Origin: Acutalibacteraceae bacterium
GTDB taxonomy: Bacteria; Bacillota; Clostridia; Oscillospirales; Acutalibacteraceae
Direction of reading: 5' to 3'
NCBI GenBank assembly: GCA_045648445.1
Contig: JAZRNY010000043.1
Coordinates: forward strand, 354-64,353
DNA: 64,000 nucleotides
In this document: positions 1-64,000 of the stretch, piece by piece
Layout of the letters: each line of letters opens with the position of its first letter
Position numbering within the stretch: the stretch's first letter is position 1
Translations under genes and position numbers: made by a program
The notes under the pieces: generated by a model
Seen by the model: the letters and a program-made list of their open reading frames with translations, nothing else
Databases searched by the model: none
Told to the model about the DNA's origin: nothing

Positions 1-562
1 GACAGGTAGCCATTTTACCGCTGCAAGGACCGGGACCTGTAACAACCACCAACTTACGTTCGGTTTCAATATAATCATTTTTACCAAAACCATCATCGCT
101 TACAATAAGCGGAATATTAGATGGATAGTCGGGGATGGGATAATGTCTATATACTTTTATACCTAAATTTTTAAGTCTTTTTTCGAAAGCCAAAGCCAAA
201 GGTTGTCCCATAAAAAAAGTAATTACAACACTGCCTACAAAAAGTCCTATATCGCGAAATGCATCAATAAGGCGCAAAGTATCAAGGTCATAAGTTATGC
301 CGAGATCACCTCTGCGTTTGTTTTTTTCTATAGCATCGGCGTTAATAGCGATAACTATTTCCGCATCATCTTTCAAATTTAAAAGCATTTTAACTTTTGA
401 ATCCGGTTCAAAACCGGGTAATACTCTGGATGCGTGAAAATCGTCAAATAGTTTACCGCCGAATTCCATATAAAGTTTATCACCGAACATTTTAATACGA
501 TCGCGAATATTCTGCGATTGTAACCTTATATATTCAGCATTGTCAAACCCCTTTTTAGCCAT
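1..562 (-). CDS. DUF1846 (UPF0371) family protein, N-terminal ~187 codons; the rest lies beyond the window start
   Basis: My own minus-strand translation from the ATG at 562 gives MAKKGFDNAEYIRLQSQNIRDRIKMFGDKLYMEFGGKLFDDFHASRVLPGFEPDSK..., the conserved N-terminus of UPF0371 proteins. It is absent from the ORF track because it runs off the window. Confidence 0.75.
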   Translation of the reverse strand, partial: MAKKGFDNAEYIRLQSQNIRDRIKMFGDKLYMEFGGKLFDDFHASRVLPGFEPDSKVKMLLNLKDDAEIVIAINADAIEKNKRRGDLGITYDLDTLRLIDAFRDIGLFVGSVVITFFMGQPLALAFEKRLKNLGIKVYRHYPIPDYPSNIPLIVSDDGFGKNDYIETERKLVVVTGPGPCSGKMATC

Positions 563-647
563 TGTTCCACCTAATTTCCTTGAAATTTAAACTAATGAAT
601 ATTATACCAAATCATACTTTTGGTTTCAAGTATAATTATGAAAATAA

Positions 648-1820
648 TTATATTTTAATTAACTTTTGATTGTACTCCGAATAAGAATCAAGCATTGGTT
701 CAAACGCCATTGCATATAGTCCTGTAGTGTATTCCTCAAGTTCAAATGTTTTTTTGGCAAAACCTTCGAGTTTTAGAGCATCTTTAGCGGTAATTACCAG
801 AGGTAAATTAGTTTTTTTGGCAATTTCTTTGATTAAATCTTCGCCTTTTGATGAGCATCCTAAAATATGAATATATGGCGGCTCTTTTTTTAAATATTCA
901 TTATTAATATTAAAGGCTGCGCACATAAGAATTCTTCTAATTCGTGCCATTGTATAACGCTTGGTTTTAATACTTTCGCATAGTTGTGAAAAACTGTGGC
1001 ATTTTTTAGCACTTTCAAAAATCCTGTTTTCAAGTCCTTCACTAATATCGGGTATATTTTTGAGTTCATCTTTAGTCATACTTCTTATCTTAAAAAGTAA
1101 CGCCTTATCCAATAATTTTAGATCTGAAAAAGCGCCAGAACAAATATCATTAAAAATATTTTTGGGAACATATTTTTCGATATTTTTTAAATCGGCAGAT
1201 TTAATTAGATCACGTATAGCACTGCCGCTCATAAATTCGTTTACGACTAAATCTGAATCATGATCGGCGCCGATTCTATTAACAGCAACGAAAGCAGGGG
1301 AAAAGCCAAGTTTTTTTGAAGCCAAAATATATTCAATAGCAAGGGTATTGTTCGGTTTTGACAAAATTTCAGAAAGAAAAGGGGAATGTTTTTCAACTGC
1401 TTTTTGACGTGCAGCAGCATAAGAAATTCCACTTTTCATACTTACCTTAACTATTTCGTTAAAATCTTCGCTTAAAATAATGTCAGTTGTATCGGTCAAA
1501 AGGTTAATATCGTTACATTCGCAGCCGAAAACTATTTTTTTCACAATACCCAAATTCTTAATTAGCGAAACACCGCCAAACGCAAAGTTTTCAGCATTTG
1601 ACATTGACCATCCAACAGGAAGATTTATTACTAAATCTGCGCCATTTTTAAGGGCAAATTCAGTTCTTTTTTGTTTTCGAAAAATAGAAATGTCGCCACG
1701 TTGTACAAAATTACCGCTCATAACGCAAATAACGGCATCACTTTCGGATTTAGCACAACCAAGCAGATGGGCGTGACCGTTATGAAACGGATTAAATTCG
1801 GCAATTACTGCGCTTATCAC
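648..1820 (-). CDS. tmcAL: tRNA(Met) cytidine acetate ligase (YlbM/UPF0348 nucleotidyltransferase)
   Basis: 390 aa. N-terminal AEFNPFHNGHAHL HxGH nucleotidyltransferase motif. Length and overall pattern fit the family. Confidence 0.8.
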   Translation of the reverse strand: MISAVIAEFNPFHNGHAHLLGCAKSESDAVICVMSGNFVQRGDISIFRKQKRTEFALKNGADLVINLPVGWSMSNAENFAFGGVSLIKNLGIVKKIVFGCECNDINLLTDTTDIILSEDFNEIVKVSMKSGISYAAARQKAVEKHSPFLSEILSKPNNTLAIEYILASKKLGFSPAFVAVNRIGADHDSDLVVNEFMSGSAIRDLIKSADLKNIEKYVPKNIFNDICSGAFSDLKLLDKALLFKIRSMTKDELKNIPDISEGLENRIFESAKKCHSFSQLCESIKTKRYTMARIRRILMCAAFNINNEYLKKEPPYIHILGCSSKGEDLIKEIAKKTNLPLVITAKDALKLEGFAKKTFELEEYTTGLYAMAFEPMLDSYSEYNQKLIKI

Positions 1821-1980
1821 TAATAATAACCCCCTTTTTTAAAAAATAACTTGAAAAAACAAACAAAATCAATTATTATATAATAGTTAAATTATGTTGT
1901 TGGTTTACGGTTTATTTTATCATATATTTATCCGTTTATCAACTCAAAAAAATCGCTATTAGCGGATAGGAGTTTTTTAA

Positions 1981-3174
1981 ATGAAAATTTTCGTAGTTAA
2001 CGCAGGCAGTTCTTCTCTTAAATATCAGTTAATTGATATGGAAACTGAGAGTGTTCTTGCAAAAGGTATATGTGAACGTATTGGCGTATCCGGTGCAATC
2101 ACACATAAAGCTGCTGACGGTAGAGAGTACAAGGCAGATACTGCTATGCCAACACATACAGAAGCATTTGAAGCAGTTGTATATGCTATGACTAAAAGTG
2201 AAGCAAAAGTTATTGATTCTTTTGATGAAATTTCTGCTATCGGTCACAGAATAGTACAAGGTGGTAGCATCTTCTCTAAATCTTGTCTTATCAATCCTAC
2301 TGTGCTTGATCAAATCGATGAATTGGGCGCACTCGCACCATTACACAATCCCGCTCACGTTCTTGCCATTAAGGCTTGTATCAAAACATTCGGTGAAAAA
2401 ATCCCTCAGGTAGCAGTATTTGATACATCATTCCATCAAACAATGGAACCTATGGTTTATATGTTTGCGCTTCCTTATGAATATTATGAAAAGTACGGCG
2501 TAAGAAAATACGGTGCGCACGGTACTTCTCATCACTTTGTAAGTGATAGAGTTGCTGTTCTTGAAGGTAAGGATAAGAAAGATCTTAAAATTATTGTTTG
2601 CCATATCGGTAACGGTGCTTCTATTACTGCAGTTAAAGATGGCGTTTGTTGTGACACCTCAATGGGCTTCACTCCCCTTGACGGTTTTATGATGGGAACC
2701 CGTACAGGTACACTCGATCCTTCCGCTTTAACCTTTATTGCGGAAAAAGAAAATCTTACTGCAGCACAAATTAACGACATTTGTAACAAAAAGTCCGGTA
2801 TGCTTGGTGTTTCCGGAATTTCTAACGATAACCGTGATGTTTGCGCCGCTGCAGATGCAGGTAATGAACGCGCAAAACTCGCAGTAGACATGCAAAGATA
2901 CCAAATTCTTAAATTTGTTGGTTCTTATGTTGCTGCTATGAATGGTGTTGATGCAATTGCATTTACTGCAGGTATCGGCGAAAACGATCCCGATCTTCGC
3001 CAGTATGTATGCGACAACCTCGGTTACTTAGGTGTTAAGATTGATGACGAAAAGAACCATGTGCGCGGTCAAGAAATCAAAATTTCTACTGAAGACAGCA
3101 AGGTAGACGTTTTTGTAATCCCTACAAACGAAGAACTTGCTATTGCACGTGATACCTTAGCGCTCATATCTTAA
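1981..3174 (+). CDS. ackA: acetate kinase
   Basis: 397 aa. Starts MKIFVVNAGSSSLKYQL, with GHRIVQGG, FDTSFHQTM and IPTNEELAIA motifs. Confidence 0.95.
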   Translation: MKIFVVNAGSSSLKYQLIDMETESVLAKGICERIGVSGAITHKAADGREYKADTAMPTHTEAFEAVVYAMTKSEAKVIDSFDEISAIGHRIVQGGSIFSKSCLINPTVLDQIDELGALAPLHNPAHVLAIKACIKTFGEKIPQVAVFDTSFHQTMEPMVYMFALPYEYYEKYGVRKYGAHGTSHHFVSDRVAVLEGKDKKDLKIIVCHIGNGASITAVKDGVCCDTSMGFTPLDGFMMGTRTGTLDPSALTFIAEKENLTAAQINDICNKKSGMLGVSGISNDNRDVCAAADAGNERAKLAVDMQRYQILKFVGSYVAAMNGVDAIAFTAGIGENDPDLRQYVCDNLGYLGVKIDDEKNHVRGQEIKISTEDSKVDVFVIPTNEELAIARDTLALIS

Positions 3175-3182
3175 TTGAAAGG

Positions 3183-4472
3183 TTGATTAATTTGAAAATT
3201 GCAGACGTTAAAAAAGCAATTGTAGAAGGCGAATACGATAAAACCTTTGCTTATATTTATCCTGACTGTATAAAAAACGTTCGTCAGCGTTACTTAAAGG
3301 CTTGCGATAACTTTTTAAACCTATTCGGTGAACGCGAAAATATCCGTATTTTTTCTGCTCCCGGAAGAACCGAAGTTGGCGGTAACCATACCGATCATCA
3401 GCACGGAAGAGTATTAGCTGGTAGCGTAAATCTTGATGTTATTGCCATTGTTAGCGAAAATAACAGCAATATTATCAGAATTGAGTCAGAAGGTTATAAA
3501 GTTGATCCCGTTGATCTTAATGATCTTGACGCTAAAGAAAGCGAATATGGTAAAACAAGTGCTTTAATTAGAGGATGTGCCGCTACCTTTGAAAAAGAAG
3601 GATATAAAATCGGTGGATTTGATGCATTCACAACTTCCGACGTTTTAGGCGGTTCGGGACTTTCTTCATCTGCTGCTTATGAAGTAATGCTTTGTAACGT
3701 ATTAAGCGGTTTATTTAACGATTCAAAAGTCAGCAGAGTTGATATTGCAAAATTCTCTCAGCGCGCTGAACGCGAATTCTTTGGAAAGCCTTGCGGACTT
3801 CTTGACCAAATGGCAAGTTCTCAGGGTGGTTTTACAGCAATAGATTTTAACGATCCTGCTTCTCCTATCATTGAAAAAATCGATTTCGATATTGCCTCTC
3901 ACGGTTATACACTTTGCGTAATTGATACTCACGGTGACCACGCCGACCTTACGGGTGATTATGCAGACATTACCGTTGAATGTAGAGAAATCAGCCGTTT
4001 CTTTGGAAAAGATTTCTTAAGAGACGTTGACGTAAATGAGTTTTATGCTTCAATTGCTGATTTAAGAGCAAAATTCGGTGACAGAGCTGTTCTCAGAGCA
4101 ATTCACTTCTTCGCTGATGATAATAGAGCGGAAGAACAGAAAAAGGCTTTGAAACAAGATAATTTTGAACATTTTCTTGACCTTGTTAACGAATCGGGAG
4201 ATTCTTCCTATAAGTATTTACAAAACGTCTATTCCACTTCTAACGTAAAGGCGCAGGGACTTTCTCTTGCTCTTGCAATTACCGAACGCTTTTTAAACGG
4301 TGACGGCGCTTGTCGTGTTCACGGCGGTGGTTTTGCAGGAACAATTCAGTGTTATATACCAACTGATAGAATTGAAGAATACAGCAAAACAATTAATGCT
4401 GTATTTGGAGAAGGAAGCTGTTGCATATTGAATATCCGTCCTATAGGCGGTTGCGAAATTAAAGTTGATTAA
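3183..4472 (+). CDS. galactokinase-family GHMP sugar kinase
   Basis: 429 aa with a TTG start. Has the GRTEVGGNHTDHQ signature and GGSGLSSSAA GHMP ATP-binding motif. The substrate cannot be read from the sequence. Confidence 0.7.
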   Translation: MINLKIADVKKAIVEGEYDKTFAYIYPDCIKNVRQRYLKACDNFLNLFGERENIRIFSAPGRTEVGGNHTDHQHGRVLAGSVNLDVIAIVSENNSNIIRIESEGYKVDPVDLNDLDAKESEYGKTSALIRGCAATFEKEGYKIGGFDAFTTSDVLGGSGLSSSAAYEVMLCNVLSGLFNDSKVSRVDIAKFSQRAEREFFGKPCGLLDQMASSQGGFTAIDFNDPASPIIEKIDFDIASHGYTLCVIDTHGDHADLTGDYADITVECREISRFFGKDFLRDVDVNEFYASIADLRAKFGDRAVLRAIHFFADDNRAEEQKKALKQDNFEHFLDLVNESGDSSYKYLQNVYSTSNVKAQGLSLALAITERFLNGDGACRVHGGGFAGTIQCYIPTDRIEEYSKTINAVFGEGSCCILNIRPIGGCEIKVD

Positions 4473-4479
4473 ATGTAAA

Positions 4480-4510
4480 AAAATAAAGCCTCTTAACGAG
4501 GCTTTATTTT
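4480..4510. terminator. bidirectional intrinsic terminator between convergent genes
   Basis: aaataaagcctc-ttaac-gaggctttattt hairpin flanked by A and T runs. Confidence 0.8.
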
Positions 4511-4511
4511 T

Positions 4512-5618
4512 TTAGTGCAATTTAACATCAATCCATAAATCTTCATAGTAAAAACGAATGTCTTTGTTTAAATCGTGATAGTATTCAGTTTTTGGCATTT
4601 TTTCTTCTGGTGGATATAAAATTTCATTTCCATAATAATAGTATTCAGGATTGTTAAACACTGTTTTATTAGGCGAAGCATACCCAATATATTCAGCGTT
4701 AGCAAGCGCAATATCGGGTTCCAGCAAGAAATTAATATAAAGCATAGCCGCCTCGATATTTTGACAACAAGAGGGAATGCAAGCAGCATCTACAAAAATA
4801 TTAGTACCTTCCTTAGGATAAAAGAAAGCCAAATCTTCATTAACTTCATACATAGTTAAATAATCGCCTGCGTAATACGGAGCAATAGCGGCTTCGCCGG
4901 TTTCCATTTTACCATAAACTTCATCCATTACGTAAGATTGTAGATATTGTTTTTGATCTTTTAAAAGTTGTACTGCTTTATCCCAATCGGCGATATTGTC
5001 GCTGTTTACGCTCATACCACCATAAAATTGTGCGGTCATAAATGCGTCGCGAGGATTACTGAACATCAAAGTTTGATTTTTGTATTTCTCATCCCAAAAA
5101 ACGCTCCAACTTTCCTCAACATCTTGCACCATAGAGGTGTTATATATAACACCAACCATACCTACGTTATATGGAACAGTATATTTGTTTTCAGGATCAA
5201 AATACAAATTTTTGTACTTATCGTCAATATTTTCGTAATTAGTAATTTTTGAATAATCAATCGGGAGCAACATTTCTTCTTTAATCATACGATCAATCAT
5301 ATAATCCGAAGGAATAATTATATCATAAGAAACACCCGCTGTACGCAGTTGAGAATACATAGTCTCGTTACTTTCGAAGGTCGAATAGTTAACCTTTATA
5401 CCCGTAATTCTTTCAAATTCTTTATTAACGTCAATACTTTCATCAGAACCATCAGAAATGTATTCACCCCAATTATACACGTTTAAAACTGTACCTTGAA
5501 GGTTATTAGTGTAATCCGCATTAAGATTTAACTCAAAATACTCATATCCGCAACCTGAAAAAGAAAATAATGATAAGCAAATAACAAAAATAAGAATTAA
5601 ATTAAAAACTTTTTTCAT
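4512..5618 (-). CDS. potD: spermidine/putrescine ABC transporter substrate-binding lipoprotein
   Basis: 368 aa. Signal peptide with lipobox FSGC. Lies in an operon with potABC-like genes. Confidence 0.85.
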   Translation of the reverse strand: MKKVFNLILIFVICLSLFSFSGCGYEYFELNLNADYTNNLQGTVLNVYNWGEYISDGSDESIDVNKEFERITGIKVNYSTFESNETMYSQLRTAGVSYDIIIPSDYMIDRMIKEEMLLPIDYSKITNYENIDDKYKNLYFDPENKYTVPYNVGMVGVIYNTSMVQDVEESWSVFWDEKYKNQTLMFSNPRDAFMTAQFYGGMSVNSDNIADWDKAVQLLKDQKQYLQSYVMDEVYGKMETGEAAIAPYYAGDYLTMYEVNEDLAFFYPKEGTNIFVDAACIPSCCQNIEAAMLYINFLLEPDIALANAEYIGYASPNKTVFNNPEYYYYGNEILYPPEEKMPKTEYYHDLNKDIRFYYEDLWIDVKLH

Positions 5619-6418
5619 TATATTACACCTCGTTTCTTCTCAGAACGTGTAAGTGTAATGTTATAAAGAAGCATTAATGCAAACACGGTTATAAAAATAA
5701 TTGTAGAAAGGGCATAGGTATCAGGAGTTACCGTACGCTTAGTCATATTATAAATAACAATAGGTAACGTTTGATAATGACCGCATGTAAAATAACTAAT
5801 TACAAAATCGTCCAATGAAAGGGTAAATGCCATTATAAATCCTGTAAATATACCGCTTGAAATCGAAGGAAGAACAACCTTAAAGAACGCTTTTAAAGGG
5901 GTGCATCCCAAATCCATTGCAGCATGTTCAAGCGCAGGGTCTGTCTGACGCAACTTAGGCAAAACCGAAAGTATAACATATGGCAAATTAAATGTAATAT
6001 GTGCTATCAAAACAGTAAAAAATCCCAAAGATTCCGTAAGACCAAAAAGTCTACCGAAAAATATAAATAAAAGCATTAACGAAACACCTGTTACAATATC
6101 GGCATTCATCATAGGGATATTAGTAATGGACATAATAGCTGACTTTGCAAGTTTGCTTTTCAATGTTGTTATACCTACCGTCGCAGCAGTGCCTAAAACT
6201 GTAGAAATAGTCGCCGATAGCACAGCAATTATAAGGGTATGTTTTAGAGCATCGAGCATTTCACTGTTGAAAACCAGTTCAGCATACCAACCAAGCGAAA
6301 AGCCTTCAAATACCCATACACTAGAACCACTATTAAACGAAAAAACTATCATAACGGCAATAGGCGCATACAAAAAAAGGATTATAAGTGCCATATATAT
6401 TTTCGAAAGTATCTTCAT
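5618..6418 (-). CDS. potC: spermidine/putrescine ABC transporter permease
   Basis: 266 aa multi-pass membrane protein with an EAA-like loop (ALEHAAMDLGCTPLKAFFKVVLP). Overlaps its neighbours. Confidence 0.85.
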   Translation of the reverse strand: MKILSKIYMALIILFLYAPIAVMIVFSFNSGSSVWVFEGFSLGWYAELVFNSEMLDALKHTLIIAVLSATISTVLGTAATVGITTLKSKLAKSAIMSITNIPMMNADIVTGVSLMLLFIFFGRLFGLTESLGFFTVLIAHITFNLPYVILSVLPKLRQTDPALEHAAMDLGCTPLKAFFKVVLPSISSGIFTGFIMAFTLSLDDFVISYFTCGHYQTLPIVIYNMTKRTVTPDTYALSTIIFITVFALMLLYNITLTRSEKKRGVI

Positions 6419-7242
6419 ATAAGTACACCACCGTCTTCGCCGTCGGAAACTCTGTTCATAATAAACAAAGAAACCAAAATAATCATCATAAGAACAAGAG
6501 AGATCGAAGAAGCAACGTTGTAATAATCAGGACCTAAATTAAACAAATATTCTATTACGTCACCAATTAACATAGTTTTGTTGCCACCAAGTTTTTGGGA
6601 GATATAAAATGTGCTTACACTAGGTACGAATACCATAGTTATTCCCGAAACAACGCCCGGAAGACTTAAAGGGAAAATAACCTTTCTAATTACATTTAAA
6701 CGGTTTGAACCTAAATCTTCAGCAGCACCAATCAGCGAATTGTCTATTTTTGACATTACGTTAAAAATCGGTAAAATCATATATGGTAAAAAGTCGTAAA
6801 CCATACCTAAAATAACGGTACCGGGTCTGTTAATAAGATGTAACGGACCTATACCAAACTTTTGTAAAAATGTATTAATAATACCGGTATTAGACAAAAT
6901 TGTTATCCACGAATAAGTACGAATCAAAAAGTTAGTCCACATCGGCAACATTGTAAGAATCATCATAAAACGTTGAGTAGATGGCTTACACTTAGTCATA
7001 AAATAGGCGAGGGGATAAGCAATAATTAGGGTTATAATAGTGGAGATAAATGCGTAAAGCAAAGAGATAAAGAAAGCGTTTTTGTATCTTCCAAGGTTAG
7101 CGAAATTAGCAAAAGAAAATACGCCGTTAGCGTCGGTAAGCGCATAATAACCCATTATAAACAAAGGTACTATTATAAACAACGCAGACCATACTACGTA
7201 TGGTGCGCGCAAAAAAAGTTGCCCTAAAGATGATTTTTTCAC
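6415..7242 (-). CDS. potB: spermidine/putrescine ABC transporter permease
   Basis: 275 aa with EAA motif ([19 protein letters not shown]). Translationally coupled to its neighbours. Confidence 0.85.
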
Positions 7243-8363
7243 TCTTCATCCTCCTCTAAATCAGAAAGATGGTCGATTTCATCACTATACGAACTATAAT
7301 CGCCGTATTTACCGGAATATTCGGATTTTTTCATAATATGAATAGCATCAGGCTCAATATAAAGTCCTACTCGTTCATTTTCCTTATGTTCATCAGTGGT
7401 TTGTATCATCCATTTAAAGCCACCGATATCTACAATTATTTCGTAATGAACGCCTAAAAATGTCACCGAAGTAACCGTACCGGTAAGCATACCTTTTTCG
7501 ATCGGAACAATATCAACGTCTTCAGGTCGAACGACAACGTCAACTTTTTCGTTTTCTTCGAAGCCTGCATCAAGGCAGGGGAATATCTGACCCGAAAATT
7601 CAGCCAAATAATCTTTTTTCATAACACCGTCAAGTATATTTGATTCACCTATAAAGTCGGCTACAAACGCATTATTAGGTTCATTATAAATATCTTTCGG
7701 AGTGCCTATTTGTTGGATTTTACCATTATCCATTACAACAACACGATCAGACATAGAGAGCGCTTCTTCTTGGTCGTGAGTTACGAAAACAAAAGTAATC
7801 CCCAGTTGCTGCTGAATTTTTTTAAGTTCGTTTTGCATATCCTTACGAAGTTTAAGGTCAAGAGCAGCAAGAGGTTCATCTAATAACAAAACTCTGGGGT
7901 TATTGGCAATAGCACGTGCAATAGCAACACGTTGTTGCTGACCGCCCGAAAGATTATGAATTTTTCTTTTTTCCATACCGCTCAAATTTACAAGTTTAAG
8001 CATTTCTTCAACTTTTTCTTTGATTTCTTTTTCGGGTAATTTTTTTATCCTTAAACCAAAAGCAACATTTTCAAAAACGTTTAAATGTGGAAAAAGTGCA
8101 TAACGCTGAAAAATAGTGTTAACTTGACGTTTGTACGCAGGAACTTCATTAATTTTATCGCCGGCAAAAATAATGTCACCCTCATCAGGGGTCAAAAAAC
8201 CGGCAATTATACGCAATGTAGTGGTTTTTCCGCAACCGGAAGGACCCAAAAGCGTAATAAATTCCTTATCGCGAATGCTTAAATTAATAGCATCGAGCAC
8301 CTTGTCGTTCTCAAATGACATCGTTATATTTTTTAGTTCAATAATATTTTCCATTTTTGCCAT
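7239..8363 (-). CDS. potA: spermidine/putrescine ABC transporter ATP-binding protein
   Basis: 374 aa. Walker [10 protein letters not shown], signature [14 protein letters not shown], Walker B LLLDEP, and a C-terminal TOBE-like domain. Confidence 0.9.
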
Positions 8364-8475
8364 CCTCTCTTGAGGTTACTAAAATACACTAAAAAAATAC
8401 CGCCGATTTCGAAGCAAAATCAATGCAGAAATAACGGTAAAAGCCTTAATATGAATAGAATATTCATTTTAAATA

Positions 8476-8504
8476 AATATATGTCAAAAACTCTTTAATG
8501 TCAA
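8476..8504 (-). promoter_or_regulatory. sigma-A-type promoter for the pot operon (TTGACA-17-TATATT)
   Basis: Minus-strand hexamers read directly. They are embedded in a 10-bp perfect inverted repeat, atgtcaaaaa/tttttgacat (8481-8519). Confidence 0.5.
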
Positions 8505-8663
8505 GTGTTTTTTTGACATTTTTCGCCACTATACTATGTAGAAATCTATGGAAAAATTATATACTCCTTATTTCTTCTGTTTTCTTTCATTTTCTTCGTT
8601 TTACTCGCTTTTTGCATTTAAATATTTACCCAAAAAAATAGGAAAAAAATTTACCGATAAGTA

Positions 8664-8692
8664 TTGCTCATTTATATATGTTGTGATATAAT
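8664..8692 (+). promoter_or_regulatory. sigma-A-type promoter for ruvCAB (TTGCTC-17-TATAAT)
   Basis: Hexamers with 17-nt spacing, about 30 nt upstream of ruvC. Confidence 0.55.
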
Positions 8693-8725
8693 ATATTAAA
8701 TATGTAAAAGGGGAGTGTGTGGCTT

Positions 8726-9229
8726 TTGATAATTTTGGGTATTGACCCCGGTTACGCTTTGATAGGCTACGGTGTTATTTCTTATGACGCCGGACATTTT
8801 AAAACCATCAACTTTGGCGCCGTAACCACTTCTCCAAGTCTTTCATTTCCTCAACGGCTTGAAGTCATCTATAGAGATATCAACCAGTTAATCAATGAGT
8901 TTAATCCCGATGCTTTGTCTATAGAAAAATTATTTTTCAATACTAATACAACCACCGCAATTGATGTGGCGCAGGCAAGGGGAACTATATTGTTAGCCGC
9001 GCAAATGAATAAAGTTCCTATATATGAATACACACCGCTTCAAGTAAAGTCAGCGGTTGTAGGCTTCGGTCGTGCCGAAAAAAATCAAGTTATGGAAATG
9101 ACCAGATCATTACTCGGTTTATCCAAAGTTCCTAAACCCGACGATACTGCTGATGCACTTGCATTAGCAATTTGCCATGCAAACTCAGGAACCGGTAAAT
9201 TTACTCAAATTATGAAAGGGGAAAAATAA
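8726..9229 (+). CDS. ruvC: crossover junction endodeoxyribonuclease RuvC
   Basis: ILGIDPGYALIGYGVI N-terminus. I prefer the TTG start at 8726 (GGGAG RBS 10 nt upstream) over the track start at 8717. Confidence 0.9.
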   Translation: MIILGIDPGYALIGYGVISYDAGHFKTINFGAVTTSPSLSFPQRLEVIYRDINQLINEFNPDALSIEKLFFNTNTTTAIDVAQARGTILLAAQMNKVPIYEYTPLQVKSAVVGFGRAEKNQVMEMTRSLLGLSKVPKPDDTADALALAICHANSGTGKFTQIMKGEK

Positions 9230-9832
9230 GTGATTTCTTCTCTTAAAGGACAACTCATCTACCTAGAACCAACCTTTTGCATTATCGAATGTTCAGGCGT
9301 TGGTTTTAGATGTTTTATTTCATCAAAAACATTGGGCGCTTTGCCGAAAATCGGTGAAGAAGTACAATTATTCACTTTTATGTCTGTTAAAGAAGACGCT
9401 ATTGATTTATACGGTTTTACCGATATGAATGATTTGTCTTGTTTTAAACTTATAACCTCAGTCAGTGGCGTAGGTCCTAAAATCGGAATCGCTTTACTTT
9501 CTACATTTAACGCTGACCAAATATCAACATTTATAGCAAGTAACGATCCCAAATCATTAACCTCTGCTTCGGGAGTGGGTTTAAAACTCGCTCAACGCAT
9601 TATCTTAGAACTAAAGGATAAGGTTGCTTCAATTCCGGGTGCAAATATTGAAACAGTTTCCGCAATTAAAACCGTTTCTTCCAATTCTAATTCTCAAGAA
9701 GCCGTTTCTGCCTTAGTTGCTCTCGGATATTCTCAAAGCGAAGCATCACTTGCTGTTGGTAAATGTCCGCAAGACCTACCGGTTGAACAGTTGATTAAAG
9801 AGGCTCTTAAACTTCTTGTTAGGATGGTGTAA
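9230..9832 (+). CDS. ruvA: Holliday junction branch migration complex subunit RuvA
   Basis: 200 aa with a GTG start. Has the GFxxxxELxxFxxLxSVSGVGPKxAxxxL pattern. Confidence 0.9.
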   Translation: MISSLKGQLIYLEPTFCIIECSGVGFRCFISSKTLGALPKIGEEVQLFTFMSVKEDAIDLYGFTDMNDLSCFKLITSVSGVGPKIGIALLSTFNADQISTFIASNDPKSLTSASGVGLKLAQRIILELKDKVASIPGANIETVSAIKTVSSNSNSQEAVSALVALGYSQSEASLAVGKCPQDLPVEQLIKEALKLLVRMV

Positions 9833-9835
9833 TTT

Positions 9836-10903
9836 ATGATTGAAACTACCGATTTTAACATTGATGATTTTGAAGGACGAATAGTTTCGCCCGAATACAG
9901 TAATATCGATGTCGATAACGAAATAACTTTACGCCCAAAGTCTCTTGATGAATACGTAGGACAAGAAAAAGCGAAAGATAATTTAAGAATTTATATTAAA
10001 GCGGCCCTTGCACGTAAAGAATCACTTGACCACGTATTACTATACGGACCTCCGGGACTCGGAAAAACAACACTATCAACCATTATTGCAAAAGAAATGG
10101 GTGTTAACTTACGTATAACATCAGGTCCTGCTATTGAAAAACAAGGCGATTTAGTTGCATTACTTACAAATCTAAACGAAGGCGATGTTTTGTTTATTGA
10201 TGAAATTCATAGACTTTCACGCAACGTAGAAGAAATTTTATATCCTGCTATGGAAGATTTTTCTGTAGATATAATTATCGGAAAAGGTCCTTCAGCGCGT
10301 TCTATACGACTAGACGTTCCACATTTTACTTTAGTAGGTGCAACTACAAGAAGTGGACAGTTAACTGCTCCGTTAAGAGATCGTTTCGGTGTACTGTTAA
10401 GACTTGAATTGTACACTCCTGACGAACTTGCAAGAATTGTCACTCGTTCTGCTACAATTCTTGGTATAGATATCGATTACGAAGGCGCATTAGAAATAGC
10501 CTCTCGTTCACGAGGAACCCCAAGAATTGCCAACAGACTTCTTAAGCGTGTAAGAGATATTGCTCAAATCGAGTTTGATGGAGCAATCACCGTAGACGTC
10601 GCGCGTTCTGCGCTATCAAGATTCGAAATAGACGAACTCGGCCTTGATGATTTTGACCGCAGAATGTTAACTACTATTATTCAAAATTATAACGGAGGTC
10701 CTGTTGGACTCGATACATTATCCGCTGCCGTAGGTGAAGAGGCTATTACCATTGAAGACGTTTACGAGCCATATCTTATGCAAATAGGTTTTTTGACCAG
10801 AACCGCAAGAGGAAGATGTGTTACTAAGCTTGCTTATGATCACTTAGAAATCCCTTGCAACGTAAATAACAGTACTTCTGCACAACAACCACTAACTATT
10901 TAA
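9836..10903 (+). CDS. ruvB: Holliday junction DNA helicase RuvB
   Basis: 355 aa. [14 protein letters not shown], Walker [10 protein letters not shown], and FIDEIHRL. Confidence 0.95.
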
Positions 10904-10919
10904 TTGAAAAGAGATATTA

Positions 10920-11792
10920 ATGAGATACGCAAATGATTTTTACGATTATGAACTAATCGATGCCGAGGGCGGAGAACGTCTTGAACGTTGGAAAGATATA
11001 ATTCTGATACGACCCGACCCACAGGTAATATGGAATGGCGAAAGAACCGATAAAAGATGGCATGACGCACATGCAATCTACCATAGAAGCAATTCGGGCG
11101 GCGGTTATTGGGAGCCGTTAAAAAAGGTTCCGGATGTTTGGTCGGTCGACTATCAAAACCTTACTTTCAGATTAAAACCAATGGGATTTAAACATACCGG
11201 TCTTTTTCCCGAACAAGCAATTAACTGGTCTTTTGCTTCTGAAAAAATCAAAAAAGTGGGAAGAAAGATATCGGTATTAAACCTTTTTGCATATACAGGC
11301 GGTGCTACTATCGCTTGTCTGCAAGCAGGTGCCAGTGTAACGCATGTTGATGCGTCCAAAGGCATGGTACAATGGGCTAAAGAAAACGCACAAGTTTCAG
11401 GACTCGGCGATGCATCGGTAAGATGGCTCGTTGACGACTGTTTAAAATTCGTAAAGCGCGAAATCAGACGCGGCAATAAATACGATGCTATTATTATGGA
11501 CCCTCCTTCGTACGGCAGAGGTCCGGGCGGCGAAGTATGGAAACTGGAACAGCAACTTGACGAACTTTTAAGTGAAACAGGAAAACTTTTAAGCGATAAT
11601 CCGCTTTTCTTTATTCTTAATTCATACACAGGCGGTCTTTCTCCGACAATTTTAAATTATATGGTAAAAAATTTAATTGCCAAAAATCAAAACGGCAAGA
11701 TTTTTACTGAAGAAATAGGACTTAAAGTTACAGCGAGGGATATAGTTATGCCTTGCGGTAACTCGACAATTTGGACTAATGATGAAGACTAA
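10920..11792 (+). CDS. class I SAM-dependent (RlmI/YccW-like) methyltransferase
   Basis: 290 aa. VLNLFAYTGGATIA SAM-binding motif, IIMDPPSYGRG catalytic motif, and FKHTGLFPEQ. Confidence 0.75.
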   Translation: MRYANDFYDYELIDAEGGERLERWKDIILIRPDPQVIWNGERTDKRWHDAHAIYHRSNSGGGYWEPLKKVPDVWSVDYQNLTFRLKPMGFKHTGLFPEQAINWSFASEKIKKVGRKISVLNLFAYTGGATIACLQAGASVTHVDASKGMVQWAKENAQVSGLGDASVRWLVDDCLKFVKREIRRGNKYDAIIMDPPSYGRGPGGEVWKLEQQLDELLSETGKLLSDNPLFFILNSYTGGLSPTILNYMVKNLIAKNQNGKIFTEEIGLKVTARDIVMPCGNSTIWTNDED

Positions 11793-12621
11793 TAATATAA
11801 TCGAATTAAAAAACATTTTTTACGAATATGCCGAAGACGAAGATTTTCCGGTTTTAAATGATTTTAATTTATCTATTGAGAGAGGATCATTTACCGTAAT
11901 TTTAGGACATAACGGTTCAGGAAAATCAACTCTGGCAAAACTTATGAACGGTTTATTTAAACCAAGTAAAGGCACCGTAGAAGTTGATGGTATGCTTACC
12001 ACCGATGAAAAATACGAAATCGAAATCAAAAGACGCGTGGGACTCGTTTTTCAAAATCCCGACAACCAGATCATTTCTTCGATAGTAGAAGAAGACGTTG
12101 CATTCGGGCCTGAAAATCTCGGATTTTCACCTAACGAAATTCGAACCCGTGTTGATTCTGCTTTAAAAGCAGTAAATATGTACGAATTTCGCAAAAGTGC
12201 CCCTCACAATCTTTCGGGTGGACAAAAACAAAGGGTAGCAATAGCAGGAATTCTTTCTATGACACCCGAATGTATAGTTTTAGACGAACCTACAGCAATG
12301 CTTGATCCACAAGGTAGAAAAGAAGTGCTTAACGCACTAATAAGTTTAAATAAAGAAAAAAACATCACCATTGTTTTGATAACGCATTTTATGGAAGAAG
12401 CACAATTCGCTGATAGAGTGCTTGTAATGTCAAATGGTAAAATTACAGGCGATGCAAAGCCGGGTGAAATATTTTCACAAGTTAATTTATTAAAAGATGC
12501 AGGGCTTTCAGTACCGCAAACGACCGAATTACTTGAAATATTAAAACAAAACGGTTTAAGTGTTAAAAGCGGCATTATATCCATTGAAGAATGCGCTAAC
12601 GAAATTTCAAAACTATTTTAA
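11779..12621 (+). CDS. ecfA1: energy-coupling factor transporter ATPase
   Basis: 280 aa. [33 protein letters not shown]. Synteny with ecfA2-ecfT-truA. Confidence 0.9.
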   Translation: MMKTNNIIELKNIFYEYAEDEDFPVLNDFNLSIERGSFTVILGHNGSGKSTLAKLMNGLFKPSKGTVEVDGMLTTDEKYEIEIKRRVGLVFQNPDNQIISSIVEEDVAFGPENLGFSPNEIRTRVDSALKAVNMYEFRKSAPHNLSGGQKQRVAIAGILSMTPECIVLDEPTAMLDPQGRKEVLNALISLNKEKNITIVLITHFMEEAQFADRVLVMSNGKITGDAKPGEIFSQVNLLKDAGLSVPQTTELLEILKQNGLSVKSGIISIEECANEISKLF

Positions 12622-12644
12622 AAATAACGAAAGGAGATATTATT

Positions 12645-13511
12645 ATGTATATTTTAAAGACCGAAAATCTAACCTATACCTATGCGCCAGGAACACCGTT
12701 TAAACATACTGCAGTAAATAATATCTCTTTTTCCGTAAAAAAAGGAGATATTACCGGCATAATAGGTCACACCGGTTCGGGTAAATCTACTCTTTTACAA
12801 CTTTTAAACGGACTTTTAAAACCAAGTGCCGGAAAAGTATATTTTAACGGCAATGATATTTGGGAAGATCCAAAAAAAATCGGACAATTCCGCTATAAAA
12901 TAGGACTTGTTTTTCAGTATCCTGAATATCAACTTTTCGAAGAAACTGTCAAAGACGATATTGCCTACGGACCAAAAAACATGAAACTGGATGACTCCGA
13001 AATCGAGAAAAGAGTTAAAGATTCTGTTGAAATTGTAGGCCTTAAAGAACATCTATTGGACAAATCCCCATTCGATTTATCGGGTGGAGAAAAACGCAGA
13101 GCAGCAATAGCCGGAATTATGGCAATGAAACCTGAAATTATTGTTTTTGACGAGCCAACTGCAGGTCTTGATCCTATTGGTAGAAAAACGGTTTTTGATG
13201 CCATAAAAAAATATCGCGAAGATAATGATGCAACAATAATTATTGTATCACACTGTATGGAAGATATGGCATCAATTTGTGACAACATTATAGTTTTAAA
13301 CGATGGCAACGTTGTTATGCACGATACTGTATCAAATGTATTTAAAAACTCTGACAAATTAAAAGAAATCGGTCTTAACGTTCCGATAGTTACCGACGTC
13401 CTTCTTACACTTAAAAAAATGGGTATTAATGTATCAGCCGAACATTTTACTGTTGACAGCGCAGCACAATATTTAGTATCAAAAATCAGGGGAGGTGCAA
13501 ACCTTGATTAG
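12645..13511 (+). CDS. ecfA2: energy-coupling factor transporter ATPase
   Basis: 288 aa. GHTGSGKST, LSGGEKRRAAIAG, VFDEPTAGLDP. Confidence 0.9.
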   Translation: MYILKTENLTYTYAPGTPFKHTAVNNISFSVKKGDITGIIGHTGSGKSTLLQLLNGLLKPSAGKVYFNGNDIWEDPKKIGQFRYKIGLVFQYPEYQLFEETVKDDIAYGPKNMKLDDSEIEKRVKDSVEIVGLKEHLLDKSPFDLSGGEKRRAAIAGIMAMKPEIIVFDEPTAGLDPIGRKTVFDAIKKYREDNDATIIIVSHCMEDMASICDNIIVLNDGNVVMHDTVSNVFKNSDKLKEIGLNVPIVTDVLLTLKKMGINVSAEHFTVDSAAQYLVSKIRGGANLD

Positions 13512-14313
13512 TGATATTACCTTCGGTCAATATTTTCCCGCAAATTCAGTTATTCATAAACTTGACCCAAGGATTAAATTTTTACTTCTGATTTTTATAA
13601 TAATATTTATTTTTATAGGAAATATGTATGGAATAGGCTTATCACTTATTTTTTCCATAATAATTATGTTACTAACTAAAATACCATTAAAAGTATATTT
13701 TAAAAACCTAAAAGTAATTCTCCCGATAATTATATTTACCGGCATAATTAACATGCTATATGTTAAAACAGGAACAGTATTACTTGATTGGTGGAAAATT
13801 ACAATAACTGTTGACGGTATTTATAAGGCTGTTTTCATGGCAGTCCGCATCGCATTACTAATAATAATGAGTTCAACATTAACCTACACTACAACACCTA
13901 ACGACCTTACCGATGCAATAGAACGTCTATGTGCACCTTTAAAATTTATAGGACTTGGTACTGTGGTCCATATGTTGACTATGATGATGACCATTGCTTT
14001 GCGTTTTATTCCAACTTTAATTGAGGAAACTCAAAAAATTATGAACGCTCAAAAAGCGCGTGGTGCAGATATTGAAAGTGGCGGATTACTCAGCAGGGTA
14101 AAAGCACTTATACCGATTTTAATCCCTCTAATCATTTTATCGGTGAGAAGGGCTTATGATTTAGCCGAAGCAATGGAATGCCGATGTTATAACGGCGGAG
14201 TAGGGAAGCAGAGAATGAAACAACTACGCTTAAAATTCTCTGATTTTTTAGTTATATTTGTTTCGCTGCTTTGGGGTGCTCTTATTATATTAATCAAAAT
14301 ATTTATGGGGTAA
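13504..14313 (+). CDS. ecfT: energy-coupling factor transporter transmembrane protein EcfT
   Basis: Multi-pass membrane protein with GQYFPANSVIHKLDPRIK N-terminus and ARGAD motif. TTG at 13504 (GGAGG 9 nt upstream) is preferred to the track start at 13495. Confidence 0.85.
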   Translation: MISDITFGQYFPANSVIHKLDPRIKFLLLIFIIIFIFIGNMYGIGLSLIFSIIIMLLTKIPLKVYFKNLKVILPIIIFTGIINMLYVKTGTVLLDWWKITITVDGIYKAVFMAVRIALLIIMSSTLTYTTTPNDLTDAIERLCAPLKFIGLGTVVHMLTMMMTIALRFIPTLIEETQKIMNAQKARGADIESGGLLSRVKALIPILIPLIILSVRRAYDLAEAMECRCYNGGVGKQRMKQLRLKFSDFLVIFVSLLWGALIILIKIFMG

Positions 14314-14316
14314 ATT

Positions 14317-15051
14317 ATGCAAAAATATTTGATTAAGATTTCTTTTGACGGAACTGACTATCACGGATGGCAGGTTCAGCCTAACAACATTACCATACAG
14401 GAAAGTTTGCAAAATGCTATGATGAAACTGTATGGTGTCACACCCGATGTAACAGGTTGTAGCCGTACAGATGCCGGCGTTCATGCAGAAGAATTTTATT
14501 GTCATTTTTCTTTAGATAACGATATACCTGATAACGGAATAGTAATGGGTCTTAACTCAGTGCTAAAAGAAGATATCCGGGTTATTAATTGCGAACATAT
14601 CGATGACGATTTTCATTGTAGGTATGCTGCTAAGCGCAAAACTTATGTATACAAAATTGATAACAGAAAAACCACCGATCCTTTTATGTCCCGTTACAGT
14701 TATCATTACAAAGGTTTGCTGGACTTAAGCAAAATGAATAAATTTTGTGAATCTATTATCGGTGTTCATGATTTTGAAGGTTTTTCATCATCAAACCGCA
14801 GCGTTAAAGATACTGTTCGTGAAATTTTTGAGTGTAAAATAATGGAAAAGGAAGGAATATTAACCTTTAGCGTTACGGGAAATGGTTTTCTATACAATAT
14901 GGTTCGTATATTGGTTGGTACTGCTATTGAAGTTGGAAACGGACGACTAAGCGTCGACGTAGCAAATCAAATTTTTAATACTAAAAATCGCGCTCTTGGA
15001 GGATTTACTGCTCCTGCTAAAGGTTTATTTTTAAAACACGTAGAATTTTGA
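14317..15051 (+). CDS. truA: tRNA pseudouridine(38-40) synthase
   Basis: 244 aa. YDGTDYHGWQVQPN, catalytic GCSRTDAGVHA, and GNGFLYNMVRILVGT. Confidence 0.95.
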   Translation: MQKYLIKISFDGTDYHGWQVQPNNITIQESLQNAMMKLYGVTPDVTGCSRTDAGVHAEEFYCHFSLDNDIPDNGIVMGLNSVLKEDIRVINCEHIDDDFHCRYAAKRKTYVYKIDNRKTTDPFMSRYSYHYKGLLDLSKMNKFCESIIGVHDFEGFSSSNRSVKDTVREIFECKIMEKEGILTFSVTGNGFLYNMVRILVGTAIEVGNGRLSVDVANQIFNTKNRALGGFTAPAKGLFLKHVEF

Positions 15052-15060
15052 GGTGAAACG

Positions 15061-16323
15061 ATGCCCAAATATTTAAAAAATAAAAGAAGACGCCGTCATA
15101 AATTTATAAAACAAAACTATGAAAACAATATAGCAATGCACTCAGATGATGAAGCCCCAAAAGAAAAAAAGAATAAAAAGTCATCATTTCGAGTTCTAAA
15201 CGGAAAAAAACAAGCAAAAAAATTACGTCGTTTTGTTTTTGTTGCCTTCGTGTTAACAATTACCATAACTTTATTTACAGTTTCGTTGCTTTCACCAACA
15301 GGTTTAAAGGAATTATTTGGTAATTTTTTGGCAACGTTTTCATTAAAAAACGAATTTCCTATTGAACTGTCGGGTACTGAAACATATTCCGCTATTAATG
15401 ATAAGCACTACTTTTATTTACTTTCAGATACTGATTTTTCGGTAATTTCAAACAATGGAAAGTTATCATTTAAAGATAATCACGGATTTTCTAATCCAGT
15501 TATTTCAAAAAGTGAAACACGGTGTCTTTTATACGACCAAAATGGTAAAGGCGCAAAGGTTTATAACGCTAAAGAGTGTGTAATTTCATTATCCACCAAT
15601 TTTTCGATTTTTTCAGGTGATATCGCCCGAAACGGGACCTTTGCTATTGCCACCAAGTCCGATAAATTCACTTCAATGGTAACCGTCTACAACAAAAAAG
15701 GTGAGTTGATTTACGAGTGGTTTTGCCCCGAAGAGACTATAACAGGGGTAGCGGTTGCACCAAATGGAAAATCTGTTGCAGTTGGAACCGTTAAGGTTGA
15801 CGCCGGAGAATTTTCAAGTTCACTTTACGTATTAAAATACGATTCAGCCGATGCAGTATATTCCAAAAAATACGACGGTCAGTTCATACTGGGAATTAAT
15901 TCCACGACAAGAAGAACTTTTACAGTAATTTTTGAAAATAAATGTGATATCATATCTTGGAACGACCATTCAATTTTGCAATACGAGACCGAATACGATG
16001 TTAATTATGTAAAATCAAATAAACGTTTTTCCGTAATTGCTTCAAGCCGCGAAAACGACGACGGCAATTATAAATTCAGCGTTTATAATAACTTCAAAAA
16101 ATTGAAATCAGAATTCAATTTCAGCGGTCAAGTGGATGATTTTTGTATAAAATCAAACAAAATATTCATTTTAAGCGGAAACAGTGTATATCTTATTAAT
16201 AGTGATGGAGAAATCGCCAAAAAAGGTAATTGCGGTTTTGGAACTGTTAAACTTATTCCTGTTTCATCTGACAGTTGTCTTGCTATTGGGCATAACTCCA
16301 TCACTAAAATCGCTTTACAGTAG
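15061..16323 (+). CDS. hypothetical membrane-anchored protein (basic N-terminus, one TM helix, beta-rich ectodomain; possibly DUF5711-like)
   Basis: 420 aa. Lys/Arg-rich N-terminus, then the hydrophobic segment FVFVAFVLTITITLFTV. Good RBS (GAGGTG). Confidence 0.5.
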   Translation: MPKYLKNKRRRRHKFIKQNYENNIAMHSDDEAPKEKKNKKSSFRVLNGKKQAKKLRRFVFVAFVLTITITLFTVSLLSPTGLKELFGNFLATFSLKNEFPIELSGTETYSAINDKHYFYLLSDTDFSVISNNGKLSFKDNHGFSNPVISKSETRCLLYDQNGKGAKVYNAKECVISLSTNFSIFSGDIARNGTFAIATKSDKFTSMVTVYNKKGELIYEWFCPEETITGVAVAPNGKSVAVGTVKVDAGEFSSSLYVLKYDSADAVYSKKYDGQFILGINSTTRRTFTVIFENKCDIISWNDHSILQYETEYDVNYVKSNKRFSVIASSRENDDGNYKFSVYNNFKKLKSEFNFSGQVDDFCIKSNKIFILSGNSVYLINSDGEIAKKGNCGFGTVKLIPVSSDSCLAIGHNSITKIALQ

Positions 16324-16331
16324 GTGTAGAT

Positions 16332-16985
16332 ATGTCATATATATTTTTAGACATAATTTTTTCATTAATTTTAATTGTTGGTTTTATAATCGGTATCAAA
16401 AAAGGTGCAATTAAAATATTTTTGTCATTATTATCTACCGTATGCGCTGCATTTTTAACATATTGTTTTAGTAATACGATTACTTCGTATATTTACAATA
16501 AGTTAGTTAAGCCATCTATTGTAAACAAAGTTTATTCTTCTTTTGAAAACAATAATGCATCTGATGATATTTTACCGAATTTTATTACCAAACAAGCCGA
16601 AAATTTCGGTATAGAACTCAAACAATTAAAATTTAGTAATTCAATAACCAAAGATAGTATTTCAAACCTTGTAGAAAATACTTTGCATAAATCAATATTT
16701 GCTATTGTTAATATTATTGTATCAATTGTTTTGTTTTTATTACTCTTAGTGTTTTTAAAATTAATACTAAATACATTTAATAAACTCGTAAAACACAGTT
16801 ATATAAACGGTATTAACAATGTTTTAGGCGGCGTTATAGGAACGATTAATGGTTTGGTAATTATCGTTATAATTTGTTTCATGTTAACTTTGTGTTACAA
16901 AAACTCTATTACGTTACCGTCTTTTATTTCTGAAGAAAGCGTTAATAAATCATTGTTTTTCCGCTTATTTTCATATATTTTTTAG
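16332..16985 (+). CDS. CvpA-family membrane protein
   Basis: 217 aa with 4 predicted TM helices. The N-terminal pattern LDIIFSLILIVGFIIGIKKGAIK is typical of CvpA. Confidence 0.55.
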   Translation: MSYIFLDIIFSLILIVGFIIGIKKGAIKIFLSLLSTVCAAFLTYCFSNTITSYIYNKLVKPSIVNKVYSSFENNNASDDILPNFITKQAENFGIELKQLKFSNSITKDSISNLVENTLHKSIFAIVNIIVSIVLFLLLLVFLKLILNTFNKLVKHSYINGINNVLGGVIGTINGLVIIVIICFMLTLCYKNSITLPSFISEESVNKSLFFRLFSYIF

Positions 16986-17004
16986 TTACTGAAAGGAATT
17001 TAAA

Positions 17005-19269
17005 ATGAAACTTTGCTATAAATGCCAAAAGCGGCCGGCTGTAGTGTTTATTTCAGATACTATGGACCCAAACGCTTCCCCTAAAGGACTTTGTCTTGTA
17101 TGCGCAAAATCTTCGGGCATTAAACCTATAGATGACATGCTTAAGAAAATGAATATTTCTGATGAAGATATTGAGCAAATGAGCGATCAGTTTATGGAAA
17201 TAATGACAATGAACGGTGAAGGGGAAGGGGACGAATTTGATTTAGGTACTACTCCTGCTTTTCCGTTTTTAAATAACATGTTTACCGATACTCCAACTCA
17301 AAAAGATGATGACGAAAAATCCAAAGATAATTCTAAAGATGGCAAAAAAGAACGCAAAAAGCGTCGTTTTTTAGAGCAATACTGTACCAATCTTACCGAA
17401 CGTGCCAAAAACGGACAACTTGATGAGATTTTCGGACGTGACGAAGAATTGTACAGAACTATACAAATTTTATCGCGTCGTACAAAAAACAACCCCTGTC
17501 TTATAGGAGAACCGGGTGTTGGTAAAACTGCAATTGCTGAAGGACTAGCCATTAAATTCGCCCGTGGTAATGCTCCTGCACGTCTTCTAGACAAAGAAAT
17601 ACATCTACTTGATTTAACCGGACTTGTAGCAGGCACTCAGTTCAGAGGTCAGTTTGAAAGCAGGGTAAAAGGTCTTGTTGAAGAGGTAAAAACTGCAGGC
17701 AATATTATTTTATTTATCGACGAAATTCATAACTTAGTTGGCGCAGGAGATTCAGCAGAAGGATCGATGAATGCAGCCAACATATTAAAACCTGCACTAT
17801 CACGCGGTGAAATTCAAGTAATAGGCGCGACTACTTTTAAAGAGTATAGAAAATATATTGAAAAAGATGCTGCCTTAGAACGAAGATTTCAACCTGTAAC
17901 AATAGAAGAACCTTCGTTATTAGAAGCAGAAAAAGTTTTACTTGGCATCAAAAAGTATTATGAGGGTTACCATAATGTGACTATTCCGGATGCGCTTATA
18001 TCAACCATTGTTCGCTTATCTGAAAGATATGTAAACGATAGATTTTTACCTGACAAAGCCATCGATTTAATGGACGAAGCCTGTGCTTGTGCCAGTCTTG
18101 CAAATACAGCTGTTGATAATTTATATATCGCTAACAAAAAAATTGCCGAGACTCAAATCGAACTCGATAGTTTGGAAGCAGATGTTGATAATATCAATTA
18201 CGAAAAAATCGCAATGGTTAAGGCAGAACTCGAAAAATATAAAAAACAAGCAAATGATCTTTATGTTCCTGCTTCAGATAACACGGTTACCGATTTAGAC
18301 GTAGCAAAAGTTATAGAACTTTGGACAGGAATTCCGGCTGCTAAAGTTCAAGAAAACGACCTTAAAAAACTTTCAAATTTGGAAAACGCTATTTTAGAAA
18401 GAATTATAGGTCAAGAAAAAGCGGTTGAACTAGTTGTATCATCAGTTAAACGCTCAAGAGTTCAAATGAGCACAAAACGCCGACCCGCGTCGTTTATTTT
18501 CGTGGGTCCTACAGGTGTAGGTAAAACAGAATTAGTAAAAGTTCTTTCGGAACAGTTATTCGATACTCCCGAAACAATGATTAGACTTGATATGTCCGAA
18601 TTTATGGAAAAACACTCAGTTTCAAGATTAATAGGAGCGCCTCCGGGATATGTCGGTTATGACGAAGCGGGACAACTTACCGAAAAGGTTAGAAGAAAAC
18701 CTTATTCTGTAGTTTTATTTGATGAAATTGAAAAGGCACATCCCGATATTTTAAATATACTTTTGCAAATTCTTGACGACGGTAGAATTACCGATGCGCA
18801 GGGAAGAACTGTTAATTTTGAAAACACCATTATTGTAATGACCTCTAATGCAGGTAGTGACAAAAACTCTGCTTTACTTGGTTTTGAAAAAACAGCAACA
18901 CAGGCTAACGAAGAAAAAGCGCGTAAAGCATTAAGTGAATTTTTGCGTCCTGAATTCATGGCCAGAGTTGATGAAATCATTGTATTCAATCCTTTGGATG
19001 TTAAATCACTTTCAAAAATAAGCGCTTTAATGCTTGACGAAATTAAAGTGGCAATGAGTTATAAAGGAATAACACTTTCTTACACAAACGAAGTTTGTAA
19101 ATTAATTGCCCAAAACTGCGAAGGTGGTAAATCAGGCGCCAGAGAACTCAGAAACTATATTCGCCGTCACATTGAAGATAAAATTGTTTCAATGTTAATA
19201 GATGAAAGCGCCATCGGTTTAAAAGAACTTAAAATATCCGTTAAAAACAATGAAATTATTTTAGGTTAA
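17005..19269 (+). CDS. clpE: Clp/Hsp100 AAA+ ATPase, ClpE-like (N-terminal CxxC...CxxC zinc finger, two nucleotide-binding domains)
   Basis: 754 aa. C5xxC8 ... C30xxC33. Walker A GEPGVGKTA and GPTGVGKTE, plus a coiled-coil middle domain. No Clp_N repeat is visible. Confidence 0.65.
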   Translation: MKLCYKCQKRPAVVFISDTMDPNASPKGLCLVCAKSSGIKPIDDMLKKMNISDEDIEQMSDQFMEIMTMNGEGEGDEFDLGTTPAFPFLNNMFTDTPTQKDDDEKSKDNSKDGKKERKKRRFLEQYCTNLTERAKNGQLDEIFGRDEELYRTIQILSRRTKNNPCLIGEPGVGKTAIAEGLAIKFARGNAPARLLDKEIHLLDLTGLVAGTQFRGQFESRVKGLVEEVKTAGNIILFIDEIHNLVGAGDSAEGSMNAANILKPALSRGEIQVIGATTFKEYRKYIEKDAALERRFQPVTIEEPSLLEAEKVLLGIKKYYEGYHNVTIPDALISTIVRLSERYVNDRFLPDKAIDLMDEACACASLANTAVDNLYIANKKIAETQIELDSLEADVDNINYEKIAMVKAELEKYKKQANDLYVPASDNTVTDLDVAKVIELWTGIPAAKVQENDLKKLSNLENAILERIIGQEKAVELVVSSVKRSRVQMSTKRRPASFIFVGPTGVGKTELVKVLSEQLFDTPETMIRLDMSEFMEKHSVSRLIGAPPGYVGYDEAGQLTEKVRRKPYSVVLFDEIEKAHPDILNILLQILDDGRITDAQGRTVNFENTIIVMTSNAGSDKNSALLGFEKTATQANEEKARKALSEFLRPEFMARVDEIIVFNPLDVKSLSKISALMLDEIKVAMSYKGITLSYTNEVCKLIAQNCEGGKSGARELRNYIRRHIEDKIVSMLIDESAIGLKELKISVKNNEIILG

Positions 19270-19330
19270 TAAGTAAAGTCGTGTGCCGTTCATATTTTTG
19301 AGCGGCACACAAAAATATTTCAAAAAACAC

Positions 19331-19359
19331 TTGACTATAGAGTTAATATGTGTTAATAT
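19331..19359 (+). promoter_or_regulatory. sigma-A-type promoter for the tRNA-Gly/tRNA-Arg unit (TTGACT-17-TAATAT)
   Basis: Hexamers read directly. The -10 ends 15 nt before the tRNA-Gly 5' end. Confidence 0.6.
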
Positions 19360-19374
19360 ACTAAGGTCGCAGAT

Positions 19375-19449
19375 GCGGGTGTAGTTCAATGGCTAGAATT
19401 CCAGCCTTCCAAGCTGGCCGTGTGGGTTCGATTCCCATCACCCGCTCCA
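19375..19449 (+). tRNA. tRNA-Gly (anticodon UCC), CCA encoded
   Basis: Hand-folded cloverleaf. Acceptor GCGGGTG/CACCCGC, anticodon loop cTTCCaa, T-loop GGTTCGATTCC. Confidence 0.9.
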
Positions 19450-19450
19450 A

Positions 19451-19478
19451 ACCGTCAATTTGTTGACGGTTTTATTTT
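19451..19478 (+). terminator. terminator-like hairpin plus T-run between the two tRNAs
   Basis: accgtcaa-tttg-ttgacggt followed by tttatttt. tRNA-Arg starts 7 nt later with no promoter in between. Confidence 0.6.
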
Positions 19479-19484
19479 AAGTAA

Positions 19485-19560
<76 letters not shown>

Positions 19561-19561
<1 letters not shown>

Positions 19562-19595
19562 AAAAACTCTCGTTCTTCGGAGCGAGAGTTTTTTT
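19561..19595 (+). terminator. intrinsic terminator of the tRNA operon (copy 1 of the 34-nt palindromic module)
   Basis: A6-ctctcgttc-TTCG-gagcgagag-T7. The stem is 9 bp with a UUCG tetraloop. Confidence 0.85.
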
Positions 19596-19790
19596 ATCCA
19601 TTGCGAAAGCAATGGCATATCATCACGCTTTAGCGTGTATATCATCAAAGGCGGCGTGCCGCCTTTGTATCTCATCACACCTGTAGGTGTGTATTAAAAA
19701 CACTTTCGCAATGATGATATACAAAACTTTGTTTTGATGATATGCAATTCCTTACGGAATTGATGATATACAATGCTCCGCATTGATTTC
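19596..19790. repeat. hairpin array A: 7 different mini-hairpins joined by constant linkers (4 units TGTATATCATCA-type, then 3 units TGATGATATACA-type)
   Basis: Read directly; details are in the findings. The stretch is non-coding. Confidence 0.85.
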
Positions 19791-19916
19791 CCGCCGCTTT
19801 TATGCTATGCTTGCGCTACAATAGGGACAAAAATTTTATTATAAATGAACCTTTTGGTGTGCTTTTACGACTATATAAGTGAAACCGGTTTTAAAGAACT
19901 TATAGGAGGTGAGGCG

Positions 19917-21185
19917 ATGTCTAATTTTGAGGATTTGCTTCTCTGTAATCAATTGTCTGTTGAACGATTTGTGAAATTCAGGATTCCAAATGTTTCGGAT
20001 GCTGAAGATATTCTGCAAGAGGTGTTTTTAACTGCATTTAAGAGCTTTGGGCAACTTAAAACAGAAGCATCTTTCAAAGCGTGGATATTAGGTATTGCAC
20101 GACATAAGTGTAATGATTATTTTAGGGAAAAATCCAAAGATTTAGAAATATCTATCGAAGAATTAAACGAATTCGGGCTTTCGCAAACACGATTTGGATA
20201 TGTTGAGAATAATACAGTCAGCGATGTATTGGAGGGACTTGGTGATAAAGATAAACAAATTCTTTATCTATCATATTGGAAAGAGTTGCCTCAAACTGAA
20301 ATTGCCGCAAGGTTGGGCATTCCTATCGGAACTGTCAAAAGTCGCTTATATACTGCTAAACAAAATTTCAAAAGGATATATCCAACAAACACTTATATTA
20401 GAAAGGTTGATGATGTTATGAATAAACTACCAGATAGATTACCTGATTATAAAATTACACCGTTATCTAAAACACCCTTTACTGTAAAATGTGAGGAACT
20501 TCAAGGTTTGAGTATTATACCAAAACTCGGAGAAAAAACAACTTGGGGATTGTATGATTTTGAAACTAAAAAATGTGATGAGTATTCTGAGGTTAGCGTA
20601 ATAGGCAAAGCGGAGGTTCACGGTATTGAAGGTGTTGAAATAACGAGCATTCAGCACGATATAAAAAAAAATCGAAAAAACGAAAGAGTATTTGTTGCTC
20701 AATTGACAGATACACACTGTCGATATTTATCGGAAACTCATCAAGAAAACGATGTTAAAAAAACCATTACATTTCTTGATGGTGAGGTTTTTATGAACAA
20801 CTGGGGTTTTGGTGAAGATAATTGCGGAAACGAAACTGAATTAAAATCTAAAGGCATCATAAACCGCATTGGAAATAACATTACCAAAACAGGCGATAAT
20901 GAAATAATAGACATTGTAGGGTGTTTCAAAGTTGAAATAGGTAAAAAGAGTTTTGATACAGTATGTGTAATGGATTTGGGACATTTTAACAATGCGATTG
21001 CAATAGAACAGTATATTGATGAAAACGGAAGAACAATTCTTTGGCGTAGATTCAACCGTGATGATTGGGCAATAAAACGTTATAAAAAGAAATGGAGTGA
21101 ACAACTCCCCAACAACGAACAACTTATTATTAACGGAGAAACTTATGTTCATTGGTATGATTGCATAACGGACTATATATTTTAA
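19917..21185 (+). CDS. ECF-type sigma-70 family factor (regions 2 and 4) fused to a ~270-aa C-terminal domain of unknown function
   Basis: Start moved to ATG 19917 (RBS GGAGGTG 5 nt upstream). Region 2: DAEDILQEVFLTAFKSF...WILGIARHKCNDYFR. Region 4: LPQTEIAARLGIPIGTVKSRLYTAKQ. The C-terminal part has no TM segment. Confidence 0.8.
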   Translation: MSNFEDLLLCNQLSVERFVKFRIPNVSDAEDILQEVFLTAFKSFGQLKTEASFKAWILGIARHKCNDYFREKSKDLEISIEELNEFGLSQTRFGYVENNTVSDVLEGLGDKDKQILYLSYWKELPQTEIAARLGIPIGTVKSRLYTAKQNFKRIYPTNTYIRKVDDVMNKLPDRLPDYKITPLSKTPFTVKCEELQGLSIIPKLGEKTTWGLYDFETKKCDEYSEVSVIGKAEVHGIEGVEITSIQHDIKKNRKNERVFVAQLTDTHCRYLSETHQENDVKKTITFLDGEVFMNNWGFGEDNCGNETELKSKGIINRIGNNITKTGDNEIIDIVGCFKVEIGKKSFDTVCVMDLGHFNNAIAIEQYIDENGRTILWRRFNRDDWAIKRYKKKWSEQLPNNEQLIINGETYVHWYDCITDYIF

Positions 21186-21327
21186 TTTCAAAAAATATAG
21201 TAACGTACAGGGCAAGGAGGAATAACCGTCATACTTTTGATGGCTTTGCAATTTAAAAACAAAGATTTTAACAGCATTTTCTTTAGTATGATTTTGGGTG
21301 TATTGGTATGATTTTTGTCATATCATC

Positions 21328-21367
21328 AAAAAAAGAGTTATCTCGTAATTTCGGGATAACTCTTTTT
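21328..21367 (+). terminator. intrinsic terminator after the sigma-fusion gene
   Basis: A-run, then agagttatc-(12 nt loop)-gataactct, then T5. Confidence 0.65.
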
Positions 21368-21378
21368 ACATATATAAC

Positions 21379-21407
21379 TTGAAAATGTCCATTAAAAATG
21401 TTATAAT
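21379..21407 (+). promoter_or_regulatory. sigma-A-type promoter (TTGAAA-17-TATAAT) with a ~135-nt leader
   Basis: Hexamers read directly, upstream of CDS 21547. Confidence 0.55.
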
Positions 21408-21546
21408 AAATTAAAGAAAAAGCTTGTTGTTATCTCTCCCTCAGTCTTTTGCTACGCAAAATCCAGCTCCCTCGTCAGAGGGAGCCACAGGCTAATTTGT
21501 CCCCCAATTTGACACAAGCATATAACGTATTCAAGAGGTGAATTAT

Positions 21547-21930
21547 ATGAAATTATTTAATTCTTTTAAGGAAAACAAACATCTTATTAACCAAACAGAA
21601 TTTGTAAATGTTTATTCTGTAAAGTGCGACGATAAAGAATATACAATTATTATCCCTCGGGAAAGAGCTAACAAGAAAACTATAATTCATTTTGTTGATA
21701 ATACTATTTTTTGGGAACAAATTCCTCGTTTTCCTAAACTTGCAGGCAAACAATATGGAGATAGAATACCGATTTACAAATTTGATGCAAAAGTTTTGAA
21801 TACTCTTTTTGTTCTCAAGGGAAATCCTCTTGGTGATGAGGGGTTGGATAATGGTATTTTTAGAAGTTTTAAAAAATATGATGAAAATTGTGTAAATTGT
21901 ATAACTTACAATAAATTTAAACAAATGTAA
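21547..21930 (+). CDS. hypothetical protein (127 aa), no recognisable family
   Basis: ATG at 21547 preceded by AGAGGTG. The ORF is open for 127 codons. No motifs recognised. Confidence 0.6.
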   Translation: MKLFNSFKENKHLINQTEFVNVYSVKCDDKEYTIIIPRERANKKTIIHFVDNTIFWEQIPRFPKLAGKQYGDRIPIYKFDAKVLNTLFVLKGNPLGDEGLDNGIFRSFKKYDENCVNCITYNKFKQM

Positions 21931-21986
21931 GAAAATTCTCGGTTTTCAGGAACTTTTTTTATTCGTGTCATTAAGTTCGAACTACC

Positions 21987-22020
21987 AAAAAACTCTCGCT
22001 CCGAAGAACGAGAGTTTTTT
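21987..22020. terminator. copy 2 of the 34-nt palindromic terminator module, inverted relative to copy 1
   Basis: A6-ctctcg-ctccgaagaa-cgagag-T6 is the exact reverse complement of 19561-19594. Confidence 0.85.
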
Positions 22021-22110
22021 ATATATTCATATAAGATTAAAGCAATAAAATTATTGCTCCATTATTTGTTATGTGTTATAATAATAAAAAATATAAAAGG
22101 AATGAGTTGT

Positions 22111-22662
22111 ATGAAAATTTTAATTGCTTCTGATATTCACGGTTCAATAAAATACTGTAAACAGTTATTTGAAGCCGTAAAAAGGGAAGAAGCAGACAAA
22201 ATTTTGCTTTTGGGCGATCTTTTATATCATGGTCCCAGAAATGATTTGCCCGAAGAATACGCGCCCAAAGAGGTGATTTCACTGCTTAATGAACACAAAA
22301 GCATGATTTTTGCCGTACGAGGCAATTGCGACACCGAAGTTGACCAAATGGTTTTGGATTTTCCGATTTTAGCAGATTATTGCATAATTCCGATTGGCAA
22401 AAAAATCATATACGCCACTCACGGACATCACTACAATACTCAAAACCCTCCAAAACTCAACAAAGGAGATATATTGCTTAACGGTCATACTCACGTTACA
22501 GCATTTGATAGCGGGGAAGAGTTTTACTATTTTAATCCGGGTTCCGTTTCTATCCCAAAAGAAAATACTCAACGCGGATACATATTATTCGAAAATAATA
22601 AATTTATTTGGAAAAATCTTAACGGAATTGCATACAAAGAAATTATATTAAATACCTATTGA
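22111..22662 (+). CDS. yfcE: YfcE-family metallophosphoesterase (phosphodiesterase)
   Basis: MKILIASDIHGS, LLLGDLLYHGPRN, RGNCD, THGH and GHTH motifs. Start at ATG 22111. Confidence 0.8.
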   Translation: MKILIASDIHGSIKYCKQLFEAVKREEADKILLLGDLLYHGPRNDLPEEYAPKEVISLLNEHKSMIFAVRGNCDTEVDQMVLDFPILADYCIIPIGKKIIYATHGHHYNTQNPPKLNKGDILLNGHTHVTAFDSGEEFYYFNPGSVSIPKENTQRGYILFENNKFIWKNLNGIAYKEIILNTY

Positions 22663-22719
22663 CTTTATTAGCGCTATTTGCTAAAATTTTAATGTAGAAT
22701 TTAAAGAAAGGTGATTTAT

Positions 22720-23031
22720 ATGTTTACTATCACAACCGAAGATGAAGCACTATTCCTTGAGTTTGCGGAAAATAATTATGTTTACAAAAGTGCGCAGTAT
22801 GCATTTACTTTTGATGAACGTTTTTTAGTTTATTATTATAAGCAATGTGAGAAATATGTTTATATTGCAATTGATACTAAAACTGGTTTGGGCTCTCAAT
22901 TTATTACTACCGATATTAAATATAAAAAGAGTGAATTCGAGACTTTGATTCCTAATATTTTAAATTCTCTTAAATATCTTGGCGAATTAAAATATCTTGT
23001 AAACCCGGTAGAAATCACAAAACAACAATAA
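22720..23031 (+). CDS. hypothetical protein (103 aa), no recognisable family
   Basis: ATG at 22720 with RBS AAAGGTGA. Followed by a terminator. Confidence 0.55.
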   Translation: MFTITTEDEALFLEFAENNYVYKSAQYAFTFDERFLVYYYKQCEKYVYIAIDTKTGLGSQFITTDIKYKKSEFETLIPNILNSLKYLGELKYLVNPVEITKQQ

Positions 23032-23036
23032 AATTT

Positions 23037-23070
23037 GCCTCCGTCATATTAGGGCGGAGGTTGTTTTATT
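23037..23070 (+). terminator. intrinsic terminator
   Basis: gcctccg-(11 nt)-cggaggt followed by tgttttatt. Confidence 0.6.
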
Positions 23071-23553
23071 ACATATCTAATTATACAAAATCAATGTTTT
23101 GTATAATTTAGGGAAGAGGAAATACATTATTAAGGCAATTATTATAATACACCGCTATTTCCGGACTCATTACAATTATTAATCCTTTTTGAATGCTTTA
23201 ATACATCATTTATTCTACTTGAACTTTAATTAGTTTTAGTTGAACGTATCTTTCTATTAAATTTAAATTTCTATTTAAGCAACTTTTAAGCGTTTTTTAG
23301 ACAACTGTACCTAATTATACTGTTTAATTAATTCAACAACCTTAATCAGTTTATTTTTATCGATACTTATATCATTTCAACAATTTCTATTTAAGTTGTG
23401 TTTTTGTTTCTATAATCAAAAACACTGAATTTTACAAAAACAGTCAATTGAACATTTAATATATACGATTTAATAGTTTTAAATTGATTTGTTGATTATT
23501 CTTAAAATTTGCCAATAAATTTACACCCTACCAACAATTTTTAAATATAACTA

Positions 23554-23582
23554 TTGACAGTCGCTGTAAAGTTTTGTATAAT
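23554..23582 (+). promoter_or_regulatory. consensus sigma-A promoter (TTGACA-17-TATAAT) for the Xer-like recombinase
   Basis: Perfect hexamers and spacing, 22 nt upstream of the TTG start. Confidence 0.7.
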
Positions 23583-23603
23583 TCGTTTAAGAGGTGACTT
23601 ATT

Positions 23604-24596
23604 TTGAAATACGAAGTTTTGTATAATTCGCCAACGGTTTTACGAGATTTTTTAACCTATAGCGAATCTATTCGTGGTAAATCTTCAAAATCTATAGATG
23701 AATATTATCATGATTTGACTACATTTTTCAAATATTTAAAAATAATCAGAGGTCTTACGAAAGAATCAGATTTTACTCAAATAACTATTGATGATATTGA
23801 CATTCCCCTGCTCAAATCCGTTACTTTACAGGATTTTCATGCTTTTTTGGTATATTGCAAGAACGAACGTTCGAACGGAACCGCCGCAAGAGCACGAAAA
23901 GCATCAACTTTGCGTATTTTTTTTAAATATTTGCACTCACATTTAGGGGCAATTCCGTCTAATCCTGCCACATTGCTAGAAACCCCTGCCCTAAAAAAGT
24001 CACTTCCCCGTTATCTTACTTTAGAAGAATCTATCGAACTTTTAAAATCCGTAGACGGTCCAAACAAAGAACGCGATTATTGTATTTTAACCTTTTTCCT
24101 TAACTGTGGTATGCGTCTATCAGAACTGTGCGGTATAAATCTTACCGATATAGGTGGAGACGGTGCTTTAAGACTACTTGGTAAAGGTAACAAAGAACGA
24201 ATCGTGTATCTTAACAAAGCGTGTATTGACGCGCTAAACGCTTACTTAGTGGTTCGTCCGCGCGAAGGTATACCGCCAAGTCAAGCAAATGCTTTATTTA
24301 TAAGCAGAAACAAAAAAAGATTGAGCAATAAAACGGTACAACATCTTGTTAACGTTTATCTTGAAAAAGCCGGTCTTGAAGGACGTGGTTTTTCAACACA
24401 TAAACTAAGACATACCGCAGCAACGCTTATGTATCAAGAAGGCGGAGTTGACGTTAGAGTACTCAAAGATATACTTGGCCACGCTAACCTTGGCACTACG
24501 CAAATTTACACACACGTTGCAAGTAAACAAATTGAAAACGCTATTAATTCAAATCCATTAGCCAATATATCACAAGAAGAAAAACCCACTGAATAG
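23604..24596 (+). CDS. tyrosine site-specific recombinase, XerC/XerD-like
   Basis: 330 aa. C-terminal catalytic pattern ARLSELCGINL...HKLRHTAATLMY...LGHANLGTTQIYTH (R..HxxR..Y). Confidence 0.85.
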   Translation: MKYEVLYNSPTVLRDFLTYSESIRGKSSKSIDEYYHDLTTFFKYLKIIRGLTKESDFTQITIDDIDIPLLKSVTLQDFHAFLVYCKNERSNGTAARARKASTLRIFFKYLHSHLGAIPSNPATLLETPALKKSLPRYLTLEESIELLKSVDGPNKERDYCILTFFLNCGMRLSELCGINLTDIGGDGALRLLGKGNKERIVYLNKACIDALNAYLVVRPREGIPPSQANALFISRNKKRLSNKTVQHLVNVYLEKAGLEGRGFSTHKLRHTAATLMYQEGGVDVRVLKDILGHANLGTTQIYTHVASKQIENAINSNPLANISQEEKPTE

Positions 24597-24607
24597 TGGG
24601 TTTTTCT

Positions 24608-26083
24608 TTATAATATAATACATATCAATCCGCTGCAACCTTCATTAATAACCCTTTCAAGAGTCTCTTGCAGACGCTGTCTGGCATCAATAGGCATTCT
24701 CGAAAGTTTTGTATGTAATCCTTCATTTACTAAATCATTTAAAGACTTACCGAAAATATTAGAATCCCAAATTTTAATTGGATCTTCCTCGAATTCGCTA
24801 AGCAAACACATCACTAAATCTTCACTTTGTTTTTCGGTGCCTACAATAGGACTGATTTCTGTGGTAATTTCCGCTTTCATCATATGGATTGATGGCGCCG
24901 ATGCGCGAAGTCTTACCCCATATCTGCCACCTTGTTTCATAATTTCAGGTTCTTCAAGTCTTAATTCTTCTCGATCAGGCATTACTATACCATAACCGGT
25001 TGCCTCTACCTCATCTAAAGCGTTTTTAATTTTTCGATACTCTTTTTGTATTTTAGAAAGTTCTATAACACTGTCCATTAACTGACAGTCATCTTCAATT
25101 GGAAGACCTGATATTTCTTTAATAATCTTATAAAACATTTCCCTATCTACTTTTAATTCAATTAAAAGTTTTCCTGTGCCAAAATCAATATTTAAAACTT
25201 GCGTGCTTTCAACATATGCGCTTGTTTCAGCAAGTTTTCTTAAATCATTTACATCTTTTATAAGTAAAAGATTTTCGCAAAACGTTTTAATAGAATTTGT
25301 AATATCAGCCCTTAACCAATGGTCCACCTGTAATGAGTTGATCCAACATGGATATTTAATTGCGACCTCTTTAATCGGAAATTCATAAAGTATTTCCGAA
25401 ATTATTGCTTCTACTTCGCTTTCACTTAGTTCTAAACAGTTAGTAGCAATAACCGGAACTCCGTATTTTTCTTTCAATTTATTAGAAAGATTTACACTAT
25501 CTTCAGAATTTGGATACATACAATTCAATACAACAGCAAAAGGTTTTTTAATTTCTTTTAGTTCAGATATAACTCTTTCTTCTGCTTCTTCATATTCTTC
25601 TCGCGGAATATCACTAATACTGCCATCGGTTGTAACAACAAGACCTATTGTTGAATGTTCGGTAATAACTTTTCTGGTACCGATTTCAGCAGCCATATTA
25701 AACGGTATGGGTTCCTCGTACCAAGGTGTCATAACCATTCTTGGTTGATCGTTCTCAAAATATCCTAAAGAACTGGGTACTATGTATCCTACACAATCAA
25801 TTAAACGCACATTAAATCCAGAATTATCATTTAACGAAATTTTAACTGCATTTTCGGGTATAAATTTTGGTTCTGTGGTCATTATAGTTCTTCCCGAAGA
25901 AGATTGCGGCAATTCATCGTTAGCACGTTCACGGGAAAATTCTTCAGTAATATTAGGTATTACAAGACTATTCATAAATTGTTTTATAAAAGTTGACTTA
26001 CCTGTTCTTACAGGACCAACAATTCCAATGTAAATATCACCGCCAGTGCGGGTCGCTATATCTTTGTAAATATTATGATTCAT
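24608..26083 (-). CDS. spoIVA: stage IV sporulation protein A
   Basis: 491 aa. Starts MNHNIYKDIATRTGGDIYIGIVGPVRTGKSTFIK, the characteristic SpoIVA N-terminal ATPase. Confidence 0.95.
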   Translation of the reverse strand: MNHNIYKDIATRTGGDIYIGIVGPVRTGKSTFIKQFMNSLVIPNITEEFSRERANDELPQSSSGRTIMTTEPKFIPENAVKISLNDNSGFNVRLIDCVGYIVPSSLGYFENDQPRMVMTPWYEEPIPFNMAAEIGTRKVITEHSTIGLVVTTDGSISDIPREEYEEAEERVISELKEIKKPFAVVLNCMYPNSEDSVNLSNKLKEKYGVPVIATNCLELSESEVEAIISEILYEFPIKEVAIKYPCWINSLQVDHWLRADITNSIKTFCENLLLIKDVNDLRKLAETSAYVESTQVLNIDFGTGKLLIELKVDREMFYKIIKEISGLPIEDDCQLMDSVIELSKIQKEYRKIKNALDEVEATGYGIVMPDREELRLEEPEIMKQGGRYGVRLRASAPSIHMMKAEITTEISPIVGTEKQSEDLVMCLLSEFEEDPIKIWDSNIFGKSLNDLVNEGLHTKLSRMPIDARQRLQETLERVINEGCSGLICIIL

Positions 26084-26182
26084 ACTCTTTTCCTCCGCTC
26101 AAAATGCTCTTTGTACAAGAATATGAATCATCCTTTTAATTTATGCAATAAAAAATACCGCTTTGAGCGGTATTTAAAAATT

Positions 26183-27076
26183 TCATCCTCGTTTGGCCAT
26201 AGGGTGATATTTTTTATAAGCAAGCGCATATTTGTTTTTTACAATTTGCGCATATACGTTAGTAGTAGAAATATCACTATGACCAAGCATTTTTTGTATA
26301 TCGTTAAGTTGTGCACCGTTCTCTAAAAGATGAGCGGCAAATGAATGTCTAAATGTGTGAGGTGTAATATCTTTTGAAATATCTGCTTGAACAGCATAAC
26401 CCTTAACAAGTTTCCAAAGTCCTTGACGCGATAAAGGGAATCCTGACATATTAGTAAACAGCCTATCTTCATTAACGTCGAACACAACACAAGGTCTAAC
26501 ATTATTTATGTAATGCGTTAATACGGAAATTGCTTCAGGATAAATAGGAATAATACGCTCATGCTTATCATCGTGTAAATGTAAAATTCCAATAGTTAAA
26601 TTTAAATCACTTATCCTTAAATCAACAAGTTCCGTTACTTTAATGCCGGTTGCATACATAAGTTCAAGAATAGCCTTATCTCTGCAAGATTTATAGTCAC
26701 TTCCACTTGGTTGAGAAAGCAATTTTAAAACTTCTTTATCGGTAAGTATTTCAGGCATTTTTTTCTGAGCAACAATTGATTTAACTGTAGTCATTGGGTT
26801 TTGCCTTATAATGCCCGAACGAAGCAAAAAACCAAAATAACATCTCAGTGTTGCCATAACACGCATTTCGGTTGATTTAGACTTACCCAAAATAGATAAA
26901 TGCTGAATATAAGAAGATATATGATCGCCACTCACTTTAGAAACATCTTTAATTTTATTGTCATTACAATATGAAGAAAATTGTGTAAAATCACGCATAT
27001 AAGACTGAAAAGTGTTTTCAGAGCATTTTTTAGTTTGTTTTAAAAATAATTTAAAATCAACACAATAATCTTTCAT
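26183..27076 (-). CDS. xerD: site-specific tyrosine recombinase XerD
   Basis: 297 aa. SENTFQSYMRDF N-terminal domain, and HTFRHSFAAHLLENGAQLNDIQKMLGHSDISTTNVYAQ. Confidence 0.85.
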   Translation of the reverse strand: MKDYCVDFKLFLKQTKKCSENTFQSYMRDFTQFSSYCNDNKIKDVSKVSGDHISSYIQHLSILGKSKSTEMRVMATLRCYFGFLLRSGIIRQNPMTTVKSIVAQKKMPEILTDKEVLKLLSQPSGSDYKSCRDKAILELMYATGIKVTELVDLRISDLNLTIGILHLHDDKHERIIPIYPEAISVLTHYINNVRPCVVFDVNEDRLFTNMSGFPLSRQGLWKLVKGYAVQADISKDITPHTFRHSFAAHLLENGAQLNDIQKMLGHSDISTTNVYAQIVKNKYALAYKKYHPMAKRG

Positions 27077-27089
27077 AATATTTCACCAA

Positions 27090-27707
27090 TTAAATAAAAT
27101 TTCTAAATGCTGTAGACATAAACGCTTCAAGCAATGCTGAAAAAATCGTAACAAAAATATAAATCACAAAACTCAGCAAATAACGTTTTATATCAACATT
27201 AGTAAGTGCCTGACCATCACCTATTGATAATTTACCTAAAAAATACGATAATTTGATACTGTTAGCAGAAGCGCTAAATAAACACAAAACGCAAATAATA
27301 GAAGACGGTAAAAGAATTATAACGTTTACTACCAATGCATTTAATGTGCCATATGAATATAAATCGCAAAGGGCAAAACCATAAAGCGCACCACGCAGCA
27401 TAATAATCATCGGCACAAAAGCACAACCGGTTAATGAAGTGCCAAACAATTCTATACTAAATAAAAAAATAAAAGAAAATAAAAAGGATATTGAAAACAC
27501 CCTTAAAAACGAACTGTCAAGTTTTAAAGAAATGAGCAAATTAGATATATGTTTTGAAAAATTTAATAAATTACCTGTTCTATTAATTAAACATGCACAT
27601 AAAAAACCAAAGGCAAAAATTAGCGCAAAAAACACAACGATTGCGTTATTGCGAATTTCGGTAATGAATTTAGATCCACCTAAATGTATAACTTTTGTGT
27701 TTTTCAT
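27090..27707 (-). CDS. spoIIM: putative stage II sporulation protein M
   Basis: 205 aa multi-pass membrane protein. Start at ATG 27707 (GGAGGA RBS). Synteny next to xerD, as in other spore formers. The family call is tentative. Confidence 0.5.
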   Translation of the reverse strand: MKNTKVIHLGGSKFITEIRNNAIVVFFALIFAFGFLCACLINRTGNLLNFSKHISNLLISLKLDSSFLRVFSISFLFSFIFLFSIELFGTSLTGCAFVPMIIMLRGALYGFALCDLYSYGTLNALVVNVIILLPSSIICVLCLFSASANSIKLSYFLGKLSIGDGQALTNVDIKRYLLSFVIYIFVTIFSALLEAFMSTAFRNFI

Positions 27708-28039
27708 AATAAATCCTCCATTCTTTAAAACATAATATGCTAGCAAAGGACAAGATATTACAAAAAACAAAATATATATTATGTAACCTTAAGTGGATAG
27801 TTTACATATAAATAATTACAAGTAGCCGACAGCAATAGTGATTATACAACAGTTTTTATTTTATGTCAACCACATATTTTGCACATCAAAATATTATGTT
27901 CACTTATTATGTAAACCTAACAAAATGTGCTACTATAGTTTTATGTTAACCACTACTTGTAGTGTGACTATAAAAAACTCTTTAAAAATTTATGAAATAT
28001 GTTATAATAAATTTATAAATAATTTATGGAAGTGTTTAT

Positions 28040-28774
28040 ATGAGTAAAACAGTTTTAATTACAGGAGCTTCGGGAGGTATTGGGTCAGCCACTGCCATTC
28101 TATTCGCTGAAAAAGGATGGAACGTTGTTATGAACTATTATCGTTCTGCAGAGTCCGCTAAATTATTAGCCTCTTCCCTTGCCTCACGAGGATATTCAGT
28201 ATTACCTATATACGCAGACGTCTCAGATCGTTCTCAGGTAGATAGAATGATTTATGAGGCGGAAAGAAGATATGGTAAAATTGACGCATTAGTCAACAAC
28301 GCCGGCATTTCACAGCAAAAACTGTTTACTGATATAACCGATTCAGATTTTGAAAAAATGATTAATATCAACTTAAAAGGACCTTTTATTTGCAGTCAAT
28401 GTGTACTTCCGGGGATGATCCACCAAAAGAGTGGTAAAATCGTAAACGTATCTTCTGTATGGGGTGTTACAGGTGGTTCGTGTGAAGTTCACTACTCGGC
28501 AAGTAAAGCAGGGTTAATTGGGCTTACTAAAGCATTGGCTAAAGAAGTGGCTCCAAGCGGAATACAAGTAAATTGCATCGCTCCAGGCATTATCGAAACT
28601 CCTATGAACAACCATTTAACACCGGACGAACTCAGCGACTTTGTTGATGAGATACCGCTCGGCAGAATGGGTGAAGCAAGTGAAGTTGCCGAACTTATAT
28701 ATTTTTTATGCAGTGAAAGTTCTGACTACATAACCGGACAGGTTATTTCTCAAGATGGCGGAATTGCAATATAA
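28040..28774 (+). CDS. SDR-family oxidoreductase (FabG/YmfI-like 3-oxoacyl reductase)
   Basis: 244 aa. TGASGGIGSA, NNAG, and the YSASKAG catalytic motif. Confidence 0.8.
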   Translation: MSKTVLITGASGGIGSATAILFAEKGWNVVMNYYRSAESAKLLASSLASRGYSVLPIYADVSDRSQVDRMIYEAERRYGKIDALVNNAGISQQKLFTDITDSDFEKMININLKGPFICSQCVLPGMIHQKSGKIVNVSSVWGVTGGSCEVHYSASKAGLIGLTKALAKEVAPSGIQVNCIAPGIIETPMNNHLTPDELSDFVDEIPLGRMGEASEVAELIYFLCSESSDYITGQVISQDGGIAI

Positions 28775-28801
28775 AAAATAGGATAGTCAAACTATCCTAT
28801 T

Positions 28802-31195
28802 TTATTTTTTTATCGTAGCTATTGTAACACCATTTTCGCCTTCACCAAATGTACCAACCCTAAATGTTTCAATATTAGGATGCTTTCTGAAGTGTGAATG
28901 AACCGCATCTCTAAGTACGCCGGTACCTTTTCCGTGAATAACGGTGACAACATCTATGCCGGATAATATTGCTTCATCGATATAACGATCAACAACCATT
29001 ATACCTTCCATTTTATCCATACCGCGAATATCAATTTCACCGGTAGTTGTACGTTCAACCCTTGATTTCAATCCGGAAACATTGCGCGTTTTTTTACTTT
29101 CTACAGTTTTTTTGTCGTTAGCGGAAAGTTTTATATCACTATAATCAACCCACACGCTAATATTCCCTGTGTGAACATATACTTTTTTGTTCTTTTCATC
29201 AACCTTTGAAACGTTACCTTTTTTGCTAAGAGATGTTACTATAACAACGTCTCCGATAATAGGTGTTCTTGGCAACACATACTCATTGTCAGAATTTTCA
29301 TCAACAGGATCTACAAGGTTTTCGATATCAATAACACCTTTTTTTGCCAATTGTTTGGCCTGTGCAATTCGTTCGGCAGCATTATTGATATTTAACTCTT
29401 TTTTAAGTTCTTCTAACGCATTAAGCAACTGATTAGATTGAAAACGAGCGTTTTCTAAAATCCTTGAAGCATCTTCCCTGCTTTTAGAAATTATAAGTTC
29501 CTTTTTCCTTTCAATTTCAGCAAGATGAGAACTCACTCGTTCCCTTTCTTTGGCAAGTTCTAGTCTTATTTTAGCCGCTTCTTGCTTTTCAAACTCTATT
29601 TCTTTCTTGGTTTCTTCAAGCATAGAAGCAACCTTTTCAAAACGTCTGCTATCTTCATTAATACCGTTTTTTGCATCGTTAATTATATCCATCGACATTC
29701 CAAGTGCACCCGCTATTGCAAAAGCGTTGGACTTTCCCGGAATACCAAACATAAGTTTGTAGGTTGGTTTTAAACTATCTACGTCAAACTCAAAACACGC
29801 ATTTTGAACACCCGGTGTATCAAGCGCATACGCCTTTAACTCTGAATAATGAGTAGTAGCGACAATTTTTGCGCCCAATACGTGCAAGCGATAAAGAATT
29901 GCTCTGGCAAGTGCCGCGCCTTCTATAGGGTCGGTACCGCCACCAAGTTCATCCAAAAGCACAAGTGAATTATCATTTGCGTTATTCAAGATATTAATGA
30001 TATTAACCATATGGGACGAAAAGGTTGAAAGTGAAAGTTCAATGCTTTGTTCATCTCCAATATCTACAAGAATTCTATCAAAAATCGCAATATCACTATT
30101 ACTGTCAACCGGAATTAACAATCCGCACATAGTCATTAAAGATAATAAACCTACAGTTTTCAGAGTTACCGTTTTACCACCGGTGTTCGGTCCAGTAATT
30201 ATTAACGAATTATATTCATCACCAATTTGAACGGTAATAGGAACGATTTTATTTTTATCTATAAGAGGATGACGAGCATTTTTTAGGTAAACTTTACCGC
30301 AATTGTTTATATTCGGCAAAGTTGCTTTCATTTTATAAGCCAAAGAAGCCTTCGCAAATATTAAATTAAGATTAATAAGCATTTCATAAGAAGAACGAAT
30401 TGCTTGAGCAAATTGTGAAGTTTCAGTGGATAAATCGCTTAATATTTGATCAATCTCAGCCCTTTCCTTGGACTGTAAAACCCTTAGTTCGTTATTAAGT
30501 TCAACAATAATCATAGGTTCAACAAATAATGTTGCTCCCGAAGAAGACGTATCGTGGACTATTCCGGGTACGAGGTTTTTATATTCTGATTTAACGGGAA
30601 TAACGTATCTTCCATCACGCTGAGTAACAATTGCTTCTTGAAGATATTTAGATTTGGCGCCATCTTTAATTATTTTATCAAATCTATTTCGAACATTAGC
30701 GGAAGTAGATTTAATTTTTCTTCTGATTTCTGCAAGTGCCGATGATGCATTATCACTCATTTCATCTTCGCTTTTTATACAATATAAAATTTTATCTTCA
30801 AAATATCTATTAGGATATAGTCCGTTAAAAAATTCATCTAAAGCAGATTCATTTTCGCCATTGCAATTTTCACGCCAATTTTTTACTGAACGAATTATAC
30901 GTAAAGTTTCGCTAACTTTAAGCAATTCTTTCATGGTCAAAACTCCACCTGCTTCGCTTCTTGCAAGTAACGAATTTATACCATTGATATTACCAAAAGA
31001 CGGTGCCGAAAATCTAGACATAAGCACGTATGCATCATCAGTTTGTTTTAACAGTTTTTTAACAGTACCAATATCGTTGGATGCAGTCAAAGAAACAGCC
31101 ATAGATTTAGCATCATCCATAGTTGCTTCATTAGACAGTAAAATTAAAATTTTATCAAGTTCAAGAGTTTTCGAATATTTTAATAAATCGTACAC
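28802..31195 (-). CDS. mutS2: endonuclease MutS2
   Basis: 797 aa. Walker A GPNTGGKT, DELGGGTDP, and a C-terminal Smr domain (IDIRGM...VIHGKGTGVLR). Confidence 0.95.
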   Translation of the reverse strand: MYDLLKYSKTLELDKILILLSNEATMDDAKSMAVSLTASNDIGTVKKLLKQTDDAYVLMSRFSAPSFGNINGINSLLARSEAGGVLTMKELLKVSETLRIIRSVKNWRENCNGENESALDEFFNGLYPNRYFEDKILYCIKSEDEMSDNASSALAEIRRKIKSTSANVRNRFDKIIKDGAKSKYLQEAIVTQRDGRYVIPVKSEYKNLVPGIVHDTSSSGATLFVEPMIIVELNNELRVLQSKERAEIDQILSDLSTETSQFAQAIRSSYEMLINLNLIFAKASLAYKMKATLPNINNCGKVYLKNARHPLIDKNKIVPITVQIGDEYNSLIITGPNTGGKTVTLKTVGLLSLMTMCGLLIPVDSNSDIAIFDRILVDIGDEQSIELSLSTFSSHMVNIINILNNANDNSLVLLDELGGGTDPIEGAALARAILYRLHVLGAKIVATTHYSELKAYALDTPGVQNACFEFDVDSLKPTYKLMFGIPGKSNAFAIAGALGMSMDIINDAKNGINEDSRRFEKVASMLEETKKEIEFEKQEAAKIRLELAKERERVSSHLAEIERKKELIISKSREDASRILENARFQSNQLLNALEELKKELNINNAAERIAQAKQLAKKGVIDIENLVDPVDENSDNEYVLPRTPIIGDVVIVTSLSKKGNVSKVDEKNKKVYVHTGNISVWVDYSDIKLSANDKKTVESKKTRNVSGLKSRVERTTTGEIDIRGMDKMEGIMVVDRYIDEAILSGIDVVTVIHGKGTGVLRDAVHSHFRKHPNIETFRVGTFGEGENGVTIATIKK

Positions 31196-31199
31196 CGTA

Positions 31200-31970
31200 T
31201 TACATCCTTATTTGAGATAAAAAATCAAGAGTTTTATATTTATGTTCCGTTTGAGAACAAATATATTTTTCAGTCACTTTAGAAAGATACGCTGCTTTTT
31301 CCGAAGGTATATCAAAATTATAAATATTTTTAAATTCAGAAAAAACAATGTGCCGCATCGCGCTGAGCACGGTGCGGTCTATTGGAATAAATGAAGGTGA
31401 AATATCTTTACAATTTTCGCAATAAAGTTTACCATCCATAACGTTAAAATACATAACGTCTGCTTCAAAAAAAGAACAACCTGCGCAAGCAATTAAATCA
31501 GGCATATAACCCGAAATCACAGCCAAGCGGAGTTCAGTAATTGCTTTAATAAGTTCAGGGTCACGTTTTTCATTCACTAAAAAATGCAACGAATTTAAAA
31601 ATAAACGCAGATATTTATCCCCTTCATCTTCACTCGGCATAGAAAACGCAGCAAGTTCACAAAAATATTGAGCAATACCTAATAAATAAACGTCGCTACC
31701 AACGTCAAAAAAACTTTTAATAGGTTGCGCTTCGTAAATTTTGTATGTATCTCCCGACTTAACAAAAGAATAATTAGCATAACACAGCAAACCGGAAGCG
31801 GAAAATTTTTTATTGGTTATTTTTTTAGATCCAGATGAAAAGGCCTTTATAACACCAAAGTCGCGCGTAAGAATAGTAAGGAGTTTGTCATTCTCCCCTA
31901 CGTTCATTTCTTTCACTACCAAACCGTCCGATGCAAGTCGTTCCTTTGTTGTTATCACTGATTTTTCCAT
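31200..31970 (-). CDS. recO: DNA repair protein RecO
   Basis: OB-fold N-terminus (GLVVKEMNVGENDKLLTILTRDFGVIKAF) and zinc motif CAGC...CENC. The start is uncertain: ATG 31970 or a GTG 4 codons later. The track start at 32039 is unlikely. Confidence 0.8.
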   Translation of the reverse strand: MEKSVITTKERLASDGLVVKEMNVGENDKLLTILTRDFGVIKAFSSGSKKITNKKFSASGLLCYANYSFVKSGDTYKIYEAQPIKSFFDVGSDVYLLGIAQYFCELAAFSMPSEDEGDKYLRLFLNSLHFLVNEKRDPELIKAITELRLAVISGYMPDLIACAGCSFFEADVMYFNVMDGKLYCENCKDISPSFIPIDRTVLSAMRHIVFSEFKNIYNFDIPSEKAAYLSKVTEKYICSQTEHKYKTLDFLSQIRM

Positions 31971-32107
31971 CCTTTGCAGCGCAATACGAAAGATAATCGC
32001 AAACTTTACCAGATGCACTAAACTTTTGCCATAAAGCATCTTGTTTATCCATAAATATCACTCCACTAAAAGTGTTACCCTTTTATAATGGAGATATTAA
32101 CGGAAAG

Positions 32108-33034
32108 TTAATCCAATCCAAACGAATGAATTATACCTTGACGATTTCGCCAATCTTCTTTAACCTTTACCCACAGTTTAAGAGAGGCTCTTATTCCATA
32201 AAATTTTTCAATATCAATACGCGCTTGTGTACCTATTTTTTTAAGCATAGCACCGGATTTACCAATTATAATTCCCTTATGTGTATCTTTTTCACAATAA
32301 ATTGTGGCTTCGACGTTAAGTATCGGCTCACCCTCAGAATTATCTTTCTCAAATAATCTTTCAATACATACAGCAACCCCGTGAGGTATTTCTTTTTGTA
32401 AGCATCTAAGCATTTTTTCACGAATAAGTTCGCAAATCATAACTTCATCAGCCTGATCTGTAACGTCGCCATCTGCAAAATAATGCGGCGATTCGATAAC
32501 ATTTTTCAAACAGTCATCTATCAAAATATCTACACCGTCGCCTGTTACAGCAGATAAAGGTATAACCGACTGAAAATCATAAGCATCCTTGTACTTGCAT
32601 ATTACATCAAGGACTTCCTCTTTATTTTCAAGCAAATCTATTTTGTTTATTACTAAAATAGTTTTTAATTTTCTTTTTTTAAGTTCATCAATTAATGCAA
32701 TTTCTGCAGGAGGTAATGAATTTGTTTCATTTTTAAACTTTGGAGAAGCATCAACAACCAAAACCGCAGCCTCTACGTCAGACATACCGGTACCAACTGC
32801 TTTAATCATTTGCTCGCCAAGAAGATTATGCGGTTTATGAAAACCCGGAGTATCAACAAAAACGAGTTGTTTTTCATCTTTTGTAAAAACGCCCATAATT
32901 CGTGTGCGGGTTGTTTGAGGCTTGTCCGAAACTATTGCGATTTTTTGGCCTACGATTTTATTTATAAGCGAAGACTTACCAACGTTAGGTCTGCCTAAAA
33001 TGGCTATAAAAGCAGATTTTTGAGAATTATTCAT
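32108..33034 (-). CDS. era: GTPase Era
   Basis: 308 aa. GRPNVGKSSL, DTPG, NKID, and a C-terminal KH domain. Confidence 0.95.
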   Translation of the reverse strand: MNNSQKSAFIAILGRPNVGKSSLINKIVGQKIAIVSDKPQTTRTRIMGVFTKDEKQLVFVDTPGFHKPHNLLGEQMIKAVGTGMSDVEAAVLVVDASPKFKNETNSLPPAEIALIDELKKRKLKTILVINKIDLLENKEEVLDVICKYKDAYDFQSVIPLSAVTGDGVDILIDDCLKNVIESPHYFADGDVTDQADEVMICELIREKMLRCLQKEIPHGVAVCIERLFEKDNSEGEPILNVEATIYCEKDTHKGIIIGKSGAMLKKIGTQARIDIEKFYGIRASLKLWVKVKEDWRNRQGIIHSFGLD

Positions 33035-33043
33035 ATGTACTCC

Positions 33044-33526
33044 TTAATTAATAAATGCAAGACCTAATTCTTTCAGTATATCATCTTGTTTTTCGCGCAT
33101 TTGCATTTCTTCAATACCCCCGTTAACGTGGTCGTATCCAAGTAAATGTAACATTGAATGAATAGTTAAAAACGCAATTTCGCGCCTTAAAGAATGACCG
33201 TATAAATCAGCCTGAGCATAAGCATGTTCAGTAGAAATAATTATATCACCAAGTAAACACGCATCAGTTGCAGGATTTTTATCGTACACGCCGTTTTCAC
33301 CTAACGGAAAGGATAATACGTCGGTTGATTTATCAATATTTCTATGAGCCAAATTCAATTCTTTTATCTGCTCGTCATCAACAAAAGTTACATCAACCTC
33401 CGCATTTTCAGCAAAGTTTTCATATGTTAAAGTTGCTTTACAAGCCTGACGTACTAATAGACGAATGCCTGTAGGCAATTTGTGGACTTTTTGTTTGTCG
33501 AAAATATTTACTTTAACGCTTTTCAT
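33044..33526 (-). CDS. ybeY: rRNA maturation RNase YbeY
   Basis: 160 aa with the HSMLHLLGYDH zinc motif. Confidence 0.95.
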   Translation of the reverse strand: MKSVKVNIFDKQKVHKLPTGIRLLVRQACKATLTYENFAENAEVDVTFVDDEQIKELNLAHRNIDKSTDVLSFPLGENGVYDKNPATDACLLGDIIISTEHAYAQADLYGHSLRREIAFLTIHSMLHLLGYDHVNGGIEEMQMREKQDDILKELGLAFIN

Positions 33527-34490
33527 TTTTTTGCCTCATTTCCTCGAATTTTTCATAAGCATTAATAATTTTTTGTACAAGTCTATGTCTTACAATATCT
33601 TTATCGCTAAGTTTTATTATAGCGATATCTTCGATATTTTTTAAAATTTTAATTACTTCTTTTAATCCCGAATTTTTACCATCTGGAAGGTCGGTTTGGG
33701 TTATATCACCTGTTACAATAATTTTAGAATTAAACCCAAGACGAGTCAAAAACATTTTCATTTGTTCTCGCGTAGTGTTTTGCGCTTCATCTAAAATTAT
33801 AAAACTGTTATCTAAAGTTCTGCCACGCATATAAGCAAGAGGGACTACTTCAATATCACCGCGTTCTTGACAGCGTTGAAAACTTTCGGCACCCATCATA
33901 TCAAACAAGCCATCGTACAAAGGTCTTAAATATGGATCAACCTTTTGCTGTAAGTCGCCCGGCAAAAATCCAAGTTTTTCACCCGCTTCAACTGCAGGTC
34001 TGGTTAAAATGATTTTATTAACCTCGTTATTTCTAAAAGCCTTTACCGCCATAGCAACAGCAAGGTAGGTTTTTCCTGTTCCTGCAGGACCTATTCCTAA
34101 CGTGATAGTGTTATTTTTAATTGCATCAAGGTATTTTGACTGTCCGACCGTTTTGGCTTTAACGGGTTTTCCCGAAGAAGTAATACATATACAGTCCGAA
34201 TCGGTAACGGTAGTAATACTACGCTCAGCATTATCATTGACTAAAGATATGGCATAACTTAAACTTTGTTCCGAAATTTCTTCGCCCTTTTTAATCATGT
34301 GTAAAAGCGTATTAATAAGACGTTCTGCTTTTTGAACATTTTCAGGATCACCGTTTAATGTAAGAGTTCCCCCGTGTTGAGTTATTCTAACAGAAAATTC
34401 TTTACTGATTTTTTTAATATTTCCATCAAAATCGCCGAAGATATTAACAATATCTTCGACTCTTTCTATATTCATAGTTTTAGTAAACAA
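33513..34490 (-). CDS. phoH: PhoH-family ATPase
   Basis: 325 aa. GPAGTGKTYLA Walker A, and ILDEAQN. Confidence 0.9.
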   Translation of the reverse strand: MFTKTMNIERVEDIVNIFGDFDGNIKKISKEFSVRITQHGGTLTLNGDPENVQKAERLINTLLHMIKKGEEISEQSLSYAISLVNDNAERSITTVTDSDCICITSSGKPVKAKTVGQSKYLDAIKNNTITLGIGPAGTGKTYLAVAMAVKAFRNNEVNKIILTRPAVEAGEKLGFLPGDLQQKVDPYLRPLYDGLFDMMGAESFQRCQERGDIEVVPLAYMRGRTLDNSFIILDEAQNTTREQMKMFLTRLGFNSKIIVTGDITQTDLPDGKNSGLKEVIKILKNIEDIAIIKLSDKDIVRHRLVQKIINAYEKFEEMRQKNEKR

Positions 34491-34562
34491 ATTATTATTC
34501 TCCTGATTTTTTAGGTTATTATAACATATTTATTAGCCAATTTCTACATTTTTTGCTTAAAT

Positions 34563-35726
34563 TTAGAAAAATTCTATTATTTTTTTCGCGCCTATTTCTT
34601 TAATACAACTAGTGAAATATTCGAAAATATATTCATCGTCTTTTTCTTCTATATTATTCAGTGCAATACTGACGTTTTTAGCGTTGATTTTTTCAAAATC
34701 AGTTATTAAAGAGTTTTTCGCAATGTTTTCTGCTGTTGCTTTATTCAATATAAAATCAGTAGTGTTAATAAATACACATTTTTCATTATGAATTTTAATA
34801 GGAATTTCCCCGCCAAACATCTTTATTTTTTTAAAAGTATAGATCAATTCGTGATTTTGTGTTACTTTGCTAAAATATAACGGAATTTTCAACCCCATTA
34901 TCTCAATTGAATATCTATTTTTTGTTTTACCGATATAGTTTTTTCGGTTTTGAATTTTACTGATATTTACTGTCTTGATTTCTTTAACTTCTGCTAAAAT
35001 TTTTCCATTAGGCTGAACAAAATTATTTCCGTATCCATAATTTACGACCCCGGATACAAGTATTTGATTTTCAAAAACAGTATCACCTATTTTAACATTA
35101 ACACTACCTTTGCTAACATCCAAATGTTTAATAACACCATCACAAGAAGCAACTATATTGTATGGGGATTCTATTTCTCGTTTACTTTCAAATTCAGTTA
35201 TATTAACCTCTAATACACTTCCCTGTTTATTAAGCGAAGCCCATGCAACGTTTTTGAAATTCAAAACAATCTTTTGTTTTAAAACATCTGTATCTATTTG
35301 TTTAACTGCTACGCCCAATCCTACGTTATTTTTATTTAAAAAATCAACTATTTCCGCTTCACTTACTATTTCATTTCCGTTAACTTTAATAAGCCAAACT
35401 CTACTTTCCAAAAAATTTAAAACAAAAAAGAATGCAACAATACCGACTATCAGACCATATCTATACTTATACTTATTTACTATAAGCGGAAACCCTTTGC
35501 GTTTTTTAATTTTAATTTTGATACCGGTGTTTCTTCTCAGAATACGTATTTTTTTAATGTCACGTCGCAATACTGTTATATAAAACTCGCCTTTTTTAAC
35601 GTTCAAATTCCAAAATGATATAGAATTTGCCGCCAGTATATTCAAAAATCTTTCACAATACTCTCCACTTAACTTAAGACTTAAAGTGCCAAGAAAATAA
35701 GAAATAATTTTGCTAAACAAATTCAT
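34563..35726 (-). CDS. yqfD: sporulation protein YqfD
   Basis: 387 aa with one central TM segment. Synteny yqfC-yqfD-phoH-ybeY-era-recO. Confidence 0.8.
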   Translation of the reverse strand: MNLFSKIISYFLGTLSLKLSGEYCERFLNILAANSISFWNLNVKKGEFYITVLRRDIKKIRILRRNTGIKIKIKKRKGFPLIVNKYKYRYGLIVGIVAFFFVLNFLESRVWLIKVNGNEIVSEAEIVDFLNKNNVGLGVAVKQIDTDVLKQKIVLNFKNVAWASLNKQGSVLEVNITEFESKREIESPYNIVASCDGVIKHLDVSKGSVNVKIGDTVFENQILVSGVVNYGYGNNFVQPNGKILAEVKEIKTVNISKIQNRKNYIGKTKNRYSIEIMGLKIPLYFSKVTQNHELIYTFKKIKMFGGEIPIKIHNEKCVFINTTDFILNKATAENIAKNSLITDFEKINAKNVSIALNNIEEKDDEYIFEYFTSCIKEIGAKKIIEFF

Positions 35727-35986
35727 ATTTTACCGCCCTCAAATTCTATTGATGAAATGTTGCCTTCTAACGTTATTGCTTTATCTCTCATCAAAGATAA
35801 AAAAAGTTCACTGCCAAATACCGTCAATGTACCTTTCGGAAGGTTTATTTTTATAAATTCGTTTGCATATTCTTGTATACCGTAGCAACCTTCAACAACA
35901 ATTTTTTTATTATCTATAATTTCTATTCGAGTGCTACCAATTTGATTAGTTTCTAACAGTTTTGAAATTTTTTGAATTTTATCCAT
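35723..35986 (-). CDS. yqfC: sporulation protein YqfC
   Basis: 87 aa. Overlaps the yqfD start. Conserved synteny. Confidence 0.8.
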   Translation of the reverse strand: MDKIQKISKLLETNQIGSTRIEIIDNKKIVVEGCYGIQEYANEFIKINLPKGTLTVFGSELFLSLMRDKAITLEGNISSIEFEGGKI

Positions 35987-36059
35987 AAAACATACCGCCT
36001 TTATTATTTAATATGAAAAAAAATCAAAAGCAATACATAATATATATCGGTGAATAAAA

Positions 36060-37070
36060 TTGAAAAAAACACTTAAATTTATATTTTTATTAATTTTTAC
36101 TCTACTAATAGTATCTGCTGTTTATTTTTGTCAAAATCTTAAAACTGCAGTATACAATTCGTTAATATATTGCGGTTCGAGTTTAATACCATCACTTATA
36201 CCAATGATGTTTATAACTTTTACATTAATTAATTCAGGCGCTTTATTTTGGTTACCTAAACCGCTTGTGTGGTTATTCGTATTTTTTATAAACAGCATAT
36301 CCGGTTATCCTTCAAGCGGTAAAATATACAATAGTTTGGCTAGTACCGGCTTTTTAAAAAAAGATATTGCAGAAAGATTGGTTCCTACTACAGTTTGCGC
36401 AGGTCCTGCATTTATTATAAATTTTATTGGATACGGTATTTTTAATTCAAAATTATTAGGTGTTTTACTGTATGCATCATTAGTTTTATCAAACTTTATT
36501 ATTTTTATTATTCGCGGTGGATATAAATTAAAACTAAGCAAAACATCTGGTGTTTGTACCAATAAACTTATTGTTATTTCTGCTAAAGAAAGTATTGAAG
36601 CAATAACCGGTATATGCTCATACGTAATCATTTTTTCGGCAATTTCCGAAATCATTTATTCTTGTTTTGGAGAAATTGCCAAAACAATATTTATATACAT
36701 AACTGAAATTACCGGAGCAGTAACAAGTTGCGATAACATATATAAAATATGCGCACTTTTATCATTTGGTGGTATTTGCGTATTAATGCAAATATTATCG
36801 TTAACCCCCGATTTAAAATTAAAGGTAATGGATTACTTTAAAATACGATTATTAAGTTGTGTATTTTCTTTAATCATTTTAAAAATTTTATTAACATTAA
36901 TACCAATAAAAATACCTTCGTTCACAAATCTTGAAGGCGCCACAGTTATATCGCATAATAGCGGAAAAACTTATTTTATAACATTAATCTTAACTCTAAT
37001 TACGCTTTTAATCTCATTTAATAAAAATTCAAGTGGAAAATTCTTAAAGGATATAGACGTTTTCGATTGA
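36060..37070 (+). CDS. multi-pass membrane protein, possibly YlbJ-like (nucleoside-recognition/Gate-type) sporulation membrane protein
   Basis: 336 aa, about 9 hydrophobic segments, TTG start with GGTGA RBS. The family assignment is weak. Confidence 0.4.
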   Translation: MKKTLKFIFLLIFTLLIVSAVYFCQNLKTAVYNSLIYCGSSLIPSLIPMMFITFTLINSGALFWLPKPLVWLFVFFINSISGYPSSGKIYNSLASTGFLKKDIAERLVPTTVCAGPAFIINFIGYGIFNSKLLGVLLYASLVLSNFIIFIIRGGYKLKLSKTSGVCTNKLIVISAKESIEAITGICSYVIIFSAISEIIYSCFGEIAKTIFIYITEITGAVTSCDNIYKICALLSFGGICVLMQILSLTPDLKLKVMDYFKIRLLSCVFSLIILKILLTLIPIKIPSFTNLEGATVISHNSGKTYFITLILTLITLLISFNKNSSGKFLKDIDVFD

Positions 37071-37122
37071 CTTAATGAGATATTTGTGCTAAAATTAATA
37101 AAAAATTTTAAGAGGAAGCGTT

Positions 37123-37329
37123 ATGATTTTTAACAAAAAAATAACACCGGCCTGTAAATATTGTCAACATTCGGTGAAACTCGATTTTAACAACGAAATA
37201 CTTTGTAAAAAACGCGGTTTTAACTCTCCTGACGGCTCATGTAGGCATTATAAATACGACGCCCTTAAAAGAGAACCTATGAGAACCACCATTAATTCCG
37301 ACTATAATAAAGAAGATTTCGAAATTTAA
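37123..37329 (+). CDS. small cysteine-containing protein (68 aa), putative zinc-binding
   Basis: CKYC ... C ... C..H pattern. RBS AAGAGGAAG. Confidence 0.5.
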   Translation: MIFNKKITPACKYCQHSVKLDFNNEILCKKRGFNSPDGSCRHYKYDALKREPMRTTINSDYNKEDFEI

Positions 37330-37339
37330 AAAAATATTA

Positions 37340-37368
37340 TTGACAAATATATATTTGTTTGTTATAAT
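37340..37368 (+). promoter_or_regulatory. consensus sigma-A promoter (TTGACA-17-TATAAT) for tRNA-His/tRNA-Gln
   Basis: Perfect hexamers. The -10 ends 13 nt before the tRNA-His G-1. Confidence 0.75.
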
Positions 37369-37381
37369 ACTGCTTGTGTCT

Positions 37382-37459
<78 letters not shown>

Positions 37460-37464
37460 CTTCG

Positions 37465-37493
37465 CCCCTTTTGACAACAAAAGGGGTATTTTT
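37465..37493 (+). terminator. terminator-like hairpin plus T-run between the two tRNAs
   Basis: cccctttt-gacaac-aaaagggg followed by tattttt. Confidence 0.6.
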
Positions 37494-37506
37494 AAACTTA
37501 ATACAT

Positions 37507-37581
37507 TGGGGTGTCGTCAAGCGGTAAGACACAGCACTTTGACTGCTGCATTCGTAGGTTCGAATCCTGCCACCCCAGCCA
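37507..37581 (+). tRNA. tRNA-Gln (anticodon UUG), CCA encoded
   Basis: Acceptor TGGGGTG/CACCCCA, anticodon loop cTTTGac, T-loop GGTTCGAATCC. Confidence 0.9.
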
Positions 37582-37586
37582 ACAAT

Positions 37587-37615
37587 AAAAGGACTGTTAT
37601 TACAGTCCTTTTATT
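37587..37615. terminator. bidirectional intrinsic terminator (tRNA operon / HAD hydrolase gene)
   Basis: aaaaggactgt-tatt-acagtcctttt. Confidence 0.8.
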
Positions 37616-37618
37616 GCT

Positions 37619-38440
37619 TTATATATTAATTGTTCCGTTATCTAAATCATAAATTACCTTAGCGATTGCATTTTTATCATTAGAAATGGTTATGTAATCA
37701 GCGATTTGCTTCAATTCATCAATAGCGTTTTCAACCGCTACCCCAACTTTTGCGGTTCTAATCATACCCAAATCGTTGTTATAGTCACCAATTGCTATAG
37801 TTTTGCTCATATCAACACCTAACAATTCGGCAATTTTGGGTAACACTATACCTTTATCAACGCCTTTAGGCAAAATTTCATATAGCCAACTGTCAGAACG
37901 TATAAAATCAAATTCATCGGCTCTGCTATGATTTTTAAGCATTACAGATAATTTATCAATGTTTTTAGGATTTAAGTCCGCAAAAATTATTTTAGCAATA
38001 TTTTCTTTAACATCATAATAATGTTTTTCAAGATTTTTCAAACCTGTTTGACGTCTAAACTCTTCCATAGCGCTAGTATTTTTACTAAAATACACATTTT
38101 TATATGTACTTATTTGAATGCCGATGTCAGGCATATTTTTATCAATAAATTCTACAAGTTCAAGCACTGAATTATCAATTGGATTAATATATAAATATTC
38201 ACCTTTTTTATAATCGTAAATGCCACCACCATTTATACAACCAAACGGAGCATTTGGCTTAACAACATTATATATGTTTGAAACATAAGATGGCATTCGT
38301 CCTGTAACAAAAGTAAAATAACCGCCATTATTCATAAAATATTCTATTGCTTTAATATTTTCGTTCGAGACTTCGTGATTAGAATTGAGTAAAGTTCCAT
38401 CCAAATCACTACACAATAAAATTCCTTGAAACTTTTTCAT
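37619..38440 (-). CDS. Cof-type HAD-IIB family hydrolase
   Basis: 273 aa. Starts LLCSDLDGTLL, with the C-terminal GDYNNDLGM motif. Confidence 0.85.
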   Translation of the reverse strand: MKKFQGILLCSDLDGTLLNSNHEVSNENIKAIEYFMNNGGYFTFVTGRMPSYVSNIYNVVKPNAPFGCINGGGIYDYKKGEYLYINPIDNSVLELVEFIDKNMPDIGIQISTYKNVYFSKNTSAMEEFRRQTGLKNLEKHYYDVKENIAKIIFADLNPKNIDKLSVMLKNHSRADEFDFIRSDSWLYEILPKGVDKGIVLPKIAELLGVDMSKTIAIGDYNNDLGMIRTAKVGVAVENAIDELKQIADYITISNDKNAIAKVIYDLDNGTINI

Positions 38441-38503
38441 AAATTACTCCGTTTTTTAATAAAAACTCCCTTGAATTGCATTTACAATTCAAGGGAGTTT
38501 ACT

Positions 38504-38581
38504 TGGTCCGAGTGACAGGAGTTGAACCTGCGGCCTCTTGAACCCCATTCAAGCGCGCTACCAAAACTGCGCCACACCCGG
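38504..38581 (-). tRNA. tRNA-Pro (anticodon GGG), CCA encoded
   Basis: The reverse complement folds as a cloverleaf. Acceptor CCGGGTG/CACTCGG (one G-U pair), anticodon loop aTGGGgt. A terminator hairpin lies at 38463-38500. Confidence 0.85.
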
Positions 38582-38594
38582 ATGTTACTAAGGG

Positions 38595-38623
38595 ATTATA
38601 ACACACTCTTAAAAATAATGCAA
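38595..38623 (-). promoter_or_regulatory. sigma-A-type promoter for tRNA-Pro (TTGCAT-17-TATAAT)
   Basis: Minus-strand hexamers. The -10 ends 13 nt before the tRNA 5' end. Confidence 0.65.
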
Positions 38624-38633
38624 GTGTTTTTTT

Positions 38634-38667
38634 AAAAAAAGCCGATGAAAATTTCATCGGCTTTTTT
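38634..38667. terminator. bidirectional intrinsic terminator downstream of ptsH
   Basis: A7-gccgatga-aaatt-tcatcggc-T6. Confidence 0.8.
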
Positions 38668-38677
38668 CGAACCGGAA

Positions 38678-38941
38678 TTATTCAATAAAACCAGACTCAA
38701 CAAGAGAAATAAGTGCATCAAGAGCATCTTTTTCATCGGTACCGTCAGCAATAATTTTAATAGTAGTTCCGCCTACTATACCAAGAGAAAGAACACCAAG
38801 AAGACTTTTAGCATTAACGCGACGCTCGTCCTTTTCTACCCAAATAGAAGATCTGAATTCATTAGCCTTCTGAATAAAGAAAGTAGCGGGACGGGCATGA
38901 AGACCTACCTGATTTTGAATAACAACGTCTTTAACGCACAT
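38678..38941 (-). CDS. ptsH: phosphocarrier protein HPr
   Basis: 87 aa. GLHARPAT (His-15 site) and NAKSLLGVLSLG (Ser-46 site). Confidence 0.9.
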   Translation of the reverse strand: MCVKDVVIQNQVGLHARPATFFIQKANEFRSSIWVEKDERRVNAKSLLGVLSLGIVGGTTIKIIADGTDEKDALDALISLVESGFIE

Positions 38942-39079
38942 AGTTATATCTCCTTAATTTTAATAAATTGTTTTAGTTATTATAACACATTTTATTCAAT
39001 AGTCAATAAATGTTTCTTAACTTCCATTTTTTGAACAAACCAAGAAAAAAATAAGTATAGTTATTTATGCAATTTTACT

Positions 39080-39826
39080 CTAATCGGTTTGCTGTTCTTT
39101 AGACTTTATATAATTATCTAAAAATTTTTTCTCTTTTTTATCAAAAACAGCATTTTTAAGCATATCGGGACGTCTATCATATGTGATTTCGATTGCGCGT
39201 TCCTTTCTCCATTTAGAAATTTCAGCGTGGTTTCCCGAAAGTAAAACTGCTGGCACTTGGCTATCATTCCATACTGCAGGACGTGTATATTGAGGATATT
39301 CCAACAAACCTGAAAAATGACTTTCTTCAGTAAAGCAGATTTCGTCAGATAAAACGCCAGGAAGCATTCTGCATATTGCATCGGCACAAACAAGCGCCGG
39401 CATTTCGCCGCCTGTAAGAACATAATCTCCTATCGAAATTTCTTCGTCTACTATTTCATCAATAACACGTTGGTCAATACCTTCGTAATGTCCACATAAA
39501 AATACTATATGTTCTTTTTGAGATAATTCTATTGCTTTATTTTGATTAAAGGTAGCGCCTTTTGGAGACATATATATTAGATACGGCTTAACTTCATCAA
39601 TATAAAGAGATTTAAAGCAGTTATATATTGGATCTGCAGCCATCACCATACCCATACCGCCACCAAAAGGTGCATCATCTACTTTTTTGTGTTTATTGTT
39701 AGCAAAATCTCTAATATTTACACAAGAAAGTTCAACTTTCCCCGCTTTTCTTGCTCGACCGATAATACTTGTATCAAGAACCGTTTCACACATTTCCGGA
39801 AACAGAGTCATAATATCAATCTTCAT
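39080..39826 (-). CDS. trmD: tRNA (guanine37-N1)-methyltransferase
   Basis: 248 aa. Starts MKIDIMTLFPEM, with GHYEGIDQRV and SIGDYVLTGGE. Confidence 0.95.
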   Translation of the reverse strand: MKIDIMTLFPEMCETVLDTSIIGRARKAGKVELSCVNIRDFANNKHKKVDDAPFGGGMGMVMAADPIYNCFKSLYIDEVKPYLIYMSPKGATFNQNKAIELSQKEHIVFLCGHYEGIDQRVIDEIVDEEISIGDYVLTGGEMPALVCADAICRMLPGVLSDEICFTEESHFSGLLEYPQYTRPAVWNDSQVPAVLLSGNHAEISKWRKERAIEITYDRRPDMLKNAVFDKKEKKFLDNYIKSKEQQTD

Positions 39827-40331
39827 CGTTAAAAATCCCCTTTGGAGGCAAAATGTATATTATTTCTTTTTCTATATCAACAGACTTAACAAAATGAGGA
39901 ACCGATGGAAATAAAAATTCTTTGTCTTCGTTTTTTATTTGCCAAATATCATTAGCGCCCGTGTTATAAACGTCACTGAGTTCACCATAATATTTGTTTG
40001 TTTCCCCATCATATATTTTACAGCCTATAATTTCTTCAATAAAATACTGATCATCGCGTAGTTTTGCATCATCTCTATAAATATACAATAAATTACCACG
40101 CATGGTTTCAGCCTGTTCGATGGTATCTATACCCTTAAACTTCACAAGAGCAATATTTTTATGTGGCGAAGCCTTATTTACTTTTAAAACGTTGTTAACG
40201 TTATCAGCAGTAAATAATCTTTTAAATTGACATAAAAATTCAGGAGAATTGCACCAGCATTCAACCCTTACCATACCTTTAATTCCATGGCTACCAACAA
40301 TTTTTCCAATATTTAAAAAAGTTTTTTTCAT
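39816..40331 (-). CDS. rimM: 16S rRNA processing protein RimM
   Basis: Start at ATG 40331 (MKKTFLNIGKIVGSHGIKG). The track ORF extends further upstream without support. Confidence 0.9.
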   Translation of the reverse strand: MKKTFLNIGKIVGSHGIKGMVRVECWCNSPEFLCQFKRLFTADNVNNVLKVNKASPHKNIALVKFKGIDTIEQAETMRGNLLYIYRDDAKLRDDQYFIEEIIGCKIYDGETNKYYGELSDVYNTGANDIWQIKNEDKEFLFPSVPHFVKSVDIEKEIIYILPPKGIFNDED

Positions 40332-40383
40332 ACATAACTCCGAAATTAAAAGAATACCCCCATATTTTATGGGGGTTTTTCTA

Positions 40384-40617
40384 TTAGTCGATTTCAACCA
40401 TAATTTTTTGGTTATCGCGATTGGCAGCAGCACGCATAACGGTGCGAATTGCCTTAGCAATTCTTCCCTGTTTGCCGATTACTCTACCCATATCGCCTTC
40501 AGCAACGTGAAGATGATATACGATAACGCCATCTTCGTTGATTTCATCAACTTCAACGGTAATTTCTTCAGGTTTTTCTACAAGACCAGAAGTAATTGCG
40601 ATGAGAAGTTCTTTCAT
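40384..40617 (-). CDS. KH-domain RNA-binding protein (YlqC family)
   Basis: 77 aa. VIGKQGRIAKAIRTV KH motif. Synteny between rpsP and rimM. Confidence 0.85.
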   Translation of the reverse strand: MKELLIAITSGLVEKPEEITVEVDEINEDGVIVYHLHVAEGDMGRVIGKQGRIAKAIRTVMRAAANRDNQKIMVEID

Positions 40618-40638
40618 AAGTATATACTCCTATGATAA

Positions 40639-40881
40639 TTAAAGTACACCGTTCTTCTTAAGAAGAGCCTTAACAGTATCGGTAGGCTGTGCGCCGTTAG
40701 CAATCCACTGTTTTGCTTTTTCGCCATCGATATTAACAACTGCGGGTTCCTTAGTAGGATCAAAGTAACCGATTTCTTCGATAAAACGACCATTTCTGGA
40801 GAAACGAGAATCAGCAACAACTACACGATAAAAAGGAGCCTTTTTTGCACCTAAACGACGAAGTCTGATTTTTACTGCCAT
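40639..40881 (-). CDS. rpsP: 30S ribosomal protein S16
   Basis: [26 protein letters not shown]. Start at ATG 40881 with a GGAGGTG RBS. Confidence 0.95.
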
Positions 40882-40935
40882 AATTACACCTCCGAATAAT
40901 ATTTTATATTTAAAAAGCATAAACTTTTTAAAACA

Positions 40936-42291
40936 TTACATACCTGGAAAACCGCCTGGTGGCATTCCGGGGAAACCACCTCTTGCAAATTTTCTCTTAC
41001 CACCTTTAGAGTTCATCTGTTTAAACATCTTTTTCATTTGAGTATATTGTGCCATAAGTCTATTTACATCTTCAACCTTGACACCTGCGCCAGCCGCAAT
41101 TCTTTTTCTACGAGAGCCGTTTATAATATCAGGTTTAGCGCGTTCCTTTTTAGTCATAGAAGTAATTATCGCTTCTATTCTAAGCATTGCTCGGTCATCA
41201 ATATCAACATCTTTAAGTTGCCTGTCCATACCCGGGAGCATAGAAAGAATACTTTTTACAGATCCCATTTTTTTAATTTGTTGAAACTGGGCAAGAAGGT
41301 CATTCATATCAAATTTGTTTTCTTCTAAACGACGTGCAGTTTCCTCTGCCTGTTTAACGTCAATTTCATTTTCAACCTTTTCGATAAGCGATAAAACGTC
41401 GCCCATACCAAGAATACGCGAAGCCATTCTATCAGGGTGAAATTCTTCAAGAGCATCAAGTTTTTCGCCTACACCAGCAAATAGGATAGGTTTACCCGTA
41501 ACCGCCTTTACAGATAATGCGGCACCACCACGAGTATCACCATCAAGTTTAGTAAGAATAACGCCTGTAATTTCAAGAATATCATTAAATGATTTAGCAA
41601 CGTTAACAGCATCTTGACCTACCATAGAGTCAATAACGAGAAGCACATTATGAACATCAATCGCTTTTGTTATTCGTTTGAGTTCATCCATAAGTTCGGT
41701 ATCAATGTGCAAACGACCGGCAGTATCAAGAATAACGTAATCATTACCATAATCTCTGGCATGACGAACAGCCTCTTCAGCCGTTTTTTCAGGTTTTTGA
41801 GTTCCTTTTTCAAACACAGGAACGTTAACTGCGGCGCCTACCACTTTTAACTGTTCAATAGCAGCAGGACGATAAATATCGCAACCAACAAGAAGTGGGC
41901 GGTGTCCTTGAGATTTTAAAAATGCTGCCAGTTTAGCGCAATGGGTAGTTTTACCTGCACCTTGCAAACCACACATCATAATAACGGTAGGAATTTTCGA
42001 AGATGTATTAAGGCGTTTTTGTTCGCTGCCCATAAGTTCAGTTAATTGGTCACGAACAATTTTGACAACCATTTGCGGAGCGGTAAGAGATTCCATTACA
42101 TTTTCGCCAATGCATTTCTCGGCAACATTATTAGTAAAATCTTTTGCAACCTTATAGTTAACATCTGCTTCGAGCAAAGCGAGACGAACATCACGCATAG
42201 CCTGTTTAACGTCACTCTCGTTAAGTTTGCCTTTAGAACGAAGATTTTTAAAAACCTTAGCCAACTTATCTCCAAGACTGTCAAAAGCCAT
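40936..42291 (-). CDS. ffh: signal recognition particle protein Ffh
   Basis: 451 aa. GLQGAGKTT, DTAGR, and a Met-rich M domain. Confidence 0.95.
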   Translation of the reverse strand: MAFDSLGDKLAKVFKNLRSKGKLNESDVKQAMRDVRLALLEADVNYKVAKDFTNNVAEKCIGENVMESLTAPQMVVKIVRDQLTELMGSEQKRLNTSSKIPTVIMMCGLQGAGKTTHCAKLAAFLKSQGHRPLLVGCDIYRPAAIEQLKVVGAAVNVPVFEKGTQKPEKTAEEAVRHARDYGNDYVILDTAGRLHIDTELMDELKRITKAIDVHNVLLVIDSMVGQDAVNVAKSFNDILEITGVILTKLDGDTRGGAALSVKAVTGKPILFAGVGEKLDALEEFHPDRMASRILGMGDVLSLIEKVENEIDVKQAEETARRLEENKFDMNDLLAQFQQIKKMGSVKSILSMLPGMDRQLKDVDIDDRAMLRIEAIITSMTKKERAKPDIINGSRRKRIAAGAGVKVEDVNRLMAQYTQMKKMFKQMNSKGGKRKFARGGFPGMPPGGFPGM

Positions 42292-42304
42292 TATCTCACC
42301 ACCA

Positions 42305-42592
42305 TCATAAGTTTTCTATTATTTCGTATATTTTATCAACGTCTTTTTTACCAGCCGCTTCTTTTAAGTCATACACAGTTTTAGAGTAATGAAGTTTTTC
42401 TTCATAAAATAAAAGTAACTGTTCAGTACGTTTAATTATTTCATGAGCGCCTTGTCGAGAAATATCGTCATTTTCTGAAATTTCAGACAAAGACAAGTCA
42501 TCATAAAAGTAATCACGCGCTATTCGTTGCTGTCTATCGGTCAATAAATCGCCGTAAACATCCAAAAGCAACGCAATGGATAAATCCTTCAT
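42305..42592 (-). CDS. ylxM: YlxM-family putative DNA-binding protein (UPF0122)
   Basis: 95 aa. LLDVYGDLLTDRQQRIARDYFYDDLSLSEISE. Lies upstream of ffh. Confidence 0.85.
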   Translation of the reverse strand: MKDLSIALLLDVYGDLLTDRQQRIARDYFYDDLSLSEISENDDISRQGAHEIIKRTEQLLLFYEEKLHYSKTVYDLKEAAGKKDVDKIYEIIENL

Positions 42593-42752
42593 TTTACACC
42601 TCTAACTGTAAAGCATTTTACTTTACAGCAGTGATTATAACACACAAATGCAGATGTGTCAAGTGTTTTTCTTTACATTAAAATTATTGTTGAAATAAGT
42701 AATATTATGTATTATAATATACATCGTAAAAAATATATTTAAGGTGAAAAAA

Positions 42753-44246
42753 ATGCGTTTAACAAAAAAGTTGCTTTCTCTTTCTATAATACTTGCTTTA
42801 ACGTTATCATTGCTTTCGGGTTGCGATTCAAAAAACGACAACGCTGTTATATATTTTGAAGCACCTATAACCGCCTCCACTCTTGATCCTCAACTAGCAT
42901 CTAACGATACCGAACTTTTAATTATTAGAAATATGTTTGAAGGTCTTATGAGAATTAACCAAAACGGTGAAATCGTACCTGCAGTTGCTTCAGAATATAC
43001 CGTATCAGATAACGTTTATACATTTTATATATCCGATACTGCAATGTGGAGCGACGGTCAACCGGTAACGGCAGACGACTTTGTCTTCGCTTTCAGAAGA
43101 GCCGTTGATCCCGCCACACGTTCACCTTATGCCGGAAAATTACGTTCAGTTTTAAATGCAGAACAAATAATGGCAGGTCAGGTTACTACCGACCGTTTGG
43201 GTATATACGCAAAAAGCCCTTCTATTTTAGTAATTACTTTAGGTGAAAACGATAGCGATTTTTTATATAAATTAACTACTGCCGTTTGTATGCCCTGCCG
43301 CGAAGATTTTTTTGAAAGTTGCAAAGGTCAATACGGTCTTTCTAAAAATCACATACTATCCAACGGTTCTTATAGACTAACCAAGTGGAACATTGATGAT
43401 TTTGCAGTTCGTCTTCATAGAAATGATAAATATTACGGAAACTTTTCAGCAGAAAATTCAGCAGTATTTATTTCTTACAACAACGAAAAAGATAATTTGG
43501 AAAAACTTTCTAAATCCTCGGTAGACATTGCATTTATCGATGCACCAAATATGAACGATATAAACGCAGCGGGATTAAAAACTGCACAGTATCAAAACGT
43601 ACTTTGGGTAATGGAAATAGGTGAAGTTTACTCCTACGATTTACGCCGTTCTTTATATCTTGCTTTTGATCGTAGTAATTATGCCGGTGACTTAGGCATC
43701 GGTTATAACGTTGCCTACTCTTTCTTCCCAGACTCAATGTTAAGCGAAAAACTTGACTATGTTGGTATGGAAGAATATGATTTAACCGAAGCAAAAAAAA
43801 TTTACAATACTGCGTTAACTAACTATACGGGTCAACGTTTGCCATCCACAAAACTTTATTATTACAACGACTCCAATATGTCCAGACCTATAAATGATAT
43901 TGTTGGACATTGGCAAAAAGAACTAGGCGCTTATATTAATACAAAACCATGTGACACTATTGATGAAATTAAGTTAGCGCTAAGTAACGGTGAATGTGCT
44001 ATTGCAGTATATCCTATCACCATTACCGATAAAGACCCCAGTGTTTTAGCATATCAACTAGGCTATGACTTTGCCAAAACATCTGTAAAACTTTTACCCG
44101 AAGTTCAGCGAAATATACTGGGAAGCAAAAAATTAATGCCATTAGCATTTGAAAATTCCGTTGCAGCATATTCTAGTGATATTATTGATTTTAACTTCAC
44201 AATAGGTAACGGATTAATAGATTTCGCCTACGTAACAAAAAAATAA
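42753..44246 (+). CDS. ABC transporter substrate-binding lipoprotein (peptide/nickel family 5-like)
   Basis: Start at ATG 42753 (AAGGTGA RBS). Lipobox LLSGC. About 497 aa. No cognate permease or ATPase genes are adjacent. Confidence 0.7.
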   Translation: MRLTKKLLSLSIILALTLSLLSGCDSKNDNAVIYFEAPITASTLDPQLASNDTELLIIRNMFEGLMRINQNGEIVPAVASEYTVSDNVYTFYISDTAMWSDGQPVTADDFVFAFRRAVDPATRSPYAGKLRSVLNAEQIMAGQVTTDRLGIYAKSPSILVITLGENDSDFLYKLTTAVCMPCREDFFESCKGQYGLSKNHILSNGSYRLTKWNIDDFAVRLHRNDKYYGNFSAENSAVFISYNNEKDNLEKLSKSSVDIAFIDAPNMNDINAAGLKTAQYQNVLWVMEIGEVYSYDLRRSLYLAFDRSNYAGDLGIGYNVAYSFFPDSMLSEKLDYVGMEEYDLTEAKKIYNTALTNYTGQRLPSTKLYYYNDSNMSRPINDIVGHWQKELGAYINTKPCDTIDEIKLALSNGECAIAVYPITITDKDPSVLAYQLGYDFAKTSVKLLPEVQRNILGSKKLMPLAFENSVAAYSSDIIDFNFTIGNGLIDFAYVTKK

Positions 44247-44292
44247 TAAAATAATAAAATAAAAAAAGATTGAGGCAACTCAATCTTTTTTA

Positions 44293-45000
44293 TTATAATA
44301 ACGATTTCTCTATTTGTTTTTTTAATTTAGCGATTATCTTTTTTTCTAGGCGCGAAATATATGACTGAGAAATTCCTAGTACGTCAGCAACTTCTTTTTG
44401 AGTAAGTTCATCGTATCCGCACATACCAAATCTCATTTTCATTATTTCTTGTTCTCTGTTTGACAAATTATTTATAAGTTTTAATAGAAGAGTTTTTTCA
44501 TCTTCCCTTTCAACCTCTTTTCCTACTTCTTCACCGTCACTCCCCAAAATATCCGATAATAATAATTCATTGCCATCCCAATCAACGTTTAACGGTTCAT
44601 CTAAGGATATTTCACATTTTTGTGAAGATGTTTTTCTAAGATACATTAAAATTTCATTTTCTATGCACCTTGATGCATAGGTCGCTAACTTGATATTTTT
44701 ATCAGGTTGAAAAGTATTTACCGCTTTAATAAGACCGATTGTGCCAATCGAAATTAAATCCTCGTTGTTAGCACTGGTTGTTTCAAATTTTTTAGATATA
44801 TAGACTACCAACCTTAAATTATGTATTATAAGTTGTTCTTTAACATACTCTTTGTTTTCTTCATATTTAAGTAATAATTCTTGTTCTTCCGAATTACTTA
44901 AAGGCGGAGGCAATGTTTCAGTTCCATTGATATAATAAACACTGTTAACCAGACCTAGTTTAACAAGAATTTTTCTAATAAAAGCATATAATTTTTTCAT
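44293..45000 (-). CDS. sigE: sporulation sigma factor SigE (pro-sigma-E)
   Basis: Pro-sequence followed by LPPPLS. Region 2.4 [12 protein letters not shown]. Lies immediately downstream of spoIIGA. Confidence 0.9.
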
Positions 45001-45001
45001 G

Positions 45002-45811
45002 TTATTCAACCTCACTTAATATTTGCGGACTAACGATTGCTTTATAATCTGTGTTTTCAATAGTTTTTTCTGCAACAGCTATTAAAGATACTCCTATTTC
45101 ACGATTGTTAACTTTTGTTTTTTTGCAGTAATATGCTGATAATAATTTTTGATTATCAACAGTTGAATATGGTAATAAAACCGGTAATAAATCTGAAGTG
45201 TCACCAAATAATTCATTGGCAGTATTATAATCAACAATTATCACTTGTTTACCTGTGTAAACATCTTTTAAAGAATTTCCCGTATCAACCAACGCAGTTA
45301 ACTCTATGGTTTTACCAAGATTTTCTAAAGTGACTTTGCATCTTGCAGCCGTTGGCGAAGAACGTCTAATAATAAATAATACCAATCTAATAATTACGTA
45401 AGATGCAACCGTCCATCCTATCATTTCTATTGCCGAAATATTTAAGTACAATACCGAATTTCTGATCAACATACCATTTGGTTTGAATATATTCCAAAAC
45501 AGTATTATTAATCCATTAAACGCCATGCTGACCGAAAGTAGCGCAAAATAAAATTTTAAAAATATTATTTTGTTTTTAAAACCAACGGTAACAACTGCCA
45601 CAATGAGCACAAATATAAGCGTTAACAGCATTTCGATTGCATATGATAATTTAGGCACAAATATCAAAAAAGAGAACGTAGATGAAAATAATGCAGCAAT
45701 AATAATTCTTTTTGTTTTTATTTTTCTACCAATTATAAATGTTGCTAAATTTAGCAAGAAAAAATCTATAACTGAGTTCAAAAACAAAAGTATGTCCAGA
45801 TATACAGTCAT
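45002..45811 (-). CDS. spoIIGA: sigma-E processing peptidase SpoIIGA
   Basis: 269 aa. Five N-terminal TM helices, then the [10 protein letters not shown] aspartic protease motif. Confidence 0.9.
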
Positions 45812-45912
45812 TTAATCACCATACAAATTATACAACATTAAAACTGCAAAATTTGTCAAAGTGTGTAGCCTAAATAAAAAAATTTCCCACAGAATTTTCT
45901 GTGGGAAATTTT

Positions 45913-47208
45913 TTACTGAATTAGTGATTTAACATAACTTGAAGATCCGGTATCAGGGAGTAATTTTCCTTGAACCGTTTTGTAAGAACCGGTAGCGGTA
46001 AATACAGTAAAAGTCAACATATCACCCGGCTTTGATCCTTCGATTTGATCTAAAATAACACTATCAGAGGTTATGTTAATGCCATTGACCTGAGTAATTA
46101 TATCACCAGCGCTTATTTTTCCAAACAAATCGCTATCATTGTTAACCGAAACTATTAAAATACCGGTGCTGGGATATTTTTTAACTTCCATTACAACTTT
46201 ATTAATAACTTGATACGAAACACCAAGGCGCGCTCTATCTGCAACGTATCCGTTTTTAATCAAAGACTCAACTATAAGTTTAGTAACACTTGAAGGAATT
46301 GCAAATCCAATACCTTCGTACTCTTCACCTGCAATTTTTGACGAAGTTATACCTACCACCTGTCCATACATATTTACAAGTGCGCCGCCGGAATTTCCGG
46401 GATTAATGGGTGTGCTTGTTTGTATCATTTTCATTGAATAACTGGATGTTGTAGAAACGCGACGATTGGTTAATGAAATAATGCCTTCGGTAATACTATT
46501 TTCTTCTATATTATTTGGTCTGCCGACGGCCACAACGTTTTCACCAATAACCAATTCTTTATCATTACCAAGCACGGCAGGAGTAAATCCTTTAGCGTCT
46601 ATTTTAAGAACAGCAACATCACTTCTAACATCACCTGCTACGAACTCAGCGCTATATTCTTTGTCATCATATGTTTTTACAATGAATTTAGCACCAACTA
46701 TACTTTCATAAATATGATCGTTTGTAATTATATAACCGTCTTCTGAAAAAATCACACCCGATGCAGATGATTGGGTTCCATCATCACCGTAAACAGTAAT
46801 TCCGACAACAGATTTATTTACAATTTCATAAACTTGCGCAGCAGTAAATTCATCTGTCTGAGCAGGTTTTGAAGCAAGATTTAATGAAACGGTATAATCT
46901 TTATTATTTGTTTTTGAATATCTATGCAAACCTATTAAATATCCGCCCACACAAGACCCGCTAATCAAAACAATTGCTGACATGATTAAGGTAAATACTT
47001 TAATTCCGCGTGAAATTGGTTTTCCTTTCTCAGTAGGAGAATAATCTACAGGCACATAGTTCTCAATATCAGTAATATTGAGTTGTTCGTAAGGATTATC
47101 GCAATAACGATAACCATCAGTAATTTCATTGTTATTAACATCGTCAATATTATCAATATTCTCTTCTGATTTTTCAGAAAAATTTTGATTTATATTGTTA
47201 TCTTCCAT
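45913..47208 (-). CDS. htrA: HtrA/DegP-family serine protease with PDZ domain
   Basis: Start at ATG 47208 (GGAGGA RBS). TM anchor, TNDHI (His), the catalytic-Asp region read as DVAVLK, GNSGGAL (Ser), and a C-terminal PDZ domain. Confidence 0.85.
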   Translation of the reverse strand: MEDNNINQNFSEKSEENIDNIDDVNNNEITDGYRYCDNPYEQLNITDIENYVPVDYSPTEKGKPISRGIKVFTLIMSAIVLISGSCVGGYLIGLHRYSKTNNKDYTVSLNLASKPAQTDEFTAAQVYEIVNKSVVGITVYGDDGTQSSASGVIFSEDGYIITNDHIYESIVGAKFIVKTYDDKEYSAEFVAGDVRSDVAVLKIDAKGFTPAVLGNDKELVIGENVVAVGRPNNIEENSITEGIISLTNRRVSTTSSYSMKMIQTSTPINPGNSGGALVNMYGQVVGITSSKIAGEEYEGIGFAIPSSVTKLIVESLIKNGYVADRARLGVSYQVINKVVMEVKKYPSTGILIVSVNNDSDLFGKISAGDIITQVNGINITSDSVILDQIEGSKPGDMLTFTVFTATGSYKTVQGKLLPDTGSSSYVKSLIQ

Positions 47209-47225
47209 AATAAATCCTCCGTGGA

Positions 47226-48656
47226 TCAAGAATTAATAGCCAAACGAATTCCAAACTGAGTAAACTCGTTTTCACTACTTTTAACAAAGGCAGTCCCGCC
47301 ATGAATTCTCACTATAGTTTTAACTAAGTATAAACCAAGTCCCGTACTGTCTTTATTAGTAGAACGTGCTTTATCTCCTTTATAAAAACGATCAAAAATA
47401 TGAGGTAAGTCTTCTTTTGGAATGCCTATACCCGTGTTTTTGATTTTAAACTCAAAATGGGTGCTATCTGCAGATAAATCAAACTCTATAGTGCCAAAAT
47501 CGTCAGTAAATTTAATAGCATTGTCACATAAATTATATACAACTTGATGAAGTAGGTCTTTATCAGCGCGTACAATACACTTTTCAAAACTGTCCAATCC
47601 GACTATTTCTATTTTTTTGTTTTCAATACGCTGCTCTTGGCTTAAAACAACATCGATTACAAGTTGTTTAAAATCAAACTCAGAAGGTCTAATCTTTATT
47701 TCTCCTGCTTCAAGTTTTGAAAGATTTAACATACCTTCAACCAAACGAGTCATACGTTTTACTTCATTTGAAACGGTTTGTAAATAATGTTCTGTTTTTT
47801 CTTTTTCGATTGTTCCGTCTATTATTCCATCAATAAACCCTCCGATAGTTGTCATAGGAGTCCTTAGTTCATGAGAGACGTTAGCGATAAAATCGCGACG
47901 CATCTTTTCAAGTTCGACAAGCGAATTTGTCATTTGGTTAAAAGAACTTGAAAGTTGCCCTATTTCATCGTTACTCATCACCGGAATTCGTTTCGAAAAA
48001 TCACCATTAGCCATTGCTTTCGATGCTTCAGACATAAGCTTTAACGGTTTAGACCATTTATATGTTATGAAATACAAAATCACAAATAATATTATTATAG
48101 GTATTGTGGCCGCCAATGCGTATATGCCGAACAAATCTTTATAAAAACTCGTCAAAGTAGATGCTGGAGCGGTCGCAAAAACATACCCTAACTGTTTTCC
48201 GTATTGGTCAACAATTTTTTCGCCTTTAATATAGTATGGTTCCGAAAACATATAACTAAAGCGACCGATTTCCTCAAAATCACTTACTGCAACCTTGTTT
48301 AAAATTTTATCGCTGATATTAACGATAGAATGTTCACAAACCATATCCGTAGCAAAATCACTACATGAACAAGCAATAACAGTACCGTCATTGTCGGTAA
48401 CAAATATCATATTATCGCTAACTCTGGACATTACCTGTGTCATACGAAGAACGGTCGTTGAATAATAAGGATTTTTATAATCTGTTTCAACAAAAGATGA
48501 CATAGTTTCACAGGATACCGACAATGAATCGAATTTTTCTTTTGATAAGTAATTATTAGTAAGAAAAGTAACAATTAAAACAATACCTGTTATGCAAAAT
48601 AAAAATGTAAGCGAAACTGCTACAAAATATTTTTTAAAAGTGCTTAATTTCGACAA
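47226..48656 (-). CDS. two-component sensor histidine kinase (HAMP-HisKA-HATPase)
   Basis: 476 aa. H-box SHELRTPMT, N-box DNAIKF, G-box GLGLYL. Confidence 0.9.
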   Translation of the reverse strand: MSKLSTFKKYFVAVSLTFLFCITGIVLIVTFLTNNYLSKEKFDSLSVSCETMSSFVETDYKNPYYSTTVLRMTQVMSRVSDNMIFVTDNDGTVIACSCSDFATDMVCEHSIVNISDKILNKVAVSDFEEIGRFSYMFSEPYYIKGEKIVDQYGKQLGYVFATAPASTLTSFYKDLFGIYALAATIPIIILFVILYFITYKWSKPLKLMSEASKAMANGDFSKRIPVMSNDEIGQLSSSFNQMTNSLVELEKMRRDFIANVSHELRTPMTTIGGFIDGIIDGTIEKEKTEHYLQTVSNEVKRMTRLVEGMLNLSKLEAGEIKIRPSEFDFKQLVIDVVLSQEQRIENKKIEIVGLDSFEKCIVRADKDLLHQVVYNLCDNAIKFTDDFGTIEFDLSADSTHFEFKIKNTGIGIPKEDLPHIFDRFYKGDKARSTNKDSTGLGLYLVKTIVRIHGGTAFVKSSENEFTQFGIRLAINS

Positions 48657-49343
48657 TTACTTTACCTCAAATTTATATCCAACGCCCCAAACGGTTTTTA
48701 AATTCCATTTATCTGAAACGCCTTCAAGTTTTTCACGTAAACGTTTAACGTGTACGTCAACTGTTCTTGAATCACCGTAATAATCAAATCCCCAAACTTC
48801 ATCAAGGAGCTGATCTCTGGTAAAAACTCTATTAGGATAACTGGCAAGATAATATAATAGTTCCAATTCTTTTGGTGGTGTATCAACCTGTACACCGTTA
48901 AGTTTTAATTCATAATTAGTTAGATTGACCGAAATATTTTCATAACTTACCAATTCTACATTTGTGTCATCGTTACTTGCTGACCTACGAAGTACAGCCT
49001 TAATACGTGCTATTAATTCTTTAGCATCAAATGGCTTTGGTACGTAATCATCGGCGCCTAATTCAAGACCGAGAATTCGATCAAATGTATCACCTTTTGC
49101 AGTTAACATAATAATAGGTACCGTAGAAAACTTTCTAATTTCTCGACATACCTGCCATCCATCAAGCTTTGGCAACATTATATCAAGCAAAACAAGCGAA
49201 GGAAAATATAAATGAGTACATTCAACTGCTTTTTCGCCATCGTTGGCTACTATAGGTTCAAAACCTTCTTTAGTAAGATAAAGACGCAAAAGTTCGCAAA
49301 TGTTATCATCATCATCAACAATAAGAATCTTTTTATTATCCAT
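48657..49343 (-). CDS. OmpR-family response regulator
   Basis: 228 aa. Receiver DDDD...D...K and a winged-helix C-terminus (RTVDVHVKRLREKL). Confidence 0.9.
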   Translation of the reverse strand: MDNKKILIVDDDDNICELLRLYLTKEGFEPIVANDGEKAVECTHLYFPSLVLLDIMLPKLDGWQVCREIRKFSTVPIIMLTAKGDTFDRILGLELGADDYVPKPFDAKELIARIKAVLRRSASNDDTNVELVSYENISVNLTNYELKLNGVQVDTPPKELELLYYLASYPNRVFTRDQLLDEVWGFDYYGDSRTVDVHVKRLREKLEGVSDKWNLKTVWGVGYKFEVK

Positions 49344-49491
49344 TAGATACCCTCCTATTGAATTCGTATATGGTTATAATACAACAATAGTATTACGAAA
49401 ATATGAATAATTCTTCAAATCTTATAAATAAATTCAAGACGGAAGAAAGCCGCCCAACTCAATGTGGGCGGCAATATATATTTAATATATA

Positions 49492-49776
49492 TTATTCAGC
49501 AGAATTTTCTCTCATTTTTGCGAAACATTCACTGCAATAAACAGGGCGATCCTCACGTGGTTGGAAAGGAACCTTCGCGGGGTTACCACAAGCACTGCAG
49601 GTAGTTTCGAACATCTCGCGCGGAGCTCTGCCAGCATTTTTACGCTTATCACGGCAGGGTTTACAACGCTGCGGCTCATTCGCAAATCCTTTGGACTCAT
49701 AGAATTCCTGTTCTCTTGCAGTGAATACGAATTCTTCTCCGCAGTCCTTGCAAACTAAAGTCTTGTCTTCGAACAT
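49492..49776 (-). CDS. zinc-ribbon domain protein (zf-trcl-like, two CxxC...CxxC units)
   Basis: 94 aa. LVCKDCGEEFVFTAREQEFYESKGFANEPQRCKPCR plus TCSACG...VYCSECF. A terminator lies at 49449-49477. Confidence 0.75.
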   Translation of the reverse strand: MFEDKTLVCKDCGEEFVFTAREQEFYESKGFANEPQRCKPCRDKRKNAGRAPREMFETTCSACGNPAKVPFQPREDRPVYCSECFAKMRENSAE

Positions 49777-49883
49777 GTTTTGTACCTCACTTGTTTTTGT
49801 TTAGCCCCGGTCGGAATTTCACCGACATCTTTGAGAAACAACGCTCTGTACATTGAGCTACATGGGCATATATAATCAACGGA

Positions 49884-50477
49884 CTAACCGATTGATTTTT
49901 TTATTTTCTTTCTTGCTCGTTGAAGAGCATTATTAACGTCCTTTGGACTGATGGATAATAAACCGGCAACTGCCGAATAACTTCCAAGCGTAAGATAAGC
50001 CGTCAAAACATCATATTCAAGATTAGATAACGCATCTTTAATTTTTTTATTAAGACACTCAGCACTTTCCTTATCGATAAAAGATGTTTCGGGATTTGCT
50101 GTTTCGAATAAATCATACTCATCAATATTAACAAAAACCGATTGTGGAATTTGTTTTTTGGCAGAAATTCTTCTTAACTCGGATAGTAAGGCACGTTTTA
50201 CGCATACTCCTACAAAGGTTGAAAATGTTGAAGACGTGAAATCATAATGATCTACGCATCCAGAAAGCGCAAGTAAACCTACCTGTAAAAAGTCTTCCCT
50301 ATCAGTTTCAGAACAGTTAAGTGCAGAAATATAACAATTTATAAGTGGCATATAAGCGGTACAAATGTACGAAAACAAATCTTTTTGACCTGAACGTATT
50401 TTTAAAATAAGTTCGTTTTCACTTATAACTTCATCATACAACGTATAAGTCTTCACATCCACTGCTCCAATGTACAT
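49884..50477 (-). CDS. sigma-70 family RNA polymerase sigma factor (small, group 4-like)
   Basis: 197 aa. Region-2-like DREDFLQVGLLAL...FSTFVGVCVKR and a C-terminal HTH. The start is uncertain (an alternative GTG lies 7 codons in). A TTGACA-17-TATTAT promoter lies at 50496-50524. Confidence 0.65.
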   Translation of the reverse strand: MYIGAVDVKTYTLYDEVISENELILKIRSGQKDLFSYICTAYMPLINCYISALNCSETDREDFLQVGLLALSGCVDHYDFTSSTFSTFVGVCVKRALLSELRRISAKKQIPQSVFVNIDEYDLFETANPETSFIDKESAECLNKKIKDALSNLEYDVLTAYLTLGSYSAVAGLLSISPKDVNNALQRARKKIKKSIG

Positions 50478-50598
50478 ATATTAAAGTACAGAGTAATAAT
50501 AACTCATTTGTAACGTAATGTCAAGTATATTTCTTATAATTTATACAATTTTTATCAAAATTTTGCATAATTTTTCTACAAAATTGCAAAATTTGTCA

Positions 50599-51870
50599 TT
50601 ATTCTATGCTTTTAATCGCTTCAATCACTTCTTTGTACATATATAAGGACCCCAGAGCAACTATCGGCAAGGAAGTTTCAATTGAATAATCTATTGCATT
50701 TAACAAAGCCGTTTTAACGTCATCAAATGCAAAGGCTTTAATGTTAATATTTGAAAAAACATCACTATATTCATTAGCCGAAAGTGCGCGTGGATTATTA
50801 GGAGTTATAGAGTAAACTCTATCACTCACCTGGGCTATTTTATTTGCAATGTAGTTATAATCCTTATCCTTCATAACACCTGTTAAAATTATAACTTTAC
50901 AGTCAAAATAGGTTTTTATGCTATTAACAGCAGCTTCTACACCCTCCGGATTATGACCACCATCTGCTATTATAAGAGGTTTTTTATTAACAACTTCAAA
51001 TCTTGCGTGCCATACAGTATCATATAGACCGCTATATATAGCATCGGATGATATTTTAAACCCACTTTCATTAAGTAACTCGACCGCGCTAATTACGTTA
51101 CAAGCATTAAAGGGTTGAAAAGCGCCTAATAGTTGTATTTTTATGTTGTTATATCCTTTATAATCAAAAACTGTACCATTTAAATCCATCGACCTTATAA
51201 TTAATGAACTTTTATCGGCAATAAAAAATTGAGCATTTTTCTTCACGGCTTCATCATATATTACATCTTGTGCGCAACGATCGTCACCACACCATAAACA
51301 CTTTCCGTTCACTTTTATTATGCCTGCTTTTTCACCGGCAATTTGCTTTATTGTATTACCAAGAAAAGATGTATGATCAATTGAAATACCTGTTATAACG
51401 GATAATACGGAACTATTAATAATATTTGTGGCATCGTAGCGTCCGCCCAATCCACATTCTAAAACAACAATATCGCATTCTTGTTTTTTAAAATACTCAA
51501 AAGCAATAGCAGTAATAAGTTCGAACTCAGTCGGCTTGTCATCCATTAAATCAGCAACTTTTTTAACTTTATCTGTAATCAAGCATAAATCATCGTTTGA
51601 AATTGATTTACCGTTAATAGATATACGTTCGTTGAATTCAAGAATATACGGCGAAGTATATAATCCAACTTTATATCCGCAAGCGCATAAAACATTTGAT
51701 AACATAGCGCAAAACGATCCTTTACCGTTTGTTCCGGCAACGTGTACAAATTTTAGCGAGTTTTGAGGATTGCCAATCCTTTCACACAGTTCAGCAATTC
51801 TTTCCAAACCCGGTTTACAAAAATAGTTACTTACTGAATGTATATATTTTAGTGTATCATTATAGTTCAT
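50599..51870 (-). CDS. folC: bifunctional folylpolyglutamate synthase / dihydrofolate synthase
   Basis: 423 aa. HVAGTNGKGS P-loop and Mur-ligase architecture. Confidence 0.9.
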   Translation of the reverse strand: MNYNDTLKYIHSVSNYFCKPGLERIAELCERIGNPQNSLKFVHVAGTNGKGSFCAMLSNVLCACGYKVGLYTSPYILEFNERISINGKSISNDDLCLITDKVKKVADLMDDKPTEFELITAIAFEYFKKQECDIVVLECGLGGRYDATNIINSSVLSVITGISIDHTSFLGNTIKQIAGEKAGIIKVNGKCLWCGDDRCAQDVIYDEAVKKNAQFFIADKSSLIIRSMDLNGTVFDYKGYNNIKIQLLGAFQPFNACNVISAVELLNESGFKISSDAIYSGLYDTVWHARFEVVNKKPLIIADGGHNPEGVEAAVNSIKTYFDCKVIILTGVMKDKDYNYIANKIAQVSDRVYSITPNNPRALSANEYSDVFSNINIKAFAFDDVKTALLNAIDYSIETSLPIVALGSLYMYKEVIEAIKSIE

Positions 51871-51874
51871 CTTA

Positions 51875-52429
51875 TTACCTCTTTATCCTATCTATCTGCA
51901 TTTTAAAGCCTTTATTTTTAATCAATAAAATTAAAACAAAAGTCTCGGCAGCAAACACTATTGAATAATTTATTAATCTAAGTAAAACTGTCTCCATTAA
52001 CGGTGTATTATAATATAGCGCAAGACCAATTGATTTAATAACAACCGATCCGATTAAATGAGATACAAAACAAGAAACAGTCAGTTTTAAACCCAATGAA
52101 GTTTTATTAAATAAATTATACGTTACACCTGAAATAAAACCAATAAAAGCAGCGCCTATGGTTAATATAGGAATTATATTATAACCACGCAAAATACAGC
52201 CAATGATATCCGCGCAAATACCGGTAATCATTCCGGCAAATGGGCCAAACACAACACCCGCAAGTATGATGGTAAGATTTTCAAAACTTATTCTTAAAAC
52301 TTCACCAATAGACAAAGCAAGAAATTTTCCCGATACAATACTTATTGCCACAAACAGTGCTAAACAACACAACACTTTTACATTTTTTAGTTGTTTAATT
52401 CCAAAAAAATCATAACTATTTTTAGGCAT
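51875..52429 (-). CDS. folT: folate-family ECF transporter S component
   Basis: Start at ATG 52429 (GGAAGGAGGA RBS). About 184 aa with 5-6 TM helices. Preceded by a THF riboswitch and followed by folC. Confidence 0.8.
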   Translation of the reverse strand: MPKNSYDFFGIKQLKNVKVLCCLALFVAISIVSGKFLALSIGEVLRISFENLTIILAGVVFGPFAGMITGICADIIGCILRGYNIIPILTIGAAFIGFISGVTYNLFNKTSLGLKLTVSCFVSHLIGSVVIKSIGLALYYNTPLMETVLLRLINYSIVFAAETFVLILLIKNKGFKMQIDRIKR

Positions 52430-52484
52430 AAAAAAATCCTCCTTCCCCACATCAGCAAAGAAAGAAGACAAACATTCAATCTGT

Positions 52485-52579
52485 TGAAGCGGGATGCAAA
52501 AAACAGACCGCAACCAATGGTTTTCGTCTAACCGGCAACTCCCCGTCCCGTCAGCACTTCACGCCTGAATTTTTACTCT
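52485..52579 (-). promoter_or_regulatory. THF (tetrahydrofolate) riboswitch
   Basis: The minus strand reads AGAGUAAAAAUUCAGGCGUGAAGUG...GGGACGGGG...CGAAAACC...GCGGUCUGUUUUUUGCAUCCCGCU. This matches the conserved AGAGUAG..GCGU.AAGUG...UUGCAUCCGCU core as I remember it from the published THF riboswitch sequence. Confidence 0.8.
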
Positions 52580-52722
52580 TCAAAATTAATTTACGAAAAT
52601 AATTATAATTACTTTATTATATTTTGTCAAGAAATATTGTTTTTGTGGCAGAAATTGCAAATTGGTCATAGTATATATTGAGTTTTAGGAAATCTAAGAC
52701 TAATATTTTAAGGAGGATTTTA

Positions 52723-53490
52723 ATGGCAGACTACAATTTTAAAGATGCAGTTTGTATTGATGCCGGCAGAGTTTATGACTCGTGTTGCGACAGAGATTGT
52801 ATCGAAGATTTAAGATGTTATTTTTCAAAAGAAAATCAAAACCTTATAGATGACGCAATAAGCGTAAAATTAAAAAATGCTGAAGTACTTAACGTATACG
52901 TAGACGTAGAACCTGTTAATTTTAACCGCGGTTTTTACTCATGTGATTTAACTTTTTTCTTTCTTTTACAGTTAGAAATTTTCACATCACCCCACTCGTT
53001 GCCAACTGATATCCGCGGAATAGCAACATTTAACAAAAAAGTAATTTTATTTGGCAGCGAAGGCACCGCAAAAATCTTTTCGAATTTAACAACGGTAGAA
53101 AATGCTCCTGACACACAGTTGCCCGAAACAAGAAATTCACCACGCTGTGTTGTTCAAACAGTTGATCCTATTCCTCTATCTGCTAAAATTTGTGAAGAAA
53201 AACGTCATAGCGAAAACTGTTGTTGTATTCCAAAATGCATCTGCGATGCTGTTGGCGGAATAAACGTTGAAGCCGAATGCAAGAAAAACGTTTACGTAAC
53301 TATCGGTTTATTTACAGTAGTACAACTTATTCGAAACGTTCAAATGTTGGTACCCATTTACGATTTTTGTATTCCCGAAAAACAATGTTGTGATAATTGC
53401 GCTGCTGACGAACCATGTGACGTATTCAGACGCATCGAATTCCCAACCGAAGATTTCTTCCCACCTTCAATCAACAAAGAATGTGAATAA
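52723..53490 (+). CDS. cysteine-rich hypothetical protein (255 aa, 20 Cys); candidate spore-coat/exosporium component
   Basis: Start at ATG 52723 (AAGGAGGA RBS). Cys clusters: SCCDRDC, NCCCIPKCIC, QCCDNC. A terminator lies at 53494-53516. Confidence 0.6.
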   Translation: MADYNFKDAVCIDAGRVYDSCCDRDCIEDLRCYFSKENQNLIDDAISVKLKNAEVLNVYVDVEPVNFNRGFYSCDLTFFFLLQLEIFTSPHSLPTDIRGIATFNKKVILFGSEGTAKIFSNLTTVENAPDTQLPETRNSPRCVVQTVDPIPLSAKICEEKRHSENCCCIPKCICDAVGGINVEAECKKNVYVTIGLFTVVQLIRNVQMLVPIYDFCIPEKQCCDNCAADEPCDVFRRIEFPTEDFFPPSINKECE

Positions 53491-53553
53491 AATAAACGCC
53501 CCGAATGGGGCGTGTATAATTAAAACTCCTATTAATTTTTTTTGGAGGAAACT

Positions 53554-53814
53554 ATGCGCATAAAACTAAAATACAACATCAACTGTTATATAGCCAAAAA
53601 TTTAAATGAAATATCAAAAATTTTAGATATGCTAAGGTATAAAAATGCGCATTGCAGTAAACTTTTTTATAAATCAAATACCTATTACATTTTAAGCGAT
53701 AAATCAATCAACACTGCTTATAAAATTAATTCGAATTTTATAGGAGGTCTTATAGAAGAACACGCAACGCTGATTAGCGATAATGCGATAAATGAAGTGC
53801 TTAATTTATTATAA
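53554..53814 (+). CDS. small protein resembling only the C-terminal (ClpC-binding) domain of adaptor MecA
   Basis: 86 aa. Start at ATG 53554 (GGAGGA RBS). The pattern LFYKSNTYYILS ... LIEEHATLISDNAINEV resembles MecA LYSFENRYYLYV ... LEEYGKLIISEHALETI, recalled from memory. Confidence 0.4.
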   Translation: MRIKLKYNINCYIAKNLNEISKILDMLRYKNAHCSKLFYKSNTYYILSDKSINTAYKINSNFIGGLIEEHATLISDNAINEVLNLL

Positions 53815-54453
53815 CTTCTTAATTCCTTCTACGCGAGCAGTCATATCTTCGGCAGAAAAAATATAATTTCCTGCGACTAAAACGTCAGCACCTGCTTCTA
53901 CTGCAAGCGGTGCTGTTTCAACATTTATACCACCGTCAACCTCTAGCAAAACATCAAGATTTCGCTTTTTAATTTCTCTTTTTAAAGTCTTTAATTTATC
54001 AAGTGCCTCAGGCATAAATTTTTGACCGCCGAAACCAGGCTCAACCGACATAACGAGAACCATATCACAATAAGGAAGAAACTCAAAAATTTCTTCGGGA
54101 GAAGTACAAGGTTTTATTGTAAGACAAGATTTTACTCCCATACCCTTAATTTCCATAAGAGTTTCTTTAATAGGAGAACCAGCCTCATAATGAAAACCAA
54201 GATAATCGGAAACCTTGGCAAAATCCTTTATATATCTATGTGGTTGGTCAATCATCAAATGAACGTCACATAAAAGTTTAGTATGCTTTTTTATAGAAGA
54301 GATAACAGGAATGCCAAAAGATATATTTGGAACGAAATTGCCATCCATTACGTCTAGGTGAATCATATCCACCCCTGCATTTTCAAGTTTTTTTAAATCA
54401 TCAGATAATGTCAAAAAATCGGCAGTTAAAACCGATGGTGAAATTTTTGTCAT
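53809..54453 (-). CDS. rpe: ribulose-phosphate 3-epimerase
   Basis: Start at ATG 54453. ISPSVLTADF, HLDVMDG, and VDGGIN. Confidence 0.95.
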   Translation of the reverse strand: MTKISPSVLTADFLTLSDDLKKLENAGVDMIHLDVMDGNFVPNISFGIPVISSIKKHTKLLCDVHLMIDQPHRYIKDFAKVSDYLGFHYEAGSPIKETLMEIKGMGVKSCLTIKPCTSPEEIFEFLPYCDMVLVMSVEPGFGGQKFMPEALDKLKTLKREIKKRNLDVLLEVDGGINVETAPLAVEAGADVLVAGNYIFSAEDMTARVEGIKKL

Positions 54454-54500
54454 AAAAGCACCTCCATTCACAAATATTTTACATTAAAAAGCCAAATATG

Positions 54501-55784
54501 TCAATTTAAAATAACAATTATTTGCAACAGCATAACCGCTATTATAACTATTTCGACAATATATTTAAGTACAAAGCAAAAGGCATTTTTTATAAAATTT
54601 ATTGATATTTCTTTTTCCAAAAAACTTTCAATAACACTTTTGCCGTCAAGCATGCCAAAATTCACTGAAGTCAAAAACGCAGTTAAAGGAATAATCAATC
54701 CTTCTCCTATTAAAGAAATTATTTTATATAACGATGCAAAATCTTCTATGGTAATATAAATTGCCGGCAACAATATAACCGACAAACATATCAACAAAGA
54801 TTTTTTGCGTTTTATAGTGGATAATTTATTTAAAGCAGATACCGGAACTTCGATATATGAAACTGCCGACGTCAACGCCGCAAAAATTATCGCTAAATAA
54901 AAAAGTATTCCCAACAAATTACCAACTTTACCGTTTGCATCAAAAACTTTTTGCATAGTTATAAAAACAAGATTTGGTCCGCTTGAATTAATTGAATAAG
55001 TTAAAGATGCTTTTATAACCACTACCGATACAGTAATCGCAAATAAAGTATCTGCCACGCAAACCAGGCAAGCGCTTTTAAAAGTATTTTGATTATCGGG
55101 CATCATAGAACCGTATGTAATCATACTACCAACAGCAATCGATAGTGAAAAAAACATTTGGTCGGCTGAAATGGCAACAATTTTTAAATTTTCTTTAAAG
55201 CAAAAATCACTTTTTATTAAAAACATTTCTTTTAAAATTTGATGTGTGTTATCTTTTACCAACAAAACTACTGCCCATATAATAACAACAATCATTAATA
55301 TAGGCACAGTAATTTTATTAAAACGTTCTATACCTTCGTTTACACCTCTTAACACAATTTTGTATATTAAAATTACAAAAATAAAAGTTAAAACAAAAGT
55401 AAAGTCATCTAAAAACGGTACTTTTATAGATAAAAAATCAAAAACATTTTTAATCAAATAAGTTAAACACATCCCACCCGCTGCGGAGTAGTACATAAGA
55501 ATTATCAATGGCGAAATAACGGTTAAAAAACCAGTAAATTTAAATTTGGGGCTATTAATTCTATAAATGCTAATCAAATTCCCCTTAAAATATTTTCCTA
55601 AAATAAACTCAAGAGTTAAAAGAGTTACTCCTACAGTAAAAGCAAGAAAAAAATATGAATATAAAAAAGTACCTCCATAATTTTTAAGTTTAGACGGAAA
55701 CATCCAAATATTTCCTAAACCAACGGCGCCACCTATTGCTGATAATAAAAAACCTTCTTTAGATGCAAATTTGTTTTCGTTCAT
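54501..55784 (-). CDS. sodium-dependent transporter, NSS/SNF family
   Basis: 427 aa. The N-terminal GFLLSAIGGAVGLGNIWMFP motif is typical of NSS transporters. Confidence 0.8.
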   Translation of the reverse strand: MNENKFASKEGFLLSAIGGAVGLGNIWMFPSKLKNYGGTFLYSYFFLAFTVGVTLLTLEFILGKYFKGNLISIYRINSPKFKFTGFLTVISPLIILMYYSAAGGMCLTYLIKNVFDFLSIKVPFLDDFTFVLTFIFVILIYKIVLRGVNEGIERFNKITVPILMIVVIIWAVVLLVKDNTHQILKEMFLIKSDFCFKENLKIVAISADQMFFSLSIAVGSMITYGSMMPDNQNTFKSACLVCVADTLFAITVSVVVIKASLTYSINSSGPNLVFITMQKVFDANGKVGNLLGILFYLAIIFAALTSAVSYIEVPVSALNKLSTIKRKKSLLICLSVILLPAIYITIEDFASLYKIISLIGEGLIIPLTAFLTSVNFGMLDGKSVIESFLEKEISINFIKNAFCFVLKYIVEIVIIAVMLLQIIVILN

Positions 55785-55895
55785 TCAATAATCACCTAAA
55801 AATATATTTATATATAATAATAAAATACTTTTAGTTGATTTATTCACAATTTTCATATATAATATTGTAGACTTTAAACTAACGGAGGTTAGATA

Positions 55896-58220
55896 ATGCA
55901 AATTCCCCACTTAATCCGTAATTTAAAATTACCAGTTGTAGCACTTAGAGGAATTGTTGCCTTCCCTGCTTTACCCATACATTTTGAAGCCGGTAGAAAA
56001 TCAACTATAACCGCACTAAATTCCGCCATGGATAAAGACCAACTTGTATTTTTAGTTACTCAAAAAGATATACGTGATGAAGAACCAAACGGCGATCAAC
56101 TTTATACAATTGGTTGCGTTGCTCGAATTCGCCAGTTTTTAAAGGTTAACGATAAAAGCATAAAAGTTCTTGCAGAAGGTTTATATAGGGCTAAACTTAT
56201 TAATTACTCAAACACGGGAAAGGTTAATTACGCCGAAATTGAACGTGTTGATGAAGTTTATCCAAAACACAGTACCGCTTATCTTGAAGCCATAATGAGA
56301 AAAGTCAAAGACGAATTTGAACGCTATTCTATGATATTACCGGGCGGTATATCAAACGACATTTTACTTCAGGCTGCTGCCAATGATGAAATTGCCGGTC
56401 TTACCGATTATATCGCTTTTAATATTCCTGCACCCTTTGATGACAGACAGTTTATCCTTGAACAACTTAATCCGTATACACGCGCGAAAATGTTATTAAA
56501 ACTGTTGTCTAAAGAAATATCGTTACAAAAAATCGACAATAAAATAAGCGAAGCAGTAAAGGTTCAAATCGATGAAAACCAGCGCGAGTATTATTTAAAA
56601 GAACAAATTAAAGCATTAAATGAAGAACTTTATGGCGAAGTCGCTGAAGAAAGCGATGGGTACTTCGAAAAAATTCACAAACTTGACGCTAACGATACAG
56701 TTAAAGAAAAATTAATTACCGAAGCAGTCAAACTACAAAAAATGCCACAAGGTTCACAAGAAGCAGTGGTTGTACGAAACTATCTTGACGAATGTCTTTC
56801 TTTACCTTGGAATATAGTAACCCAAACACAAAATGATATTACGCGTTCTTCAAAAATTCTCGATAGAGATTTTTACGGTATGCCAAAAGTTAAAGAAAGA
56901 ATACTTGAAATGCTTTCGGTATACTCTCTTGTTGATGATATAAACGGACAAATTATTTGTTTATACGGCCCTCCCGGTGTCGGAAAAACCTCAATTGGAA
57001 AAACAATTGCTGAATGTATGGGCAGAAACTTTGCGCGTATATCGCTCGGCGGTATTAGTGACGAAGCAGAAATACGCGGTCATAGAAAAACATACTTAGG
57101 TTCTATGCCGGGTAAAATCATTTCAACAGTAAAACAAGCCAAAAGCAAAAATGCTCTAATTTTATTGGATGAAATTGATAAATTAGGTTCTAATTACAAG
57201 GGCGACCCCTCCTCTGCTTTGCTCGAAGTTCTTGACGGAGAACAAAACAACGCTTTTGTAGACCATTATATTGATTTGCCTTTCGATTTAAGCAAAACAG
57301 TATTTATAACTACCGCTAACTCCTTGGATACAATTCCAACTCCTTTAAGGGACAGACTTGAAATTATAGAGTTATCCAGTTATACTCGTGAAGAAAAGTT
57401 TAATATTGCTAAAAAGCATTTGATTAAAAAGCAACTTAAACGTCACGGACTTACCAACTCAGCATGTAAAATCACCGATAAAGCAATATATGATTTGATT
57501 GATTTTTACACAAGAGAAGCAGGTGTTAGAAATCTTGAAAGAAATATAGCTTCACTTTGCAGAAAAACAGCAAAAGAAATTGTAGAAAACAAATCCACCA
57601 GTATAAAAATCACTTCTGAAAAAGTTATTGAAATGCTTGGAAGACACAAATATAAACCTGAAAATATTCTTGATAACGATGAAATCGGTGTAATTAACGG
57701 TCTTGCTTGGACTTCAGTAGGTGGTGAAATTATGCAGATTGAAGTTTCAGCAGTTCCGGGCAGCGGTAAACTTGAACTTACCGGTTCCCTTGGTGACGTA
57801 ATGAAAGAATCTGCTCACGCTGCATTAACCTATGTTCGTTCACGTGCCGATAAGCTTGGCATTGACCCCGGTTTTTATAAAAATCAAGATATTCACATTC
57901 ACGCCACTGAATCCGCAATACCTAAAGACGGACCTTCAGCCGGCGTTACAATGACAACCGCTCTAATTTCTGCACTTACCGAAAGACCCGTTCGCAGAGA
58001 TATTGCCATGACAGGCGAAATTTCAATACGAGGACGAGTATTGCCAATTGGTGGATTACGCGAAAAATCAATTGCAGCATATAGAAGTGGCGTAAAAACT
58101 GTATTTATTCCTAAAGATAATCTTCCCGATCTTGAAGACGTAGATCAAATCGTCAAAGACAATCTTGAATTCATCCCTGTTTGTTATGAAGACGAAATAA
58201 TTGATAAGGCTTTGATATAA
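55896..58220 (+). CDS. lon: endopeptidase La (Lon protease)
   Basis: 774 aa. Walker A GPPGVGKTS and catalytic PKDGPSAGVTM. Confidence 0.95.
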   Translation: MQIPHLIRNLKLPVVALRGIVAFPALPIHFEAGRKSTITALNSAMDKDQLVFLVTQKDIRDEEPNGDQLYTIGCVARIRQFLKVNDKSIKVLAEGLYRAKLINYSNTGKVNYAEIERVDEVYPKHSTAYLEAIMRKVKDEFERYSMILPGGISNDILLQAAANDEIAGLTDYIAFNIPAPFDDRQFILEQLNPYTRAKMLLKLLSKEISLQKIDNKISEAVKVQIDENQREYYLKEQIKALNEELYGEVAEESDGYFEKIHKLDANDTVKEKLITEAVKLQKMPQGSQEAVVVRNYLDECLSLPWNIVTQTQNDITRSSKILDRDFYGMPKVKERILEMLSVYSLVDDINGQIICLYGPPGVGKTSIGKTIAECMGRNFARISLGGISDEAEIRGHRKTYLGSMPGKIISTVKQAKSKNALILLDEIDKLGSNYKGDPSSALLEVLDGEQNNAFVDHYIDLPFDLSKTVFITTANSLDTIPTPLRDRLEIIELSSYTREEKFNIAKKHLIKKQLKRHGLTNSACKITDKAIYDLIDFYTREAGVRNLERNIASLCRKTAKEIVENKSTSIKITSEKVIEMLGRHKYKPENILDNDEIGVINGLAWTSVGGEIMQIEVSAVPGSGKLELTGSLGDVMKESAHAALTYVRSRADKLGIDPGFYKNQDIHIHATESAIPKDGPSAGVTMTTALISALTERPVRRDIAMTGEISIRGRVLPIGGLREKSIAAYRSGVKTVFIPKDNLPDLEDVDQIVKDNLEFIPVCYEDEIIDKALI

Positions 58221-58221
58221 T

Positions 58222-58800
58222 ATGAATTATAATATTGCAGAATACGAAAAATCATTCGGCACTGCCGAACAACTCTTACAGTCAACAGTGCCCGAATATT
58301 GTTTTTCAGGTAGGTCTAACGTTGGTAAATCATCCTTAATTAATAAAATTGTTAATAGAAAATCTCTTGCAAGAGTAAGTTCCAGCCCCGGAAAGACTGT
58401 TACTATTAACCTATATAAAATAGATACCATACGACTGGTTGACCTACCCGGATACGGATACGCAAAGGTGCCTTTTGGAGAAAGAACCCGTTGGTCAGAT
58501 CTAATGGAAAATTATTTTAAAACGGGTAGAAATATTAAAATCGTTTTTCAGTTAATAGATATGCGTCACCCGCCTACCGATTTTGATATTTCTATGCTTG
58601 ATTTCCTTTATCAAATGAAAATCCCATATTGCGTAGTTCTTACTAAATCAGATAAACTCAATAAAACTGAATTTAACGATAGAATGAACAAAATCGTCGG
58701 CGAACTTGGCGTATATGGCAAAAATATTAGAATAATTCCCGCCTCAGCAACCAACGGTCAAGGCATAGACCAAATCAAAGCAATCCTTGAAAGCGAATAA
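58222..58800 (+). CDS. engB: ribosome biogenesis GTP-binding protein YsxC/EngB
   Basis: 192 aa. GRSNVGKSSLIN, DLPGYG, and TKSDK. Confidence 0.9.
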   Translation: MNYNIAEYEKSFGTAEQLLQSTVPEYCFSGRSNVGKSSLINKIVNRKSLARVSSSPGKTVTINLYKIDTIRLVDLPGYGYAKVPFGERTRWSDLMENYFKTGRNIKIVFQLIDMRHPPTDFDISMLDFLYQMKIPYCVVLTKSDKLNKTEFNDRMNKIVGELGVYGKNIRIIPASATNGQGIDQIKAILESE

Positions 58801-58869
58801 GCAAAAAATCTCGGTGTTTTTCACCGAGATTTTTTTATAACTAAAATACCTATTTATAATTTGCTACTA

Positions 58870-59238
58870 TTATGTAGCACTTATATCGTTATTTTGGTTT
58901 AATCCAAAACTAACAGATAATGCCATATCCACTTCGCCCATGCTTCTCAAATCTAGCGTTCCCATTTTTTCTTTCAATCGCCTTTTATCAATCGTTCTAA
59001 CTTGTTCAAGCAATACTATTGAATCTTTAGCGAGTCCGGATGCAACCGCGTTAACCTTTATATGAGTTGGTAGTTCCGTTTTATCGTGTTGACTGGTAAT
59101 TGCAGCGGCTATTACCGTAGGACTATATCTATTTCCAACATCATTTTGAACAATCAAAACAGGTCTAATTCCGCCTTGTTCAGAACCAATAACAGGGCTT
59201 AAATCGGCATAATAAATATCTCCTCGTTTTATGGTCAT
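58870..59238 (-). CDS. mazF: MazF/PemK-family type II toxin (mRNA interferase, EndoA-like)
   Basis: 122 aa. [31 protein letters not shown] and [13 protein letters not shown]. Confidence 0.85.
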
Positions 59239-59375
59239 TTATGTTTCACACTCCATTAGTTTGTAATTTTATTGTTTCCCTTTTTAAAATTTTTAATCAC
59301 TAACTAATACAATATATGTAAAATTTTTCAAACTGACCTAAAAATAAACCTGCAACTAAGTGCAGGTTTATTTTA

Positions 59376-60116
59376 TTATAAAACTTTAGATAAAAACTCT
59401 TTAAGACGGGCTGATTTAGGATTATCGAAAAATTCTTCAGGATTACCTTCTTCAGTAATTATACCTTCATCTATAAAAATAACCCTGTCAGCAACTTCAC
59501 GTGCAAATCCCATTTCATGAGTTACAACTACCATCGTCATACCTTCGGCAGCAAGTTGTTTCATAACATCCAATACTTCACCAACCATTTCGGGGTCGAG
59601 TGCGCTTGTAGGCTCATCAAACAACATAACTTCGGGTTGCATACATAATGCTCTTACAATAGCAACACGCTGTTTTTGACCGCCAGACAATTGTGACGGA
59701 TAAGAATTTGCTCTATCAGCAAGACCTACACGTTCAAGTAGTTTCATTGCTCTTTCTTCCGCTTCTTCCTTAGAAACTCCCAAAACCTTTGTAGGAGCAA
59801 TAATCATATTTTTAAGAACAGTCATATGTGGGAAAAGATTAAACTGTTGGAAAACCATACCCATTTTTTGACGGTGTAAATTAATATCTATCTTTGGATC
59901 GGTAATATCGACATTATCAAAAATAATGTTACCTTCAGTAGGTTCTTCCAAAAGATTAAGACAACGTAAAAAAGTAGATTTACCACTACCTGAAGCACCA
60001 ATAATACAGACTACTTCGCCGCATTTGATTTCAGTATCAATACCCTTTAATACTTCATTCGAACCAAATGATTTTTTTAACTGTTCTACCTTAATTAAAA
60101 CGCCATTAGTGGTCAC
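59376..60116 (-). CDS. amino-acid ABC transporter ATP-binding protein (GlnQ-like)
   Basis: 246 aa. [24 protein letters not shown], and [12 protein letters not shown]. Confidence 0.9.
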
Positions 60117-60810
60117 TTTTTCTCAACCTCTTTTCAAACATATTTAAGAAAAATGTAAATATTAATACTACAACCAAATAAACAGCCGCCAAGGTCAAGT
60201 ACGGTACGAAAGCATTATAATAATCTGCTACTATTGAACGCGCAGCACGAGTTAAATCAAATACTGTAATAAAACCGGCAACAGACGTTTCCTTTACCAT
60301 AACGATAAATTCGTTACCTAAAGCAGGTAAAATATTTTTAATTGCCTGAGGTAAAATAATTTTCATCATTGTTTGAGAGTAAGTAAAACCAAGAGAACGA
60401 CCTGCTTCCATCTGACCTTTGTCAATTGATAAAATACCGGAACGAATAATTTCTGCAACATAAGCAGCACTATTTAAGCCAAATACTAATATAGCAATTA
60501 AAAGTGCTTTATTTGCATAACCACGCATAGCGTGTGAAAAAATACCAAAATAAAAAAGTAAAAGTTGCACCATTACAGGTGTACCGCGGAATATACCAAT
60601 ATAAACATTTGCTATCCCATTAAAAATTTTAGCAATAATATTTTTTTGAGGTATAACCTTGCATACGGCTAATAAAGCACCGAGCAAAATACCTAATAAA
60701 ACAGAAAAAATGGCGATAATAAGGGTATAGCCTAAACCGCTTAGCATAAGTTTGTATGCTTTATTTACAACAAAAATGTCATAAAATATTCCAAAAAAAT
60801 TATCGAACAA
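60106..60810 (-). CDS. amino-acid ABC transporter permease (His/Glu/Gln/Arg/opine family)
   Basis: 234 aa. EAA loop [23 protein letters not shown]. Confidence 0.9.
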
Positions 60811-60881
60811 GTTTTACACAACCTTTATTTAATTCAGCAAAATAAAGCACCGTCTTTACCGACGGTGCTTTGTCAGTTTAA

Positions 60882-61667
60882 TTATTTTAAACCATATTTT
60901 TCAAGAAGTTTGTCAACAGTGCCGTCTGCAACGAGTTCTGCAAGAGCAGCGTCAACCTTAGTTTTGAGTTCGGGATTGTTCTTATCGATAGCAATACCAT
61001 ATTCTTCAACAGTAAGCGGAACATCGATTACTTTTGCAACGTCTGCATTAGCAGATGCTGCTTCTTTAGCAACGGAATCGTCCATAATAATTGCATTAAT
61101 GTTACCTGCTTTAAGGTCAGCAATTGCAAGACTGATATTTTCGTAAATCTTTACGTTAGCGTTTTCTATCTTCTTAAAGTTCCAATCTTCAGAACCTTCT
61201 GCATAGAACTGACCGGTATAACCGGAACATACGCCGATATTCTGACCTTTAAGTTGATCGTCAAGAGTTGCCTTATCGGTACCGGTATAATAGGTATCGT
61301 TTTTAGCAACAATAAGAATCTGAGCAGCACCATCATAATAAGGATTAGAGAAGTTAACAGACTTAGCACGTTTAGCGTTAATGGTAAGACCGGAAATTGC
61401 AAGGTCGGTTGTTCCGTTAGCAACAGCAGCAACTACGCCGTCAAATTCCATATTTTCGTACTGAACTTCATAACCCATCTTCTGAGCAATAGCATTCATA
61501 AGGTCGATATCAAAACCTACGAACTCACCATCAGCAGTAAGACTTTCAAAGGGTTCGAATTCTGCATTGGTAGCAACCAATAACTTTTTGCTTTCCTTGC
61601 TTCCGCAACCAGCACAACACAAAACTATAAGTGCAAGAGCAAGAACGATTGATAATAATTTTTTCAT
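60882..61667 (-). CDS. amino-acid ABC transporter substrate-binding lipoprotein
   Basis: Start at ATG 61667 (GGAGGAAAC RBS). Lipobox CAGC. Family-3 SBP pattern. The promoter TTGAAA-17-TATATT lies at 61700-61728. Confidence 0.85.
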   Translation of the reverse strand: MKKLLSIVLALALIVLCCAGCGSKESKKLLVATNAEFEPFESLTADGEFVGFDIDLMNAIAQKMGYEVQYENMEFDGVVAAVANGTTDLAISGLTINAKRAKSVNFSNPYYDGAAQILIVAKNDTYYTGTDKATLDDQLKGQNIGVCSGYTGQFYAEGSEDWNFKKIENANVKIYENISLAIADLKAGNINAIIMDDSVAKEAASANADVAKVIDVPLTVEEYGIAIDKNNPELKTKVDAALAELVADGTVDKLLEKYGLK

Positions 61668-61844
61668 AATTGTTTCCTCCAAATCAATGTTGTACCAATA
61701 ATATAACACCTATTTTAAATTTTTTCAAGACTTTTTTTGCATTTTTTCGCATATTTTTAATAAAAATGCATTAGAATAGCCGTTTTTTATGCAAATATGC
61801 ATTTTTATTGTGCATATTTTGAATTTTATGTCAAACTTTTCAAC

Positions 61845-61873
61845 TTGACCATCATTTAAAAATATGGTATACT
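61845..61873 (+). promoter_or_regulatory. sigma-A-type promoter for smpB (TTGACC-17-TATACT, TG-extended)
   Basis: Hexamers read directly, 32 nt upstream of the GTG start. Confidence 0.55.
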
Positions 61874-61904
61874 CTCATAGAAATAATTAGAAGGGAGCAT
61901 TATA

Positions 61905-62366
61905 GTGGCTGAAAACACAAAAACAATAACAACCAACAAAAAAGCTTTTCACGAATATTTTGTCTTAGAAAGTTTCGAAGCCGGAATTGCTCTTTTCGGA
62001 ACTGAGATTAAGTCCATCAGAAACGGCAACGTTAATTTAAAGGATGCTTGGTGCAGTATTGACGACGGCGAACTTTTTATTAAACAAATGCATATAAGTC
62101 CTTATGAATTTGGCAACATATTTAATAAGGATCCAATAAGACCCAGAAAACTTTTAATGCATCGCCGTGAAATAATGCGACTTTTAGGTCAAGTCAAACA
62201 GCAAGGTCTAACGTTAGTTCCCCTTTCACTTTACTTCAAAGGTTCTATTGTAAAAGTTCAAGTGGGCCTTTGTAAAGGTAAAAAGCTCTACGATAAACGC
62301 GCTGATGCCGCTAAAAAAGATGCAATGCGCAACATTGACCGAAGCTTGAAAGAGCAAAATAGATAG
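61905..62366 (+). CDS. smpB: SsrA-binding protein SmpB
   Basis: 153 aa with a GTG start. [29 protein letters not shown]. Confidence 0.95.
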
Positions 62367-62370
62367 ATAT

Positions 62371-62715
62371 GGGGGCGTAAAGGTTTCGACAGGGACCGTG
62401 AAGTACGGGAAGCGAGCGGTGGCGTGGGACCACCTTAAAACTCACAATTTTAAAATTAAACGACAACAATAAAGTTGCTCTTGCTGCCTAATTAGGCAGC
62501 CGTCCGAACTGAGAGTACCGCGGCTCAGCCAGGGCGTCGATTAGCGGTGAACATGAACGGAAGGTCGCTCATCCTTCCGTCACGACTTTGAGCTACCAAT
62601 GATATTAGAGTGACATTTCTCGAATAACTGCGGGAAATCAAACAAATGTCTGCGCTCGGAGATGCCTGTATGAATCGATCTTTGGACAGGGGTTCGACTC
62701 CCCTCGCCTCCACCA
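62371..62715 (+). ncRNA. ssrA: transfer-messenger RNA (tmRNA)
   Basis: 5' GGGGGCGTAAAGGTTTCGACAGGG and 3' GGACAGGGGTTCGACTCCCCTCGCCTCCACCA. The tag frame ends ...N-D-N-N-K-V-A-L-A-A-stop (TAA 62489-62491). Confidence 0.95.
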
Positions 62716-62754
62716 AAAAGAAGTAACTTTTGTCTACCAAAAGTTACTTTTTTT
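62716..62754 (+). terminator. intrinsic terminator of ssrA
   Basis: aagtaactttt-gtctacc-aaaagttactt followed by T7. Confidence 0.85.
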
Positions 62755-62940
62755 ATCCAAGCCGCAGGATTGGCATATCATCACCGTGCGAAGCTCGGTG
62801 CATATCATCAGCCCCTTTGGGGCTGTATATAATCACGCGGCAGCGTGTATCATCCTGCGACTTAATGATATACCGCAACAAGTTGCGGATGATATGCAAA
62901 ACTTCGTTTTGATGATATACAACGGCAAGCCGTTGATTTG
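62755..62940. repeat. hairpin array B: same 4+3 architecture, linkers and boundaries as array A, with different hairpin sequences
   Basis: Read directly; details are in the findings. The stretch is non-coding. Confidence 0.85.
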
Positions 62941-62961
62941 TTTTCGAAAATGTAGTATAAT
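62933..62961 (+). promoter_or_regulatory. sigma-A-type promoter (TTGATT-17-TATAAT) whose -35 is the right end of array B
   Basis: Hexamers and spacing read directly, 22 nt upstream of ATG 62983. Confidence 0.6.
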
Positions 62962-62982
62962 GCGTTTGAAAGGAGTGTTTAT

Positions 62983-63159
62983 ATGGCAAAAAATTACTTG
63001 TTGACCTATGCAGAACAACTTGCAACTGATGTCGAATTGCTTTGTCAAAACATAAAAGCACCGTCCAACACTCTTTTCCAAATTCGCAAAAGTTCCAGTA
63101 GCGTTTATGCCAATATTCGTGAAGCCAATTACGGACAAAGTAAAGTTGTAAAACACTAA
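62983..63159 (+). pseudogene. truncated four-helix-bundle protein (23S rRNA-IVS / Avd-like family), 58 codons versus ~120 expected
   Basis: My own translation gives MAKNYLLTYAEQLATDVELLCQNIKAPSNTLFQIRKSSSSVYANIREANYGQSKVVKH*. The motif R.S.S...NI.EA....SK is typical of the family, and the protein stops right after it. RBS AAAGGAG. Below the ORF-track cutoff. Confidence 0.5.
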
Positions 63160-63172
63160 AGGAGAATGCAAA

Positions 63173-63496
63173 ATGAAGAACAAGCCAATTGTTATCGGGA
63201 TTATAGCTGTTGCTTCTCCAATACCACTGGTGATTTTTACCGCAATATGGAGTTGGATATGGTTTTTCGGCATAGGTATGGGATTACTAAACTACGATAC
63301 TGTTCCTCAATGGATACTTGTTGTTTCGTTGCTACCTTTATTTATTAGTCCAATTTTTGGTTTGATGGGCATAATTCATAGTATGGTAAATATCAAAACA
63401 AAAAAAGCCTGGTTTGCATTCTTTTTGTCCGTAATAGGATTGCTTGAAAATTTCATCTTGATTTACGGAATGTATTATCTCGGAAGTAGATTTTAA
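63173..63496 (+). CDS. small hypothetical membrane protein (107 aa, 3-4 TM helices)
   Basis: RBS AAAGGAGAA. Strongly hydrophobic segments. Followed by a terminator. Confidence 0.6.
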   Translation: MKNKPIVIGIIAVASPIPLVIFTAIWSWIWFFGIGMGLLNYDTVPQWILVVSLLPLFISPIFGLMGIIHSMVNIKTKKAWFAFFLSVIGLLENFILIYGMYYLGSRF

Positions 63497-63564
63497 GTCG
63501 CACACTACTTTTGGTCGTTTTTACCCCTACTTACGCTACTTTTAGTCGCTCTTCCACCAACATA

Positions 63565-63600
63565 AAGTCCCTTTTTGTCTTTGAAAAAAGGGACTTTTTT
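63565..63600 (+). terminator. intrinsic terminator
   Basis: aagtcccttttt-(8 nt)-aaaaagggactt followed by a T-run. Confidence 0.8.
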
Positions 63601-63722
63601 GAGTGATGCATTCCTTCGGAACGTGATGCGCACTTTGTACGTAATGTTGACCTTTGTCCGTGATGCAAACCTGCGGCGCGTGGTAAGTACGCTTTTCGGC
63701 CTTTGCTTCTTCCGAAGAAGGA
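63601..63722. repeat. degenerate ~20-nt periodic array (GTGATGCA-type constant segment plus short variable palindrome), 5 units
   Basis: GTGATGCA at 63603, GTGATGCG at 63623, GTAATGTTGA at 63641, GTGATGCA at 63660, GTGGTAAGTA at 63680. Ends with the hairpin cttctt-ccg-aagaag. Confidence 0.55.
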
Positions 63723-63754
63723 ATGGAAATGGAGTGGTATTCCTTTTCTCCTAC

Positions 63755-64000
63755 TTAACTTTTAATGGGCTTGGTGGTAAAATTATCATAGTAGGTTTTC
63801 TGTTGGAGAACCTTTGAGTTTCTTCTCGAAGAGTTCACGTCCGCGGGACCTACTTTTTTTGTTTTACCGTCAAGTGCGTACATGATATATCTACCATCTT
63901 GTGTCTCTGCTATATCAATACTTATTTTTTAGAATTGCGCTTACGGTGGCAAATTCAAGAAGTGCATCAAAGCTTTCTTTGTCAAAATCGCCTTTCTTTC
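63755..64000 (-). pseudogene. possible frameshifted gene remnant running off the window end (family unknown)
   Basis: The minus strand reads ...KKGDFDKESFDALLEFATVSAILKNKY* in one frame. In the +1 frame it continues SIDIAETQDGRYIMYALDGKTKKVGPADVNSSRRNSKVLQQKTYYDNFTTKPIKS*. The frames switch at an A6 run. Confidence 0.3.

Follow-up and report, generated by a model that had tools for sequence, protein, structure and literature searches.

REP/BIME elements, found with RAYT genes in Enterobacteria and Pseudomonas, are multi-copy, extragenic, hairpin-forming repeats that lie near gene ends and terminators. They alternate in orientation with linkers between them, probably act as single-stranded DNA, and are paired with a single cognate gene that acts in trans and has the repeat on its own flanks; the palindrome of a REP is conserved and its linkers are variable. 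HUH relaxases and transposases recognise a hairpin and then a conserved single-stranded tail. Pneumococcal BOX elements (boxA-(boxB)n-boxC) are modular and intergenic, with conserved modules of ~45-60 nt, a variable number of modules and a stable structure, and can influence neighbouring genes, and in CRISPR arrays constant and variable segments alternate regularly. Runs of short direct or inverted sites lying just upstream of a promoter, and bound cooperatively by an autoregulating small protein, are known from the omega-protein heptads of pSM19035 and from parC iterons.

The proteins of TIGR02436/PF05635 are the "23S rRNA intervening sequence protein" family and are related to Avd of diversity-generating retroelements; the stems of 23S rRNA intervening sequences are cut by RNase III. 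In Leptospira and Coxiella these intervening sequences place a gene of the same family in a stable-RNA unit beside inverted repeats (PMC4990558). Stable DNA mini-hairpins are of the types d(cGNAg) and GCGNNAGC (PMC3201870, PMC13037366), and the natural cGNAg and cGNNAg examples are priming and promoter signals of single-stranded DNA (PMC3201870, PMC13037366); in the phage G4 origin, RSF1010 ssiA/ssiB and the phage N4 virion RNA polymerase promoters, cGNAg-type mini-hairpins occur in single-stranded or extruded DNA (PMC13037366).

Here we describe two arrays (A and B), each a series of small hairpins joined by a constant linker, in a stretch of 64,000 nucleotides from an Acutalibacteraceae bacterium (the window). 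Array A follows a forward-strand operon of tRNA-Gly(TCC) and tRNA-Arg(TCT) (19375..19561, found with ARAGORN and Rfam; tRNA-Gly at 19375-19449 and tRNA-Arg-TCT at 19485-19561 in the tRNA scan), the 3' end of which abuts the cassette. A bidirectional intrinsic terminator on the forward strand comes next (19562..19595), consisting of an A-run, the stem ctctcgttc / gagcgagag with a TTCG loop, and a T-run (19589-19595), and is followed by the left end ATCC with the first hairpin, HP1 (ccattgcGAAAgcaatgg, folding as ccattgc-GAAA-gcaatgg; together 19596..19615, forward strand). In the left arm (19616..19694), where the plus strand is the favoured hairpin strand, three linkers reading (T)G(Y)ATATCATCA (19616-25, 19636-47 and 19666-77) each precede one hairpin (HP2 19626-35, HP3 19648-65, HP4 19678-89), and a partial linker TGTAT (19690-94) closes the arm. 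The centre, 17 nt on the forward strand (19695..19711), is an A/T-rich spacer (19695-19702) and then CTTTCGCAA (19703-19711). In the right arm (19712..19789) the minus strand is favoured; three linkers TGATGATATRCA, starting at 19712, 19735 and 19761, are again each followed by one hairpin (HP5 19724-34, HP6 19747-60, HP7 19773-83), and the array finishes with TGATTT (19784-89). Every linker contains TGATGA. A promoter-like site on the forward strand overlaps the array end (19783..19811: -35 TTGATT at 19783-88, 17 nt, then TGcTATGCT with the -10 at 19806-11) and lies upstream of an ECF-sigma-like ORF starting at 19917. The layout given in the original prediction, hairpins and a constant linker in two opposed halves, agrees with the sequence as read (19596-19789), and sequence reading and the tRNA scan bear out its placement of the element as non-coding and directly behind the tRNA-Arg terminator.

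Array B (62755..62939, no strand assigned) is the twin of array A. It stands behind a forward-strand tmRNA gene with its bidirectional terminator (gaagtaacttttgtctaccaaaagttac plus T-run; together 62371..62754, tRNA/tmRNA scan and Rfam), and opens with ATCC and an HP1 of sequence ccaagccgcaggattgg; a left arm of three linkers leads to CTGCGACTT at the centre, and a right arm runs to the final TTGATTT. Its promoter, on the forward strand (62933..62961), has TTGATT at 62933-38, 17 nt and TATAAT at 62956-61, and downstream lies a truncated gene of 58 aa (62983..63159, forward strand) for a TIGR02436 four-helix-bundle protein of the type called subfamily 1 below. Both arrays open with TTTTTTT-ATCC and close with TTGATTT, and they have almost no hairpin sequence in common. 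At up to one mismatch, TGATGATATRCA occurs 12 times in the window against 0.72 expected, a number that none of 100 shuffles reached, and 11 of the 12 matches belong to array A or array B. Within the window arrays lie behind tRNA-Arg and tmRNA and not behind tRNA-Gln or tRNA-Pro, and in other genomes the terminator type of the tmRNA gene is found behind tRNA-Glu, -Ser, -Tyr and -Leu as well. The ClpC-like and sigma-factor-like proteins of the window had no match in an exact-match protein index.

A search of relatives, as the original prediction had proposed, found the same architecture at no fewer than 119 loci (at least 119 with TGATGATATRCA-N8-20-TGATGATAT, in one scan of species-representative genomes), so the array is not limited to the two copies of the window. 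Among the matches listed, nearly all are MAGs, recovered for the most part from gut samples, that bear the label of Acutalibacteraceae, Oscillospiraceae, Christensenellaceae or other Clostridia, and clustering of the motif among these listed matches yields ~127 arrays. In the dominant layout three linkers in one orientation are followed by three in the other, with ~145 nt from the first linker to the last; the reverse of this two-armed arrangement was found in none of the ~127 clustered arrays. One-directional arrays of 3-9 units are also present, and blocks of units have clearly been duplicated in tandem (L071). The two-armed form is polar, its ATCC end always abutting the T-run of the terminator, and 37 of the 65 two-armed arrays with visible flanks (57%) have the 3' end of a tRNA or tmRNA gene 54-65 nt before the first linker core. 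These 37 span 14 tRNA amino-acid types and tmRNA. A tRNA or tmRNA 3' end at that spacing occurs in 0 of 20 one-directional arrays, which also have no consistent orientation relative to neighbouring genes. Several of the remaining two-armed arrays stand behind apparent tRNA 3' fragments (for example ...CACCA); at one locus (L219) a tRNA-3'-like fragment is found just beyond two paired serine-recombinase genes such as integrated mobile elements carry. A comparison of related tRNA loci, likewise proposed at the start, found no array at the orthologous clpC to tRNA-Gly-Arg-His-Gln locus of more distant relatives, in which the promoter comes directly after the terminator. Blastn against plasmids gave no array match. 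A viral collection gave 19 matches, of which several are due to chance or to host sequence bordering a provirus, and one one-directional array is present on three overlapping viral contigs.

The elements on either side of the array are equally regular. A few homologous terminator types turn up repeatedly, across genomes and behind various tRNAs, in shuffled combination with HP1 types, and at one locus (L235) the terminator is duplicated in tandem together with the array; the terminator therefore belongs to the unit. At the opposite border, TTGATT closes 30 of 59 arrays, and 16 of the 59 are followed at a spacing of 16-18 nt by a -10 that matches at 5 or more of 6 positions (control 3%), often as TGnTATAAT; in some subgroups a 5' leader and a ribosome-binding site are conserved too. 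A clear -10 is present in only about a third of copies. What recurs is thus a lineage-specific intergenic cassette in the gap that separates the end of a tRNA or tmRNA operon from the gene that follows; its bidirectional terminator and two-armed array are often joined by an outward promoter with the array end as its -35.

The hairpins of the arrays are under structural selection. Across 290 distinct units, stem pairs 3-6 are Watson-Crick in 83-91% of cases with all four pair types in use, against 25-41% in controls in which the 5' and 3' stem halves come from different units; compensatory change thus keeps the pairing, and the hairpins first noticed in array A are genuine. They had been called unrelated, and here the comparison disagrees: stems are drawn from a vocabulary that recurs across loci (118 distinct 5' stems among 453 units), with ATTCC, AAAC, CGC and ACAC among the recurring ones. 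Loops are strongly strand-specific. On the TGYATATCATCA strand, 66 of 142 triloops are GNA and 2 are TNC, 47 of 61 tetraloops are GNNA and 3 have the reverse-complement form, and the closing pair is 5'C-G3' in ~90% (132/142 triloops, 54/61 tetraloops). This strand coincides with the tRNA-sense strand in the left arm only; in the right arm it is the other strand, and in each arm it runs 5'->3' towards the centre. The sequence of the hairpins is free, while pairing, the C-G closing pair and the G..A loop are conserved.

By their sequence pattern (C-G closing pair, a G..A loop of 3-4 nt, one strand) the array hairpins fit the d(cGNAg)/d(cGNNAg) class of DNA mini-hairpins. The adjacent terminators serve as an internal control for RNA hairpins: 18 of their 37 tetraloops are TTCG, on the tRNA-sense strand only (reverse complement 0), and TNCG is found in 0 of 61 array tetraloops. 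Stems read on the favoured strand contain 57 G-T and 43 A-C pairs, and hence no excess of G-U. These patterns are moderate evidence that the array hairpins would work as single-stranded or extruded DNA; the reading falls short of proof because GNRA-type loops also suit RNA, and a transcript reading through from the tRNA operon would contain the left arm with its loops in the favourable orientation.

One meaningful protein cluster emerged from an all-against-all comparison of 951 ORFs within 4 kb of arrays, a "four helix bundle protein" of ~115 aa (TIGR02436, PF05635), for which the closest solved structure is 2RLD; in the same set of ORFs no transposase, HUH or integrase family is enriched, the four-helix-bundle (4HB) family being the only enriched one. 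The TIGR02436 gene starts ~63 nt after the last linker core in 12 of the 14 loci of the cluster, behind different tRNAs, and in some copies it would be driven by the array-end promoter. All further loci fetched for 4HB homologues, two independently chosen homologues among them, have an array directly upstream. The gene is found beside only ~14% of arrays. Counted over non-redundant upstream regions, repeat type matches 4HB subfamily in 27 of 28 loci: subfamily 1 lies behind TGATGATAT arrays (14/14), subfamily 2 behind arrays of the same architecture built on TGATTACAT (9/9, including the loci L011, P0192 and P0130), and subfamily 3 behind arrays of TTCACT heptads (4/5). In this third repeat type the order is tRNA, terminator, inverted heptad arms (TTCACTN) with a copy of a terminator half at their centre, a final hairpin and the promoter, and the heptad arms themselves are free of hairpins. 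Arrays of both hairpin types also occur without a 4HB gene and side by side in the same loci, and one locus (L003) has a hybrid array with both linker types. That the 4HB protein reads the linker is suggested by the match between repeat type and subfamily, and we consider it a serious possibility that stays short of probable because physical linkage and shared descent alone could yield the correlation. We know of no member of the 4HB family for which sequence-specific binding of this linker-reading kind has been demonstrated.

Other explanations turn on how the two arms relate to one another. According to the original prediction, a single strand of RNA or DNA zips its linkers into ~10-bp helices and a stack of four-way junctions, which might make the array a structured non-coding RNA of a new kind. 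Left-arm and right-arm linkers are indeed largely complementary, array A folds far better than its shuffles (z -7.3 to -8.4, as DNA or RNA, either strand), and minimum-free-energy folds include linker helices (z about -7 to -8); to that extent folding as RNA and as single-stranded DNA agrees with the proposal, and the comparative data give it no backing. Left-right linker changes in 32 arrays comprise 5 compensated and 92 one-sided cases, no better than shuffled pairings (7.9 compensated on average), and the linker variants are arm-specific, TGATGAGAT being frequent on the left and rare on the right. Where an array runs in one direction only, over as many as 9 units, the linker is retained with nothing complementary to pair with, so its conservation cannot be put down to pairing; nor is there space for a promoter between the T-run and ATCC, or a matching family in Rfam. 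The zipper is accordingly a very unlikely account, and the missing covariation, the arm-specific variant and the partnerless arrays together indicate that the linker is conserved as a recognition sequence. A complementarity that does covary joins HP1 to the centre: the 5' half and loop of HP1 are complementary to the piece that immediately precedes the first linker of the right arm, in an exact run of 10 nt or more in 47 of 59 arrays (mean 10.2 nt, against 6.0 nt in cross-locus controls) and over six covarying sequence types. In array A this piece is 19703-19713, and the CTTTCGCAA within it (19703-19711) is at once complementary to the 5' half and loop of HP1 and a direct repeat of the HP1 3' half. 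At L100 types are swapped. The complementarity could reflect alternative folding, or else recombination or copying that makes use of inverted repeats. Were these 10-13-bp inverted repeats recombinase sites, the left arm that they flank in most loci might be flipped or deleted, and the swap at L100 and the third repeat type, which follows the same logic with a terminator half instead of HP1, would both fit; yet a flipped locus was recognised in none of ~130 arrays, no recombinase gene is consistently nearby and the left-arm segment contains no obvious promoter, so that we regard an invertible or recombination-prone segment as extremely improbable.

Two broader alternatives are each unlikely in our estimate, though less remote than the foregoing. 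In one, the array acts at the level of RNA, in read-through or antisense transcripts, as a back-up bidirectional terminator (Rho loading), an RNase III site or an exonuclease barrier that insulates the tRNA operon, the acting parts being hairpins with G-poor single-stranded linkers or a duplex between the arms. The position directly behind a bidirectional terminator and ahead of a promoter would suit this, as would the very strong predicted RNA folding and the fact that transcription from either side first meets an arm with favourable loops; 4HB genes in 23S rRNA intervening sequences (PMC4990558) offer an analogy. Against this, the stems lack a G-U excess over A-C, the loops are GNA/GNNA and not the UUCG of the RNA hairpins next door, left and right linkers do not covary, one-directional arrays have no consistent orientation to neighbouring genes, and the heptad arms of the third repeat type contain no hairpins at all. 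In the other alternative, the arrays are selfish or domesticated repeats that act as single-stranded DNA in the manner of REP/BIME, hairpin and conserved tail being the substrate of an HUH-type or other single-stranded-DNA enzyme through which arrays spread, expand and recombine. Multi-copy, lineage-restricted elements absent at orthologous loci of relatives, with units and whole modules duplicated in tandem (L071, L235), terminator and HP1 types shuffled between loci, types swapped at L100, a loop pattern of the single-stranded DNA type and a unit that shares the layout of HUH substrates are all what this predicts. Against it, the only family enriched near arrays is 4HB rather than any transposase, HUH or integrase family, copies in the same genome differ in nearly every hairpin (A versus B), unlike those of a recently active element, no target-site duplication was seen, and the 3+3 architecture with its exact placement between T-run and -35 suggests selection at each locus.

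Several narrower candidates were also tried and rejected. A minus-strand small RNA using the shared terminator would need a promoter to the right of the array, where none is consistent and the conserved one points away. Tn7-like or MITE ends and integrase arm sites are disfavoured by the lack of a target-site or tRNA 3' end duplication at the right border, and the terminator within the interval belongs to the repeat. DnaA boxes match poorly (TTATCCA at the left end, 7 of 9 consensus positions; the linker, 6 of 9), and the spacing does not fit a promoter at every linker.

The reading that we prefer, in which the array acts in cis and a cognate factor (4HB being the candidate) reads it in trans, mainly on single-stranded or extruded DNA and in a boundary or operator role, is put forward tentatively, at somewhat less than an even chance. 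The functional unit would be the constant 12-nt linker (TGATGATATRCA, or TGATTACAT in the sister family) with its small hairpin, and each arm a run of such units. Hairpins would form on one strand, that running 5'->3' towards the centre in each arm, probably as single-stranded or supercoil-extruded DNA, and would display or space the linkers as recognition sites for a sequence-specific trans-acting factor. The best candidate for this factor is the small TIGR02436 4HB protein, whose subfamily matches the repeat type. The bound array could then form a nucleoprotein boundary or operator between a very active tRNA unit and the downstream promoter, and copies with no gene of their own, such as array A upstream of its ECF-sigma-like gene, would be further cis sites for the same factor.

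A more general hypothesis, which we find rather doubtful but worth stating, is that TIGR02436/PF05635 proteins are sequence-specific array readers, and that protein and cognate array together are an unrecognised kind of cassette at the 3' flank of stable-RNA operons. Such a cassette would colonise the flanks of tRNA, tmRNA and perhaps 23S rRNA operons, bringing its own terminator and promoter, and gene-less arrays, array A among them, would be regulon sites or copies that are not autonomous, recognised in trans through their strand-specific DNA mini-hairpins. If the account given here holds, abundant gut Clostridia have in these arrays a new family of structured intergenic repeats, whose constant linker and free but paired mini-hairpins invert the logic of REP and CRISPR, and the arrays would be among the few chromosomal cases in which the rules of stable DNA mini-hairpins, and not those of RNA, appear to be selected. 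It would also provide a first testable handle on a very common protein family, in that TIGR02436 subfamilies gain differing predicted cognate sites. The array raises the issue of what keeps strongly transcribed tRNA operons insulated from adjacent genes. For annotation, arrays break assemblies, can confuse predictors of repeats, CRISPR and small RNAs, and mark tRNA-linked integration hot spots.

The array appears to be undescribed, lying outside the families of Rfam and lacking the sequence-level hallmarks of REP/BIME, CRISPR, attC, C/D-box RNAs and terminators. At gathering thresholds, Rfam 15 found only tRNAs, tmRNA and a THF riboswitch in the whole window; Rfam likewise had nothing on the arrays of 18 related loci; a permissive scan of 19480-19920 returned only chance matches far below threshold (C/D-box snoRNAs, via TGATGA), so the view that this is no recognised RNA family holds at both settings. 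Literature searches by linker sequence and by topic brought up no relevant description. A box C/D sRNA or kink-turn is rejected: TGATGA would be the C box, no CTGA D box was seen when array A was read, and the Rfam hits score 17-22 bits against thresholds of 30-70. Array hairpins precede a linker and not a T-run, and the hairpin at 19567-19595 is the only one that qualifies as an intrinsic terminator. The original prediction had also set the array apart from REP/BIME, attC and CRISPR, and the sequence-level features that define each of the three are absent. Integron attC sites would have R''/L''...L'/R' boxes (GTTRRRY), of which none was found on reading, and a single palindrome of 57-141 bp as opposed to palindromes of 10-18 nt; with its 118 stem variants the family has no one conserved palindrome of REP/BIME kind; and CRISPR direct repeats measure ~23-55 nt in one orientation, with unique spacers of about equal length between them, compared with a constant part of 12 nt in two opposed arms.

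Among described systems, REP/BIME comes close in each of the traits named at the outset, multi-copy extragenic hairpins near gene ends, alternating orientation, probable action as single-stranded DNA and, in 4HB, one candidate cognate gene flanked by the repeat. The arrangement is nonetheless reversed, a constant linker with variable palindromes in place of a conserved palindrome with variable linkers, and the arrays differ further in having no GTAG head and no Y1/HUH gene nearby, and in their strong bias to tRNA and tmRNA 3' ends, fixed 3+3 form and fused terminator and promoter. The arrays may chiefly serve the host, as boundary or operator, or chiefly themselves, as a repeat of REP/RAYT kind. 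BOX shares the modular intergenic build, the variable number of modules, the stable structure and the possible influence on neighbouring genes; compared by description, it is set apart by its long conserved modules, unlike a 12-nt linker with a free hairpin, and by having no known tRNA association or partner protein. CRISPR shares the regular alternation, but here the constant part is 12 nt and non-palindromic, the variable parts are palindromes of 10-18 nt, the two halves are opposed and there are no cas genes. RSF1010 ssiA and ssiB lie on opposite strands, in a way that resembles the two arms, and the phage and plasmid mini-hairpin signals share the hairpin type; those signals stand singly, as priming or promoter sites in the DNA of phages or plasmids, whereas the arrays are chromosomal runs of 6-9 units with a constant linker behind tRNA genes. 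The 23S rRNA intervening sequence lies inside the rRNA with inverted repeats flanking the ORF, whereas the arrays precede the gene and follow a terminator. The third repeat type is a heptad array like that of the omega protein of pSM19035, although omega and parC sites are contiguous double-stranded DNA on plasmids, with no hairpin spacers and with ribbon-helix-helix binders, in contrast to chromosomal arrays that contain hairpins and a four-helix bundle as the candidate. Taken as a whole, the arrays resemble small-protein operator arrays in their possible logic, and REP/BIME and BOX as modular, structured intergenic repeats.

A sister family of arrays carries a different linker, TGATTACAT, on an unchanged architecture, and is found in related loci from other genomes (L011, 7562-7691; L055, 3270-3401; L030, 3312-3391; L003, 7499-7645; and L235-L245). 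The array at L003 is a hybrid in which both linker types are present. Another subfamily of the gene encoding the TIGR02436 four-helix-bundle protein (4HB) has a third type of repeat upstream of it, at L109 (~2830-3000, minus strand), L246 (~640-880), and L248 and L249 (both ~700-880). This repeat is built from TTCACTN heptads set in inverted arms, without hairpins, and the 3' half of the tRNA terminator that precedes it is repeated within its centre.

In the window, array B is followed directly on its 3' side by a truncated copy of the 4HB gene (62983-63159, plus strand; 58 aa), and other genomes carry full-length homologues of ~115 aa at the matching position. A new open reading frame, encoding a 107-aa membrane protein, begins at 63173, after this remnant. 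Elsewhere (L219-L228, L092, L229-L234 and L248), the stop codon of 4HB and the start codon of the gene downstream overlap. That gene varies: examples encode an AAA_15/AAA_21 ATPase, an unknown 181-aa protein, or a TetR_C_8-domain protein, after which comes a distinct gene for an S8 peptidase. This arrangement looks like translational coupling of 4HB to accessory cargo, which is possibly defence-related.

On a single contig (L100), the types of HP1 (the first hairpin, complementary to the array centre) and of the centre are swapped between two arrays (4575-4698 versus 6910-7034), which suggests recombination between them; and in L235 (~800-1190) the entire terminator-plus-array module is duplicated in tandem. 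In L219-L222 (~1-2046), genes for large serine recombinases, together with a 3' fragment of a tRNA, directly adjoin the left side of the cassette of bidirectional terminator and two-armed array, an arrangement consistent with a mobile element having integrated into a tRNA gene, with the cassette left at its far end.

The tRNA-Gln and tRNA-Pro terminators of the window (37582-37615 and 38440-38503) are ordinary and have no array; therefore, only some stable-RNA operons of this genome carry the cassette. The window also contains a THF riboswitch (52485-52582, minus strand; Rfam, 81.7 bits), which has no relation to the arrays.

Other sequences lie beside some of the arrays. Just to the right of those in L054, L059 and L099 is a conserved stretch of ~60-70 nt with the inverted repeat GTTCGAACAC...GTGTTCGAA, followed in at least L059 and L099 by a terminator-like hairpin; related sequence occurs in L016, L018, L027 and L053. 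This stretch may be a small RNA or the remnant of a tRNA-like attachment site. The sequence TATGCTtgcgctacaatagggacaaaaat (window 19806-19840), 3' of the array-A promoter, is conserved in other genomes (L038 and L094). It may be a leader that these genomes share, or else a further promoter. Some one-directional arrays, whose linkers all have a single orientation, are adjoined by palindromes of the classical REP-like kind, headed by GTAG, such as GTAGGGGTCGACGTCCCCGACGACCC (L001, ~4850-4900 and 4975-5010; L079, after 6490; L069, after 6040), and these palindromes are a repeat family separate from the arrays, within the same genomes.

Follow-up and report, generated by a model that had tools for sequence, protein, structure and literature searches.

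Hairpin-linker arrays behind tRNA and tmRNA genes of gut Clostridia: an undescribed repeat and apparent partner of PF05635/Avd-like proteins

What is the row of small hairpins that stands directly behind the tmRNA gene (ssrA) of an Acutalibacteraceae bacterium, and what might it be for? The window analysed here, a stretch of 64,000 nucleotides, carries two such rows, array A and array B, the second of which is the subject of this report. The original prediction described array B as another copy of the architecture of array A, shaped by selection on structure and placed at the boundary between a conserved RNA gene and non-core DNA. Array B is a real and undescribed kind of repeat that is present in many gut Clostridia. 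From the comparison of many loci, a small four-helix-bundle protein of the PF05635/Avd-like kind appears to have the hairpin-linker array as its DNA or RNA partner.

Array B (62755-62939) has the same architecture as array A (19596-19789); the features of the locus are listed in Table 1. As predicted, the array lies directly 3′ of the ssrA terminator and consists of four forward and three reverse copies of TGATGATATRCA with short hairpins interspersed. Its left half reads AT / CCAAGCCGCAGGATTGG / (GG)CATATCATCA / CCGTGCGAAGCTCGG / TGCATATCATCA / GCCCCTTTGGGGC / TGTATATAATCA / CGCGGCAGCG / TGTATC and its right half ATCCTGCGACTT / (T)AATGATATACC / GCAACAAGTTGC / GGATGATATGCA / AAACTTCGTTT / TGATGATATACA / ACGGCAAGCCGT / TGATTT (62934-62939). 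The hairpins of the forward block have the loops GAA (h2), TTT (h3) and GGCA (h4), and those of the reverse block (h5 to h7) the loops AA/CAAG, TTC and CAAG, which are of the G..A type when read on the minus strand. Two details of the earlier description had to be corrected: the hairpins are not all perfectly paired, with two unpaired bases in h1 and a T-T mismatch in h2, and the linkers are not identical, F3 being TGTATATAATCA and R1 TAATGATATACC. Exact matches to TGATGATATRCA number six, every one inside array A or B, and 40 matches were counted with up to two mismatches compared to 13.9 ± 3.4 in shuffled sequences.

Table 1 Features of the ssrA locus with array B and of the sister copy, array A
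Feature	Position	Strand	Remarks
ssrA (tmRNA) gene	62371..62715	+	3′ end ...TCCACCA; ARAGORN; Rfam RF00023, 152 bits
Bidirectional intrinsic terminator	62716..62754	.	A-run, 12-bp stem, loop TCTAC, T7; 'TTTTGTCTACC-loop' type
Left junction AT and hairpin h1	62755..62773	+	CCAAGCC-GCA-GGATTGG, imperfect
Forward block	62774..62851	+	linkers CATATCATCA, TGCATATCATCA, TGTATATAATCA, truncated TGTATC
Centre ATCCTGCGACTT	62852..62863	+	3′ strand of long-range helix closing the forward block
Reverse block	62863..62939	+	linkers TAATGATATACC, GGATGATATGCA, TGATGATATACA, truncated TGATTT
Predicted outward sigma-70-type promoter	62933..62961	+	TTGATT-17-TATAAT, 10/12 matches
Truncated PF05635/TIGR02436 ORF (four-helix-bundle, Avd/S23p-like), 58 aa	62983..63159	+	Pfam E=7.8e-4
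Small predicted membrane ORF, 107 aa	63173..63496	+	second gene of the insertion; no Pfam match
Right end of the insertion	63508..63559	+	two direct repeats (CTTTTGGTCG, CTTTTAGTCG), then TCCACCA
Older resident module	63560..63700	+	terminator C (about 63564-63600) and degenerate array C
Sister copy: terminator (19562-19595) and array A (19596-19789)	19562..19789	+	3′ of tRNA-Arg(tct)

The stretch between the two blocks, termed the centre, is not filler. It is the reverse complement of positions 62759-62770 over 12 nt (92%), and the 5′ arm and loop of h1 can thus also pair with it; this h1-to-centre helix had been missed by the earlier description. The terminator in front of the array is the first part of the repeated module, and its 'TTTTGTCTACC-loop' type is found in other genomes also 3′ of Ser, Tyr, Val, Trp, Gly and Arg tRNAs. 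At the opposite end, the last, truncated linker of array B serves as the -35 box of the predicted promoter, which is followed by a ribosome binding site (AAAGGAG).

Arrays A and B indeed share the left junction (T7 followed by ATCCA) and the right end (TGATGATATACA-hairpin-TGATTT), and aaaac/gtttt is the sole stem common to both, in line with the earlier comparison. Array A is a solo array without a PF05635 gene and is followed by the gene of an ECF sigma factor. ClpC was used to find alleles at the array A locus, and no record was found for the exact protein. A third array, C, with the linkers GTGATGC/TAATGTTGA, belongs to the older resident module, which according to the alignment is homologous to the sequence directly 3′ of ssrA in strains L002, L010 and L005.

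The insertion at ssrA is polymorphic. Array B heads an 837-bp insertion (62716-63552) that is placed exactly at the CCA end of the tmRNA gene, and its right-end motif is also present in L122 and L145. Comparison of the ssrA loci of close relatives, which had been suggested as a check, revealed a conserved core: in conspecific strains smpB-ssrA is 98-99.5% identical, followed by total divergence from the first base past CCA (62716 onward). In strains L003 and L004 this end of ssrA is occupied by another island. The proposed association with RNA-gene 3′ ends and non-core DNA is thus borne out, but the array is no border between core and non-core DNA: it is itself variable DNA and forms the leading end of the insertion.

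Adjacency to tRNA genes is found throughout the family. A pattern scan detected at least 119 array loci in genomes of Acutalibacteraceae/Oscillospiraceae. The census of other copies agreed with the predicted link to RNA genes, as 42 of the 85 full modules are located 3′ of a complete tRNA or tmRNA gene and 24 more 3′ of a '...CCA + A-run' sequence. The 42 modules behind complete RNA genes cover 14 tRNA identities and tmRNA, 43 arrays start 50-65 nt past the 3′ end of a tRNA or tmRNA, and the relation to the nearest tRNA is a 3′-side one in all but two loci. TTGAT is present at the right end of 47 of the 85 modules, 28 of them with a -10-like hexamer 16-18 nt further on. Among viral contigs 16 pattern matches were obtained, mostly unrelated low-complexity repeats; one phage has a one-orientation array of five units just upstream of its terminase genes, and a few viral contigs carry PF05635 genes with arrays at tRNA genes. 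A phage origin of the arrays was considered and not adopted.

Selection acts on the hairpins. Family-wide, 508 segments between linkers were collected, comprising 273 distinct sequences of 7-23 nt between fixed linkers, and 84% of the 508 pair from their ends with at least 3 bp compared to 2.5% of shuffled segments. Near-neighbour hairpins differ by compensatory double changes in one pair in 57 cases and by single stem changes in 27. Of 208 hairpins, 174 are closed by a C-G pair. The loops are strand-specific and of the c(GNA)g / c(GNNA)g type, G..A occurring 94 times on one strand and T..C five times, and this asymmetry is repeated in unrelated linker families (18 vs 1; 0 vs 20). Variety between conserved linkers, compensatory changes and loop asymmetry together uphold the claim of selection on structure. 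The stems had also been said to covary; compensatory changes are indeed present, but the units are shuffled between positions and copies and do not simply covary in place.

Triloops dominate, and GNYA tetraloops are as frequent as GNRA. The rule for stable DNA mini-hairpins extends to tetraloops, and the frequency of GNYA fits it. A d(GNA) loop with a C-G closing pair is such a stable DNA mini-hairpin (PMC3201870). Variable hairpin length would be tolerated by a folded single strand, but not by phased binding on duplex DNA. Of 84 modules, 53 show complete complementarity (10/10) between h1 and centre and 73 reach at least 9/10, and the helix occurs in at least six covarying sequence types. Furthermore, the two blocks are optimised on opposite strands. 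Other families have the blocks in reversed order, and the strand asymmetry can thus not be accounted for by any single transcript orientation. Two other structures were considered and rejected. The foldback of the whole array predicted by RNAfold is not the conserved feature because forward and reverse linkers do not covary (C-T mismatch in 21 of 55 modules, the matching C-G in 1 of 55). A segment invertible between h1 and centre, considered since one-orientation arrays exist, is unlikely because this inverted repeat has at least six sequence types within one family.

The commonest gene directly behind the arrays encodes a PF05635/TIGR02436 four-helix-bundle protein. Such genes are common in bacteria and often present in multiple copies. 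In the window the ORF starts 61 nt past the last linker of array B, a neighbourhood that the earlier description had missed as well. Owing to the truncation, its Pfam match stays under the gathering cut-off. Over 54 aa the ORF product shares 89% identity with the full-length protein of locus L064, and full-length relatives score 75-97 bits on TIGR02436. Sixteen PF05635 homologues were found in array loci. Twelve of them start 59-61 nt past a type-1 array, and the four divergent ones are preceded by a tRNA, then a terminator and then an array made up of another motif. About 10-14% of the type-1 arrays adjoin a PF05635 gene. The ORFs are often truncated (58 aa in the window, 58 aa in L026, 85 aa in L050), so arrays persist without an intact neighbouring gene.

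The association was also seen when starting from the protein. Independent, non-redundant upstream regions of 49 PF05635 homologues were sampled from metagenomes; 34 of these contain a 7-mer repeated in both orientations compared to 4 of 108 regions of control ORFs, and in loci with enough upstream sequence a tRNA 3′ end mostly lies 220-305 nt before the ATG. The repeat motif co-varies with the protein clade. It is shared by 41 of 51 pairs with at least 75% protein identity, by 32 of 183 at 55-75%, by 10 of 287 at 45-55% and by 1 of 299 below 45%; the motifs of other clades include GATTACATAC (L119) and GTGATAT (L167). Motif and protein stay coupled in spite of the free reassortment of terminators, h1 types, hairpin units and other downstream genes.

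Our literature search for PF05635, S23p and Avd found only work on DGRs and intervening sequences (IVS). To our knowledge, PF05635 proteins outside DGRs have had no known function in the roughly 35 years since rRNA intervening sequences were described, and we know of no demonstration of sequence-specific binding by them. The closest solved relative, 2RLD, comprises five chains. Avd is a pentameric barrel of which all five protomers touch a stem-loop RNA, and flipped-out bases of the bound RNA are held in crevices between protomers (bioRxiv 10.1101/2023.10.23.563531).

We propose, with a probability of about 0.45, that array B serves in cis as the recognition array for a PF05635 cassette at tRNA/tmRNA 3′ flanks. 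The signature gene of this cassette would be that of the PF05635/TIGR02436 four-helix-bundle protein, a relative of Avd and the S23p ORFs. Its module comprises a bidirectional terminator immediately 3′ of the CCA end, a short motif (TGTATATCATCA / TGATGATATRCA) repeated in two opposed blocks with copies displayed between very stable mini-hairpins, a long-range helix closing the first block and usually an outward promoter with ribosome binding site. Most likely, the linkers would be recognition sites for a PF05635 oligomer that may be made in cis or, for decayed copies (B) and solo copies (A), in trans. The sites would be read while single-stranded, either in unwound DNA or in a transcript, since in this state a hairpin of any length would bring neighbouring linkers to a fixed distance. 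Candidate outcomes are autoregulation or insulation of the cassette beside a very active RNA gene and/or cassette insertion and exchange at CCA ends. The anatomy, the selection on hairpins with its strand asymmetry, the adjacency to tRNA genes, the polymorphism at ssrA and the co-variation of motif with protein clade are observed; protein binding, the single-stranded state and any role in mobility are our inference. Several points argue against this proposal. In type 1 the promoter is located downstream of the array, which is thus outside the mRNA leader, and the reversed block order of other families fits no single transcript. Simple linkage and co-inheritance would likewise lead motif and protein clade to vary together. 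Most type-1 arrays are without an adjacent PF05635 gene, array A driving the ECF sigma gene instead, and where the ORF is present it is often truncated.

A selfish mosaic repeat of the REP/BIME/REPIN kind is a reading that we regard as possible, if on the whole rather unlikely. Here an unlinked enzyme (RAYT/Y1 HUH-type or similar), present in one copy per genome, would use the units as single-stranded DNA substrates and spread and reshuffle them near terminators, with PF05635 as the commonest passenger gene. Strand-specific mini-hairpins of DNA type, the reassortment of terminators, h1 types and units, the existence of tandem unit duplications and one-orientation arrays (L107, L059, L091) and the majority of arrays without PF05635 gene are all consistent with it. 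The same holds for the placement of the arrays, which are extragenic, clustered, multi-copy and in opposed orientations behind genes and terminators, with several linker families within one species; REP/BIME elements share this general lifestyle (PMC6006769). Nevertheless, REPs have a constant palindrome with variable flanks, the opposite of what is seen here. Furthermore, an IS200 TnpA sequence used as a probe for Y1 transposases gave nothing better than E=0.34 in the window and about 230 loci, and clustering of the ORFs within ±4 kb of 119 arrays revealed no recurrent recombinase, transposase, RT or enzyme gene; both searches cover the surroundings of the arrays, and a single distant gene would escape them. 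An autonomous parent element with a gene separating the two blocks was not found either. The position of PF05635 at a fixed +59-61 nt and a motif that tracks the protein clade while other passengers are swapped would be left unexplained.

A structured RNA acting alone is distinctly unlikely. In that case a read-through transcript of the tRNA/tmRNA gene, or one from the opposite strand, would fold into a multi-hairpin structure and act as a processing, stability or insulation element (RNase target, exonuclease block) or as a small RNA. The predicted folds are strong (z = -4.9 for array B and -6.9 for array A), and both the compensatory changes in the hairpins and the covarying long-range h1-centre helix would suit an RNA. 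The bidirectional terminator could end a leftward transcript, several other families have almost no promoter room between array and ATG (L169, L188), and the transcripts of S23p intervening sequences are cleaved by RNase III (PMC4990558). However, a strong terminator stands in front of the array and, in type 1, the promoter comes only behind it; no promoter-like site was found inside arrays. The dominance of triloops and the equal frequency of GNYA and GNRA are unusual for selected RNA hairpins, and the two blocks are optimised on opposite strands. No Rfam family was detected in the array at the gathering threshold, and even at E≤10 there was no match above noise (best 10-14 bits); in 19 further array loci the only matches were tmRNA and DUF3800-XI, elsewhere in the loci.

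Very unlikely in our view are arm-type attachment sites, at which a tyrosine integrase and accessory proteins would act on small non-autonomous islands at tRNA/tmRNA ends. Insertion exactly at the CCA end, the 7-nt repeat of the tmRNA end on the far side (63553-63559), two direct repeats in the right end, displaced tRNA 3′ fragments in front of some modules, cassettes in series and the different island at the ssrA end of L003 and L004 all recall such islands. Yet the same module occurs behind at least 14 tRNA identities whose 3′ ends have only CCA in common, and no integrase was found near any array. Cassette right ends are of two types (...GTCGCTCTT and ...GCTGTAAACAC), and cassettes with the right end TTGCTATTTTAAGCTGTAAACAC are without a repeat of the tRNA end. 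Moreover, duplex-bound arm sites would not need strand-specific hairpins between them. Least probable is a duplex-DNA operator or insulator array by which an unrelated regulator or nucleoid protein shields the downstream promoter from the very active RNA gene, since centre-to-centre spacing of the linkers varies from 19 to 35 bp, hairpins and strand asymmetry would have no role and only about one third of the modules have a recognisable promoter, although the array is placed between terminator and promoter, with its last truncated linker as -35 box, and position-specific linker variants are conserved (R2 ...ATGCA, F3 ...ATCTCATCA).

Returning to recognition by a PF05635 oligomer, a wider interpretation seems unlikely, though conceivable: PF05635/S23p-type proteins and hairpin-linker arrays may together constitute selfish nucleoprotein elements of an unrecognised class, homing to genes of stable RNAs. 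Their targets would be tRNA/tmRNA CCA ends in the present case and helices of 23S rRNA in that of the classical intervening sequences. The oligomer would read the multivalent single-stranded array and recruit host machinery for insertion. This might be an enzyme acting on single-stranded DNA or, as is the case for Avd, a reverse transcriptase, which could fuse the 5′ end of the element to the tRNA 3′ end by template switching. If this holds, standalone Avd-like proteins would gain a first function and the origin of rRNA intervening sequences an explanation.

A topical literature search found no description of such arrays, and the linker strings matched only unrelated PCR primers in full-text literature. 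The arrays represent an abundant, unannotated intergenic class in Clostridia of gut and rumen. They mark cassettes that vary between strains, contribute terminators and promoters and will confuse assembly, repeat and sRNA predictions. PF05635 proteins gain a concrete candidate partner, an array whose motif changes with the protein clade, and their genes a defined place in the genome, right after the CCA end of a tRNA or tmRNA gene. With their strand-specific c(GNA)g mini-hairpins the arrays offer a natural system in which to study the use of transient single-stranded DNA/RNA structure by cells. If the elements are mobile, they would represent a novel means to target RNA genes.

Among known systems, REP/BIME/REPIN elements are similar in being extragenic and of high copy number behind transcription units near terminators, and in being mosaics of hairpins and short linker motifs with opposed units that are thought to act as ssDNA hairpins. 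A REP unit, however, is an imperfect palindrome of about 20-40 nt that is conserved together with a flanking tetranucleotide, which the arrays do not have. They conserve a non-palindromic 12-nt linker between varying hairpins (273 distinct among 508), which are tiny (3-8 bp) with c(GNA)g loops, and they are strictly tied to the tRNA/tmRNA CCA end and coupled to the PF05635 gene. A cognate RAYT gene is typical of REPs; none was seen in the array loci probed. A box C/D or k-turn reading of UGAUGA, Fur/NrdR/IHF boxes, DnaA-trios, Chi and DUS-like sites were also considered and dropped because of misfits in sequence or polarity.

Integrase-type tRNA islands carry an integrase gene on one side and are flanked on both by direct repeats of the 3′ part of the tRNA, usually of at least 15 nt, whereas the repeat in the window has only 7 nt (TCCACCA) and is absent with the other right-end type; no integrase lies near the arrays. 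CRISPR arrays consist of direct repeats of 23-47 nt in one orientation with unique non-palindromic spacers of similar length and cas genes; here the repeats have 12 nt and form two opposed blocks, the 'spacers' are hairpins of 7-23 nt from a recurring pool, and ORF clustering found no cas-like cluster near arrays. Integrons are closer in some respects. In attC sites, too, structure is conserved over sequence and a folded single strand is used strand-specifically, and variable genes stand in series separated by a structured element, with the newest insertion nearest to the fixed site. In contrast to attC, the arrays have no R/L core boxes (GTTRRRY) as far as the sequence can be read and no intI was found near them. 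An attC site is one imperfect hairpin with extrahelical bases downstream of its ORF, whereas the array lies upstream of the gene and has many small hairpins, and each array cassette brings its own terminator and promoter. A functional analogy is provided by the ring-protein attenuation systems TRAP and HutP, oligomers that read spaced copies of a short single-stranded motif, in HutP in two clusters; these proteins are unrelated, and their motifs have 3 nt, one orientation and a place in the mRNA leader.

The S23p IVS of 23S rRNA (Coxiella, Leptospira, Salmonella) has a small, often decaying PF05635 ORF, is a sporadic, apparently selfish insertion in or at a stable-RNA gene and contains complementary repeats able to form a stable structure (PMC4990558). 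The window likewise encodes a PF05635 ORF (62983-63159; truncated, E=7.8e-4). The IVS, however, is situated inside 23S rRNA helix 25 or 45 with terminal inverted repeats enclosing the ORF, while array B follows the CCA end, both repeat blocks lie upstream of the ORF and the repeats are multi-copy motifs separated by hairpins. In the DGR system, a homologous pentameric barrel, Avd, grips a structured nucleic acid that is encoded beside its gene (bioRxiv 10.1101/2023.10.23.563531). There an RT and a template/variable repeat pair are found next to avd; here ORF clustering gave no recurrent RT within ±4 kb of 119 arrays and no such repeat pair was seen near them, the partner would be a repeat array, and the element adjoins tRNA genes. 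Array B itself unites all parts of the family to which we assign it, namely the CCA end, the bidirectional terminator, two opposed blocks with mini-hairpins, the h1-centre helix and the gene.

Array B, a hairpin-linker array behind the terminator of ssrA (tmRNA), starts with AT and an imperfect first hairpin (h1), followed by three full and one truncated forward linker ((GG)CATATCATCA, TGCATATCATCA, TGTATATAATCA, TGTATC) with hairpins in between. After a 12-nt centre, which is the reverse complement of the 5′ arm and loop of h1, the reverse linkers TAATGATATACC, GGATGATATGCA and TGATGATATACA alternate with hairpins, and TGATTT comes last. The layout agrees with the original prediction, according to which all hairpins are perfectly paired and the linkers identical; two hairpins contain mismatches, however, and two linkers are off the consensus. 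Its sister copy, array A, lies behind tRNA-Arg(tct) and a terminator. Both have the same junctions and share a single stem, all other hairpins differing, as had been noticed before. Exact copies of the 12-nt linker within the window are all found in arrays A and B, and 40 matches with up to two mismatches compare with 13.9 ± 3.4 in shuffled sequence. Both arrays fold far better than shuffles (z = −4.9 for B and −6.9 for A). The window's other tRNA units (His-Gln, Pro) are without an array. Array A is a solo copy without a gene of the PF05635/TIGR02436 four-helix-bundle family, and its TTGATT right end leads to an ECF sigma-factor gene.

Coordinates of features in the window and in comparison loci (L numbers)
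Feature	Position	Remarks
tmRNA gene, 3′ end	62715	
Terminator	62716-62754	A-run 5′, seven T 3′; between tmRNA gene and array B
Array B	62755-62939	
Insertion	62716-63552	837 bp
Repeat of tmRNA end	63553-63559	TCCACCA
Segment aligning with post-ssrA DNA	63543-63745	
Array C (third module)	63564-63700	terminator with the same TTTTGTCT loop, degenerate one-orientation hairpin-linker array
Array A	19596-19789	module 19562-19789
ECF sigma-factor gene	19917-21185	Sigma70_r2/r4; C-terminal extension of ~270 aa without Pfam match
PemK/MazF-type toxin ORF	58870-59238 (-)	between engB and amino-acid ABC transporter operon, upstream of smpB; conserved in conspecific contigs
THF riboswitch	52485-52582 (-)	RF01831, 81.7 bits
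Expanded array, L107	1-385	
Expanded array, L059	900-1029	
Expanded array, L091	589-761	
Expanded array, L121	2084-2284	
Other linker family, L052	~7640-7700	
Other linker family, L011	~4600-4800	
Other linker family, L051	2420-2520	
DUF3800-XI RNA, L099	3870-3917	RF02975, 54 bits; ~190 nt downstream of an array of the A/B linker family (type 1)
Phage array, L130	8640-8800	also in L135 and L137

Ten conspecific contigs encoding identical SmpB were used for comparing the ssrA locus. Their smpB-ssrA region is 98-99.5% identical to the window, and divergence is complete from the first base past CCA. What follows ssrA is in some of them an array of another linker type (AATGATG/CATCATT or GATATATC) and in two an unrelated island. 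The segment around array C holds TCCACCA, a terminator and a degenerate array with GTGATGC linkers (GTGATGCA, CGTGATGC, TAATGTTGA), and aligns with sequence directly after ssrA in L002, L010 and L005. Thus, an older module has been separated from the tmRNA end by an insertion of 837 bp, comprising in this order its own terminator, array B, a promoter, a 58-aa ORF, a 107-aa membrane ORF and a right end of two CTTTTRGTCG repeats, directly followed by the 7-nt repeat of the tmRNA end. The predicted boundary between tmRNA gene and non-core DNA is real at the CCA, but array B itself lies inside the strain-specific insertion. In other loci cassettes stand in series; their right ends are of other conserved types (TTGCTATTTTAAGCTGTAAACAC and a third one), and the tRNA-end repeat is missing. 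In seven loci conserved right ends immediately precede the next A-run terminator; types are TTGCTATTTTRAGCTGTAAACAC and GGTTTTCAGGCACATTTCATTCGTGTCATTAAGTTCAAAC(T/A)(A/C)CCCA, the window having its two CTTTTRGTCG repeats. No integrase, transposase or other recurrent enzyme was found within about 4 kb of the arrays.

A scan with a single exact pattern in one genome per species matched at least 119 stretches. Among the matches listed, the hosts are almost all Acutalibacteraceae, Oscillospiraceae or 'Clostridia' MAGs from ruminant and other guts, the forward block always precedes the reverse block (typically 3+3), 43 arrays start 50-65 nt past the 3′ end of a tRNA or tmRNA gene, and in every locus but two it is the 3′ side of the nearest tRNA that faces the array. 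The expected occurrence at RNA-gene 3′ ends was confirmed for 42 of the 85 full modules listed, in which a complete tRNA or tmRNA (14 tRNA identities plus tmRNA) ends 25-36 nt before the T-run. In a further 24, CCA and an A-run stand in front but no complete tRNA does, the CCA belonging to tRNA 3′ fragments, to tmRNAs that were missed or to the end of the cassette before; nine are preceded by CA(C) and an A-run, eight by the locus edge and two by another context. In six loci a partial tRNA 3′ half (T-arm, acceptor strand, CCA) stands directly before the module and an intact tRNA 150-350 nt further upstream, an arrangement as after integrase-type insertion into a tRNA end.

The module consists of the CCA end of the RNA gene, A-run, terminator stem-loop, T-run, ATCCA, h1, three to four linker-hairpin units, a truncated linker, the centre, three to four reverse units and TGAT(T). 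A TTGAT right end is present in 47 of the 85 modules listed, with a −10-like hexamer 16-18 nt further on in 28 of these; for array B the two elements read TTGATT-17-TATAAT. In 19 modules listed the next ORF begins 57-62 nt past the last linker (eight PF05635 genes, 11 genes for unrelated proteins). The same types of terminator and h1 and the same hairpin units turn up in new combinations across loci, tRNAs and species; units are sometimes tandemly duplicated, and one-orientation arrays also occur. Four expanded arrays of up to 13 or more units in a single orientation are tandemly duplicated higher-order blocks of two to three hairpin types, as would result from slippage or unequal exchange at the linkers. 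The common terminator cgacAAGtttcgaCTTgtcg is also found as cgacTTGtttcgaCAAgtcg (L045 and L079 versus L022, L041 and L097) with the arms of two base pairs swapped and the loop unchanged, so that compensatory change occurs in terminators too. Other linker families with the same grammar (AATGATG/CATCATT, GATATATC, ATTTCATA, ATTTCAC, GATTCCATACA) are present in the same species or neighbouring genomes, five times after ssrA and at three further loci, and some directly adjoin a type-1 array.

Selection on structure, as originally proposed, is borne out by the hairpins. Among 508 inter-linker segments (273 distinct), 84% are end-paired by at least 3 bp compared to 2.5% of shuffles. Of the differences between near-neighbour hairpins, 57 are compensatory double changes within one pair and 27 are single stem changes, while most (116) are loop changes. 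Loops on the TGTATATCATCA strand of the linker are G..A in 94 and T..C in five cases; thus the two blocks are optimised on different strands. The loops comprise GNA triloops (GAA, GCA, GTA, GGA) and GNNA tetraloops, with GNYA as frequent as GNRA, which is closer to the DNA rule than to the RNA rule. C-G closes the stem in 174 of 208 hairpins, and c(GNA)g is a classic DNA mini-hairpin of very high stability (PMC3201870). Of 84 modules, 53 show perfect complementarity between the start of h1 and the 10 nt that precede the first reverse linker, and 73 reach 9/10 or better; this helix comes in at least six sequence types that covary. No covariation links the forward to the reverse linkers, and variants specific to a position are conserved though they would mismatch, which rules out the whole-array foldback predicted by energy minimisation as the conserved structure. 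The linkers behave like sequence motifs. That the hairpins between these fixed elements vary from 7 to 23 nt speaks for a folded single strand and against phased sites in duplex DNA. By the loop rules this strand would rather be DNA, whereas families in which no promoter lies between array and gene point to RNA.

The 58-aa ORF behind array B is the N-terminal half of a PF05635 protein. A tblastn search over the array loci revealed 16 homologues, 12 of which start 59-61 nt past a type-1 array. The four divergent ones (37-60% identity) also lie behind a tRNA, a terminator and two opposed repeat blocks with other motifs, either GTATGTAATC/GATTACATAC with hairpins or TTCACT/AGTGAAT and ATTCATT/ATGAATA largely without. 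Against ascertainment bias, a protein alignment was searched against metagenomes (570 relatives, 80 kept). Where the upstream DNA is long enough, a co-oriented tRNA in most loci ends 220-305 nt ahead of the ATG, and a 7-mer occurs at least twice in each orientation in 34 of 49 non-redundant upstream regions compared to 4 of 108 for other ORFs. Bidirectional terminator, h1 paired to the centre, two blocks and mini-hairpins recur with completely different motifs (GTGATAT, GTGAAAT, TGAAATC, TGAAATA, AATGATG, AATGAAG, GTGAAGT, ATGATAC). Most of these families have their blocks in the opposite order to type 1. The loop asymmetry recurs; loops are T..C in 20 and G..A in none of the TGA-type blocks, and G..A in 18 and T..C in one of the TCA type. 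The motif tracks the protein tree: it is common to 41 of 51 pairs at protein identities of at least 75%, to 32 of 183 at 55-75%, to 10 of 287 at 45-55% and to 1 of 299 below 45%. Distant phage-borne homologues also have short tandem repeats upstream. Two near-identical viral loci (L227, L228) differ by a deletion of the terminator and most of the first repeat block, with breakpoints within similar hairpins (cgtgc...gcacg). The phage contig L130 has five TGATGATATGCA units in one orientation, followed by TTGATTT and a terminator; this array is located between a primase/helicase module and the two terminase genes (small and large), a usual place for pac/cos sites.

We tentatively regard array B as the cis-acting repeat array of a PF05635 cassette at the tRNA/tmRNA 3′ flank. 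A probability of about 0.45 is assigned, since linkage alone could produce the co-variation of motif and protein and since the PF05635 gene stands beside only about one array in eight. Anatomy, tRNA adjacency, insertion polymorphism and the co-variation of motif and protein are established. Binding of the linkers by the PF05635 protein is inferred from the coupling of the two, which persists despite free reassortment of every other component, from the fixed gene position and from the family precedent Avd, whose pentameric barrel holds stem-loop RNA with all five protomers by way of flipped-out bases; 2RLD, the closest relative of solved structure, consists of five chains. Such a complex may regulate its own cassette or insulate it from a very active RNA gene nearby, or it may insert and exchange cassettes at CCA ends.

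In membership tests the array was rejected as a CRISPR array, an attC site and a classical integrase att site; it matches no Rfam family, and no published description of such a hairpin-linker array was found in the literature. There is a real chance that it is an altogether new kind of element. We file it as akin to interspersed palindromic mosaics and S23p elements. Its lifestyle resembles that of REP/BIME mosaics, but their logic is inverted, the linker being conserved and the palindrome variable. The protein and the preference for stable-RNA genes are those of the S23p intervening sequences in 23S rRNA, which are considered selfish, have decaying ORFs and serve no known function (PMC4990558); site and layout differ.
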